DNA from: Takakia lepidozioides
Taxonomy: Eukaryota; Plantae; Bryophyta
Direction: 5' to 3'
Assembly: GCA_030704615.1 (NCBI GenBank)
Contig: CM060733.1
Span: 43,152,001-43,216,000, forward strand
DNA length: 64,000 bases
Shown here: piece by piece, positions 1 through 64,000 of the stretch
How the letters are laid out: every line of letters starts with the position of its first letter
How positions within the stretch are numbered: position 1 is the first letter of the stretch
Notes under the pieces: model-generated
Database searches by the model: none
What the model saw: the letters and a program-made list of their open reading frames with translations, nothing else
Told to the model about the DNA's origin: nothing
Position numbers and translations under genes: made by a program

Positions 1-303
1 CGTCACAAACTGTTTCGCGAAAACAATATGCGCATTTCTGTTTCTATGTATGCACATTGTCTTGTGTGTCGATGTGGTTCTCTGAGAGCAAGACATGCTT
101 GCTTACGCAAAGGCATGTGTAGCCTAATGCAGGGTCAAGTGGCAGACAAGAACATGGAGGAAATGGAAATGGGTAGCGTCATTACAGCCGTCAGCGCAGC
201 TCTGGGGAGAGGCCTACGTGGGTCTGATATACTGGACAGCCCTGGTGGAGTTCGTACGCAATGTGTATTGGTTCCAGTTACAAAAAGGAGGGATAGCAAC
301 AGA

Positions 304-3300
304 GAGGCGGGGTTTATGGTCTATCTGTTTACGTCCGCACTAGTGCTGGCACACCCCTCCTGCGGTCCTACTTGCAGAGGCACGCGTGGTCGCGGGCGCT
401 GTTGCTGCTGTGTGGCCTGGTTGGCATCTGGGGCCAGTTCCTGTCTTCCCCTCTCACTCGTCCAGCATTTTCTGCAACAGCCACGGGCATCCTTGGGATC
501 TATGTCAATGATGGCCTGTGGGCTGCCACTGCGGCACGAAGGAGGAGGGCTGCATTTGGCGTTGTGGGAGCCTTCTGCTTTTGCAGGTGAGGTCTTTGAG
601 AGGTGCGGGTGGAGAGCATGGCAGTAGGAAATTCGGAGGAACGTGCGAGTCAAGTGTTTGGTATGACTATGCCCAGACGCGAGCTTGAGAGAATCCCAGT
701 GGTGGAGATGGTGTCTTAGCTACACGAGATTGTTTTGAGTTGGGTGGGAATTGGTGACAAAAATGCCTTTTTGACATTTTATGTCTTCAGGAACTTCGTG
801 ATGTAGATGCTGTCTATTTCCATATGATGTTCGCTGAATTTGATGAGATGTCTGTTGTGCGCGGTTTAGCTAGATATGTTTGTGCTGGGTATGATATTCA
901 ACCCCACACAGCAGAGTACATTTTATGGAGTCTGCTGTCAGTATGGTTATTCCCTACAACCACTATGTGATCTGAAGCTTCTCATTTTCATGCTGCCTTT
1001 TGATATGTTGCCTAGCAGAGACAATTGTGATGTTGCTCCCTCTCTCCTCCCTACTTTTCTCTCTCTGGATGTCCTCACAGTTTATAGAATATTATTCCAG
1101 GTTCTGTGATGGGCTTATGCTGGCCCAAGGTGGTGGGGGTTTCTGCTGGTGGGCTTGTTCTCTGGTGTAGTGATTGCACTGCTATTACTCACAGAGGATC
1201 TGGCACCTTTGGATGACTGGCACTCTGAGCAGACGCCCGGTAAAGTGCTTGTTCTTGCTGTTACCTACCGGAGGACCTCCGTCCCCGAAAAAGGCAGAGC
1301 AAGCCCTGGCTCTGAGGATGACTGTGATGATGGTTCTGGCATGACACCGCTTTCTGTGAGGATGCGACAAGGCTGCTCTGCTTATGAGCTCCGGGGCTAT
1401 GTGGGGGTTCAGAATGGCCATGGTTTGGAAGGCAACGGGAGTGCGTTGAAGGAAGTCACAGTACCCATTGAACAGGACCACCTAGAGAAGCAACCAAACC
1501 TGATGGAAATGAACACAGACAGAGGGGGATTGTGGGATCTGATAAATGGTGCAGGTGGGTTTGGTGGACACCAGCAACCTGTGGGCACACCTCCGCAGGG
1601 GGGAGATGCCTCGCTAGAGCAGGGAAGTGGCAGGCAGTGGGGTGAGGGTGAAGAGGTTCCATGGGTCCAGCCTGGTGCAGATGGCTCGGAAAGTGACCAG
1701 GAAGTCTACTGCCAGCATGGCTGGCGTTATAACACCCGCGTGTGCATGCGCACATTGCAGCGGAGGGCTACGTGTTTGACGGGGCATTGGGATTTTGTAC
1801 GGAGTACTTGTCTTCTGTTGATGCTACTAGGCGGAGAGTGTTGAGTGTGGGGTCTGGATGCCTCTGGTTCCTGACGCACTGGCTTGCCACAGCCCCAACG
1901 ACAGTGGCCCGTTGGCTGGGTGTCTCACTGATATGGGCTGCACCCCTTGCAATGGTTGCACTGGGGCTGGGCATGGTGGTTGCTGCAGAGGCAGCACGCT
2001 GCCTGTGGCTGAAGCAGATGAATGGAGTACTGGTGTGGTTGATTGCTATGGTGGGAGCCCTGTTGATGATGTGGCGAATGCCATGGGCTGTGTTAGGGGC
2101 CACATTGCTAGTTTTGATGCTGCCATCAATGTGGGTCATGATGGCATGAAACATGGTAGGAGTGTATCCTGGAGTTGGATTAGGATTGAGTGCACTGGTG
2201 TATGTCCTTTTGGTGGTCTGGAGCACAGCGTTGGTTGCATATGAGTTCATGCCTGGCAGTAATCTTGTGCGTGGAACAAGAGGTGTATTGCTGGGCTGTG
2301 CAGTAGGGGGCATTGGACTTGGAGTAGTAGAGGCCCTGAACTCCACAGCATTGAGCGTTGGGCATCTGGTTCAAGACTGGGGATTGCAAGACTGACATGG
2401 GGTAGTGGTATCCCTGGACGGCGGGTACTTCCCTCTCACTTTCTTTCCATGTTAATGTGTGTCCCTTCACTTACCAGAGAAGGAATGGCTTGGGACCTTT
2501 CTAATATAGATTTTGGAGCAAATAATGAGAGGTGAAAGCTGTGTGAGGCATTCATATATGCTGGTGCAGTCATTTCCTCTCTCATCATATAGGCGTACCT
2601 TTTCTCAGGGTTATTTTGAAGAAGTATTGGCTGAGGTTGTGACCTAAACAAGATTTGAAATACCTGTGTTTTCATTGAGGTTCACGGTTCGGGTGGATGG
2701 GAACAGATACTGGGTGTGTTGATGGCAGTGGTTGGCATCTTTTTGGCTGTTGGCATTATCATGCGCCTCCAGCCTGGTCCTACATGGAATAACAGCACCT
2801 GTGCATCTCTGAGGGCGCTGAACTTCAACATACAGCAAGGCTTCAGCAGGGCTGGCAGTGTTAACTACGATACCATTCTTGCCATGCTTGATGCGGAACA
2901 ACCACATGTCATCATGTCAGGCTCCAATTCTTTTGGTCGAAAAGCTATCAGCTAGCCTAGTTCCTGTTTCCTGCATCTTTGGGTCTCAGAAAATTGTCGC
3001 TTCTCCCAAGTTTTTCCACTTTTTTGCAGAAGCTTTTTGAGGCGGTGTTGGTCTCTAGGGCATATAGGACCCTCTGCTGTGAAACAAGGGGTTGACCATG
3101 TAGATTGAGCTTGAGGCAGGTGTAATAATGTGCAATGGAAATGGTTCGGATGTCTGGCAGGCTGCAAGAGATGGACACAATGCACATCATGCATGGAAAT
3201 CTGGACCTGGTATATTCCTCTTCACGTAGATGCCGTTGATTTGCGTTGTTGCAGTCTAGTCCATAGCTAAATCTTATAGAAGTGACCAACTGCACAGGTC

Positions 3301-3965
3301 ATAAACGAATGCACTCCCACAAGTTCTTGACAGGCATCAAGTCCTATGTGTGATTATGTACACCTTTTACTATGTTACAAGAAATATAATGAAGCCATGT
3401 GATCCCAATGCCTCTGACATCGTCAATTTCCACGGTGGTGGAGCAGATTGATTGTTGGGCAACGAGGCTTAAGCTGTACAGCTGGTATTCAGCAGCCACC
3501 AAGCGGGACACGTGGGGGTGTGCCATGCTCTCTACACAGTTTCTAGCACATGGCAATGCAGGGGTGCTGCCATCTCCTCATGGGGAGATAATGCTTGCTT
3601 TCAACAGGCTGTGCTGCAGTGGGGGCATGCCCAAGTGCATTTGGGGTGGAGTGACAAGCTCTGACATCCTGCTCCAAGCTATGGACATGGTGCACAAAAT
3701 AGATGTGGACATGCCGTTGGTACTGGCGGGTGATTTTAACATGGTACCTTTGACTGCTGCCTACAACACCACAGTTGCGTCCGGCCTTGTCGATGGATAT
3801 GTGAAGCTCCATGGCCCATGGAAGGGTCCTTGGGACAGAGATCCAGGAGCCGGCTATGTATTTAGTTCACCTGCCTTGAATTGCACAATCTGGGAGGAAC
3901 CCCAGTATGACCAGCAATTAACAGCAGACGGGGATCCCACTGTGGCCACCTTTGTTCTCATTTGA
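304..3965 (+). pseudogene. CWH43/PGAP2-interacting protein-like gene (multi-TM region plus C-terminal EEP domain), disrupted
   Basis: Peptides resembling CWH43: GCLWFLTHWLATAPTTVARW (~1855), WSTALVAYEFMPG..RGTRGVLLG (~2220), ALNFNIQQGF (~2815), RDTWGCAMLS...VLPSPHGEI (~3500), LVLAGDFN (~3720). In-frame TGA at 2147-2149, frameshifts and unrelated inserts (~1240-1840, ~2920-3410). Start not resolved. Confidence 0.7.
1750..1840 (+). mobile_element. CACTA/EnSpm transposase C-terminal (DUF4218-like) fragment
   Basis: Peptide AAEGYVFDGALGFCTEYLSSVDATRRRV resembles the CACTA motif xAEGYxxxExLxFCxxYL; only about 30 aa, no TIRs seen. Confidence 0.55.
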
Positions 3966-4728
3966 AATTCTTCTACTATTAACATGCTGCAGATTGCAAG
4001 TGCCTCCTCCTTTTGGCCAAATTGTGGAGATGTTGTACATTACCATTAGCTACTCCTCCATTGATACAAGTGTACAGTTATATTGAAAAATCTTGAAGGA
4101 GCTATCTAAGAGTTGGAAGTTACGCCTGGTAGTATGGACCCACATATCAGCTGTACCTTGTGTCTAAACTAAATTCAAATCGTAGTCCACCCTTGCGCTG
4201 CCATGCCTCGTCTGCTTCACGAGAACAGTGATGTGGGTGCTTGCCAGTCTACCGTCCACAGATCGTTGCAAGTATAAAGCCCGGTACAGACAGCAAAGGT
4301 CTGATATCATGAATCTCCTCAGTAACTTATAGTAAAACCCTATCCCCCTATTGAGCTAGCTTAGAGGGAGGTGCGTTAGTTAACGATGCGTTAGTTGTCG
4401 GGAATTATTCATTCGGCGTTAGTTGTGGGAAGTTGGACGTACAGGACAAGGAACTCTGCTCGTTCGTTATCTGTTCATCCAGAGCTGGATACGCATTCCA
4501 GCTCCAGACGAATGAAAAATCGATGAATATTAGTCGATGAATAATAGACGATGAATTTTATCATCCGTCGTATACGTAGGCGGTACATACGGTATTCGAA
4601 TTAGAGCGGGCCGTTAGGGCATCGTCGTCTTCCTCCGCAGGGAGTGCGAGGCTTCAGTTGGACGCGAGCAGAGCAGAGCAGCAGATGAGACACGGATTGC
4701 GAGAGATGCAGTGAGGCCGCTGAGCAGC

Positions 4729-7700
4729 ATGTCGACTTCAAAGAACCCCAGTCGGGTGCAGTATTATAGTCTCCCTCGCAGGGAGTTGCAAGCGCTGTGC
4801 AAGCGGCACGGTTTGCCAGCCAACAAGACCAATGTCGCAATGGCGGAGGCCCTCTCGGCTTTGCGACCCGTACGTCTCTTTACGTCTTACAGCAGAATAG
4901 AGAATAGTTTTTTGTAAAATGTTGAAAGTGGAGGAGGGGAGAGATGTTGTTGTTACTTTTCGCTTGTGCGCTGGTTTCTGGGGGAGGTGGAAGGGTAAGC
5001 AACAATTTCTCACTTTTCTCATGTGGATTTGATTGCATGGGTACTTTCGACCCTAAACAGCTTGAAAGTACAAGTGTGAAGGCCAATCTGGATATGGTTG
5101 CCCCAGAGGTTATACAGCCACGAGTCATAAAGGCTAAATTGGACAGGATGCGGGAACCTTCTGAAACTTCTTTGGCGGCTGCGATCATCTTGTCCGGGGG
5201 AGTACAATCCGTTGCAACTAATCGCAATGAGAGTCGAAATGGGATACAACACAGGGTGCCAAATGCGAAACCTCATTCTATCCCTCAATTGAAGGCAACT
5301 CCGGTGAGGAGGGGGGTGAAGAGGTGTGAAAGACCACTTCACAACAATGTTGATCAGGCACCAGGTGACAAACATCTCCCTCTGCTACGTTTTCTCTTTC
5401 TTTGTGTCTTCATATGGGCTTTCATCATGCATGAGCTACAAGAAAGCTATGGTGGATGTTACAAATTTCCTATCTTCTATCCCGATTCTTATCTTTTGTT
5501 TCGGCTCCCTTGCGCCCTCTCTTTCTCCATTTTATTCCCATAATTTGAAATCCTCTTGTGGGGCTCTTTCACTATTATTACAGCCAATACTCTCTTTGGC
5601 TTACAGTGGCCGCCTACAAAGTTATTCTCTGTTTCTTTGTCTCTCTCTCTGCCTGACTGTTTGACCACAGCCGTTTGGGTCACATCCATGCATTGTGTTG
5701 AGTGGATTGTAACAATGCTACTCAAAGATCACGCTTTCTGTTGTGATGCCTGTGACATCAAGGGTGGTCTTATAGCCAAATTTGCAGGGAATATGAATGC
5801 ATATTTTGCTCTCTCCCCATCTATGCCATTTTTTATGATCCCTACGTCCTCCTTTCTTCCTCCCAGGCTGCAAACCTTAATAGCAACTAAACACGTCTTC
5901 CACCCTTCCTAGCCCTTGCTCTTCTACCTTGCCCCCTCTACTCTAGACATGCTGCAGATTCTTGGGTCCTGTCTTTGTCTCTTCCCTCCTTTTCTCCGAT
6001 CTTCTGTTTCTCTCGCAAAACAGACTCATGTCTCCTTCAACTCCTCTCTTGGCCTACAACTTACATCTTTTTCTTTTCGATGCCACAAGGTGACGAGAGA
6101 CATGACGTTGGGGAAAATCCTGCTGGGTTCCAGAAGAGGAGACCAGAGATCCCCGAAGCTCAGTGTGTGTTGGGAGAAGCTGGTGTTGGTGAAACTATAC
6201 TTGCTAAAGACCTCCAAATCACTGAGGAAGGTAAGGGGTCAGATGCGGCTTCCCTCACTAATGTAGGGACGACTGGAAGGGCTGTGGAATTGATGATCAG
6301 TCAACAAAGGAGGCAGAGAGAGGAGGCAGAGCCCCCATTGCCAAAAGCTGTTGCGGAGATGGAATTATCCAAAGTTCACAAATGTATTGACTTGACTTTG
6401 GCCAAGTTGATGGACATGATGGACAGGTTCAAAACTTGGAGGGCAGAAACAGAAGAGAAGATAAAGTTAGAAACCTCTGGGGAAACTGTTGCCTGCAAGG
6501 AAATAGTGAATCCTGAGGTGTTGAGACCATGTGAAGTGTCTGTTTGCACTCAGCACGAGGTTGTGGCATGTGAGGCTCCTAGTGCGAAAAAGCGACGAGT
6601 CTCCGCTGGAGGGGCCAGAGTCTCCTCAGAAAAGGAGAATTCTATACACAGTGACTTGCAGGAGTTGAGCCTGCGGAAGTTGCGGGCCCATTGCAAAGAC
6701 AAAAAGGTGTGATCAAACTGAAATCTGTCTTTCTCACTCAGTCTTGTCAAATAGCAGGAGTGTCACTGTTATTGGACTCAGTACAAATGTCTCTCACTTG
6801 GACTTTGTTCCTACATGAAAGGTTGAGTATTGAAAAGTTGTCTGCCTTCTGCAGGCTACAATGGACGGAGTATTGAAGGATAGATCCACGAATGCACTTC
6901 CTGAGAAAGCAGAAGACGTTTCATTACGGGCTGGAGAACTTTCAGACAAGGAGAATTCAGGCCAGAAGGGTCTAAAGGACATGAGCTTGCGCAAATTGCG
7001 TGCTCAATGCAAAGACAAGGTTTGAGAAGCAACTACACCAATATTTTGCGGCTCATGAATAATGAGTCATTGTTGCATTTGTGTTGAGTAAAGGTTGAAG
7101 GCATCTCATGTGGGAAGGCCCTATCCATATGCTTAAGAGAGAGTATGCTGCCATGAAGTCTTAAATCATCATTGAAAGGAGCAAGAGCAACTTTTCAGAG
7201 ACCCCCTAGGCAGGATGCATGTGCAGTGCTTAAGGGTGCTGGTCCTAGAAACCCCTCACAGGAAGCAAGTTATCAACATTGCTTAGTGAAGGGGATGATG
7301 CTATGGCCAGTGACAAGTTGAATTGGAATCTGTCTAGATGCCTACCGGGGCATTGAATCCTTCATGAGAGCTTTTCAAAGTGAAATGAGGTGCAGTGACA
7401 GCCTCTGTGATGCTGTCAAAGAGGGAAAATGTCCCCTATTCTCACGCATCATGTCCATGATTGAAAAGTTGCATTCTTTTGTCCTGGCTGGGTTAACTTA
7501 CTGTACAGGGATTGGTGGCCCAATGTTAGGCAGGCTGTCAGCGTAGTAGCCAGCGTGAGACGGTAACACATTGGGGCAGCTTCAGCTCATTCACTTTTGA
7601 GCAACACTCTCATGCTCAAGGTTGGTCTAAGGATCTGGGGTGACACAGATCTTTCTAGTGCTGATTAAATAGCCCTGGAGCAGAAGTCTCGGAGAGCTCT

Positions 7701-8130
7701 AACATCCTTCTCCTGCCTATTTCAGAATCATTTTCCGTAAGGATACCCACCTGCAGAGGGGAGGAAAGGGATCTCTCTGATGACCACTGTCATGTGGTCT
7801 TCTGTGTTGAAACCTCTTGAGCAGGTCCTGTAAACTATAGGACCAAACTGACACCAGTGCAGGAAGGGTAGTAGCATCTTCCTTCATCCCTTACTTCAAA
7901 GCCTTTCAGAAGTATAAGGATGGTGATTTGTAAGGTGGCTCAAAGGGCTTATATTTTAAAAGAAAGTGAAAACCCAGTACCTTGTTTTATTTATATGAGA
8001 GCTTCCCTTGATTCAGATGATTCCCTACACTACCTTTACTCCAATGATCATATTTTTGTCTGGATTTTGTCTGCAGGGTTTGGAAGGTGTTCGTATGAAA
8101 GAAAACCTGGCACATTCCAGTGAAGGTTGA
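4729..8130 (+). CDS. Uncharacterised plant protein with N-terminal SAP/HeH-like motif and duplicated C-terminal KEN...SLRKLR module (about 5 exons)
   Basis: ATG 4729, YSLPRRELQALCKRHGLPANKTNVAMAEAL; GT-AG exons ~4729-4869, ~5061-5364, ~6090-6706, 6855-7019, 8077-8130 (TGA). Confidence 0.7.
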
Positions 8131-9796
8131 TCCCTTCTGCTTATCCATCGAAACCGCTCAGCACATGGCTATGTACATCAGCATATCTACGAAGTGGTTG
8201 TGCTGGCTAGTTCTCCACCTAGATGCCATTGTCATACATGTCTTTTGTCTTTCATGGATAGTCAAGTCCATAGTACCAATTTTGGAACAGATGAATGGAC
8301 TTCAGCATGCAGCTCTTAGCATCATTCCTCAAGGAGTGCACCATGCAATTGCAGCTACGGTGGGGTCTCAGTCTTAGAGACCAACCCAAAACACCGAGGA
8401 AAGTAGACCCTAGACTCTGTTCCTTTTGAGTCCAGTTTTCTTGCCTCTAGACTAAACTTACAAGTCGAACTGCCAGAAACTTCATGTTATGACTGCATGT
8501 GCAGCTCCTTGTGCAACTATACATAAGATACGCAGATGCCAACTGGAATCTCAAAAGAGCTTTTTGGTGCTATGCAAGAACATGTGTGTGGGGACTGGGC
8601 GAGTCTTCTCCTGGGCTTGAGGGTATCGCTGCTGTATTCCCTGCGAGTCTGGCCCACAATTGATGCCCTCTCAAACTCGGTCTGAGAGCCCTCATCTTCT
8701 TATGACCGCTAACTCAGCCTACGTTTCTGTTAATGGAACGGTCAAGTAATGAAACATCTCCAGAATTCTCAGTTTCTTTTCGTGTGTACAAAGCGGCCAT
8801 CGACGTCGCTGACGCTGTTGCGCACGTAATAACAAGAATCGCACGAAAGCGAGTCGTCTCGCAGATCCCGAGGAGTGGGGCAAGAGAGGTCGGACCGGCA
8901 GAGGAGAGCACGTTGGTTGGGTCTAGGGTTTGCCCAAGATTCTATGCTCGGTATGGGACCAATCGCGCAGCGACAGCGAGGCCTGCAAGCCAATCATCTG
9001 CTGGCGTACTGCCGATCTTTCGAGGTCCATGTAACCGCAGTTCAGAGACCGGCCTAAGTACTTAACCGCAGTTGGACAATCTCCGAGCTTTCTCTCGCAG
9101 CAGCACACTGCTTTCCTTGTGCTGCAGATTTGTTTCTCGCTCTTGTGTTTTCTGGAGTTTGTTGGTTTGAAACTTTGCCTGGTCTTTTTTACCGTTGAGG
9201 TTTTGGGAAGGATCAAGTGCCTGTGATGCTGCTGGATAGCGTTGTTGTCTTCGTTTTCTGTTGCCTTGGACTTTGCCGCCAGATTCCTTTCTAAACGTGG
9301 ATTTGCTGCTGAGGGAGTCGTAGATGGAAATGGGTTTTTTGGATTCGTTGTAATGGAAGCTCTTCAATGAGATGATGTTTCGGTTTGCTTCTTCAGGGCT
9401 TCCGTGAACCTATCAGATATTCTTCCGCTTTCTCTGTTGTTTACCGTGTTTATGTAGTTATGGCATGCAGTGGGTCAAGGTCGAGCATGGACACTTGGCA
9501 GGGTTGACTGGCTTTGGGTAAAGCAGAACTTCCTTGGCATGCTGTTACCATTTGTTTCGGGCAGTTTGGAGGACTCAACTTGTGTATAGTCTTTCGAACT
9601 GCAGTATAAACAGACAAGAAGAGAGAGAGAGAGAGCTAGAGCGAAGTATATTATGTTCGCAAAAGCTCCAAAGGACCCGCGTGTGCTGCAGGGAGAAGGC
9701 TGAATGAAGGGTTGAATGAAGTCTAGCCGAAATGAGAAGACTCGAGTAGGTTCTAATTTCGTGAAGCGATAAGTACTGCAAGCAGTGTGCTATTAG

Positions 9797-12700
9797 ATGG
9801 CGGAGAAATGTCCAGTGAAGAAATGCCTATCGTTGGACGAGACCCTGGAGTGCATATTTAGCTACTTAGACAATCCACGAGACCGCGGGGCTGTTTCTCG
9901 TGTTTGCAAACAGTGGCATCAAGTGGATGGCAACACTCGTAAATATGTCTATGTAGGCAATTGTTACTCAATTGCACCTTCAGCACTGTCCAAACGGTTC
10001 AAAAACTTGAAAAAGTTGAAGCTCAAAGGGAAGCCCAGGGCCGTGGAGTACGATCTGCTGGAGGACGATTGGGGAGGATATGCTGGGCCCTGGGTGAGAG
10101 AGATTGTGAAAGCTTATCCAAGGCTTCAAGCACTACATTTGCGAAGAATGGAAGTGTTTGATGAGGACCTGGAGGCACTGGCTACGGGCTGCGGAGCTGC
10201 CTTACAGGTATTATTCTGCCGTTGGTGCATTTATCTGAGTCAAAGTCAACATGATGCATAATTCAGGTGTTTCTGGTCTTGTGTGCTGTATGAGTCTGTC
10301 TCCTCAGGCATATTCACTCCTGTATGGGTTGCTGGTTTATGTTTGTCTCCCGGTCCTTCAAAAGTTTCGACAAAGCAAGAGTGTGTTTGTAACTTGTAGA
10401 ATGTAATTTGTGACAGAAAGAGAGAGAAATTTCGTGATCTCCACAGACGGCCAGGAGGGCCCATAGGACAAGGTAGGGAAAACCAAGAGATAGTGAGTGC
10501 ATCTGGAGGATTGGCAGAGCTAGAATAGCTTAATGATCAAGAACCTCTAAAGGGAGTGAATGCAGTCCAAGAAGTGGTGGAGCCATTTTAGATTTCTGGG
10601 AAGGTCTAAACCAGCTTTAGGGTATTCTTAGTTTTTTCCCCCTTATAGACTCTGCATTATCCCCCCAGTTTCTTGTTTTTAAAGTGCCAGAGCTTATGTA
10701 CTGCTTCTGTAAATGAAGAGCTGTCAGAGACGCCTTCTCATATGTCCAAGTTGGAGCAATATCCAAGTAATCTATTATGTGTTGATTGTCAGTACTCAAA
10801 TTTTCTCTGGTATATCTCATAGGTGCTGAAGCTGCACAAGTGCTCGGGCTTCTCTACTGCTGGTCTCGGTTTCATTTCTCACTCCTGCAGGTAATTTTTG
10901 TGCTGGGGCTGTCCAGTCAGTGCTTTGAAATATGATGATGAGCTACAATCGTAGGTAAAGGTAAAAGTCAATCAGCTGCGTATCGACAGCCAAATTGCAA
11001 CATTACATTTCGGATCATATTTATGAATCCCAAGCTCTGAGGCTGCTTGCCTGTGCTACTTAAAAGTAACTGTAATAACACTAGTTATAAATACTGCTAT
11101 CCTGTCAAGGGGGCACCACAGTCTTCACTTGAAAGTTTTGAGGTCTGACATATGGGGATGCATAGTTACTTCTGCTTACAAGCGTCACGACTAGCCTGTA
11201 ACATGGATGCCAGGCTTCTGGCCCATAGTGATATTCTGAGCATTTTGTTGTGAGGTAAGTGGGATAGTTGTGTCATGCAGTTATTGAACATCTTTCACTT
11301 GAAGTGAATGAGTGCTTGGAGGCTTGTGTAAGAAACTGTACAGAACCTTTTCACCCCCAATTAAAATATTTTGGATGTTGCTTGAGCCGGTTACATAGAA
11401 CTGGACATGATATTTGCATTCTCATGTATCTGGAAATGGGGAAATTTTACCCGGTTTTGTTGTGGTGCCCAGGTGCTCCTCTCAATCTTAAAGTTTCAGA
11501 TTTATCCTTGTAGACACCTAATTGGAATCTGCTTTGAGTTTTCCCTGTGTGTTGACATGTATGAAGTGATTTTTTCCTCAGATCACTGAGGGTGCTTTAT
11601 CTGGAAGAGAGCGAGATCATGGATGAAGGTGGGCAGTGGCTGTGGGAGCTTGGACAAAACAATCCATCGTTACAAAGTTTGAACATAGTCTCAACGGGGT
11701 TGGACGAGGTCGGTGTGGTGGATGCTGTAAGATCATTGGTACAGAAGTGCAAGGCTCTGATTTCTCTCAAAGTCAGTGAGATCGAAGTGGAGAAGCTGAA
11801 AGAAGTTTTGAAGCTCTGTGTAATGCCGCTTGAGGAGCTTGGAGCTGGATGCCATAGTATTTTTGAGGACCATAAAGCCGTGGCTAGGTCTCTGCTTCCT
11901 GGGTTTTCAAGATTGAAGATTCTTGATCTGAAATTCACTTTACTGAATGAAGAGGCCCACTGTCAGCTGCTTACTTCCTGCTTCTCTCTCGAAGAACTGG
12001 AGGCATGTATTTGGAACTACATCATATTGCTCTTTTTTTGTTTTTATCGGCCTCTCATGTCATTTGAATATAGTGATGGGAAGGACTTACACTGTCTAAC
12101 CTAAGGGTCATCATGGAAAATACAGGTTACCTGCAGCAGCAGAGAGAACTAGAAGAGAATAGGTGGAGGGGTGAGGGAAGGAAGGCTGGAATGGGGAAGG
12201 CTTAACTGTGGCTGACTGGGTGCAGGTGCGAAGTGTGGTCGGTGACAGGGGCCTAGAGGTGATAGGCAGAACCTGTTCAAGGCTCAAGCGGCTGCGAGTT
12301 GACCAGGATGGCTCGTGCTTCATCTCACAAAGGGGGCTGACAGCCATTGCTGAAGGCTGCAGGGAGCTTCAGTTCCTAGTGATGTATCTTTCCAATATCA
12401 CGAATGCAGCACTGGCCGCAGTTGGGCAATATCTCACCAACCTTACGGACTTCCGCATAGTTTTATTACGGACTTTGGAAGTAGTGGAAGATCTTCCCCT
12501 GGATGATGGAGTGCGCTTGTTGCTGCGAGGGTGTCAAAAACTGACTCGCTTTTCAGTCTACCTGCGGCATGGGGGGTTGACCAACCGAGGTCTGGCTTAT
12601 ATTGGGGAGTTCGGTGAGAGACTTACATGGATTCTTCTCGGCTGTTCCGGTGAGGGTGACCAGGGGCTAGCTGATCTAGCGCAAGGATGTCAGCGACTTG

Positions 12701-13041
12701 AAAGACTGGAACTCCGAGACTGTCCGTTTGGGGAGGCAGCACTGTCAAATGCTTGGGAGTCCATGAAATCGTTGAAGTATCTGTGGGTTCAAGGGTATGG
12801 TGCCACTGCCGCAGTTGGTCAAAGCCTATTAATGGAACATAAAAGCCGAGTAGAGGATCACCAGTTTTTGCATGTAGAGGTTATGCCAAACACAAAGCAG
12901 CTTTTGGCATATTATTCACTGGCGAGTCCACGTGTTGATTGCCCACCTACAGTTCAGGTGCTGAGCTCAACCAGTATCCAGTCCATCACATTACCAGGAG
13001 CGGAATTTCCTGGAACCCTGGATGTGCAAGGGGGTTTCTGA
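9797..13041 (+). CDS. COI1-like F-box/LRR protein (TIR1/COI1 family), 4 exons, 571 aa
   Basis: Exons 9797-10207, 10823-10890, 11582-12002, 12226-13041 join in frame. Motifs: F-box (LECIFSYL..PRDR..VSRVCKQW), LKLKGKPRA, WGGYAGPWV, CSGFST, VGDRGLEV, DFRIVLL, LPLDDGVR, YLRHGGLT, YLWVQGY. Confidence 0.9.
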
Positions 13042-14768
13042 GAAGCTTACTTACCGTTGTGCTCTCTCTCTTCTACCATTGCGTTTCAGCATGTACACTG
13101 TTTGGTTCCATGGAACTTCTCCTATGTAAGTATGTGTCCAATACAACATACGGGCACTTTTAGCACTGCTCCTTGGGCGTATTATGTGCTAGAAGTCCGC
13201 GAATCACCAATGGCTACAGACTGAGCACCTGTGACTTCCACTCTTTGCACTTTGGATCAATGCAAATCTACAGAATTTCAGAGTTGCTTCCTCAGCAAAG
13301 CATTTGTGGTTAGACAAAGCTTCGAACCAACTGTGAGTCTATTTGTAACCCTCAATCATGGATTGTTTGGGGTGCACACATGGCCACTATGAACTGTATT
13401 TGTCTCAAATTATCCTAAACTAACATCAGGGTAAGATACTGAGTCTGTTAGGTGTTGTACTCCTACTTTGGTGCCTAAGGGATCTTGATCCATCCAGAGG
13501 GAGGTAATATTTGCAATGTATGTCACGAGCGACAAAGGGAAGGTCTTCAGGCAAGCTGCTGTCAGCATGCACTAACCCTACTTAGCACCATTACTAACTT
13601 GCTTCTGCATGACGTAGAACTTTAGTTCTTCATTCTCATCAACAGGGGTACTTACCTCTGAATTTGAATGTGGTGCTTTGGCCCAGCTAGGGACGAGCAG
13701 TTGAGAGCGCTTGGAAGTAAGCCTTTAATTTTGCTCTAACCAATGTCTAATGTCTCTCTTTAAAATAGTCAGCGAAGCATAAGGTGGATGGTTAAGGCTA
13801 GTGGAATCTTGTCTTGGAGCTTAAATGCCTCTGTGAAGGATAAAAAGTCTCGAATGGCCAGAAGTATGAATCAGATGGCCTGATATACAGCCAGGACAGG
13901 GGAGTGAAATGATGTTCTTTCGAGCATATGGCAACATGGCGAATCCTATCCACATGTAGGCTTTAATCTACCTGCCCGTGTCAATGTGAAGTGCTGCCAA
14001 ATCTGAAACTTCCTAAATACCCATTTGATGATTCACTGTCCCTGATGTCTATGAAGGTGTTCTCTTGTGACTCTAGCTTCACGATATCTCCCCTATCTAT
14101 TGCCCATAAGCTCTCGGCTGAGCACCCCCTTTCCTGTCCTCAAGATAACCTCTGATGTCGCTTACAGTTCTGAGGACAAGTTCGGAGGAATGCTCCGTGG
14201 ATTCCACAATTATATTCTTGTGTAACAGTGTCAAGGTGTGGTGTGGGTGCTCTAAATCTCCAATGTGCACCAAAAGCACCTTTACCTCTCAAGAAGGTAA
14301 CTGCTTTTGTGACTTGCTAGAGTGCTTTGGTTTGTACAAAGAGCAAAGAAGCCAATGCAGTTGTGAAACTAGCAACACACACAAGTGCGGCTCAACAATG
14401 TCAGGCTCCATTGTGGATGCCTGCTGTACACCTACACTTGTTTGGAGTTAAACTTGACCTTCACCATTCACACGGGATACAATCTCTTGTATCCCCTCCA
14501 CAACAAGCAAGACTTGGGACAGAGAGAGAAGGTTGAAATGCATTGGACGCGGAGGTTTGAAAGGCGTGGCAAGAAACAAGACAAGAGAAAAGGAAAGGAG
14601 GGGGCCAGGTGCGGCGGCCAGTGAGGGGCAAACAGACAAGGCGGGCCAGCTGTGGTAAAGCTCTGGAGGCCTGCTTCCGCGTCTGCTTTGCTGCGGATTT
14701 CACTATTCTGCTCCACTCTGCTGCACGTTGGGGCGGCTGAAGGTGAGGGCGAGAGTTGATTGGGAAGG

Positions 14769-16081
14769 ATGCGAGAGAGCAACATGAGGGGGTTGCACAG
14801 CATGAGGGGGTGGAAGTACTCACGAAGAAAAATGCAGCACACGCTGAGGAATGTGAAGATGACTGTCTTGTGTGGGTTAGTGACCATTCTTGTGCTGCGA
14901 GGTTACATAGGAGGGGGGAAATTCGGAGGGCCTGTACAGGATCTGCAGCAAATGCGGGAGCATCTGGTTGGAGCTATGAGTGAGCCCCGCCGAGTTTTGA
15001 CTGCTGAAAACGAGAAGGAGCCTGAAGAGCGGGAGCCAGTGACAGATCCAAATGTGCCTTACAGTCTGGGTCCTGCTATCTCAGACTGGAATGAGCAGCG
15101 GGAGGTATGGCTGAGGAAGAACCCGAGTATGGCTAAAACCGTGAAGGGGAAGCTCCGGTTTTTGCTGGTGACAGGATCGCAACCCAAGCCTTGTGATAAT
15201 CCTGTGGGTGACCATTATCTCCTCAAGTCGATCAAGAACAAGATCGACTACTGTCGGTTGCATGACATTGAGATCTTTTACAACATGGCACATTTGGACC
15301 AAGAAATGGCGGGCTTTTGGGCGAAGCTGCCGCTGCTGCGGAAGCTGATGCTTGCCCACCCAGAGGTGGAGTGGATATGGTGGATGGACAGTGATGCTAT
15401 GTTCACAGATATGGTTTTTGAGCTTCCTATTGACAAATACAAGGATTACAATCTGGTTCTGCATGGCTTTGATGAGCTGGTTTACAATCAAAAGAGCTGG
15501 GTGGGACTCAACACTGGGAGCTTTCTGCTCCGAAATTGCCAGTGGTCGCTCGATCTGTTGGATGCGTGGGCTCCTATGGGTCCCAAAGGTCCTGTGAGAG
15601 TGGAAGCCGGGAAGGTGCTCACTAAGACACTCACTGGAAGGCCAGAGTTTGAGGCAGACGACCAATCTGCACAATCTATCTTCTAGTCACAGATAAACGA
15701 TGGGTCGGTAAAGTTTTCTTGGAGAACTCCTACTACTTGCACGGCTACTGGGTGATTTTGGTGGAGAGGTACGAGGAGATGATGGAGCACAATCATCCGG
15801 GCTCTGGGGATGATCGATGGCCCTTTGTCACCCACTTTGTAGGTTGCAAGCCTTGTGGGAGCTATGGTGATTACTCGGTGGAGCGATGTCTTAAGCAAAT
15901 GGAGCGCGCCTTCAACTTTGCAGACAACCAGGTGCTTGACCTCTATGGCTTCCAGCATCGAAGTCTTGGGACAGCAAAGGTGAAGCGCATTAGGAATGAT
16001 ACGACGGACCCCGTACACCTTCACACCGACCTGCCAGGGCTGCAGTTGCCTACTTATCCTTCTCAAACTAGGCAGTTTTAG
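14769..16081 (+). CDS. XXT: Xyloglucan 6-xylosyltransferase (GT34, XXT-like), intronless, one frameshift near 15672
   Basis: KMTVLCGLVTILVLRG TM anchor, LLVTGSQPKPCDNPVGDHYLLKSIKNKIDYCR, WIWWMDSDAMFTD, EADDQSA. Adding 1 nt at ~15672 restores LIYLLVT..KVFLENSYYLHGYW...RWPFVTHFVGCKPCG. Confidence 0.9.
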
Positions 16082-16201
16082 AGGCGGCATACTACCCTAA
16101 GATGGAGGCATTTCTTTTGTCCCTCCTTATGTCATGTACATAACCTTGTTATTACCAGTTTCCTGATTCATTCTTTAATCTATGGAGAAAGATCTTTGAT
16201 G

Positions 16202-16238
16202 GAGTGTTGATGATTGACTGATAGAGTGTTGATGATTG
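16202..16238 (+). repeat. Short direct repeat (gagtgttgatgattga x2) in putative XXT 3' UTR
   Basis: Directly visible. Confidence 0.7.
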
Positions 16239-18145
16239 AGAATTTTGGGATTCATACTGGATTTACAGGATGTGGTATGGAATAGAATTTTCAGGTCCAA
16301 GGGTTTTAAGGTTCATGGAATCTTGTGGATTGTGAAAATGCACCTGCTTGTGTTGAAAGAATGAATTTCTGTGTTTGTGGTAAAGTAGAGAAGCAGAGAT
16401 CAATAGAGATGGAGAGAGAGAGGAAGACTTTCCATGTGCAGAGATTGAGCTAGAGGCTAAAAGGAGAACATGCTTGGCAGTGAAACTGACAAATGTCTAA
16501 GTTCTATTGAAATCTTTTCCTGCCAGAGACCAGACAGGTTTTCGAAATTCGTTTGCTTTCTTGTTTCCATCTGTCAGTTAGAGAGGACAGAAGAACCCAG
16601 TTTGTGCAGAAAATGAAGGCTGTGGCCCATCTTTTTACTAGGTGCAAGAGCTCTTTTTGTTTTTCTTCCATGTCACCCATTGTGAGATCGATCCTTTGAC
16701 GGCTGGACTGAGGTCTGGGTGGTATGTATCAACTTAGATGCATCCATCTGCCTTAACAATTGATAGATCTGCCACAGTTTTCTGACAGAAGGGGTTCTTA
16801 CTGTCTCGGCTTCACCTTCTTGTCCAGTAATTCAATTAGAAGCTGTGGCTAAACAGGGCTCATAGGGTGAACTAATTTCACAGACAGGTCATATATTCCA
16901 AGCTTAGTTATAATGGAGCTGTGGGTGACAAGTTCTCTTAGCCAATACCACTGGCATCAATTCTCTTGTGGGCCTGCTTTGCTGTGAGAAGTAGTTGGCC
17001 ACATTCTGGAGAGAATGCCTGCTTTGCCACCTCCTCCACTATTTGCACAAAAACTCTCATGGCAGCTGCTGCAGATCTATGGAAGGATAGATGGTTAGTC
17101 TGTCTAAGAAGCAGGAGAGATACAAATTCTCATCACTACTGCAGGCACACCACATGCCTGATCAAGAACCTTTTTTGAAACCTCTATTCTTCAGTTGCAG
17201 AGGTCGGTTTGGCTTCCACACGTACTAAAAAGTCAATTGTTGAGTGGGACATGACGATGGCAATGCAGTGGACCCCGGGTCCGCTGCGGAAAGAATTCAC
17301 TGCGCAGGCGCCGCAACCGTGGCACCCAAGCAAAGTGCGCTCAGCGTAGCTTTCGTTGACTGCTCATCATCGTCTGTTGTCCTGAGAAGTGAGAACATAC
17401 AGATTCCTAGATGCAGACACATGTGAATCTCATAACCTGATTAGATAGGTCGGTGGGTGCATCCATGGAACCACGAAGTGTGGCCATGCCAGATGCCGTG
17501 GAAGAGTAACTTATACCCACAACGTGCCTCGAACGAGAATCCGCTCTGCAAGAATATCTCCTTCCTCGTGAAAGTGTTCCGAGCAAGATTCTTGTTCGGA
17601 GGGTGACAGGGTTTCATGTACCGTTCCATAACAAACTCTCGCAATCTGGCCGAAGTCAAATGAGGTGGGCCCAGCTTGAAAGAGTGTTTTTCCGATGGAC
17701 AGGCTTTGGTGTAGCGTGTCATGCGTCAGACACAGATCAGCAAGCGTAGTCTGATGGGTCGTATGGAGCGCACAAGAAACTTCCCTTGTGTGTGCAGTTC
17801 ACACATGTGGACTATCCATTTACAAACATAAAATTGTACGCTAGAGCTGGACTAGAGAGAGGCTCATGAATCAATCTCTGAAAAGACTACCTGAAGACTA
17901 CTTGAGCATCAATCTAGGAGCGCCTGAGCACAGTAGAATACTCAAACGCGGTCTAAGGTCACAATCACGCTGCATGGAGAAGGAAATCCGAGCCGCACTG
18001 CAGCTTTTGTGGAAAAAAAGGGAAGTAGTCGAGAAGAGAAGGATAGGAACTGGAAGAAACGGTATAAAGTCCATGTTGAGAGAGAGAGAGATATTTGAAT
18101 CTACTTTTCTGGATCAGTGGTCTTCTGGAAGTCCATTGTGGAGCC

Positions 18146-19421
18146 ATGGTGTTTGGCTGGTTAGGGCAGCGGCGACGGTTGACAGGCGTGAAACCCAGCC
18201 ATATCACTGACAAATTCGAGGTCTTCTTGTCCTCTCTTGCAAATAGATTGGACAACCTCGAGCAGTCCCTTGAGCCACACTTGTTAACGTTGGGGTGGGT
18301 TACGCTAGCAATAGATTTCCTGCGATCCACGCACTCAGACACGGTTCACCTGTTTGCAGGAGTTAATGATATTTCGGAAGATGGAGCATCCAATTTAAAA
18401 GGGTCCGAGGATTGGGTGGAGGAATACATGGTTTGCAGCATGAAGCTGTTGGACATTTGCAATTTGTTGAAGCTTGCAGTGTCTCGATTCGAACACTACC
18501 AGATGTGTGCACAGCTCGTGCTGCAAGCCTCTCCACGATCCACAGCAAGCCATAGCCTACCACCAATGGGCTGTTGCGTGTCGCATTACAGAGTTCTGAA
18601 GAAGAGTTGGAAAAATTACTGTACTTCCATCCAGCAGCCTTGCAGCCCAATGCGGGGTCACAGAGTCGGAAATCAGATGGGAAGTTGGGCCATTCCAACA
18701 GCATGTTTGGACGATCGGGATGCGCACTGCCAGGATTGGTGCAGGCTGTGAATCCTAGTTCTACTTCCAAGAAGGTTGATGGACTAGCGGGAGCTATGCT
18801 GGCCACAAGTGTTACAACGGAATTTGTCTCGAGTGTTCTTGTCTCGGCGATCTGCACATCTTCGTCGACCGAATTCTCTTCTAGTATCGAAATTGCAAGC
18901 TTCACGACCTCGAGATGGGAAGATTCGTGGTCGCCAGCTTTGCGTCGATGCAAAAGAAATTCACTGTAGAGTTCAGTCAGACGGGACCTGGCCGCCAGCT
19001 TGTACAGGTGAAGAAGTTTCCTTTCAAAGAGCTCAAGCACGTCCAAGGGTGTGCAGCAGACCTAACGTCGAAGGTTGGATCCATGCTAGTCACAGGCAAG
19101 CTCGGGGAAGATCAGTCGGTCCATCTCTGCATCCAAAACACAATTCAGCAGCTGCAAGATAATATTAGCCAACTGCAGGTCATCTATCTCCAGTCTCCCA
19201 GAGCATAGACACCACCACCTTATTCTAGTTCACACTCCACACCTGTCCCAGTTCTGTTTAATTTACTCATTGTTTTGTATTGCATGCAGGGTGGATTGGA
19301 GACTCTATCAAGTGAAATCAACCAATTTTTTGACGAGCTTGTCAGATCACGGAAGAAGTTGATGGATTCATTTCAAGTCCTACCAAGCTGCAGAGATTCA
19401 AAAACTTTAGAGGTTTTTTGA
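18146..19421 (+). pseudogene. BPS1/DUF793-like gene with frameshifts (pseudogene or assembly errors)
   Basis: WVEEYMVCSMKLLDICN; frameshifts ~18530-18570 and ~18930; intron ~19179-19289; last exon GGLETLSSEINQFFDELVRSRKKLMD matches the BPS1 C-terminus. Confidence 0.75.
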
Positions 19422-22400
19422 ACAAATCCCCCAAGAGTTCCCAGAAACTCATGGGGTTTCTAAGAGTTTGAGGTATTCATTCAACTGCATATGGATGTGA
19501 TTAGTTGCAGTATCGCCAAATTTTCTTAATCCTGTTACCCTTTCTTTTCTTATCCAGACTACCGGGCTGGAAGCAGTATGCAGGCACAGCGATGAGGTCA
19601 ATTCATTTAAAGTGTGCAATACTTCAAACTTGGATATCTCCAACACCCATGGTGAGAGCTGTCAGTCCTCTCAATACCACCTCCTTCATCCCTGTCGGCC
19701 AAGTACGAAGACCAACCTGAACAACCGATGCAAAAGCTTGAGCTACTTGATGTCGCCAAGTTTACTAAGCGTTGAATGGCTCCACCTAGCTTGTGCAAGA
19801 AACTTTGGGCGTGAGTTGGGACTTCTGAATACGGATAGACTGAGACTCGGTTGTACAGCAAAAGGCTATAGGAAGATCAGAGAAGTCAGAGTGAGGAGAG
19901 AGAAGAATAGATGAGATGACTTTCCATTGAGCAGATGCGAAGCCCTAGTCAACCCCCTAGAGCACAAGCCCTTCCTGGTTATCTGACAATCTAAGGTGCC
20001 ATAGTTCCCAGGAAAAATATCTTGTTTATGAAATTGCAGAGAGAGAGAGAGAGAGGACTTTCAAAATTGTCAGGAGGAAATGACTAGAAGTATTCAGTCT
20101 ATTTATTGGTCCAGTGACCTAGAGAAATATACAATTGATGGGCAGTTCACGTCCACTTACACTGAACCCACTCACATTGCCCAGTCTGGACATCAGCATA
20201 AAAGAGGGAGAGAGAGAGGGGCTCAAGTCCAAGATTAAACTCTTGTAGTGATTTCAAGTTCAGTTGTAGAAGTGTTCAAGATAAACATGGTTGTGGAAAG
20301 GGATTGTACCAGAAGCAAAAGCCAATTCATCAGTAATAATCAACATGCAGTGTTTACACCACTTGGGTACAGGAAACAAAGAGGGGTGGAGACATGGGCC
20401 ATGAATTTGGAAGGGCAGAGAAGGGGATGACTCAGGAAGGGAAGTGGGAGAAGAGCAGAATGGGAGTCGGGAGGGAGAAGAAAGGAGAAAGAAGGCAGAA
20501 TCATAATGAGCTAAATTATGTGAGCACACAAAAGCACTACATCAACACGAGCGAGAGATGTCATTGAGGATAATGTACAAGAACAGTGCTTGCCCCCTTT
20601 TTGACCAGTTGCTTGACAAGGATCCAAAGAAACTCTCTTTCCCACCACACTGCGAAGCTGGCCATTGCTTTTGGTTTCTTGGCATTACAACAGTGGCATG
20701 CACATGATAGCCAATATCAACTTGACAAGGCATTTGAGGTGTGATCATGGCCAGGCGGACCATTGGGTGACTTGTTCCAGCATTGCTTCTGGTATTCACT
20801 TGTCATGTTTTGATCTAGGTCCATCGAAATCTCGCCTAAATCTTAGCTTAGCTGGTAATTTAGGTAGTGTAGGATGGACATCACATGTACTCCCTGCAAA
20901 GGTTTTCCTACAGAGGGGTTTTGTCCTAGGCCCAACTGGCAGGTGCCAGGTTTTTCCTAGAAGATTTTCAATCCTGTAGCTGAGGATGTTCTAAGTTGTT
21001 CTGATTTTCCTTGCCCTTGCGGAGCTCGGGTCTTGGGGGAGGGGGGGAATCTTCACAGATGTGATGGCCTCAGCCTCCCAAAACTACATGTCAAGTTTCA
21101 GATTCAACGCGGCAGATGAAGATTGCCTTGGGAAGCTCTGAGCATAGATTAAATGATCCAGTTTAGAATTATGCAGCATTCCAGCGACTTGAAATTTGAC
21201 TCATGTTGTCAAGTTGAAGATCGATGACGCGGGAAGTGGCAGTAGAAAAGGAAAATGTCCCTGATGCTCACTCAGTTGATTCTTGACAAGCCCATAATGT
21301 TAAAGCCTGGAGAGAAGAAGCCCTCATCCAGCACTTACCACTACACTCCAGGAAAACATCAAACAAGACCAGTACATTCAATCACGAAGGCAATGCAGTC
21401 ATCTGCTGTAAAATACAACCAGAATCTCTTAGGAGAAAGACAACAAATGACCAACAAGGTGCGAATCTGAAAAACCATAGATTTGTTTGTCTCCATAGAG
21501 GAAGAAGGGAGCCTTACAAAGAGGGCAAGGGGGAGAGCCATTTGACTGGCAGAGTATAAGCAAGTCCTTGAATTCTCGTGCGCCGACTGGGCGCAGCACA
21601 ATCTAAGCTCAATTTACTCAGACTCTATCTGTCTGTGTGCTAGTTCTCTGGAGTTTTTGAGGAATGGTTAACCACTGTATCTGCAAGCATTTGTCCTTCT
21701 TACCACATCCCTCCTTTCTTGAAACCCTGTGAGAGCGTCACCTCAGTCAAATCAAAGTCATATACCTAAAGACTTCCTGGTTCAGTCCTTTCTCGTCCAC
21801 AGTTAATAGTCTACTCATTATGGCATCACTCCACTATCATGCTGTGGGAAATTGCTGAATGTTTGCATACACATGAATCCAAACAAGGCCTACAAGACTC
21901 TGTTATAAGTATCTGAACACAGGAGATGACATTATAGTGCACAGAATTAGCTAGACCAATTTTTCTGGTTGGTACAACTCTACCTCCCAGACAGGCCCTA
22001 AACTCTTGAGACCAATGCGAGGACATATGACAAGGTGTGTAGACAATGGCAAATTTCAGAGATACGAGTGTATACACTGTATTAAAGGTATTGGCACAAT
22101 GCTGAATCTTTTATCAAAGACCAACTTGCCAAATATATTACATATCCCTTGAAGTTCCCGGTGCACTGAACTTTGATTGGAACTATCAAAACTGTGCAGT
22201 CCTCTGCTCATAAGGAGGTGGAAACTAACCTCTAATATAATTACATATCTCCTGAACCTCCTGGCAAGTAGTGTAACACAGAAGAAGATATCGGAAGCAC
22301 GAAGCTACTCCCTCTCCTAATGTTTAACAACTTGCGTTGAAGTATCTTACAAGCCTCCTCCTCCGCTTCCCCAGTATATTAATATGGAGTGATGGCGGAT

Positions 22401-22509
22401 AGCGGAATCCGCGGTCTCCACAGACTCCCGCCTTCCTCCGTGAGTCGAACACTATGGGCGCTCAAGAAGTCCGGCTTTTTAGCGGTGTACCAGTTCGTCT
22501 CTACAACTG

Positions 22510-23583
22510 CTAACTTTTGGAATTGCTCAAGATGTCGAGCAGGGCAAGGCGGCTGGAAATTAGCAATCTAAACAACTCGTTGACGCAAAGCTCCAAAGGC
22601 CCCAAACCTTTACCAAGATCTTCCGAATGCTTCCGGAGTTCCTCCACCAACTGCTTCATTTCCTCGGCCTGCTCCTTGACTAGAGGCAAATTCCTCTCGG
22701 TTAGATTACGATCAAGAAAATCATGCAAGCGCCTGACGGAGGCATCCACGCTATCCAGCTCGCGGAGAAGGGCTATCGATCCCCTGGTCTTTCTCTTATC
22801 AGTCTCCTCTTTCACTCTCTGCTGCAAAGTGAGCAGGGAGGAAGACCACTGATAATGACTTGCAACATGAAGATTCACAAGCGGCCGCTTCGGCTTGCAG
22901 GCAAGAGCTATAACCAGCAAGCCACATACGAAAATAGTGGTCACCTTAGCCCCATAGATGGCATTGAGGAACCCGTTCCCCTTTGTAGCCTCAACACCTT
23001 TGGGATTGACCAACTTCTCCCCCATAGTTCGCAACATCGAACTGCAACTTTCAAGCTTGGACTTAGGATGCCCTTGCCGGTACTCTGTATCCTTCTTCTT
23101 GATGGCCTCCTTGCAATCGTTGAGTGCATTTCTCGCACGGTAGTACTTGGCCTCACTAGCACTCTCATTGTTGTCCAGATTGTGCAGAGCAAGCTGAACT
23201 TGCATCTGACAATGATCCACGTCTGAAATGCCCTCTCTCAGCACATTGCACACGTCCAGAAGCTTCGCACTGTCATCTAGGTATTCGTCCACCCACTTAT
23301 CGTCCCTGTCAGAGAGAGGAAACTGAAGATCTGGAATAAGAGCCTCTACATTGGAATGCGTGGCAAGCACCACAGAGATGGCCTCAAGCAGCCAGTCGAT
23401 GCTGAGAAAGCCTTTCTCCTCCCCTGCGGGCTTCAAAGCATCCAGCCGCTCAGCAAGCTTGCTCTCAAATTCCTGCAAGACTGGACTTCGCTTAACCGGC
23501 ACATTAGGACTTCGATGCAGAGAAAAATGAGAATTCAAGGCGGCCCCGAGCGTTGAGAACAAGGACGACCCCTGCTGTGTCAT
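22510..23583 (-). CDS. BPS1-like protein (DUF793 family), intronless, about 357 aa
   Basis: FLSIDWL, DDKWVDEYLDDSAKLLDVCN, GFLNAIYGAKVTTIFVCG, VNELFRLLISSRLALLDIL; first ATG at 23583. Confidence 0.9.
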   Translation of the reverse strand: MTQQGSSLFSTLGAALNSHFSLHRSPNVPVKRSPVLQEFESKLAERLDALKPAGEEKGFLSIDWLLEAISVVLATHSNVEALIPDLQFPLSDRDDKWVDEYLDDSAKLLDVCNVLREGISDVDHCQMQVQLALHNLDNNESASEAKYYRARNALNDCKEAIKKKDTEYRQGHPKSKLESCSSMLRTMGEKLVNPKGVEATKGNGFLNAIYGAKVTTIFVCGLLVIALACKPKRPLVNLHVASHYQWSSSLLTLQQRVKEETDKRKTRGSIALLRELDSVDASVRRLHDFLDRNLTERNLPLVKEQAEEMKQLVEELRKHSEDLGKGLGPLELCVNELFRLLISSRLALLDILSNSKS

Positions 23584-24093
23584 ATCCGCGAGTCGGTTAG
23601 CTAGTGCCACCTTCTGGAATATCGTCGTCAACTGTTATTTCGGATCAATCAAGTCGCGTATGATGTTGTCCCAGCCAACAGAAGAAGCCGCGGCGAGAGG
23701 AAGCTTCCAACGCTGAGCAGGAGGCGCAGAGTAAAGTCAATCTGGAAGAACAGCATTCCGATGGCTTCTCGCACAAGAACAAAGCTCGCAATCTGGCACG
23801 CACTCACACCATAGCTAAGTAGCCCCGTCTCCGCAGTCCACCCCCTCCTCTTCTTCGTCTCTCTCTTCCGCCCCCCTCTGCCCTCCCCACCACGCGCTCT
23901 TGTGGAGGCATGGAGGCATGGATGGATGGATGCGTGGATGCTGCCCGCATCCATCCATGCGTGCTCGCCGACTACCATCTATATTTACACATTTTTTATG
24001 CTATTATTTCTTGGAATAATCGACTGGTTAATGTATTATAACCAGTAGTGGTTCAGGGTTCAAATACTGGATGATTAGATTGCGATTCGAAAG

Positions 24094-24304
24094 CACGTGC
24101 CATGTATTTAAGTGATGGATTCGGTTCTATGGAATGGATGGAGGTTTGTAACTGATTTATGGTTTCTAGACTGTTCGGGTCCGTCAGGTACCCAGTTCAA
24201 ACCCGGGCTGCCAAAATGTGTTTGCGTGGGCAGCAAGGGAGGCGGCACGGGGCGTGTTGCGCAAGATTGTAAGGCCGGCAAGCAAACAAGTATCAAACAC
24301 GTGG
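24094..24304. promoter_or_regulatory. Two G-box/ABRE-like elements upstream of the minus-strand BPS1-like gene
   Basis: CACGTG at 24094-24099 and ACACGTGG at 24297-24304; function not demonstrable from sequence. Confidence 0.3.
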
Positions 24305-25727
24305 GGCGGGGATGGATGGATGCTTGCTCTAGATTCGTCGGGAGACAAGGATGAGAATCGTATGGCTGTCGTTTAGGGTTTGTCTGTTTGGTTGGTGGAT
24401 GCGTGGCAGGGCCGCTGTCCGTGTGTGTGCCGCTGAGACGGAAGGCGGGCAGCTTGGGCGGCCATAGAAAAAGCTTTCTTATCTACTGCAGGTCGCCCCA
24501 GCAATGGCGGTGCTGGCGCGGTGTCTGCGCTTCGACCCGCCACACTTGTCGTGGCCTGCGCTTGCATTGCTTGGCAGGATTGCATTGCACCGTCTGCGAA
24601 TTGCAAGTGGCAGAGAAGCAGACTAGGATTCACGAAGCGTCGCGCAAGGATAGAATATCTCCACCTCTTCATGGCCAGCTCAGTTGGTTGGAAAGGCTGA
24701 AAGTCCGGCAGAGATTTGAATTTTGAGGGCGAGGGTTGAGAAATTGAGCACATGGTGAATGTGAGTGACAGTTGGTGTGTCGATGCACGCTGACAGGTGC
24801 CGCATGCATGCTGCCATCATGCGAAAGACTGCAACACTTTGATTCGATCGATCTCAAGGGAGCAGGGTGAGAAGGATGGAAAAAGGTAAAGCTGATGCCA
24901 TGTGTCTGTCGGCGGCTCCAAGGTCGGTTGAGAGAATCGTGATGTTTTGGAAGGATTCTAACTCAGATTGTACATGCTTTCCATGCAAACTGTCGTGGGA
25001 GTTGAACAGCGTCTCTGTCAGAATTGGCGAGTGCGGGCAAAGGATGAAAGCGTGCTGGCCAAGGCTTGCATATTTGGGGCCAAGGGATCATGAACCCTTG
25101 GCGGATACACACAGCTCACCGTGGGGCGGTAGGTACCGGACGATCGAGATGAGAGGAAAATTTCAAGTGGGAATGAGAGTCTGAAATCGCAGTGATGATT
25201 AACAATAAAGAGATGCAGATCTGTGGCCAGCTACAAACCTGGTTGCCTTCTGTCCTGTTGCTCCATCTTCGGTACTACCCTCATAATATAATTGTACTTG
25301 GATATCCCAATGTGGGGCCCTGCCGGTAGCAGTAGCACTGATTCATCAACTTGGATGGGCTCCCCCACCACACCGGCCATGACTTGGTGGGGCAGTGTGA
25401 GTGCAGCAGTGCAGCAGGAGTGACGGGACCTAAGTTACTCTGGTATTGAAAGCGATCGTTAAGAGCAGATCTTTGTGGCTCGTCCCACTGCTGATGATCC
25501 TGGAATTCTCATCACTAACCCTAACTGGAAAACGAATCCTTACTAGTTAGAAAAGATACTTGGGGCAGCCATGTGGCGGCTTGAGATCATAAGATTCGGG
25601 GTTGCACTGTGGGACAAGAAGCAAAATTAGCAGTCCACCCGACCGTTCCTCGACTTCCACACTCTTGCATTTGGTGGATGCCTGCCTGCCCCTCGGCTCT
25701 AATAAGTCCCAGTCAGTGAGGGGATAA

Positions 25728-25787
25728 CTGCCCGGCCTCCCCCCTGCCCGCTGCACCACGTCCTCTACGCCACGCTGGCGCACAAGC
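25728..25787 (+). repeat. GC-rich ~60-bp repeat, inverted copy at 29142-29199
   Basis: ctgcccggcctcc..cctgcccgct..ccacgtcctctacgccacg.tggc..acaagc matches the reverse complement of 29142-29199. Confidence 0.8.
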
Positions 25788-26249
25788 AGCCTGGGGGCCC
25801 ACACATACATTCTTCCATTTTTAAGTATCAATTACATATTTTGTGCTGATGAGCTTGATATATATAGTAATATTATGATAAAATAATACATCTTGTTCAT
25901 GTATAGTTGAATGTGTTTTGTTTTAAATGACTTCTAACTTAGCTAGAGAAATTTAGATTGTGTTAGTTTAGGAATTATGTCATTTCAATGGGTTGCACGG
26001 ATGTCGCTCATCTTGATATCTCATCTTATATATGAACAACAATATATAACATATACTCGTTTATTAAGCTATAGACATAATTGTTTTATAAAAATGTGGG
26101 TTTAGCACAATGAGCCATATAAATATGAAAGAGTGTACAAAAATGGGTTTATGACTGTCAATTAACTGCCTTGCTTTCATGGGATCAATTGTGTAAAAAA
26201 CAACAACAGGGCGGGTTAGGAATCATAGACCCCGCTGCGCAGATCAAGG

Positions 26250-27050
26250 CGCTACTTGGAAAATTGATCCCAAGAGCTATCAAAGTTCATAGAAACACAC
26301 CAAAGAGCAAGCTCATTCAGCCATAGCTTATGGGTTCCCTGCCGACCTCCTCTATCCTTTGGGCTCAATCACTAAGATGGATTGTTCAAGGAAAAAACGC
26401 CACTGTCTCTTTGGGTTCCAAGCCCTGGCAGTCTGTATGGAAGGCCTGGCACTGCATGAGAGGCAACGAATGCCTTTGAATCTCCAGGAATGCATGAGGC
26501 AACCTCTATTCCCTAATTACAACATGGATTCTGATATCTTACTATCGCAGACTCCGCAATGGGCTTTTTGGGAACAATAGGGATTCACTTATATTGCAAA
26601 TACGTGGTCTCAAGACCACTTCCTCTCGCAGGCCCAAGTAGCTGCTATGGTTGGCCGGAGGAGCGCTAGAGCTTGGGACACCATTTTGGCCAATGTTCCC
26701 CAGTACATGCTTCGGAGCAACGGAAGAGGAAGCTGCTTCAAGACATCCATGACTCCTGGGGCAACGGCTACATGCTCGGCGCCGGTGATTCCAACACACA
26801 ATTTGTCTAGCAACAATCCATCCCCCCTCAATGGGAGCTGGTCCCCTGGTGAGGGGGACGATGCGGATTACAATGGCGCCTGCGCGAGCGTGCATGAGAC
26901 CCCAAATTCCATGCTCAACTCAAGTTCTGAATGTGACTGCTCTGCTTGTCCATCTCGTGTCAGCTCCTCCGCCCACCATCTCCCTACTGCTGAGAAGACA
27001 TTGTGCTCAATTCGTTTAGGGCCTTGGTTCCCTTTAGATCGTTGATGTTC
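26250..27050 (+). mobile_element. Degenerate L1-like LINE ORF2 fragment (post-RT region)
   Basis: Trp-rich peptides GSKPWQSVWKAW, ECMRQPLFPN, WAFWEQ*GFTYIANTW typical of L1 ORF2; stops and frameshifts. Confidence 0.55.
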
Positions 27051-27929
27051 TTAGCCTAGTATTTTGTTGTTGTTCCTGGCCTAGCAATTCGTCATTCTCT
27101 GCCTCGCCTCACCTCTCCCAAGGCTCCCCCTGGCTCTCTTTCTATCTTTCGTCCCCCCCCCCCCCCAATTATCTATCCACCCCTCGCTTAGCAGGTTGGC
27201 TAAGGTCTCGGGGATGTTCCCCCTCAGTAAGAATTACGGCCCCCCTTGGTGGTTATTTTTTTAGTCCGGGCACGGAAAAATAAAATAAAAATTGGTTGCC
27301 ACGCCGAGCCGTCGCCCTAACCAACGCAGTCGCCGGGATGGTAGCGACGGCCGGCGTGGCTAGAAGGAGGGGGCCCTAGCGCCCTGGATGGCCAAGAAGC
27401 GACGGCGGGGCGTCACTGGAGGGGGGTAGCGGCTTGCAACCCCCATCCGTCGCATTTATGCGACGTCCGATTAGTGACTGCTCGTGCCATGCCCAGGCAT
27501 CGCAAAAGGGCGCCTGCGCCCCTGCCTCAAAAGCAGCGTTTAGTGACGCCGCGGCGTGGCAGCGCCGTTGCCGCAACGTCACTAAACACCCCCCCCCCCC
27601 CCCCTGTTCCTGTAGTGTACATGGTAAGGGGTTGGTCGATAATGGTCGCATGCAGAACCGCAAAACTACCCCTAGATCCCAACTTGCGAGAAGCTCCGAG
27701 TGTGGAGTAGAGCCCAACAACCAGGACCAATTTACTTGTCGAACCTGAGCTTCACGGGAGCTCCTTCCCTGGCGGTGCTTCTAGTTAACGTCCCTATCGA
27801 AATCCAGGAAGAAGCGCGCCCCGGCCTCCCCTGCCTCTGGGACTGAACTCCATGTACAGGCATTTGGCGAAGGGCTGGAGCAAAGGATTCCCTGCTTGGC
27901 CTAGGAATCTTTGAAGGCTCCGTGTAAGT

Positions 27930-28470
27930 TAAGCCCCAGGATATTTGGCGATGTCTGGAGTCAATTTCAACCAAGCTTTCCTAGCCTCAGCTTGTTCATA
28001 AAAAAAAACCATAGCCAACAACATTGAAATCGTGCAATTGGAGTTGTTAAAGGTCCATTCGCATCTTGTTTTCCAAATGTGCCATAGCCCGGCTGCTCTG
28101 ATTGTTTCAGACACCTGGCAAGATGATGCAAGTTGTTTTGTTGATGGATCATAGTTGAGGAACAAGGCTGTGGGCTTGGGGCCCAGGTTCGAAGGACTAA
28201 GCTGAGTATCGGCCAATGGAATTTTACAATGAAGGAGGCAGTGCTCAATCGATTCCACCACCCCCAACGAACAACATCTGCATACGAGAACTGGAGCCAT
28301 CGAGGACCCTGTTCGCAACCTGCCAGAGGAAGGCATTAACCTTCGCAGGTCTCATTTTCACCCAAATTCCATTCCAGATTTCCTTCCAACGTTCCTCTTG
28401 GAAGCTGGCGGCCCCCCATTTGGCGTCCCATGTGGAAGTGTGGAGGGGAGAAGCATTGAGGCATTTGTAA
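27930..28470 (-). mobile_element. Degenerate L1-like LINE ORF2 zf-RVT fragment
   Basis: IWNGIWVKMRPAKVNAFLW, ESIEHCLLHC, LWHIWKTRCEWTF; similar to the fragment at 54.7-55.1 kb. Confidence 0.75.
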
Positions 28471-28589
28471 CCATTTTTCGTATATTATAGTGGAGTATAC
28501 TAACATGTTGTTATATTCATCAAATGTTCACATTTAGTATAATCCACTATATTCACTATAATGTGAACCCGTGTTTTGTTTTTGGAATT

Positions 28590-28854
28590 TGAAAAAAAAC
28601 GCGAGTGGCTAGAGAGTTTGGCAAAAAATAGCCATACATTCTGTTCATCCACTGAAATTAGGACAGAATCATTCATTTTTGTACACAAATCCATTTATAT
28701 CATCCATATCTGGCAAATTCATCCATAATGTTTTCTTTCATTTGGAGAAATTTGGCGATTTCATCCATGAAAAAACAAGGAATTTGCGACAAAATATTCC
28801 TTTTTTTCCCTGAGGTCGAAATTTGGCGAAAATCCGCCAGCAAAAAAAACGCTG
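28590..28854. mobile_element. Possible end of a non-autonomous DNA transposon/MITE (AT-rich, subterminal repeats)
   Basis: Repeated atttggcga and catccat motifs ending in aaaaaaaacgctg (reverse complement CAGCGTTTTTTTT, a hAT-like CAG terminus); partner terminus not found. Confidence 0.35.
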
Positions 28855-29141
28855 ATGTGAACACTTACAATAGTATTTTCATATATCTAAGATATTCAAG
28901 TGTACATATAAATTCAGAAAAGCAAAACAAAGAAAAACAGCTACAGTACTACATAGGTACAGTCGTAAGATAGTTAGTGGCAATATGGCAATAGCAGTAT
29001 ACGTTCTATAAGTTGCCTCACATAAGTTATACTTGTGACATAAGTTATGGGACACCGCTCCCGCAGCATAGCCCATACACTCCATGCCAAGGCCTGCCCC
29101 TAGCTTGTGCGCCAGCGTGGCAGGAGGCCGTCCACCGGAGG

Positions 29142-29199
29142 GCTTGTGCCAACGTGGCGTAGAGGACGTGGCGAAGCGGGCAGGTTGGAGGCCGGGCAG
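29142..29199 (-). repeat. Inverted copy of 25728-25787 (extra partial copy at 29103-29120)
   Basis: Direct comparison; 29103-29120 is the exact reverse complement of 25770-25787. Confidence 0.8.
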
Positions 29200-29601
29200 C
29201 CACGGCACGATCCCTGCACTGTACAGGGAGGGCTGGTGTGGTAGCCATGTTTGCTGCACGCCTGCTGCCCCGCCAGATTCTTTCCTGCGCGCTCTCACCA
29301 AACTTTCATTGCAGGGTCTCAAATCGCTGGTTCTGGTAATGCAGTCAGTAAGTGAAGCAATGGATGCGCTACTTACTTAGTGCGGGCTTGTAATGCGGTG
29401 CTAAACAGTCAGTGTAGCGGCAGCTGCAGAGATAAGACGGTATGGCCAGTCTGGGCCGTGTAACGTTTACACTTTACACACTCACATGTATTCAATGTCC
29501 ATGCAACTGAGATGCAGCAAATATTCTGCGGCCACAGAAAGATCCTTGGGGGAGAAGCTATGATGACGAGCATGAGCGTGTGGAGCGAGCTTGGTGGTGA
29601 G

Positions 29602-30128
29602 CCTTGCCCACAATGTATCCGCTTCCAAGACGATCGGAACAAGAGGAGGTGCGGGGAAATGTGGTAGGCAGGATTGAAGCAAACAGCGAGCCCATCCACC
29701 CACTGATTGGCTGCAGCAAAAACAAAAGAGAGGGATGCAATGAGAGTGAGCATGGGATTCGGTGTGGTGGTTGCGGTGGGGTAGGCAACTTGTGGACTTG
29801 TGAATCTTACTACCCTAGTGTACCTGCTACCTACCTTCTTAGCTCAAATTGCAGATGATGACTCGTGATGAGGGGGAGTGTAGTTTATGAAGACAAATGG
29901 ATGGCTGTGGACTGATAGCACAACGGATGACCATGAATAAAAATTCCCCGTGGTTTCCTTTTCATGAAAAAGAGGAATGCATGTGTTTACACTGAGTAGC
30001 CAAGTCCTCAAATGGATTTCAAACTTTGGGTAGACAGCCTGCCAGCTCCCAAGTAGTGCCTTCATTCACCCATATTGTATTCATAATTTTATTGTACACT
30101 TCAAAACTACACAGTCCTGGGTGAACAT
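29602..30128 (+). repeat. About 500-bp direct duplicate of 35509-35999 (5' flank of CCX gene)
   Basis: Long shared blocks, e.g. cctagtgtacctgctacctaccttcttagctcaaattgcagatgatga and tggtttccttttcatgaaaaagaggaatgcatgtgtt. Confidence 0.9.
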
Positions 30129-30560
30129 GGACCTCTTTCCCCTTTTCCAGAGCTCCCAGGCTTGCACAGGCATTGCAAATACAAACAAATGTGATGTGGT
30201 TGGGCTTCACCCCTTCGCGCAGCATTTGCTCAATAGGTCTCCAAAGCATTCCTACCACACCCATGCTTGGTAAATCCTGCCAACATTATATTCCACGTTA
30301 TCAAAGGTCGATGCGGCATTCTGTTGAACTCTTGGTGAGCAAACATGATGTTCCCACACTTAAGATACATGTCGACAAGGGTTTTTGGCTTGAATCCACT
30401 TCGGATAATGTGAGTGTGCACCTGCTTTCCAGCTTCCAGACCTTCCATCTTGATGCACTTAAGCAAGAGATAGACATTATTTGAATCTGCTGACATGCCT
30501 CCTTGGTTTGAAGTTTGTAGAGCCTTTGTCAGTCTGCCTGCCACACAAAGTATCTTCACA
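30120..30560 (-). pseudogene. PLS-class PPR gene fragment
   Basis: GKQVHTHIIRSG, LVDMYLKCG, TWNIMLAGF, MLREGVKPNHITFVCICNACASLGALEKGKEVH; frameshifted and truncated. Confidence 0.85.
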
Positions 30561-30650
30561 TGCCCAGAAGTGCCAGAAGAGGCATTGTGGACTCCCTCCC
30601 TTGATCCACTTTCAGAAGAGGTGCCTGATTTTATCAACTGTGCCGCTGCA

Positions 30651-31761
30651 GCTGCTGCCTTTAGTTGACCATCTACGCATGCAGGTTTCTTGTAGCTATT
30701 GATCCACAGGGAATCATAGGTAATCTGGAGCTTGAAGTCCGGCCCTCTTGGATGAATCTGGACCCACACTCTACCCTGCTCCTTCAGCTATCCATGCCTC
30801 TGCACAAATCATGCATACATCCTTGCCTTGCTGCTGCTAGCAGCTGACAGTGAGCCTAGAATTGTTCCAGCAAACACCCCAACCCTACTTATCACACTAG
30901 TTCCTATGCTGACTTCCATCTGCTTCCAAAAAGCATTCACCTTTACGCCTATTGTTCCACCATTGACTGGGATCGGAAACATATTCACTCCAGAACTTCT
31001 CCTTGTCTCTGTTATCTGTCTGTCTTTCGATACTTTCCTGTTGCCACATTGGCAGTAACATGTCGAAATCAATCCAAAACCACCATAGATCCACCAACGA
31101 GCTAACTTGCAGAATTCAACATGAAAATTTAGGGACGACTCTGATAACAAGGAAAAACAGGCTGAAGTAGAAGGTGCCTTCATGAGCAGTGCCTTGTTCT
31201 ATAAATTGTGCTGCTGCAAAGCTGCTGTTTCCAGTTGACCATCTACCCATGCAGATTTCTTGTAGCTATTGATCCACACGGGATCAGAAGTAATCTTGTG
31301 TTTTAAATCCGGCCCTCTTGGATGAATCTGGACCTCTCTATCCCTGATCCTTCAGCTATCCCTGCCTGTGGACAAATCATGAATACATCCTCAGCCTTGC
31401 TGCTAGCAGCTGACACTGACGGCATGAAGATCTTCCAGCAAACACCCCAACCCTACTTATTACAGTAGTTCCAATTCTGAATTGCATCTGCTTCTCTCTG
31501 TAGTCCAACAAGCATTCACCTTTTTGTCTCCATTGTCCACCATTGACTGGGGTCGGAAAAGTGTTCATTCCAAAGCTTCTCCTCATCTGTTGTCTGTTTT
31601 TGGATACTTTCCTGCTGCCACATCGGCAGTAACTTGTCGAAGTCACTCCAAACCACCACAGATCCACCCAACTAGCTAAGTTACAGAATTCAATATGCAT
31701 CTTAGGGCCGAGTCTGATGAGAGGGCAAAACAGGCTGAAATAGATCGAAGAAGAAGGTGCC
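30651..31761 (-). repeat. Tandem ~530-bp duplication (30651-31178 / 31221-31761), each copy with an OSB-type PDF motif remnant
   Basis: Shared ccggccctcttggatgaatctggacc and gcaaacaccccaaccctacttat; peptides EKFWSEYVSDPSQWWNNRRK and HPRGPDFK...LWIN. Confidence 0.75.
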
Positions 31762-31991
31762 CTCACCACATTGTCCTTGACATTGTGTCATGACCCAGGG
31801 AGGATTTGACCGACTATCAACCCAAAAGGACCTCTTGTGTGTGCTACTTGTGTCTGTAGTCAGGTAGTGTCGGATTTGTCTGTGAGAACCACCACGGTGC
31901 AGCTAAGCAGGCAGGATTGAAACGCAGCCTGGTAAGACCACGCTGACTCATTAAAGGAAGAATACCAAATCATGGTACTAACAGGAGCCAA
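31704..31991 (+). repeat. Dispersed ~290-bp repeat, second copy at 61266-61571
   Basis: agggccgagtctgatgagagggcaaaa...gaagaagaaggtgccctcaccacattgtcc...ggaagaataccaaatcatggtactaacaggagccaa occurs at both places. Confidence 0.9.
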
Positions 31992-32397
31992 ATCACATTC
32001 CAAGAGACTAAATTTCGCTCAGCTGGCTAATTTTGAGTTTCCAGTGCAGTCATGTAGTTGTCAATGCGAAGCTGCATTTCAACTTATTGCTGGACAGTGG
32101 TTGGTTAAGCCATTTTGGCAATGCACCCAATCCAAACAATTTTGTTTCCAGATATTTCATAAGCCCTCCTCAACCTCCTCAACCGGCCAAAAAAAAAATT
32201 ATATTGCAGTTTATTCTATGAAGAGAGTCCCCATCATGCTTGCATGTGCTTACTTTGGACCTTAGCTTTGTCCGGAAATTGTTTCCAGCATGTTTTCGAA
32301 ATGACATCCCCACCCTCAGGAGAGGGCTATATTCACATTGAAGAAAAGGGGTTCTTAAACTACCTTTATCTGCCTATCCATCTTCATCTCTCTCTGG

Positions 32398-35300
32398 CTA
32401 CCGAACTCCATTATTTCTAAAGGCCAGCGCAGAAGGAAGACCTGCCATAGAAATGAGACCAAGAATGTTGGCCAGCCGCAGTGCAAGAAATGATGCATAC
32501 AGAAACAATAGTCCAATTCCAAGACCCTTGCTGGGGGCCATTCTTCGGGCTGGCAAAACTACGAGGGCCCAAAGCAGTATGACAAAAAGAAACCCAAGGG
32601 TATAGAATAATGTATTATCAGTGGGGACAACGAAGGCCAAAGGATAGGTCTTCCAGCTAGCAAGCAAAAGGGAGAGACCCAAACCAACCAGCGTGTTGAA
32701 CATAGGCCCTGCATAGCAACCAGACATTGCAATCTGGACCCCGTCACTTCCGTTGGATGCAAGGGCAAGATTTGACACCAAATCCCCGATCGAATTTCCC
32801 CACGCAAGGACAGTAAGGCCCAGAATAGCAGCATCAATATCCAACATCACACCTAAGGAAACCAATGCTGCCACAAGCTCGTTTGCAACCAGATAGAACC
32901 ACACAACGCTCATTATGAATCCCCCAACCACCCATGGAAACAGGTACTGGCGGGGAGGGTGCTCAGACGTTGTGGTAACGAATGCAAGAATACTCAAGAG
33001 AGCTCCTACACTTCCGCCAAACATATATACTCTTACGCTGCCCCCCAAAGGATGGCCTTCATTGCTATCCCATACTGCTGCCAAAAGAGTTGGGGACAAT
33101 GCTGCACTTGCAATTGCAAATGGACGAGACCACCGCGAGTCTTCAACGATGGGAATGGTTAGGCGACGGGGAAGAGTGAGAAGAATCTCCAGAGTTCGAC
33201 AAAGTAGCCGTTGAAGCGATCTCCCAGCCTGAAAAATCAGTTAGTAAGGTCTACAAACAACAGGCCTCTCTAAGCATGAGGGAAGACATTCAAGGAGCAC
33301 CTGTCCTTGAGATCTGTTTGCTGGCATAACGAGCTATATCTGTGATCTTTATGTAGTTTCTGTTAGGAGAGATTCTCTCCTTTTCAAGAGTAACCCTATC
33401 AAATGAGCTGTGAGTTATTATCAGGACAAGTCATGGAGGAAGATGCCTTGAACTGGGTAGCTATTAATCCAGTAACAATCCAAATCTGACAAATCTGTAG
33501 GCATTATACAACACCAAGGATTTCTTATGAATTCTTTATCTCCATTTCAACTTCATTCACTCAACTTCCTAGCCCAACCCTACCAAAACAAGTACTGTTA
33601 CGTGGACAAAACGCATCCTCAGCCCTGGAAGGACCCAAATGATGACTATGGATGGTTCGAATGTGCATGCAATCTCACCTGCAATTCGGCTTCTTGCTGC
33701 TCACTCCATCCCCACAGAGGACGGTAAGACGTCTCCAATGGGGCCAAGCCCTTGTGTGAGTAGATGGCAACATGAGAGGCCCACATCCACTGGGGCAGAT
33801 TGGTCTCAGTTGACGGGCCTGCATCGATAGATTCAGAGAATGGTCCCAACTGTTCCTCGTCACTTAGGTAGGAAGAACGAAGCGGCGAATAACCTGCCAA
33901 TCGAAGACAAACAGGACTACTTATGCTGCCCTGCCATATTGCCTCATTGTGGGGCAACAGTCAGACAAGGCATACAACGAGTTAAGAGCAACTGTACCTT
34001 GACATAGCAGTCCAGTGGACTTTGGCAAACGGTCTAACTGTCAAAGGTGGGTACAATGCTAAAATATTTTGGTAAGATTTTCAAGGCCACATACTGCAAA
34101 TTTTTAGGATTTTTCTTGTTGACTCACTCCTGGTATTTCAAAGGGTGCTACAAACTGAAATTTGACTCCAGTTGCAAATAGGAAGAGAGAGAGAGAGAGA
34201 GAGGCTTGAATATCATACTTTCAAGAAGAGGCTCTAAGGCATATGATGACTGCCGCTTCTTGTGGGTCTTCACCCATTCTCCAGCAGCAACTGTTATCGC
34301 GTACACCACATATATTGAACTGAACGCAACAGCTCCCCAGAAATGTACTTTTCCAACAATGAGGATAATGCAGAGAACCCCCAAGGAGACCAGGAAGAAC
34401 CCAATATCCCTGAAAAAGCAACTGCGATCCAGGTGTATCATGCCTGTCCCAGGGGCACTTGATACCACCAGACAAACTGACCCGGCCACCACTGAAGTGA
34501 CAAAGACCGCACCCCCTAGCACACTATTCAGCCCAACCTGCAACCAGAAAAATTAATAGGGGAAGATTATTAATGCACCACTCTGGGTGTTATTTTCTTT
34601 AGTGTCCAATTAGCCTGATTCAATGTCCCCTTGTAAGTGTGTCAATTTCAGCCTAGGTCTTTTGAGTCTCCACCCATAGTAAAATTTGTTTCAAACACAT
34701 GCACATCCTTCTCTCACTTCCCCATACACACTCCTGCCTTACAATAATAAAAGAGGCGTGCTTCAGTATTGAACAAGGAAAGTAAAGATGGAAGCAAAGC
34801 AAATTACCTGGCCATGTTCGGATCCCATGAACGCAGCAATGCTCGCAAACACATCAGGGGCTCCATTTCCAAGGGGAAGGAGTGAAACCCCAGCCACTGT
34901 AGGTGGCAGCAGCAACAGATTTGAGAGCTTTTCCAGTGAAGAACAAAAGAAGTCGGCCGCTGTATTCCCCAGCATATAGAAGAGAGCCATCAGCCATAGA
35001 AACAATACGAAATATGCGATACTCGGCGAATGTGCGCACTTGCAATAGAAAAAATCTGTGTACTCGATCAGTGTTCCGGACCGGCACTGTGGATTGGCTC
35101 GCACGTAAGAGCATGAATCCGGAAAGCCCAAGTGAGCTCTGACATTTTGACACGGAGTAAAGATCTCCTCGCCTCCTTCAAAGAGGGTTGTTCCGTTGTC
35201 TAAAATAGGGTTTGCTAAAGTTTCTGTGGGAAGGAGTGTTCCATTCTTCACAGCAGCCTTGATACTCTCTAGACCCAGAATACGCCTGAATGCCCCCTGG

Positions 35301-35503
35301 CTTCCCTGCTCGGATGCATGTGGGCACGAGGTGTCTGACTTCCAATCATGGCTAGATCTGAGGTGTATTCTGCGGTTGATAGCCCGTATAGGGCCGGATG
35401 AAGGATCCTTACCATAGAGATGTGTCCGCAGAAGCACAAGGAAGAGAATAAAAGAAACAAGGTAGAGGAAAGGCCGAATTCGGTGACCCCACTTGCTGGC
35501 CAT
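32398..35503 (-). CDS. CCX: Cation/calcium exchanger (CCX family), 4 exons
   Basis: Exons 35503-34808, 34537-34219, ~33892-33679, 33228-32398. Alpha-1 [23 protein letters not shown]; alpha-2 [23 protein letters not shown]; LPRRLTIP. Confidence 0.93.
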
Positions 35504-35508
35504 CTCTC

Positions 35509-35999
35509 CCTTGCCGACAATGTATCCGCTTGCAAGACGATCGGCAGAAGAGGAGGTGCGGGGATATGTGGTAACTTAGGCACGAACAGCGAGCCCATCC
35601 ACCCACTAATTTGCTGCAGCAAACACAAAAGAGAGGGATGCGATGAGAGTGAGCATGGGATCCGGCGTGTTGGTTGCGGTGGGGTCGGCAACTTGTGGAC
35701 TTGTGAATCTTACAACCCTAGTGTACCTGCTACCTACCTTCTTAGCTCAAATTGCAGATGATGAGGGGGAGTGTAGTTTATGAAGACAAATGGATAGCTG
35801 TGGACTGATAGCACAACGGATGACCATGAATAAAAATTCTCCGTGGTTTCCTTTTCATGAAAAAGAGGAATGCATGTGTTTCCGTCCTTCAAACTTTGGG
35901 TAAACAGCCTTCCAGCTCCAAAAGTAGTGCCTTCATTCACCCATCTTGTATTCATAATTTTACTGTACACTTCAAAACTACGTAGTCCTGGGTGAACAT
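35509..35999 (+). repeat. Copy of 29602-30128, directly upstream of the CCX ATG
   Basis: Direct comparison. Confidence 0.9.
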
Positions 36000-36539
36000 T
36001 TGCTGAAGTACCTAGCCACCATTCGCTCAGTGGCAACCTGGAGTCCCACCTCAGAATTGAGGGTGGGTGGGCAGTCACAAAAGTAAATAGAGAGATGCAT
36101 GTGGGAAGACCTGCAAGGGCGGCAGAGGCCATGGGCAGCAATTTTGCATGTAGCTGACAAGGCCATGCATTGCAGTCTTCCTTGAGTGTAATATCCTTCA
36201 ATGTCTCATAAGAGCTTTACATTGTAATGAACAATGGTGAGATAGTTATGCTTGTCATAGGCCCACACCTTCCTCTTTCTCACTGCCTTTCCACTCTGTC
36301 ATAATTGAGCCATGATGCATACCACACACATCATCAATGTGGGTATGCGTCCATCTCAGCTGCTTAGGCATCTTCAAGCAGAGTCTGAGGCTGCACTAAA
36401 GCTTAAGCAACATTTCAGGGAAGAGACATTCAAAAACTATTATCACACCTACATTGTGCACACAATAGTTGCTTTCCTTGAGGGGATGCAATTCATGGCC
36501 GCATATAAATCGTAGCCAAGAGGGCCACGTGACCAAAGA

Positions 36540-39151
36540 TCACTCGTCATTGTCATCAATGTCCACACACTCTTTCACCAGCTGCTTCTCCCGGACAGCA
36601 GCCTCTAGCTGGCGGAGCTCATCTATATCCTGCCATAACCTTTTATCGCTAACAAGCTTGCTTTCCATTAGTCGCGCACTGCAGCCTGTGTACAAAGTCA
36701 TTCACTCACTCAAAACAAATGGCAAACGTCCAAGTGCAGAACAGATTGATGCAGACACTTAGTAGCTAATATTCAGCTCATATTCAAAAACAGGGAAAAA
36801 TAGAAAAACCCACCACCAGCACTCTAACTGCACGTCTAAATGACAGAACAAAGAAGGAACTTGGTAAGGACCATGAAATACCTCAAAGAGCTTACAGATA
36901 GTAACACATAAGAAACGAAGAAACAAGTACAAACTAGAAGAAACATCGTCACTTTATCTTCCGCTATCAATTTTAATTGTACCCTTAAGATATCCACAAT
37001 TTTCATATTCTTGAATTGAGGATACAAGATAGGTTGAAACATTACCTGCAGCGGCACATTGACATGAACCCTCCGTTTTGTGACTTGCTAAGTAGCTTGT
37101 GGCCACCCCTCGATCATAAATATGATGACAATCCTCACTGCAGTTCAACCCAAGCTTAATCCAGGGTCCTCATGGTCCAATGCTCAATGTGATGGCCCAA
37201 TAGTTCTTTGTTTCTTGAGGAAGAACTATACCATAGGATGGTCCAAACCTCAAGTTCTTCCACAAGATAGTAGCCAGAGGGTTCTCGGGCAATTCGAGAA
37301 AACTGCGATAAGTAATCTCTGATATCATTATTGAAGATGCCTTTCTATCCTGCACTTCCATTCGTTTATTTTGTGCTTCCCTATCTCAGAATGGTTGGCT
37401 ACCAGTCCCTCTTGCTCCCTCATACAAACGCGACACACACAATCCTGCATCCATCCTCTGCTGTCCACACATATCATATAAAAAAACTATGGAAGCAAAA
37501 CTTGCATAAATAGATCAATAAATGTACCTGCGGACAGGGTCATCTAGGTCAACAACTGGCTTCCCACTGAGTGGGCATGTAAGATTTAAAACCGAGTACT
37601 TGCAGCTTGTAAGCAATACATCATTCACATCTCCCTCTGAATGTTCATCTCCAGACTTGTGATTTTTCTGCACAGATAATACGAAGTAACAGTGTTTCAT
37701 GTTCTTCCTAATCGAATTTCCAAAACCGGAAAATACAGAAATTTAGCAGGCCAAGTAACAACTGGACCAAAAACGCAGTTTACTTTAACATTAGATGATG
37801 CATGCGAAACGGCATTAACATCAGGGCAGTAGCAGGAAACATGTGTGTACCATATTACCCAGATTCCGTGGCAGCTGCCCGCAAGGGTTTCCTCCCCTGC
37901 CTCTAATTATTCAGGCTATCTGCTCATCTCAAACATCGTCATGGCAATAACTTCTCAGAGGTCCAATACTTCTTTCATAAATTTCAAAACAGATTATCCT
38001 TGATTTTCGACATCACCCCTATAGATTACCTTGCATTCAGCTCTCGCCTCTCCATCGACATATTGCAAAACTTCTATGATGCCGTCCTCCTCATCCACCC
38101 GCGTATCTGATCTCACATCCTTTGGCATGTCTGCCATCTTTGAAACTGTGGTACCAACGAAGGCTGTAGTTTCCACAGCTTTCCAATCAGCAGCATTGAT
38201 TGTCTCACCATCATTGCTACATGCACAACTGGCATTCAAGTTGCAAGAAAAATTTTCAGCTAAAGAGGAGACTGCTTCCATGTAAGTATCCCGAAAATGA
38301 GGTTTGCGATCCCCGTAGCCAGATGGTTGTGATTGATCATGACTGACCTGCATGAAGCCACAGTTCTTCTTAGTGGTCTTTGTAGTCGCTTTCTTGAGCC
38401 ACTGCTCACCAAAACTATCCTCCACGATCCCCCCAAACTTGTGCCTCTCATTTGCCCTTGTTCCTTCCACCCAATCGAACATTTGTGGCTTAAAGTCTTT
38501 ACAACCCCTGACATCTTCCCATTCAGCAGACAACGGGATAGAGGCAAGATCCTCCCTGGCAACTTTCTGGTTGCTGCACGCATCCATTGTGTTTTTCTGT
38601 GGTGTCTTATGACACCCTTTTGTTTTCTCTATGCAATTCGAGGGGGATGGCTTACAATCTGGGCACTCTTCAAGCGATGATTCATCTGCACATACCTGCG
38701 CCGGATCACAGGAACCATTCTTCATCCACATGTTGCTTACCGTATAGTCAGTGTCTTCCTTCTTGTCCTTCTTCAGTCCTCCTGGGTCTTTGACTGTAGT
38801 GTTCACTGATGGTTTCTTCTCTTCAAGTTTCTTACAGGGCTGCTCTGCCAACCCCTGTGCCTTGCTACTCCCCTTGTCACTACTCCCTGACTTCCTACCA
38901 TGACCAACAAGTTCAACCATTTCGGGCTTCACTAGATCCTTCTTAAGAGCATCATGGCAGAAACCTACTACTTCTTTCCCATCTCTTTCAGAATAGAGGT
39001 TGCTCTCCTGCAATTTCCTTATTGCTGGTTTTTCGATGCCGTCAGCCCTTTCTAGCCCTAACCCCCACAATTCCTGATGGGATTCGCCAAAGTTTGTCAT
39101 GCAACCTACACATCTAGTTTTGATGCCGCATTCCACATTCTGTGCTCCCAT
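36540..39151 (-). CDS. NSE2/MMS21-like SP-RING (zf-Nse) SUMO E3 ligase-like protein with long N-terminal extension
   Basis: Exons 37667-37528 (VLNLTCPLSGKPVVDLDDPVR), ~37137-37046 (SEDCHHIYD...CAAAG), ~36685-36540 (stop), small exon ~37900-37859 (..GIW). Large upstream exon 39151-~38030 ends at AAG|GTAATC; its linkage is inferred. Confidence 0.7.
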
Positions 39152-39242
39152 CCCTTCTCCAATTATGGCACAAACATAATGAATCAGTATATCAAGAGTC
39201 AGCTGTTCTCCTGAGAAGAGTACACTACCAAACTTGCAAGAT

Positions 39243-39278
39243 GCGTGCGTGCGTGCGTGCGTGAGACAGAGAGAGAGA
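39243..39278 (+). repeat. (GCGT)n/(GA)n microsatellite
   Basis: Directly visible; other (GA)n tracts at ~9620, ~20038 and ~34185. Confidence 0.85.
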
Positions 39279-40201
39279 TGGGCTGCTACATACGAACATC
39301 GATTACGACGTACCCGAAGGACAAGCGCATTTTCGAAGACGGTTGTTGGGTTTCAGTCCACACCGTAAGTGAGACTCAGTCCACGTTTTGAAGAGCTGGC
39401 ATTGACATCATACCAGAAATCCTCACAAGTTCGAGGCCGTCATCGCTCCGTGCACCTTGTATACCAACCCAACAAATTACCTAGTAGGAGGAATCACACC
39501 GACATGCGAGAATGCACAAATCCTTCCCGAAACAACGGTTGAGGAGATCCTTGCTCCTCCTTTGCGCTTGCGGCCTCCACGGATCCTGCGAAAAAACGCG
39601 TCCTTGCTCGATTGAACTGAGCGATTGGGGCGCTTTCAGATCTCTACGCCACCATTTGTTCCTAAAAATGATGTTCCCTCGTTAGAATGTGAGATGGGTT
39701 CATTTCATTTGCCCATCTTTTAATCGGATTAGTCTGTGTGTATACCTGCACGTATGTATGCAGGCCGGAATAATCAATGGACGCCCCGCGTGGAGCTGGC
39801 GACTTTGTTGTGGAGTACAGAAGGAGGAGATGGCAGTGGAATCACACGTCTGTGACGATCTTTGTAGGAACGGGTGTGCAGTCTGACGCAGAACATGGCA
39901 AGGGATGGATTGGTACAGCACTCATTGTGCACGCAGTGCTATGCTCCACGATCACTGTCTCTAACTTGGGTCGCCTCAAGTGTCAGGGTTCCAGATGTGC
40001 AGCTACACAATGCAGTTGATAATGAGGGACCATGAGCTCATATCGGGGCTGTATGAGGCTCCCGGTCACTCGGTCCCATGCTAGAGTAGGAGAGAAGGAA
40101 TAAAACAATTGTGTCCCTGGCTGTCAAAGGGATAAGTAGAAACAAAACAGTAGGATAATGCAGGAAAGAGAATGCCACATGATTTCTGTGTGCACAAATG
40201 T

Positions 40202-43200
40202 CTAGAGCATGGACTCTTCTGCAGTCTCAATGGTGGCCCTGTCACGGTGTTTCACAACCCAATCTATGAAGTCAAAGGTGCCTGCCAACAAGCTATGGGC
40301 TTGTGAAACCACGAGCACTGTACTATGTGGCAACCCCTTGAGCACTGCCACCACCCTTGCTTGCCCCTCTCCATCCAGATGCTGCAATTAAACCAACCAC
40401 ATGAGAAATCGACAAAAGCTTTAGTCTCGCACAATAGAAACAGTGACGGACAACTGGCACCCCATGCATTCCAACTCCTCAATTCCCTTCTATCATGAAT
40501 TAACCATCCATCTCTTTTGGTGAGCTCTCTCTTGTTCTCAACATTCAACAACCTTGTCTTGCAGTGACGTACCGAGTATAAGGAGCGTACCTGCAGAACT
40601 TCATCAAGGACAAGGAGGTTACAATCTACACCCCCCCGTTGTGAAGCAAACTCCGCGTATCCTAGAGCCAGTGCCAATGACTGCCATCCCACCTCACCCT
40701 GAGTTACATTCATACTAGACCTGGTAGAATTGGCACAGTATCCACTCACGTAAGTCAGAAGACCTGCTCTGGACAACAGAAAGTCACCAGTGTTTCATGC
40801 AAGAGAGACAAACACATCCAACTGACCCTGCTTGTGCATAGCTTCAAGGCCATATATTTGGTGATGTTATAAACAGATCAAAGAAGCAGGCAATACACCT
40901 GATTCAGATGTTCTCTACCTGATGGAAGTAAGGGTGACACAAATTGGAGTGCATGATCTAACAGCTTCTACTCACTGACTATTCCCTGCATTGGCTGTGA
41001 AGACTGCACTGCACATACTTTTCTAGACCCCTTGGAGCACCACAGGTCAGGCTCGGTCGGTATTAAGAGGCTGAAAGCCGCACATCACTGTAGACGTGCG
41101 AGGCCTCTCTTGGTCAGAAGAGTGTGACAGAAGTAGTGTTTCTGTCATACTTCCCTTGTTCATATAGTGCAAATTAGCAGCTTATAGAACATTACCACTG
41201 ATTCTGGCTGGTTTGTAGGAATGTCTACCTACCACTGATACTGATTTTAGAGTCAAGTGGCTGGAAGTATGGAGTGCCACCAACTCAACTTAATCAAGAG
41301 TCACGTGGTTGGTACTATCTTTACTCCAAAACTTGTGGAGGTGGTTGGTGACCAGGTCAAGAAAAAAACTCAAGCCTCACAATATCAAGTTTCCTAATTC
41401 TGACACAGGACATTGGCTACTGTAGGCCAGCCAAAAGAGCAATGAACATTGATGGGATCACGTAGAAGGTGCATACCTACATTGCAGTATGCTGCTGCTA
41501 CAGAGCCTAGCACAAGATATCAGGGACTAGTTTGACATCAAATTGGTTCGTTAGGAACTTGCATGGACATACCATTCTCTCGCTTATGGGACAAGAAGAA
41601 GAAAGAAACAACAAGAGAGAGGGGCCACAAACAGCCCAAAAGCAACTAAAGCTCAAGGGATTGTCTAAGAGTCAATGCTTCATGCAGGTAAGTTGCCAAG
41701 CATTTCTAATCTCGAGAAAGATCTTTTTCATGTGGTGCAAAAATACGAATTGGAAAAGTATGCAGTGAAAACTTGCCAAACGCCTGCGCTCTCCCCCACT
41801 TAGTTGACGAAGTGCACGATGCTCCAGGGTGCCATTGGACAGGTGCACAACTGCTATCTTGTCAATGGCCTCTACAGACACTTTGCTGCTTTTGATGATC
41901 TTGGTAGGCTTTAGTAACAATTCCAAGGAACCACCAGACAGTGATTCCAAGTACCTCGCCGTCCTCTCTTGCACCTCTGCCAAGGCTCCTTCTAAGATGT
42001 AGCTCTGCAGACTCGAACAAATGCGGAACCACTCAGCTGTGTCCGTAAATGATACTAATACACATGGTTGAAGCAAAAATATGTTTTGACCTCATGGCCA
42101 TGGCATATAAGCGACTAGGATTTCACACTGATCAAGCCTGACAACTGCTTGAAAAGAATGTGCTCACATGTACTGCAACATGGTATAATAGTGCAAAGAA
42201 ATTCATGTTCAAAACGGCCATGGCAAATAATGCACCTGGACACCCGTCAGGCCGAAACTAGTATGTATTTCCTTCAGCCACCCAGCCTCCTCCAAGGAGA
42301 GCTTCAGGAGGGACTCATTCTCCAGGATATCAGCCTGCAAGGTCGCATACAATCTAGAAATGACCTTGAACTCTGCCTCGTATGGATTCTCGTTATTCTT
42401 CACCATAGTGCACTTGATCCTTAGCTGCTCTACTGTGGTCTTGCAAGTTTTCCCTGACAGCACTTTGCCTTCTAGTTGTTGAATCAAGTATCTCAAATCT
42501 CCTTCCCTTGCATCCATTTCTTCACTGGATAGGTCTCTAATGTTTTCATTGGAGTTGTTGGGTGAGAGTGAATCTTCTGTAACAGGAAAGTCAGCTGTAG
42601 ATGCCTGCCATGATGCTGAAGAAAGAAACTTTGAAGCAGCATTTAGAACCATTTGAGCAGATGTCACACCTTGTCGAATCCTATTGAGCTGCAAATAACA
42701 TCACGTCCAGCTTCCCGTCAAGCCTGCTAGGCAAGTCACAAGGCTTTGATACACTCACATAGCAAAAATGAAACCAACTGGCAATCAATCATTCTCAGTG
42801 AGTGCTGCCCTCTTTAGATGTAGAACTTGCAAACAGCAGGACTCTCCTGTTACAGCAGCCCTCTTGTCATATGATAGTCCAAACTGCAGCTCCCTCTGGT
42901 TACCCTTACAAACAAAGTCCCTGTAACACTTTGTATGCAAACGATGACAATGTTCAAGACACCAGAAGCCCTATCCTCATAAATCAACAAAAGCTTCTAA
43001 GGCTATAGGAAATACACCAAGAAGTCATGCATTCTAGATTGCACCAGAGGCCTTCAATAAGCAGGTTAACAGCTGCTGGATACATGTGAAAGTAGTTTCA
43101 CAGAGGTTTGCTTGAATGCATCCTGAGCTTTCGCCAGTTTGGCATTTTCCTCAGCTATGCCTCTCCGCACACGCTTAAGCTCCTCCTCACTGTTCTTGTG

Positions 43201-46200
43201 CTCCTGCTCATGTATCAATATCCCAAGGTGATTGTCAGACTGAAGGTGGTCTTGTGATGATAAAGCTGCATGGCTGTTCCCCTGTATGTTCAAGTAGAGA
43301 AAAAGAAGGTCCACGGGGGACAAAAATAGACCACCAAGAGGAAAAGCGAGAAGAAAACTTGTTGGTCCAACAGGCCATAGGGTTGACTGAAAGGAAGTTC
43401 CATATGAGATTTTAAATACCAAACATGACTTAAACCCTAACAAACTCCCTATATTTGCTGGAGGGCCTCATGCTGGTAGGCCACGAAAGCAGTTCTGGTG
43501 TTTTAACTGATGGCCTCTGTGAAAGATGACCAGTCATGGAAAAGACAGTAGTATCTCCATCCAACCTCATACTACATTGGACAGGAGGAAAGAAATGGCG
43601 TTTTTCTCCCACATCGACAAGTTGCATACTGGAAACCCTAGGCATGTCATCAATCCATAGAGTTCAGTTGACTCCCAATTTTCCCAGGGCTATAAGGATA
43701 TGGAGAGTGTGACAGACAAGTAGTCCACATAAGGGTGCGATCTATCTCTGATATAAATGTGTCTTTGCAAAACTGGAGCTTCGTTTGAGCTGAGCTCCGA
43801 ACCTTACATCCTTTGCACAAGTCATCCTCTTAAGATCCTTTCTGATTCCGTTGCTCTTGTATTGCTTCGTGAGGTTTAAACACTTGCCAATTTGAAGGCA
43901 AATCCCTCAGATAGACCATGAACTATCGCTGAGCTCAATCCTGGCAGCTTACGTTCCAGCAGCAACCCTGGTCTGGGAAGGAAGCTGATGAGTGGTCAGT
44001 TCAAACCAAATGATGTGAGAATGTTGTAAGGTTCCTAGACCCAATTATCCTTCTTAGTAGCTCGATCATTTGTCTCTGACTTGACTCTGTGAGTTCTAGT
44101 CCCCGAAATCTCGCCGATAGTGTTGTGGGAGTGATAAGCTAGCCAAACAACCACTTCCTGAGGACAGTGCCTCTGATGTTTACTTGGCTGGTCTAGTATT
44201 TGAGAGACGAAGCTCAGCAACTGCCAAACCTGTCTGTCACAATATCATATGGAGGGTCAGGAGATGAGGGGTACTTGTATCCTATACATGGATTGCCATC
44301 CATGTGAAGGAGTCAATACCTCAATCGCATGACCCACAAAGAAGAACATTTTCATACGTTGTGTCATTGTAGGAGATAAGTTAACAGAGACAAGGAATCT
44401 GCTTAGCGAGTACGGACAAAGACACCCCAACTCAGACTGAGGCAACCTCTACATCAGAAACTCGTCACTCTGGAAGACTCTGGGGGAGAGAGGACATCCC
44501 TAGTTCAAGCCAATGCTACTCTACACCTTGGCAGACAGCTCCCCCGCTGCTCTCACCCTGCCAATGACACTCTTGATCACCGCTTCTTGAACTTTTGTCT
44601 CTTGTAGCCAGTTCACAAGAGAAGACAATGAACATACTCTCTATCTTTCTCTTCCATAATGGGGCTGATTTGTGAAGATGTGATTTAGCGTAGAGCTCCT
44701 GAAACCTGAAACCTGGGCCCAGTTTGTCTCTGCTCTTATGTAGAGAAGAGAAAGAAACAAGGAAAGTAAGTTTCTACAAAGCTAAGCAAAATGTTAGCCT
44801 GAACACGGCGCAAGTTGTTCATGAATTTATAGGCTCTAGCTCGTCCATGAACCGCATTGTTTGATGCCTTAACGCAGAAACACACCTCTAAGAATAGCTG
44901 ACGCTGATCCCGTGAGGTGGTCAAATCAGCCTCAAGCTGCAGCAGACTTTGAGAGGCATGGTTAGCATCAATAGGTTGCAGGCAGTTCTCACACAGTAAT
45001 GACCCTGCCACATTCATTTTGAAAGCCTCCAGCATTTCCCTCCTCTTACCCACGTCCGCCTCTGCATTCTTCACCTGCCATGCAAGAAAACATCTTGTCA
45101 CTCTCTGCAACAAAAGACTGATAAGAAAATCTTGACCCAATAAGAGAAACTGCGAACAAGACAAAGAACCAACTTCCTGATGGCTGCAGCAAATACCTGA
45201 CTAAAACCCTCAATGGACTCGTAAGGTGAAGAAGTCGGGACACTTGGAGGTAGGAAACACACGGTCTATGCTTTGGTCACCACCTGAGAATGAGTTGTGT
45301 GCTTGTCGAACAACACCATGAGTGAAAGATGTTACCACCTTCTCTACAGAGAGCGCCTATCTTCAAGCACCAGTTAGCACCGTCGAGTGAATATAACTTT
45401 GGCTTTACATCCATGTTCTGAAGACTGTGATATATTCTCTCTCTGGAAAAGCATCCACCAGATGCCCCGGGGGTTAAGGCAAAAGGCTACCTTGCAAGTG
45501 GTTGTGGGTTCAACGTACATAGGTGTACATCGCCGCTTACAGCCAACCGAGCTACCAAAATGGGGGTCACTATGTCAACACAGGTCACCTAATACATGCT
45601 GGTTCTTGTGGTTTTTGAGTCTTTTGCGGGGGAATTGATAACCATGTTGACCCCGTTACAGCCATTAGCAGGTGTCCACCTTCCAAAGGGAAGGAAGTAG
45701 CTGTTCAGGGTGGAAATTTACCAGACTCAAACCATATGAAAACAAGGAATGTCACCTTGTCAGACATTTGTGCTGTTCTTTCCAATAGAGTCTCAAGAAG
45801 TTCTGCATTGCCTGTCTTCACTGTCCCAGCTTGCCTCTTGGGTGCGGTCCATGCCTCCATGCCATCTTGAAGGGCCTGCTCCAACCTCTTGCCCAGAAGC
45901 TCCCAAGAACACAATGCAGCTGCCACCTTTGCATGCAACTGACTGCAAGTTGCTATTGCACCCTGCAGCTTCAGTTCCGCATCGCACAGTTCTGCTTCAT
46001 TTGTTGCCACTTGTTCACCCCTACATTCTCACCTTCTCTTTAGTATAATATTCTGCTTTTCTACTGACTTTAGGCTGTCTACAAAACTGGGTGTAGACTC
46101 TGTGGCATCCCTGGTTCTTCAAACATTGATAGCGTTGCTACAAAGAAGCTAACACAGGAAAGAATGGCATGCATGTTTAAGACTCCAACTGCACTTGATT

Positions 46201-49200
46201 TGGTAGCATGTACACAAAACAACAACTTGCTAGCGCAACTAAAACGACTAATCTGCCTTGGGTTGCTGTAGAAGGTTCTTCTCTACCTGCGTCTCTCCCA
46301 TTCATGTGAGCAACACATGCACTCATCCACCTGCAGGTACAGCACATTTTGCTTCAGCAAAGGAGTCCTTTTGATCCCTTAGTCTGTACTTGATGCATGC
46401 AAGGTTAAAGTGCATGGGACTAGAATTGCACCCAGATAAGACTGTAAGGAGGAGCGACAGAAACCTTTCTCAAGAATGAGGTGCTGAGGCCAAACGAACC
46501 TCACAAAAGTGCACACTGAGCAAGAAGAAGGGGACCTTCATTTTTAGTTGCTGATGTTGTTGAGCCAGCTGTTGAACGGCACCCTCAAGGCGCTCCACTT
46601 CTGTGCGCTTCATACAAAGTACTTTCATACTGTGCTCCCGGGCAGCCACCCACACCTCCATCACCATGAACTTGCTCAACTCCTCCTGTGCAACTTCATC
46701 AAATCAGCTTCCTCCAACATGTTATCATGGTGCAAGCCTTCAAAAAAAGATATGCGCTAACTTTTCTTACAGTTCCAGCTACTCAACTGCCCATTACTCC
46801 AGTGTTGTGGCTAAGCGGGCCTACCTTAAAGTCCTTGTCAGAGGCTTCAAGCAACCCACCAGCACCATACTGCCCATGAAATACTGTCCGGTGAAGGACC
46901 GAGGTGCCTCTGCAGTGCTTAAGCAGATGCAAATAGGTACATAAGCATATGTTGGGGAAAGAAAAAAACACGGTAGCAACAAACTTCGAGCTTACGGTTA
47001 CAAGCTATTGGATACTTTTGCAGCATATAGCATTAGCTCACTCACAAACCTGGACAGCTAGACATTCCAATATATTGTTAAACAGATGTCTGGAGCCACC
47101 TGTGAAGTGCAGAATAGTCAACATTTCCCTAAGGATTAATCTCCAGGAGATCCCATTACAAGACGTCATGAATAAAGCCCTGCCAACCAAACATATGCAC
47201 ACATTCCATTCCACTTTAATTGCCATGTGAAAGAACCAGGAACAAGCTAAGAGAGTACATGAACTCATCAATGCACTGTTGAGTCATCCGAATCTCCTGG
47301 CATGTCTTATCCTCACCATCGACAACAAACTTCAGCCCAGATTTTCTGCAACAAGATTACCAGCCAGTCATGCCGTGAAGTATGCTCTCTGGTTTTCAAC
47401 AACCTGTTGGCACCTGAAAAATATGAAATAGCATCATAGACTAGGATGCACAAAAGCAAGTCGGAGCATTCCAACAGAGAGACCAGTATGTGATATTGAA
47501 AAGAGCATAGATAAGGGCCACACCCTTGAGCCACGTGTCAAGAGGCCAAAGAACACCCTTTCACTAAGAACAAGATACAAACTTATCAGTCCTTGCCTTT
47601 GCTCAACACCCCTGCCTAATATTCCTTTTGATGGGCCCATGCGTTTGTGACACTCTTTTGATGTGTCTTCTCCATAAACACTCAATTCCCTGCTACTGGA
47701 TTGCAATCAGCTGCAATGTGCCGTAGAAACTTTTGGCTGAGTCTCATGTGACAGAGGGGCTGATCCCTCCGTTGACTCAGGAGGTTAAGTACACCACAAT
47801 GACTGGGCAATGTATAAACGACAAATGAGTAGATTCTCAACCTCTCTTTTTAATCCCACTCCTCCTTGCAAAAAGGTTGCTCCACGGGATGTTTCCTAAA
47901 GACCTGTGGATTTCTTGTGAACAAAAAGTAGTCAACATGTACTAAATGGTGCATTTAATTAAAGATAACGTGAAGGGATGATCTTAGAGAGAAAACTTCC
48001 ATCTTCTTCTCGTCTTGGAGATAATCTCTTCATCTCTCTCTGTGTCAACCAAGATCTTTTGGTTGTCTTGAAGTTCTGCTATGACCAATTAGCTCACAAA
48101 TAAATTCTATTCAATCCCTGTGGATATGTCTTTGGCCCCTGTGGATATTAATAAAACAACTATAAAGGAAAAAATAACCATTTAACAGGTTAAACTCAGT
48201 AGAAGGTAATTTATGGAGCTCCATACACAAGCATAATGCAAATGGCAAGCAACAACGGGTGCACACAATCTACCTGCCTGCTACTCGTTCTACAGTGAAA
48301 GGTGTTCCATTGATGGTGCCATCCACCCGTACACGTGCACATTTGGCATTATGATGCACCACCTCTGCTGCTGTCAATCCACGAACTGAATCTGGCCGTG
48401 CATCTGTGGAGCCTGGACCAACTATCCATGTTAGTTCACTTGTATGATTATGTACCCTCCGCCTCCTATGCCAATGGTTGGCGGCCATATATGGCCTCCC
48501 TGTCTGCAGCCGTAGTTGACAAGGCCTAGACAGCAAAAACAGGTCAAGTACCTGTGAGGGCCCACAGAGGAGCCATAACAAGGGTGGTCTTTCCAGCACC
48601 ATTGCTGTCTGCACCGCTTGAGTCCAAATTTTGGCCCGAAACTATTCGCACGCCTCTCTCTGCAAGTGGGTACTTTACGGGCTCTAGGAATACCCCAAAA
48701 CCCTCCATTTCGATACCCTCCAACTTCAAATGCACTGCACAGGAGTAACCAACCAGCTAGATCAGTGACTAATGCAGGATTCAAGAACAGGCATTGTGGA
48801 AAAACACTTTCCACCACCACAATGCTACTTCAGTTGGTGCATGCTTAAAAGGTTTCATAACAAGATATTTAAGTCAGTCTGTAAGCGTCAACTTCACTAC
48901 ATTGCTTGCCATACCATTGTGGACAAAAATGGAAAAAATTGTGAGTGCGTTTCCAAACCAAGCATAACTTATGGTATCACTGCGCAGGGCTACTGCCTTC
49001 CGGTGGGAAGGTGGACATGTGGTTTGAACCCGCAACCACTAGTGAGGTGGCTTGTGACATTATTATTGGGCTAAATGTTGGTTGTCCCATTGTGGACATA
49101 AAAAAGTCCACCCCGAACAGGAGGCAGTACCCACAAGGGGAAATGGCCCTTGTCTACACTGGCTTTCACCGGAGTCTTTTCGCTTTCATCGACACAGATC

Positions 49201-52200
49201 CTGTGTCCCGCCCACACAGAGAAGAGCAGCTGGATGGACTAGAAGGAAAAGAAGACAGCAGAAAGAGACACTACATGTGCAGGCTCACTGTTCGAATCAA
49301 AGTGGTTCCCTAGTAAGCTCTTCACTAGTGCCTTGATCCGGAAGAGACTGATATGACACTGAACTGCTTCCAGAATAACCAAATGCTTAAACAAATTGTC
49401 ACATACAAATTGGGAATGGTCCATCCATAGAGCTGTTGACTTGTTTTGGACTAAACTAAAATATTCAAAACATTTCAGGCGGCGGCTCCAATAAGACTTC
49501 TTTGAGAAAAAAAGAAGCCTTATATGAGAGACGTGTGTCCATGGACCTGCTCTTTGAAACCTCTAGACAATGAACACCTATAATACATAGCTGGTGAATC
49601 CTATAGATGTGTGGTACGTGACACATTGTGACCAAGTGTCCTTTCTTGAACCACTAATCACTGCTCCTAAGCACCACCACATGATTATTTTCTTCCCTTT
49701 TTAGCCTCGCACCACATTTTCCAAGCAGCACATAGATCAGCCAAATGTGAGTACGCCTATGAGGAAGTAGAAAAGTCACCTAGAGGCCTCCGAATGAGCT
49801 TAGCAGGCAAGTTCAAGCTGCGCAGCATGTCGACTGCCATCTTGGTGACTTTCTCATTCATGGTCACACTCTTTGCATAGAGTCCAAACAGACCAAATGC
49901 ATCCTGTGTTAAAGAAAGCACAGATCAGTCTCCATTTACCGTCAGACAGTCTGCACATTATCAGAGCAGGTCATCTTGTTACTTAGTAGCCTGGTATATA
50001 ACAAGCACGAAACAAGCAAACTTCACCAACAGAATAAGGCTCCTTTCCCTGGAAAGACCAGCATGCATGAACTCAAAAACAGGATTGCTCTTCACATAAT
50101 AACAGCAAGGATGACAATTAACTATGCCAGAGTTAAACTGTCCTCTTGGCATTAAGAAAGATTGGACAAGGAGGTGAGAAAACTACCAGGTGCTCAGCTT
50201 CCTTGATGCGCTGCCTGGATGTGACAATAGGGTAGACCAGATCAACCAGCACTCCCCTCCTTTGCAGCTCTTCCTGCGTAAGGTTACATTCATCAGCTGA
50301 AGTGTAACCATAGAATCTGTTGTCGAACCACTTGTCCATGATCTTTCAGATGAAGGCATTACACCTGAACTAGCTAATCAACCCACCAAGGTATTAGAGC
50401 ATCGTGACACAGGTATTAAGGCCAGCCGCATACGAATCAGGATAATTATACACAAACTGTGCCTTCATGCACATCTCATGGCTCGTGCTCATTAAATAGC
50501 ATGCCCTGGATGCACTGACTGGCAGGTTGCTTATGGGTTGCGCTATTTTCAAGGTTTAGAGACACTGACCACTACCAACATTACTGTAAATTTTCAAAGA
50601 ACACACTAAAGTCCCTGATCATCCCTCAGTCACAACCAAACGACTTCATAGCATCCAAACCTCATTCACAAGTAAAACGACACAATCCCACCCAAAATCC
50701 TTGCTTCAGGTGTCATCAAAAGACAACTTGTCGAGAAGCTGCATGCACTCCTGGGAGTCCTACTGGCTGACACCCACATCTAAACTCCATGCAGATTCTC
50801 CAGAATCATATAAAAGTTGCAGATTAAGCTTAGTAAAAAAGCCCCATGGCAGGCCAAGTCACATGCGGTATATTTGGCTTTTGTGATATCAGCCTCCATT
50901 TGCAACAAAGATGATAAGTGAAGCCAAGGTGTACCAAATGTAGTTGACCTGACATGTAATCAGATGGCAACGGTAAGGGGCTATGGTTACGTACCAGATG
51001 TCCTTTACTAGAGTCATCCAGAGTATTGGAGGAGAGATGCCAGCGAACGCGGTCACCAACCCGAACATTTCTGACCACCTCAAGGGGTAACCCTTCATTT
51101 TGAGAGACTATGAGGTGTCTTGGACCTATATCCACTGGAATTTCTCCAATCTTCTGCTTTGATGTTCATCACACAGGAATTCCACAAGGCAAAAGAATTC
51201 ATTCAGATATTGGATCAGAAATAAATGGCCACCTAGTCAAGATATATGGCCACCTAGTCAAGATATATGGCCATACGACAGGCACTGCTTGGTTTTTTGT
51301 GTGGTCAGCAAAGGTGGCCTGCAGCCTTTGAGCACCCAAAAGCCACACTATGCCAACTGGTGACCCACACATAAAAAAAAGCACCACATTAAAGTAACTG
51401 CCAAGCAGTGAGGTGAACCCCACATAACTAAAAAGATTGAAACCACACAAAAAGCAATGCATCACAAGCTCACAAGTCAGAATAAGGCAGATGTATTTGC
51501 AAAACTGAGCTCAAGGTCTTGCCTGCCAGTGCTTGTCAAGAAGCAGAAAATGCTTTGCCTGGTCACTTTCCCCAATTGAAACTTGGTAGGGAGAACCAAC
51601 ATATTCAATTTGAGTTCCCTCTACCACATGTGGCTTATGATAGTGGCCTGTATAGACTGGCAAATGTGCAGGAAACACAGATGGGTCTAATCCCCCCTTT
51701 GCCTGGAATGCCTCGTTCATGAATGCTCCCACCTGGATAAACCATGTTGAAATACTTTCTTACTTGCTGATAACAAAGATTTGCTGGCCCCTTTAGCACT
51801 TTCGTCACCAAGATCTCCTGAAGTTTGAACTTTAATTTAGATGACTACTTTGTTTTTGTTTTTGGACAGAGCACAATTGTCAGATTGAGAACTAGTAATA
51901 AGATATATAATCAGAGATCAGAGAGGACATCCACACAATCATGTCCAATGGAGAGAGATAAAAATGTACTCATAAGACTTCGTTTGCCATAGACTTGTGG
52001 TCATAGACCCCGCGCCCAGTTTGGACCAATGGACGGAAATTGACACATGGGGAGAGGGAGAGATGAACAAGAACACAACTAGAATGACACTTTATTTAAA
52101 AGCATCCACCTATGGTTATGGCTGTTTACAATCCAATTGCCTGTAAAGGTATATATATACAGCCAGTTGCCACAAGTTTCTTGCCACCTAGAGAGGTTTG

Positions 52201-54088
52201 AGCTGTCAGTCTATCAAACACCAGTGATTGCAATATTCACATACTCTGCTCGCAAGTCAGTGGAAAGCCATGACTGAGCAGAGAGAGGACAACTTACTAC
52301 ATCCACATGGGCAAAGATCGCTTGAACAGTGCCATGCTGCTGCAGAGCCTGCGCAATCAATGTGTAGTCACGGCGAAACGGCAACCAAAGAGCTCCCAAG
52401 TATTCTACAGGACTCGACAACACCTTGATGTAAGGATTGGCTGCTTCCAACACTTGCAATGCATGAACCTCTCCTCCCAAATTCACCTGTCACCCACGCA
52501 ATAATCTTTATCCCGACCTCAAGGTTCACAAACAAACCACACCAAGCACATAAAAATTAACCACCATTTCACCTAAAATTCAGGCTGAAAAAAAACCTGG
52601 TCATGATTGCCAGGAATAAAAATGGCAGGGCAATCCCACATTTGCAGCTCCATTACAGCCATATTCAAGAGCTCCACAGGTAGCGCTCCTCTTGCATGCC
52701 AAAAGTCCCCCAAAAATACAATGCCTGCCTTCCTGCACAGCCCTTGTTACCTGTGACTGGCCTGCCCGCTTGCATTTCTAGAGGGTAATGCTTAAAAGAG
52801 TACACTTGTTGGCGAAAAATTGGTCCTGTGTTCAGAACAGAAGCCTAACCTGGCACATGCCTCAGCATGGACGGTTCGAAGAACTTGCAGACATGTGTCA
52901 TAAGTGCGCCTACTCAAATGTAAATCTGAGAACACCACCCATGTTTCCACTTCTGTCCACACATCCACAACCTGAGACAATCTCCCACCATAAAATCTTG
53001 CTCTTAGCATGAGCACATGCTTGACACCTTTAAGTCGTGTACCCTATGTGGCAATGCAAACACAAATGGTGTGTAAAAGGTGTGCCAAACTAAGGGATGA
53101 GGACATTGAGCAATAATCCTTGTCAACTTCCATCTGGCAAAGGAAGGTGACAGGCATATTAACTTGCAACTGTCAATCAATAACATAAGAACCAAGAGTC
53201 AAGAGAAAGATTTTTGCCCATTCACATCTGCATGGCACTAAATCAAGCTGCGAAGTGGGGACTTGCTACAAAATCATGACCACCACCTGTCCAGGGCAAG
53301 TGGAAGGGAGCTGTGTATCAGCAAGGTGCGATCACAGATGCAGATGACACCAGGGAGTGCATCTACTATTCCAATTGCTGAGGGTGAGAGGGTGGGCAGT
53401 GGTGCATGGAGCCATCCTGATATATGAAATAGGAAGAAGCTACCGGCCATGTGTGCTCTATCACCTGTCTACTTTGTTGGCCATAATTTCTGGTTGTCTT
53501 CACATGCAATTGCCTGACGACTCAGTTCTGTGTTAACACAGCATTTTACTGATTGTGGGTTATTCTGTGCAGACGAAACGGGTAGGTGTCTCTTACTTCC
53601 AAAGACCCAGTCAGAGATTACGCTAGTACTGATGCACCCGGACGTAGAGAACTTCCACCTAACGAGGGGTGAAACAGGAACAAAGTAGCTAAACCGTGGA
53701 AGAGCATGAAATCAAACTCAGATCAGTGCCTCACTTGAAGCTGAAGTGGTACCTAACTTAGACTCACCGTCTTGGCACGTGAAGATGGAGAACTAGCAAC
53801 TTCCGTGTCAGCAAAGGGTGCGCTCGAATTTATAGGTTTTCGGATGCAGAGTTTTGCAGCGGGTACATTCACATGGGTCAAATTGGCAGTTGCGAAAACA
53901 TATTTGCTGCCAGACGAGGTGCGCGAAGCAAGCTTCCACTGGCCTGGAATTCGGGGAGCCCCAAGCGATGTAAGTCCCGTTGTCCTGCAGGAGCAAAGAG
54001 TCGCCTGCAATGCTACTACAGGCCAACCGCATGATGCCATACATGATCGCGCCAGCGTCATATGCTTGAGTAATGGCGCAACAGCCAT
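40202..54088 (-). CDS. Single-chain SbcD(Mre11-like nuclease)-SbcC(Rad50-like ABC-ATPase) fusion with transit-peptide-like N-terminus, about 20 or more exons
   Basis: Phosphoesterase motifs FSDLH (52971-52850), LGDFWH and PGNHD (52732-52597), FAH (~52310), TGHYH and YVGSPYQ (51732-51523). Linker exon 49903-49780 splices in phase to 48734 (VHLKLEGIEMEGFG; Walker A SNGAGKT 48586-48606). Coiled-coil exons, Zn-hook CENC (~44985), LSGGERRR (~41795), LLVLDE and HLD (40.3-40.6 kb), stop at 40202. Some central exons not resolved. Confidence 0.88.
45495..45701 (-). repeat. Intronic SINE/MITE-like repeat related to 48987-49132
   Basis: Reverse complements gctacttccttccctttggaaggtggac and ttgaacccacaaccact match 48989-49016 and 49024-49040. 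Confidence 0.5.
48987..49132 (+). repeat. Intronic element with imperfect terminal inverted repeats and a B-box-like motif
   Basis: gggctactgcct..ggtggac ... gtccacc..aggcagtaccc; GGTTTGAACCC at 49021-49031. Confidence 0.45.
51225..51273 (+). repeat. 21-bp tandem duplication (atggccacctagtcaagatat x2.3), intronic
   Basis: Directly visible. Confidence 0.9.
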
Positions 54089-54584
54089 CCAGGAACGGCC
54101 CGGACCATCAGCAGTATGAGAGCGCAGTGTGCGCACTATCAACTGCGATGTTCATGTGTGAGAGAAGGCGCAATGTAGGTAGGCGTATCCTATGCACCGG
54201 GCTCGTTCTCCCTCTCTCTCGTCTTCATGGTCTTATCGCTACCTAGATTCCCATCCTTCTCTGCGTGGGTCAGTGAGCTGTGGACTTGTTCTCTCTTCTT
54301 CTTGAAGCAGCAAACAGAGAGGAAAGGGAGAGTGCAATTGCCCGTTGTGTGGGCAATCTGAAGACAGTATTCATTTTCTGATACACTGTCCGGGGTTCTC
54401 TCACCAAAGACACGCTCTCTTCAACTCTATCAAGGGAATTGTGCCTGTACCCCCTGTTTACCAACTTTGAAATCTCGAGGCTGAGCCAAAAGCCCAGGCC
54501 CTAGTTTTTGGGCAAATCACACTCAGCAGATTGATGCTTGTGTGAAGGGATTTCTAGAGGATATCTGGAAAACCCGGATTAATT

Positions 54585-56200
54585 CTTCTTCTTTTTTTCG
54601 CGGAACAGGGGGGTGTGGCCCTGTTTTACTTTATTGAAAAAGGGAAAGATACAAGCATAGCATCATGAGGAAAAAATAACCTCAATATCAAAGTGCCATA
54701 GAGGCTGATGTACATCTGGCTTTCCAGATATTCCATAGCGTCTGAGCTCTGAGGGAACCCCATACCGGGCAAGGTGACCACAATGCATCCTCTTGAAAAT
54801 TAAGAAGTAACACTGAGGTATCATCCCGAGGGAGAGGGTTCCAGAAGGAGTAGAAATTCCGGACCATACGCCAGGAAGCACGGGCAGCGTGACAGTACAG
54901 TAGGCAATGCTCCATGGTTTCAGGCACGTTCATGTTGCAAAGCTTACAAACTGAGCTAGCATCAGAGACAGAGTAAGAGACTGGGAGAATTCTGTTAACC
55001 ATCTTCCATCGAAAGCCCGACAGCTTTGCAGCCCGGTCTTTCCTCCAAATATCCTTCCAAATGCACTTCCAAGATTTGGGATGGCCGGAGAAATGAGCCC
55101 ATTTCTTGGTAAACTTGAGATCCACTGGGATATGGAAGTTGAGTAAAGAGTACCCTTTCTTGACCGTGTAAGAGAAGAAAGGCGAGTGCTTCTTATCTTG
55201 CCAAATCCATTCACCAGGGTCGAACTGTAGCAAGGTTAGCGGAGCCAACAAAAACCAGAGGAAGTGAGAGCTTTGGTGGCAGCCATTGGCCGCTGAGGGG
55301 CTGATCTTGCCAGTGTTCATACAAATGACTCTGATGGCGTAGAGGGCAACTTCCTCGCAATGAGAAATTCCAGGAGAGTGTAAAAAACCAGAAGGGTGGA
55401 CTTTAAACAACCAGCCCCCAAGGGAAGAGCCATCCCGGGACATAGCAAAGAAAGCTTTTTTGGGAATGATACCCTCCAAACCCCACCATGTGTTGAGGGC
55501 CTTCCTGTTACTGGGATGGGAGGTCATTCTATATATGAAGGTAAGTCTTACTACCAACGTCACCCCCTGAGAGAGGTAGGTTCTGTCCCTTTTGTTCCCG
55601 CTCAAACTGGGCACGGGGTCAATGGCCACAAGGCTACGGCAAACAACGTCTTATGAGTACAATCTCTTCTGGTGGTGTTCTTGGATCAATGCCAATATTG
55701 CTTCTGGATCCTATATAGGAGGAACTCTCGTGCATAATTTTAAGCGAGGATTCTCCAATCTGGAAAGTCCAGGGTCCCAAGCTAGTTTCTAGTGGTGATC
55801 CGTAGAACACAAGTCATGTGAGAAGGGTATATAATAAGAGTGAAGCTAAAACGATCAGGTCAGAAAGTGGCAACGCAGTTGTTTCAAGACTGTGAAATGA
55901 GGGTGATGGATAGGCCTTCATTTATTTTGCAACAATGGCCTCCCCTGGTCGAGGTTCATAAGGCAGAGGAGGCTACCTCAGGAGCAGTGTTACTACTGTA
56001 CATAATATTACAGCTCTGCCCCCTAACAACATAATTTCAGGATGTACTGAGCCTATGCTCCTCAATAGATGCCTTCCACCATTGCCAACCACTAACAACT
56101 CTTTGAAAGGTCTACTCTCTTCAAGCCAACGTTTTGCAAGAAAGAAGTGAGCATAAGTCTGCCTGGTTTTCCATTCCATTCCAGAGGGCATGTTTCACAT
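54585..56200 (-). mobile_element. 5'-truncated L1-like LINE (zf-RVT region and 3' end)
   Basis: ORF 54688-55629: WKCIWKDIW..KLSGFRW, CKLC....ETMEHCLLYC, LWNIWKARC. AATAAA, stem-loop and A-rich tail at 54585-54635 on the minus strand. 5' limit approximate. Confidence 0.8.
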
Positions 56201-57117
56201 GAGAGATTGCCTCAGAACACAATGTCATGAATAAAGTACGCTCTCTTGTTCTTCATCTCATCTCTTATCTATTGACAAAAAAACATCTGACAGACTGAAG
56301 GGGGCTTGCGCAGCTAGGCCTGAAAAACTTTCCCTCCACAATGTCGGGTAACAAACCATTTGTAAACCCAGTCTCCCTGGAAAAGAAACAGCCTCCTGAG
56401 TGAGAATGATCTGTTTGTAGGGACCTTTAGGTTCTTTAATCGGCTCATACCCAGCTCTCTGTTTCTTCAAGGGCTTCGTGGCAGAAGGGCCCACCTTTGC
56501 AGCACTTGAGGTTACAAATCAACAAGCCTCTCAATCTGCACTCACTAGTGCATGGGTTGTCAAAGTTTTGCCTTCAACTTTGAACCACACAGGTGGTGGA
56601 AGGTCTCTTTATCCACTTTCGCTAAATGCTTACATGTCCAAGGGTCCAAGGTAGCACGGAATGTCACTGATATCAAAATCATCACAACTTCCATCTTGAC
56701 CGGATTATTCTTAAAAACAAAACTACCCCACTTCTAAGGGCATATGAATTCTTTAAATGTCTGGTGGCCCTGTATTCTCACTGCAGTCACTTCATGCAAA
56801 TATCTTGTCAAGAAAGGTTGTAAGAGTGCTCCATACAGCCCTTAGTATATGAGTACAAGAGAACTATGGTATCAAAGGTATATCGTCTCTAGCTTATGAA
56901 CAAATGAAGGACAAGGAGGTCGATTCCAGACCACTCTGAAGTTTTCAACTGGTTCTTTCAAGTCCTAAACATTGCGTAACATTCTAAATGCAGAGCTCAT
57001 ACATGGCGAGCAAGATCGAATAATTTTCTTCCTCTCCTTTTTGCAGCATCACCCTCAAATCACCTACACATGCTCCGATGAGTGCAGACAACATTGACAA
57101 AGCAGGTGGTCCAAAGG

Positions 57118-58077
57118 TCACAGCTCGCCTGTTCCCAAGGGCTGACGTGACGAGTCCCCCGAAGCCCATGCATAGTAGTCCTTGCCCAGCTGGGCAAGGA
57201 ATCGAGGTAGCATAACTTTTAGTAATTGAGACAACACCTTGTTGCCAGCTCCTTCGATGGCTCCTATAGGAAGCGCCCGGAAAGCTGGAGGAATCTCTAT
57301 GGTCACCTCGATGGTTGTGTCAGAATTCAGATGCCGAGCTAATGAAGGTCTTTCACTTTCACTCCAAGAGACCTTGTTCACCATACTTGCCGAAAACTTT
57401 TTGTTCTGCGCAACCACAATCGGAGACCCCTCCAGCGTGCAGGAGAGAAGGCGAATGCAGCAACCATTGGGCTGCTCTTCCACGCGCACCAGCAGCACAG
57501 GCACCACTTCAAATTTAAAGAATTTGAGGCGGTGGGCATAGCATCTGAACATAGTGTCATCCACGCGCTCGATACGTTCAGCATCCAGCACTGAGTATTG
57601 GCTTGCCGGCAAGCTCATATACTGCGCAAGCGGGCGCTGAACCTCCTCAATCCTGAAACTCTCACTCCGCTGGGCCACCAGCCTCGCCCTCGGCCCTAAT
57701 TTCCCTGTGTCCTCTTCCCTTTTGTCAAGCACCGAATTCTGCCCTCCAGCACCCTCGCCATTTCGGCCTGAAATCTCTGAAACCCGTGCAACCAAACCAC
57801 GGTTCCCACCCCATTTCCTGCCACTTGATTTTACTGGCCTGCATCCATAGCCGCATGGACTCCATCCCTCATCTAATATACAGAGCAACCTAGAAACGTG
57901 CTTGGAATGTATCCTCTTCGGACCTGAGAGGTCTCCAGAGATGAGCAAGCGATGCGACGTCCCCCACCTATAGCCTTTGCATGTTGCGCACACAAGTGAA
58001 GATGGCACATACACAGATGGGTGTTCCAACGCTGGGACAGTAGCAAGCCAGGAAACTCTGGCTGCGCACACCGCCAT
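57118..58077 (-). CDS. DUF1997 family protein, probably plastid-targeted, intronless
   Basis: QRPLAQYMSLPASQYSVLDAERIERVDDTMFRCY, LEGSPIVVAQNKKFSASMVN, MLPRFLAQLGKDYYAWASGDSSRQPLGTG; ATG at 58077 with Ser/Arg-rich leader. Confidence 0.88.
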   Translation of the reverse strand: MAVCAARVSWLATVPALEHPSVYVPSSLVCATCKGYRWGTSHRLLISGDLSGPKRIHSKHVSRLLCILDEGWSPCGYGCRPVKSSGRKWGGNRGLVARVSEISGRNGEGAGGQNSVLDKREEDTGKLGPRARLVAQRSESFRIEEVQRPLAQYMSLPASQYSVLDAERIERVDDTMFRCYAHRLKFFKFEVVPVLLVRVEEQPNGCCIRLLSCTLEGSPIVVAQNKKFSASMVNKVSWSESERPSLARHLNSDTTIEVTIEIPPAFRALPIGAIEGAGNKVLSQLLKVMLPRFLAQLGKDYYAWASGDSSRQPLGTGEL

Positions 58078-58279
58078 GGCCGTGGTGGGCCTGCTGCTAT
58101 GCACTCCCACACCCTCTCTAAGACTTCGGGGCTTTTTGAGTCTGACGAGCGTGGACACGAGAAGTACGATGAGCGGCGTCGCCGCCAGACCTCGGCAAGG
58201 CCTGCAGCGCCGCCAACTTAGTGGAGGTGTTGGCGACAGCGGTAGCAGCTTTAAGTGAGCAAGCGGCCGCTGTGCAACA

Positions 58280-59608
58280 GTGGGCCCCACGCCGGTCAGG
58301 TGGCCTCGATCGCCTCGTCCCCAAGCTCGATCAGCCCCCTATAGGCAGCCAACTCCAGCCCTGACCCTCACCACAAACCCTTTACTGCCTACTCCACCAT
58401 CCCTGGCAGTTCGTTCCCCAGAGCAACGAGAGGTGCTGAACACAGCCGCAACTGCTCCTACTGGAAGACCTGCTCCTCTTGGAAGACCCCAACGCCAACG
58501 TACCCCTACCCCTAGCTCACATGTTCCTGATGTGCACCAGAGTCCAAGCTCCGGACACCAAGTTCAAGAAGAGTCGTCATCTTCACAACGGTCTTTTCCA
58601 CCGCTGATTCCAGGTTCTTCCATTGGTGCCCCACCGACCGAAGAACTCCCACAGTGTCTGTTGAGCCCTCCCCCACTGCGCCTCTCAGGTAGGGTTCGAG
58701 GTCCCACGCTAGTCACTTCTCCTCCAGGTTCTCCATCCCATTCTCGGCAGCGGCTTCAAGGCAGCCCAACTCCTCTTGGTCATGAGCCTCTCCACGTGCC
58801 TTCTTCTCCAGTTGTGCAGCCTGCATTGCCGACCCCACTCTTACCCCAACAGCAGGCGCCTCTCCCATCAGACCGTACCCCATGCCCAGCTTGCGGTCGT
58901 CTTTTTGCGCGCATCAGAGGGCTTGCGCGACACCAGCGCACGTGTGCGGCTCTTCATCAGTCCCCCACAAATGGTACTTCTCCATTTCAGCCCAATGTCT
59001 TGCACGCGCCACCTCCTGCCTCTGCTTGGCATTGGCTTTCAGCGCTAGATGTTCTAGGCGCATTTCAGCTAGGACTGCTAAGGCCTCGTCTTTATACAAA
59101 GAATTCTGGTGGCACTACGTCATGAGGTCCAACTGGCACTCCGTCTACCCTTAGACAGGCTGGCTCGTGATCCTGATGATATACCAGCATGGTATCTTTT
59201 CTTGTTATTTCCTCAGTGGTGTTTGGTTTTGCCCCCTCGTGGCGGTCAGTTAGGGCACAGAGAGACGCGCATCCGTCTTCGCCGTTTTTTATCTGGAGAT
59301 TGGGATAGTCTGTAAGATGAGCATCAATTACGGGCACTAGCCCTTGCGGCACGCGCCCCTCCCGCTTCCTCCACGCAGCCACCCTCATCGGCCCACAGGC
59401 GACTTCGTCATAGTCCCATGTTAGGCCGCGTTGGCGAGTACTCACGCGCGGCCAAGGCTTTAGCACCTTCCTCACCAGCGCCTCCATCACCGGATACTGT
59501 CACTGCCCTCGAAGCCCTTCACCCATCAGCTCAGGATATTCTGCCGTTTTTTGTTGAGGACTTCGAGCCAGACTAGGATCTCAAGCTAGATCGGGAGGTC
59601 TTCACTCA
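58280..59608 (+). mobile_element. N-terminal fragment of a CRE-like (RLE-type) non-LTR retrotransposon, degenerate
   Basis: Pro-rich leader, zinc finger CPACGRLFARIRGLARHQRTC, then PPRGG..RLRRFLSGDW and GEYSRAAKALAP..P..DTVTALEALHP (pre-RT region); stops and frameshift; RT absent. Confidence 0.6.
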
Positions 59609-60773
59609 GACTTGTTTGGCGGGATCAGCACCGGATTGGCTGCTGTTTTTCAGGCAGGTGTACGGGTACGGCGTTACCTGTATGTGGAGAGGGATGAGAC
59701 TGCACGACGCGTCTCCCTACGCCATGTTGCTCAGTTGGTGCAGCAGTACCATGAGTTGTTGCCGGTGTCTGCAGTTCGTGGATATCAGCAGGCCTTGCCA
59801 GGAGATATTTCGTTGCTGGGGGCGCAGGATTTGGAGTGGGTTGGCTCCATTGATTTGGTAGTGGCAGGTTGGCCCTGCCAAGGGCATTCATCAGCCAGGC
59901 ATGGCAATGGATTGCGAGACTCTGTTTTGGGAGATGATGCGGGTTTTGCGCCACTTACAGCTTCATTAAGCTGTATCTCCGGCATACATCTTAGAGAATG
60001 TGTCACGGATGGGCAATTCTTGGGCCAAGGTGATGGCCAGTGTGCATCAAGTCCGGTCGTGGCTTGGGCCAGCAGTGTTGCTGGATGCAGTTGCAGTGGG
60101 GTCAGGGGCTCATCGTCCACGGTTATGGTGGACTAACTTGATGCCACCCGCACTGCTCAAGCGTGCATTTGATGGGGTGCAGCGGCCAGCACACCTCACA
60201 GTGGATAGCATTTTGGACACAGGGAGGCAGTCTCAGCATGTGAGACATGATGACCGTTCGCCTTTGGCAGTGGTAAACAAGGTGGGTCAACCACGAGCAG
60301 CACTACCTACACTACTCAGCTTCCCAGGATCGCATGCTTTCCGGGATGGTGGACTTGGCCTCCTGTGGGATGCTCAGTTGCAGCAGTTAGTGGAGCATAA
60401 TGCCGACGAGCGAGAGCGGGCTATGGATTTTTCCATTGGGACCATGGTGGTCCCATCTCTTTCTGAGGCTTCACGTCGTCACGTGTTGGGGCAAGCAATG
60501 GATTTCAATTGCTTGACCTGGATTATCAGTTTGGCTATGGCTGAGCAATGTAGAGTGCGGAGTAAACTTCCTTCGACGGTCTCTCTGCCTACCGAGATGC
60601 TACAGGCAGTGAGTAGGGGCAAGCATGTGAGGACAACGGGGTGCAAGCATCCATGGCACACATGGGAGGTGCTCGAGGTTCAGAGGGAGTTGGCAGCCAA
60701 GGTGGCGGTGATGGATGAGGTTAGGGATTTTCCTCGGGTTAAGGAAGTCCTCGAGGATGAGATGATGGGGTAG
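59609..60773 (+). pseudogene. Retroelement-borne C5 cytosine DNA methyltransferase (DNMT3-like), degenerate
   Basis: Motif I DLFGGI, IV AGWPCQG, VI YILENV (59985-60002), VIII AHRPRLWWTN, IX ERERAM, X LGQAMD, in canonical order; intronless; frameshift ~59920 and TAA at 59967-59969. Confidence 0.88.
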
Positions 60774-60841
60774 GATGAGGCCTTATCATTGACTGAGCAA
60801 GCAGGGAGTACTGCTGAACAGGTTACAACATAGCAACCACT

Positions 60842-61102
60842 GGTCAGGGGCTCATCGTCCACGGTTATGGTGGACTAACTTGATGCTACCCGCACTGCTC
60901 AAGCGTGCATTTGATGGGGTGCAGCGGCCAGCACACCTCACAGTGGATAGCATTTTGGACACAGGGAGGCAGTCTCAGCAGTGAGACACGATGACCGTTC
61001 GCCTTTGGCAGTGGTCAACAAGGTGGGTCAACCACGAGCAGCACTACCTACACTACTCAGCTTCCCAGGATCGCATGATTTCCGGGATGGTGGACTTGGC
61101 CT
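60842..61102 (+). repeat. Near-identical local duplicate of the DNMT segment 60100-60362
   Basis: ggtcaggggctcatcgtccacggttatggtggactaacttgatgc...gggatggtggacttggcctc repeated with few changes. Confidence 0.95.
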
Positions 61103-61760
61103 CAAATCATGGTACTAACAGGAGCCAACAGCCCACATTTGCAGGTTGGACAAACTTCTGCACATCGTACATTAAAAAAAAGCCACACCTTGCGATTGCG
61201 GTTGTCGCACCCTCGTGAAGGATCTTTAAAAACCTCATGCCAGCTCTGCTCCATGATTCAAATTCAGGGCCGAGTCTGATGAGAGGGCAAAATAGGCTGA
61301 AATAGGTCGAAGAAGAAGGTGCCCTCACCACATTGTCCTCAACCTTGTGTCATGACCCATGGAGGATTTGACTGACCATGAACCCAAGATGACCTCTTGT
61401 GTGTGCTGCTTGTGTCTGTAGTTAGGTAATGTCGGATTGGTTAGTGAGAACCACCACGGTGCAGCTGAGTGGGCAGAGATTGAAACACGGCATGCTAAGA
61501 CCAAGCTAACTCTCCCAAGAACCTTGTAAACATCAGGAAGAATACCAAATCATGGTACTAACAGGAGCCAACAACCCACATTTGCAGGATGGACAAACTT
61601 CTTCACATCGTACATTAAGAAAAAGCCACACCTTGCGATTGCGGTTCTCCCACCATCGTGAAGGATCTTTAAGAAACTCATGCCAGCTCTGCTCTGTGCT
61701 GTAAAATCAGGGCCGAGCGGGTAGAGATTGAAACACGGCCTGCTAAGACGAAGCTGACTC
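61103..61760 (+). repeat. Inserted host-like repeat: 61103-61250 ~ 61547-61693; 61266-61571 ~ 31704-31991
   Basis: Direct comparison (aaatcatggtactaacaggagccaac...atgccagctctgctc). Confidence 0.85.
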
Positions 61761-62047
61761 TCCCAAGAACGGCGAGCTCCCAGCCGAAACCTCCTCGCAC
61801 ACATACCCTAGCGTTTCTAGGGTTGCTTGCTTCAGATGCGAAGGTTGCTCCAACTGCGGGCCTCCCATGCATGTTTGCCCTCCCTCCCGCTCGCTCTAAG
61901 TCTGTTCACGCTACCGTGATGGGCAACTTTTTAAGTTTTTTAACCTTTTTGTAAACCCTAAAAGCCCCTTTTTGATTTTCTTTTCTTTTTTTGATTTTCT
62001 TAAAGGAAACCACAAGCCCTTGAGGAGGGGAAAAATTCACCCGCCTT

Positions 62048-63334
62048 CAGATCGTGCCTCACCCAACACAGCGTGCACGGTTAGTGCGACATGCCCATGA
62101 GGAGTTGGGGCATTTTGGAGTGCGACGCACTCATAGTTTACTGCAGGGGCAGTATTGGTGGCGTGGTATGCACACAGAGGTGCAACAGTTTGTGGCTAGG
62201 TGCATGGTGTGTGACAGGGTGCGTGCTTCATTCAACGCCCCTACCCCACAGTTGCATCCTTTACCCATCATGGGATTGGGCTACAGGTGGAGTCTTGACT
62301 TCGCAGGGCCTTTGTCACTGACGATGCGTCACTACAGATATGTGTTGGTGATGGTGAAGCACTTTTCCAAGTGGATTGAATTGGTTCCATTGCCTGACAA
62401 GGCTAGTGAGGGGGCTGCGTATGCATTCCTGGATCGTGTGCTTAGCCGATTCGGTGCTCCAGCTGAGGTACTCACGGACCAAGGAAGAGAGTTCTTGGGG
62501 GAGTTTCAGGCTTTGTGTGATAAAGCCTTGATAGACCACCGTACCACTTCTCGGGATCATCCTGAGACCGATGGCTTGGCAGAGAGAGTGGTGCACATGG
62601 TGAAGAGGGGTTTGCATAAGTATGGCTTGCAAAAAGGACACCTAGGAGATTGGGATCTTCAGGTACCTTGGTTAGCCATGGGCTACAGGTTCAGCAAGCA
62701 AGCATCACTTGCCTCCTTCTCACCATATTTTCTTCTCTTTGGCCGAGAGCCGGATTTGCCTGCATCTATTCGCAGGGAGGCTGCAGTAGTCCTCAACCTT
62801 GATGATCCGGATGTGTGGACACAAGCATGTGCCCAACGGGCAGAGTTGTTCAAGAGAGTTATGCCTATGGCTTTTGAGAATCTTGCTATTGCCCAACACC
62901 GAGACACATTGAGTATGCCACTATACGTGGAGGGGGATATCGGCCAGGTGTTCGGCATTTCCACCCTGGGGACTATGTGTATCTGCAGCAGACAGCGCCT
63001 ACGACCTTGGATGTCACAACATGACATGTGATTCTAAGGGTCAGGGAGGTGTGTGCCTTCAGGAGTGTTGATTCTGGAGGGTCGAGATGACATGGTATGG
63101 AAGGACCATGTGCGTAATTGTGCGCCATGTCACCTTCCACATGTGGATGGGAGGATAGATCCCAACCTTGCAGTGGTACCTGCAGGATTGCGTTGCATGC
63201 TATGTGGGCATGCTTGTGGTGCCGTCACTATGCTGGTGTGTGATCGATGCTCAAGAGGTTGGCACATGAGATGCTTGACACCTCTTGAGAGGGTTCCTGA
63301 TGGAGATTGGCTATGTCCACACTGTTTGGGATAG
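62048..63334 (+). mobile_element. Ty3/Gypsy-type integrase with C-terminal PHD finger, degenerate
   Basis: HHCC (HEELGH...CMVC), DDE (WSLDFAGP, LTDQG, GLAER), FHPGDYV after a frameshift at ~62910, then PHD CMLC..CDRC..WHMRC..WLCPHC ending at 63334. Confidence 0.9.
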
Positions 63335-63594
63335 TGGTAGTGGATATGACTAGTGGCAGCTCACAAGACATGGGAGGCCAAACTCATAGGACTCAATACC
63401 CAAGATCTCAGGCTCAAGTTCACAGGTTGCAAGACGGCGACTAACGATGGGGCAACTCTTGTACCCGGCCTCTTGATCTATCGAGTTTGAGTATAGTAGG
63501 GACAGTGGTGGAGGACTTAGTGAGGCTATGGCCACTATCACATCTTGTGGCTACCTGGACTTAGAGGGACCTAAGCGCCAACTAGGGTGGCGAT

Positions 63595-63820
63595 TGTGAT
63601 GGACTAGTGGCTGCACTAGTGGTGGCTAGTGGTGGACTAGTGACAGCCTAGTGATGGACTAGTGGCTGCCCTAGTGGTGGCTAGTGGCAGCCTAGTGGTT
63701 GGACTAGTGGCTGCACTAGTGGTGGCTAGTGGCAGCCTAGTGGTTGGATTAGTGGCTGCACTAGTGGTGACTAGTGGTGGCTAGTGGCAGCCTAGTGGTG
63801 CACTAGTGATAGACTAGTGT
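63595..63820 (+). repeat. CTAGTGG-based tandem array (~45-bp higher-order unit)
   Basis: Units such as ggactagtggctgcactagtggtggctagtggcagcctagtggtt; CTAG roughly every 10-14 bp. Confidence 0.9.
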
Positions 63821-64000
63821 TTGGTGTGCACATATGTTGTGTGGTTTGGATAGCGATGTAGTTATGTAGCGATATGTATGCGCACGACAGCTGTCAAGTT
63901 ATTTTACCACTAGTTTGAAGTTAGCCAGGAAATAGCTAGCTTTTATATATTGACATTTGGGATTGACCCAAGTGTCAATCCAGGGGCCAATACATGTTTG

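What the first reader, a model, noticed from the sequence alone, without database searches (positions are those of the whole stretch)
40202..54088. Intron-containing single-chain SbcD-SbcC (Mre11-Rad50-like) fusion with a putative organelle transit peptide
Seen: all Mre11/SbcD phosphoesterase motifs (DLH, GDFWH, GNHD, FAH, GHYH) and all SbcC/Rad50 motifs (Walker A SNGAGKT, CENC hook amid coiled coils, LSGGE, LVLDE, HLD) lie in one gene. The linker exon 49903-49780 has no stop and joins 48734 in phase (G+TG=Val). The first exon is Ser/Arg/Ala-rich and nearly acid-free. Known: Mre11/Rad50, SbcD/SbcC and T4 gp47/gp46 are normally separate polypeptides, and nuclear plant MRE11 and RAD50 look different. 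Inference: a prokaryote- or phage-type, self-contained end-processing and hairpin nuclease for plastid or mitochondrial DNA repair. I know of no characterised organellar SbcCD in land plants. The H-loop region reads VVSQAH instead of the usual ITH.
Basis: partly seen in the sequence, partly recalled or inferred. Interest (0 to 1): 0.88.

Follow-up and report, generated by a model that had tools for sequence, protein, structure and literature searches.

The report
Phage-type fused Mre11-Rad50, probably organellar
This moss gene makes one protein that joins both halves of a phage-type DNA-break-processing machine; the fusion was catalogued in 2011, but import-like tags across algae and early land plants suggest it is an unrecognised chloroplast (and perhaps mitochondrial) DNA-end nuclease, one not found in seed plants.

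Summary
The gene is real: 21 exons on the minus strand (54088-40202), about 1,206 aa and open throughout. RNA-like contigs from two studies splice across 49780/48734, and the Marchantia ortholog has the same 21-exon layout. The fusion itself is not new. Yoshida et al. 2011 (PMC3175470) listed it in Physcomitrella, Micromonas and Phaeodactylum, with no mention of plastids or targeting. It resembles phage gp47/gp46 (PHROG E 4e-31 and 4e-55) far more than canonical SbcCD or MRE11/RAD50, and its closest non-eukaryote relatives sit in phage-like contigs, some as recA-nuclease-ATPase-ruvC clusters. New here: named eukaryotic homologs come only from plastid-bearing lineages. All 27 primary-plastid members tested carry N-terminal extensions, typically basic and acid-poor, that phage copies lack. 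Six of 17 complex-plastid models show a signal-peptide-plus-F/W/L plastid-type presequence (control 0.3%). No fern or seed-plant hit was found. The H-switch His is replaced by Gln in most eukaryotic copies. Best reading: an organelle-imported DNA end and hairpin processing nuclease, a candidate for the unidentified resection step in algae, bryophytes and lycophytes. Location and activity are untested. No earlier scan note covers this gene.

The parts
53768..54088 (-). Exon 1: ATG and 107-aa N-terminal extension, putative transit peptide (no acidic residue in first 90 aa; further in-frame Met at codons 10 and 17)
52850..52971 (-). Exon 2: nuclease motif I (SDLH)
52597..52732 (-). Exon 3: motifs II (GDFWH) and III (GNHD); Pfam Metallophos
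52298..52486 (-). Exon 4: motif IV (FAH)
51523..51732 (-). Exon 5: motif V (GHYH); followed by a GC-AG intron
50995..51153 (-). Exon 6: capping domain
50187..50273 (-). Exon 7: end of capping domain
49780..49903 (-). Exon 8: two helices (helix-loop-helix, Rad50-binding, inferred) plus short linker
   Evidence: PMC3175470
48735..49779 (-). 1,045-nt phase-1 intron at the nuclease/ATPase fusion point; same position in Marchantia
48552..48734 (-). Exon 9: start of ATPase head, Walker A (SNGAGKT) with P-loop insertion; Pfam AAA_23
48274..48412 (-). Exon 10: ATPase lobe I
47259..47345 (-). Exon 11
46825..46909 (-). Exon 12: Q-loop (FHGQ)
46536..46685 (-). Exon 13: start of coiled coil
46287..46330 (-). 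Exon 14: coiled coil (44 nt)
45756..46020 (-). Exon 15: coiled coil
44886..45074 (-). Exon 16: zinc hook CENC at 44993-44982
43102..43281 (-). Exon 17: coiled coil (donor uncertain: 43112, 43102 or 43084)
42236..42688 (-). Exon 18: coiled coil return arm (acceptor 42688 or 42680)
41777..42004 (-). Exon 19: ABC signature LSGGE; predicted GC donor
40591..40680 (-). Exon 20: Walker B (LVLDE)
40202..40381 (-). Exon 21: D-loop (HLD), H-switch column Gln (VVSQ), stop codon

Best explanation
A nucleus-encoded, single-chain Mre11/SbcD-Rad50/SbcC nuclease-ATPase of phage gp47/gp46 type, imported into plastids (in mosses possibly mitochondria as well), where it processes broken, blocked or hairpin DNA ends so that RECA-dependent recombination can repair or restart the organelle genome. 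Shown: one spliced transcript; nuclease metal ligands, Walker A/B, Q-loop, signature, D-loop and zinc hook present; Mre11 and Rad50 folds in a moss ortholog's model; phage-type ancestry; acid-poor N-terminal extension. Inferred from known MR/SbcCD biochemistry: two chains pair through the Mre11 dimer, the ATP-bound heads and the CxxC hook; ATP clamps the heads on duplex DNA and the Mn-dependent nuclease clips or trims the end. Inferred from sequence only: organelle import, and which organelle. The His-to-Gln change in the H-switch may slow ATP turnover and lengthen the clamped state (speculative). One gene with one import signal would deliver both activities in fixed 1:1 ratio, which may be why the fused form was the one kept.
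For: Spliced single transcript. Motifs invariant across 34 aligned members. Model of the Ceratodon ortholog, pLDDT 80.9, matches Mre11-Rad50 and E. coli SbcCD structures. PHROG gp46-like and gp47-like families E 3.7e-55 and 4e-31 against 7.8e-8 and 5.7e-5 for bacterial SbcC and SbcD models; ESM Atlas nearest clusters are all phage fusions. Named eukaryotic homologs come only from plastid-bearing lineages. 27 of 27 primary-plastid members have extensions of 45 aa or more (median 93; acidic share 0.02 in the first 50 aa against 0.13 in the mature part); phage-like copies start within 0-34 aa of the domain. Six of 17 complex-plastid gene models have a hydrophobic segment followed by a small residue and F/W/L and an acid-free stretch, against 2 of 624 internal windows and 0 of 27 primary-plastid members, the pattern Gruber et al. 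2015 use for plastid import (PMC4329603). Tree keeps streptophytes and ochrophytes+Chromera each together. Organelle resection proteins are stated to be unidentified (PMC6981420) and RecBCD/RecFOR are absent in moss, Arabidopsis and Chlamydomonas (PMC7076466).
Against: No localisation, mutant or assay exists. My targeting test is a home-made rule, not TargetP or ASAFind; 11 of 17 complex-plastid models fail it (several look truncated at the start, some look mitochondrial). Moss and green-algal N-termini are often Arg/Leu-rich and could be mitochondrial or dual. The H-switch His is lost in most eukaryotic copies, so ATPase activity could be low. MR complexes alone make only short resections and need partners (PMC13402864); no such partner was looked for. 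No seed-plant or fern hit, so it cannot be the resection enzyme of Arabidopsis organelles.
Confidence: 0.6

Rival explanations
1. Organellar, but not a resection enzyme: it acts mainly as an ATP-clamped DNA tether or nucleoid organiser, or it removes hairpins, over-replicated forks or unwanted organelle DNA (clean-up or degradation, as T4 gp46/47 also serve host-DNA breakdown).
For: H-switch His replaced by Gln in 117 of 132 family proteins while phage and Cyanidiales copies keep His; long hooked coiled coil suited to bridging; T4 gp46/47 annotated for both recombination and host-DNA degradation; E. coli SbcCD cuts cruciforms and hairpins (PMC4787754 abstract).
Against: Nuclease metal ligands, Walker B Glu, Q-loop and signature are invariant or nearly so; closest unfused relatives lie between recA and ruvC, a recombination context.
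Confidence: 0.24
2. A nuclear or cytosolic extra MR-type nuclease (back-up repair or anti-viral DNA clearing); the N-terminal extension is a disordered tail, not an import signal.
For: No direct localisation; basic extensions can also hold nuclear localisation signals; the family is abundant in viruses.
Against: Signal-peptide-plus-F/W/L presequences in six ochrophyte models point into the complex plastid and do not fit a nuclear protein; canonical MRE11/RAD50 are present separately in moss, Micromonas and Phaeodactylum (PMC3175470); no named hit from plastid-free eukaryotes.
Confidence: 0.13
3. Two neighbouring genes or a mis-joined model; no fused protein is made.
For: None found.
Against: Spliced contigs from two studies cross the joint; one-chain orthologs in moss, liverwort, lycophyte and algae; same intron at the joint in Marchantia.
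Confidence: 0.01

Closest known systems
Mre11/Rad50 fusion proteins of Yoshida, Claverie and Ogata 2011 (PMC3175470), 'moss-diatom-prasinophyte group' (Physcomitrella A9RK34, Micromonas C1N0B1/C1FJU6, Phaeodactylum B7FXD6)
   Same: Same domain order, helix-loop-helix plus short linker, non-canonical placement; window exons 2-21 are nearest to moss proteins, conserved exons at about 70-90% identity; my tree recovers moss, diatom and Ostreococcus-type members in one family.
   Different: That paper called the distribution sporadic, proposed lateral transfers among these eukaryotes and does not mention plastids, transit peptides or targeting. Here the family is broad across plastid-bearing lineages, roughly follows species groups, and carries import-like N-termini. 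That my Physcomitrium hit equals A9RK34 is inferred, the accession was not shown by the tools.
Phage T4 gp47/gp46 and related phage recombination nucleases (PHROG 100 and 77)
   Same: Best-scoring profile families; His after motif II; hook and split ABC head; nearest unfused relatives in phage-like recA-nuclease-ATPase-ruvC clusters (L001, L002/L008).
   Different: Single chain, longer coiled coil (ATPase half about 750 aa against 560), N-terminal extension, Gln at the H-switch; T4 itself is distant in the tree.
E. coli SbcCD; archaeal and eukaryotic Mre11-Rad50
   Same: Fold of both halves, catalytic motifs, zinc hook.
   Different: Far below NCBIfam cut-offs (about 31 bits against 478 for SbcC; 23 against 78 for SbcD); separate chains there; E. 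coli is a long outgroup branch.
Virus-related organelle DNA-maintenance proteins such as MSH1 and Twinkle (own knowledge), and moss RECA/RECG/MOC1 pathway (PMC7076466)
   Same: Nucleus-encoded, non-endosymbiont-type DNA enzyme predicted to serve organelle genomes.
   Different: Different enzyme class; those are experimentally localised, this one is not; not found in seed plants.

Membership tests
Mre11/Rad50 fusion, moss-diatom-prasinophyte group (Yoshida 2011) | N-terminal Mre11-like and C-terminal Rad50-like domains in one polypeptide | tested here: met
   spliced contigs across the joint; open frame; Pfam hits on exons 3 and 9
Mre11/Rad50 fusion, moss-diatom-prasinophyte group (Yoshida 2011) | Groups with Physcomitrella, Micromonas-type and diatom fusions outside canonical clades | tested here: met
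   exon-by-exon nearest proteins are mosses; tree of homologs; window protein itself not put in the tree, moss orthologs stand in
Mre11/Rad50 fusion, moss-diatom-prasinophyte group (Yoshida 2011) | Helix-loop-helix and 9-12 residue linker between the halves | tested here: met
   two helices then a low-confidence 12-residue loop before the first ATPase strand in the ortholog model; contact with the coiled coil not measured
Mre11/SbcD nuclease | Five phosphoesterase motifs with dimetal ligands | tested here: met
   motif II ends in His as in Mimivirus R555
Mre11/SbcD nuclease | Mn-dependent exo/endonuclease activity | not testable with these tools
   needs assay
Rad50/SbcC ATPase | Walker A, Q-loop, signature, Walker B, D-loop, coiled coil with central CxxC hook | tested here: met
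Rad50/SbcC ATPase | H-switch histidine | tested here: not met
   Gln in the window and in 117 of 132 family proteins; His in T4, E. coli, phage relatives and Cyanidiales
Canonical bacterial SbcC/SbcD | Reaches NCBIfam sbcc/sbcd cut-offs; separate genes | tested here: not met
   (moss ortholog)
Canonical eukaryotic MRE11/RAD50 | Groups with yeast/human MRE11 and RAD50 | tested here: inconclusive
   no eukaryotic MRE11/RAD50 rows in my tree; no such chain among PDB sequence hits at E<=1 and only 10-13% identity in fold matches; Yoshida 2011 place the moss fusion outside that clade
Organelle-imported protein | Cleavable acid-poor N-terminal presequence absent in prokaryotic or phage kin | tested here: met
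   (composition only; cleavage not shown)
Organelle-imported protein | Observed location in plastid or mitochondrion | not testable with these tools
   needs GFP fusion or organelle proteomics; TargetP/ASAFind not available

The most novel reading that the evidence does not exclude
A phage-derived, single-chain Mre11-Rad50 was acquired once near the base of red and green plants, became a plastid (and in some groups mitochondrial) DNA end-processing enzyme, followed red plastids into diatoms, eustigmatophytes, chrysophytes, cryptophytes and Chromera, and was lost in ferns and seed plants. It is the missing end-resection or hairpin nuclease of algal and bryophyte organelles, and its loss helps explain why organelle genomes of later land plants tolerate repeats and rearrange more freely.
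Probability: 0.3. Interest if true: 0.85.

Novelty: new member of a known kind. Interest (0 to 1): 0.62.

Why it matters
Reviews state that the proteins that resect broken DNA ends in plant organelles are not identified, and RecBCD and RecFOR homologs are missing (PMC6981420, PMC7076466). This family gives a concrete candidate in organisms where gene targeting is routine (Physcomitrium LOC112281621, Marchantia Mp3g22150, Cyanidioschyzon BAM81923.1, annotated 'similar to desmoplakin'). It would add a further virus-related enzyme to the organelle DNA toolkit, offer a natural one-chain MR complex with an altered H-switch for mechanistic work, and give a testable link between gene loss and organelle-genome fluidity. 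The limit: it seems absent from seed plants, so it would not answer the question for crops or Arabidopsis.

Tried and rejected
Two-gene or artefact reading: rejected by spliced contigs and conserved exon layout. First exon-11 candidate at 47413 rejected on phase; 47345 fits. Endosymbiont origin: a pattern scan of 185,579 GTDB species gave 4 weak hits, none titled cyanobacterial or alphaproteobacterial (pattern-based, so not exhaustive). Eukaryote-to-phage transfer: free trees nest a phage clade next to green plants, but eukaryote monophyly is not rejected (AU p 0.517), so neither history is shown; the careful bootstrap tree did not finish. PDB sequence search gave only weak ABC-head matches. 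Ten literature searches found no functional or localisation study; accession search returned only Yoshida 2011; the ochrophyte plastid-proteome paper does not mention the family in its main text and its supplements are not held. Earlier scan notes held nothing on this gene. As the operators asked, the joined spliced protein was not sent to any search, fold or tree: searches were made exon by exon by reference, and fetched moss and lycophyte orthologs stood in; exons were concatenated only inside one script to count stop codons.
Full report
Observation. A 21-exon model runs from ATG 54088 to the stop at 40202 with no internal stop; three alternative splice sites give 1,200 to 1,216 residues. 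The first in-frame stop upstream of the ATG is at 54154, so the frame cannot start much earlier.

Transcript evidence. Two public runs hold the region. Laid on 48301-54300, run X1 gives one 3,927-nt contig with no mismatches in the listed pieces that skips exactly the nine predicted introns, including the 1,045-nt intron at the fusion point and a GC-AG intron after exon 5. Run X2, from another study, shows the same fusion joint. The runs are only guessed to be RNA, and contigs show no strand or level, but the joints are splice joints. The part of the X1 contig beyond 48301 is 2,028 nt, which fits the predicted rest of the coding sequence plus 20-70 nt. Exons 11-21 were not read directly; they are supported by tblastn of five orthologs and by the Marchantia gene, which also has 21 exons with matching boundaries, including the intron at the fusion point. 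Per exon the nearest proteins are from Sphagnum, Ceratodon and Physcomitrium, so the genome is most likely a moss.

What is known. Yoshida, Claverie and Ogata 2011 (PMC3175470) described Mre11/Rad50 fusions starting from Mimivirus R555 and listed Physcomitrella A9RK34, two Micromonas and one Phaeodactylum protein as a supported group outside the canonical clades; these organisms also keep normal MRE11 and RAD50. The paper contains no mention of plastids, chloroplasts, transit peptides or targeting and proposes lateral transfer among these eukaryotes. A search for these accessions and Mp3g22150 returned only that paper. The fusion is therefore known; its biology is not.

Family and range. The Walker A exon alone found 342 representatives, many of 1,050-1,550 residues with the match at residue 340-630, that is, fused. 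Three homolog searches and cluster look-ups name mosses, liverworts, the lycophyte Diphasiastrum, Spirogloea, Mesotaenium, Closterium, Chara, Chlorokybus, Mesostigma, many chlorophytes, Cyanidioschyzon, Cyanidium, Galdieria, diatoms, Nannochloropsis, chrysophytes, Triparma, Hanusia, Chromera and Euglena. All have plastids. No fern, hornwort, Selaginella, gymnosperm or angiosperm was named. These searches are word-indexed, list at most 120 rows and leave most rows unnamed, so single absences mean little; the lack of any angiosperm is more telling because they are heavily sampled (inference).

Origin. The Ceratodon ortholog scores E 3.7e-55 and 4e-31 on the phage gp46-like and gp47-like PHROG families but only 7.8e-8 and 5.7e-5 on bacterial SbcC and SbcD models, far under their cut-offs. 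The nearest Atlas clusters are phage fusions. A scan of GTDB gave four weak hits; viral contigs gave 64. The closest non-eukaryotic relatives are phage-like: unfused pairs between recA and ruvC (L001, L002) and fused copies on phage-like contigs. In trees of the nuclease and both head halves streptophytes form one branch in roughly species order, ochrophytes with Chromera another, red algae lie near the base, and two fused copies from possibly giant-virus contigs (L009, L071) are sister to all of these; T4 and E. coli are distant. A phage clade nests beside green plants in the free trees, but holding all eukaryotes together is not rejected (AU p 0.517). One early acquisition is thus allowed, not shown. 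Supports are SH-aLRT only; distant outgroups were dropped, and the window's joined protein was not used.

Anatomy. An AlphaFold model of the Ceratodon ortholog without its extension (pLDDT 80.9) shows phosphoesterase and capping domains, two helices and a short loop, a split ABC head and two coiled-coil arms around the CxxC hook. Its fold matches are Mre11-Rad50, SbcCD and SMC structures. The two helices correspond to window exon 8, so that exon is mainly the Rad50-binding helix-loop-helix rather than a plain linker (inferred from position, as). The H-switch column is Gln in the window and in 117 of 132 family proteins, but His in T4, E. coli, phage relatives and Cyanidiales; the His two residues later is not conserved (23 of 132). 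Walker B Asp-Glu is kept. His-to-Gln occurs in slow, degenerate ABC sites such as TAP1 (own knowledge), so slower turnover is possible but untested.

Targeting. Window exon 1 has no acidic residue in 90 positions and is rich in Ala, Ser, Thr and Leu. All 27 primary-plastid members tested have an extension (median 93 aa) with a median of 2% acidic residues in the first 50 against 13% in the mature part; phage-like copies begin at the domain. The most specific evidence comes from complex plastids, where import needs a signal peptide followed by F, W, Y or L (PMC4329603). Thalassiosira, Detonula, Skeletonema, Nannochloropsis, Ochromonas and one more diatom model fit this; 11 other models do not, several being visibly cut short at the start; the rule fires in 2 of 624 internal windows and in none of 27 primary-plastid proteins. 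Galdieria starts Met-Ala-Phe, as red-algal transit peptides often do (own knowledge). The rule is home-made and was shaped after seeing some of these sequences, so it is supportive, not a validated prediction. Moss N-termini could be mitochondrial or dual.

Mechanism and verdict. The likeliest role is an organelle-imported MR-type machine that binds DNA ends with ATP and clips or trims them for RECA-dependent repair (0.6); the main rival is an organellar tether or clean-up nuclease (0.24); a nuclear role is less likely (0.13). Organelle resection factors are described as unidentified and RecBCD/RecFOR as absent, so the idea makes an open question testable in moss, liverwort and red alga. It does not extend to seed plants. 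That moss and Lycopodiaceae mitochondrial genomes are structurally conservative while those of seed plants are fluid is my own recollection and the link to this gene's loss is speculation. Novelty: new member of a known, uncharacterised fusion family, with an organelle reading that I could not find in print. Interest 0.62.

Limits. Subscription journals are mostly outside the paper library.

Noticed in passing
window 54108-54254 (minus strand): Four short upstream ORFs (3, 12, 15, 16 codons) in the transcribed 5' leader; the one at 54108 overlaps the main ATG out of frame. Could damp translation.
   Followed up: no
window 51523 and 41777: Two GC-AG introns; the first is confirmed by both runs, the second is predicted and matches the Marchantia exon boundary.
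   Followed up: partly
window 50273-50282: A contig of run X2 runs about 9 nt past the exon 7 acceptor into the intron: incomplete splicing or an alternative acceptor.
   Followed up: no
window 45673-45701 and 48989-49017; 51951-52026: A 29-nt element occurs twice in inverted orientation in introns, and many unrelated contigs lie partly on 48986-49017 and on 51951-52026: short dispersed repeats, perhaps MITE or SINE ends.
   Followed up: no
window 51221-51272: 21-nt tandem duplication in intron 5.
   Followed up: no
window 54688-55629 (minus): 313-codon ORF with a zf-RVT domain, a LINE-type retroelement remnant 600 nt upstream of the gene.
   Followed up: partly
window 37994-39151 (minus): 385-codon ORF downstream with no Pfam match.
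   Followed up: partly
L001 1443-6764; L002 5878-10669: Phage-like contigs with recA, nuclease, ATPase and ruvC in a row: a compact recombination module whose nuclease-ATPase pair is among the nearest kin of the plant fusion.
   Followed up: partly
L009 5986-8859; L071 3379-6528: Fused copies on viral contigs (80 kb and 372 kb) with patatin, laminin-EGF and fatty-acid-hydroxylase neighbours, possibly giant viruses; sister to the eukaryote-plus-phage family.
   Followed up: partly
diatom and chrysophyte homologs such as P0111, P0224, P0209, first 150 residues: An extra small conserved segment between presequence and nuclease (GD-V-V ... GWY), suggestive of an SH3/Tudor-like barrel.
   Followed up: no
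P0157, P0415, P0225: Odd gene models: Spirogloea with a second copy of the ATPase start, Chara joined to retroelement domains, Galdieria joined to an isocitrate/isopropylmalate dehydrogenase domain; probably annotation merges.
   Followed up: no
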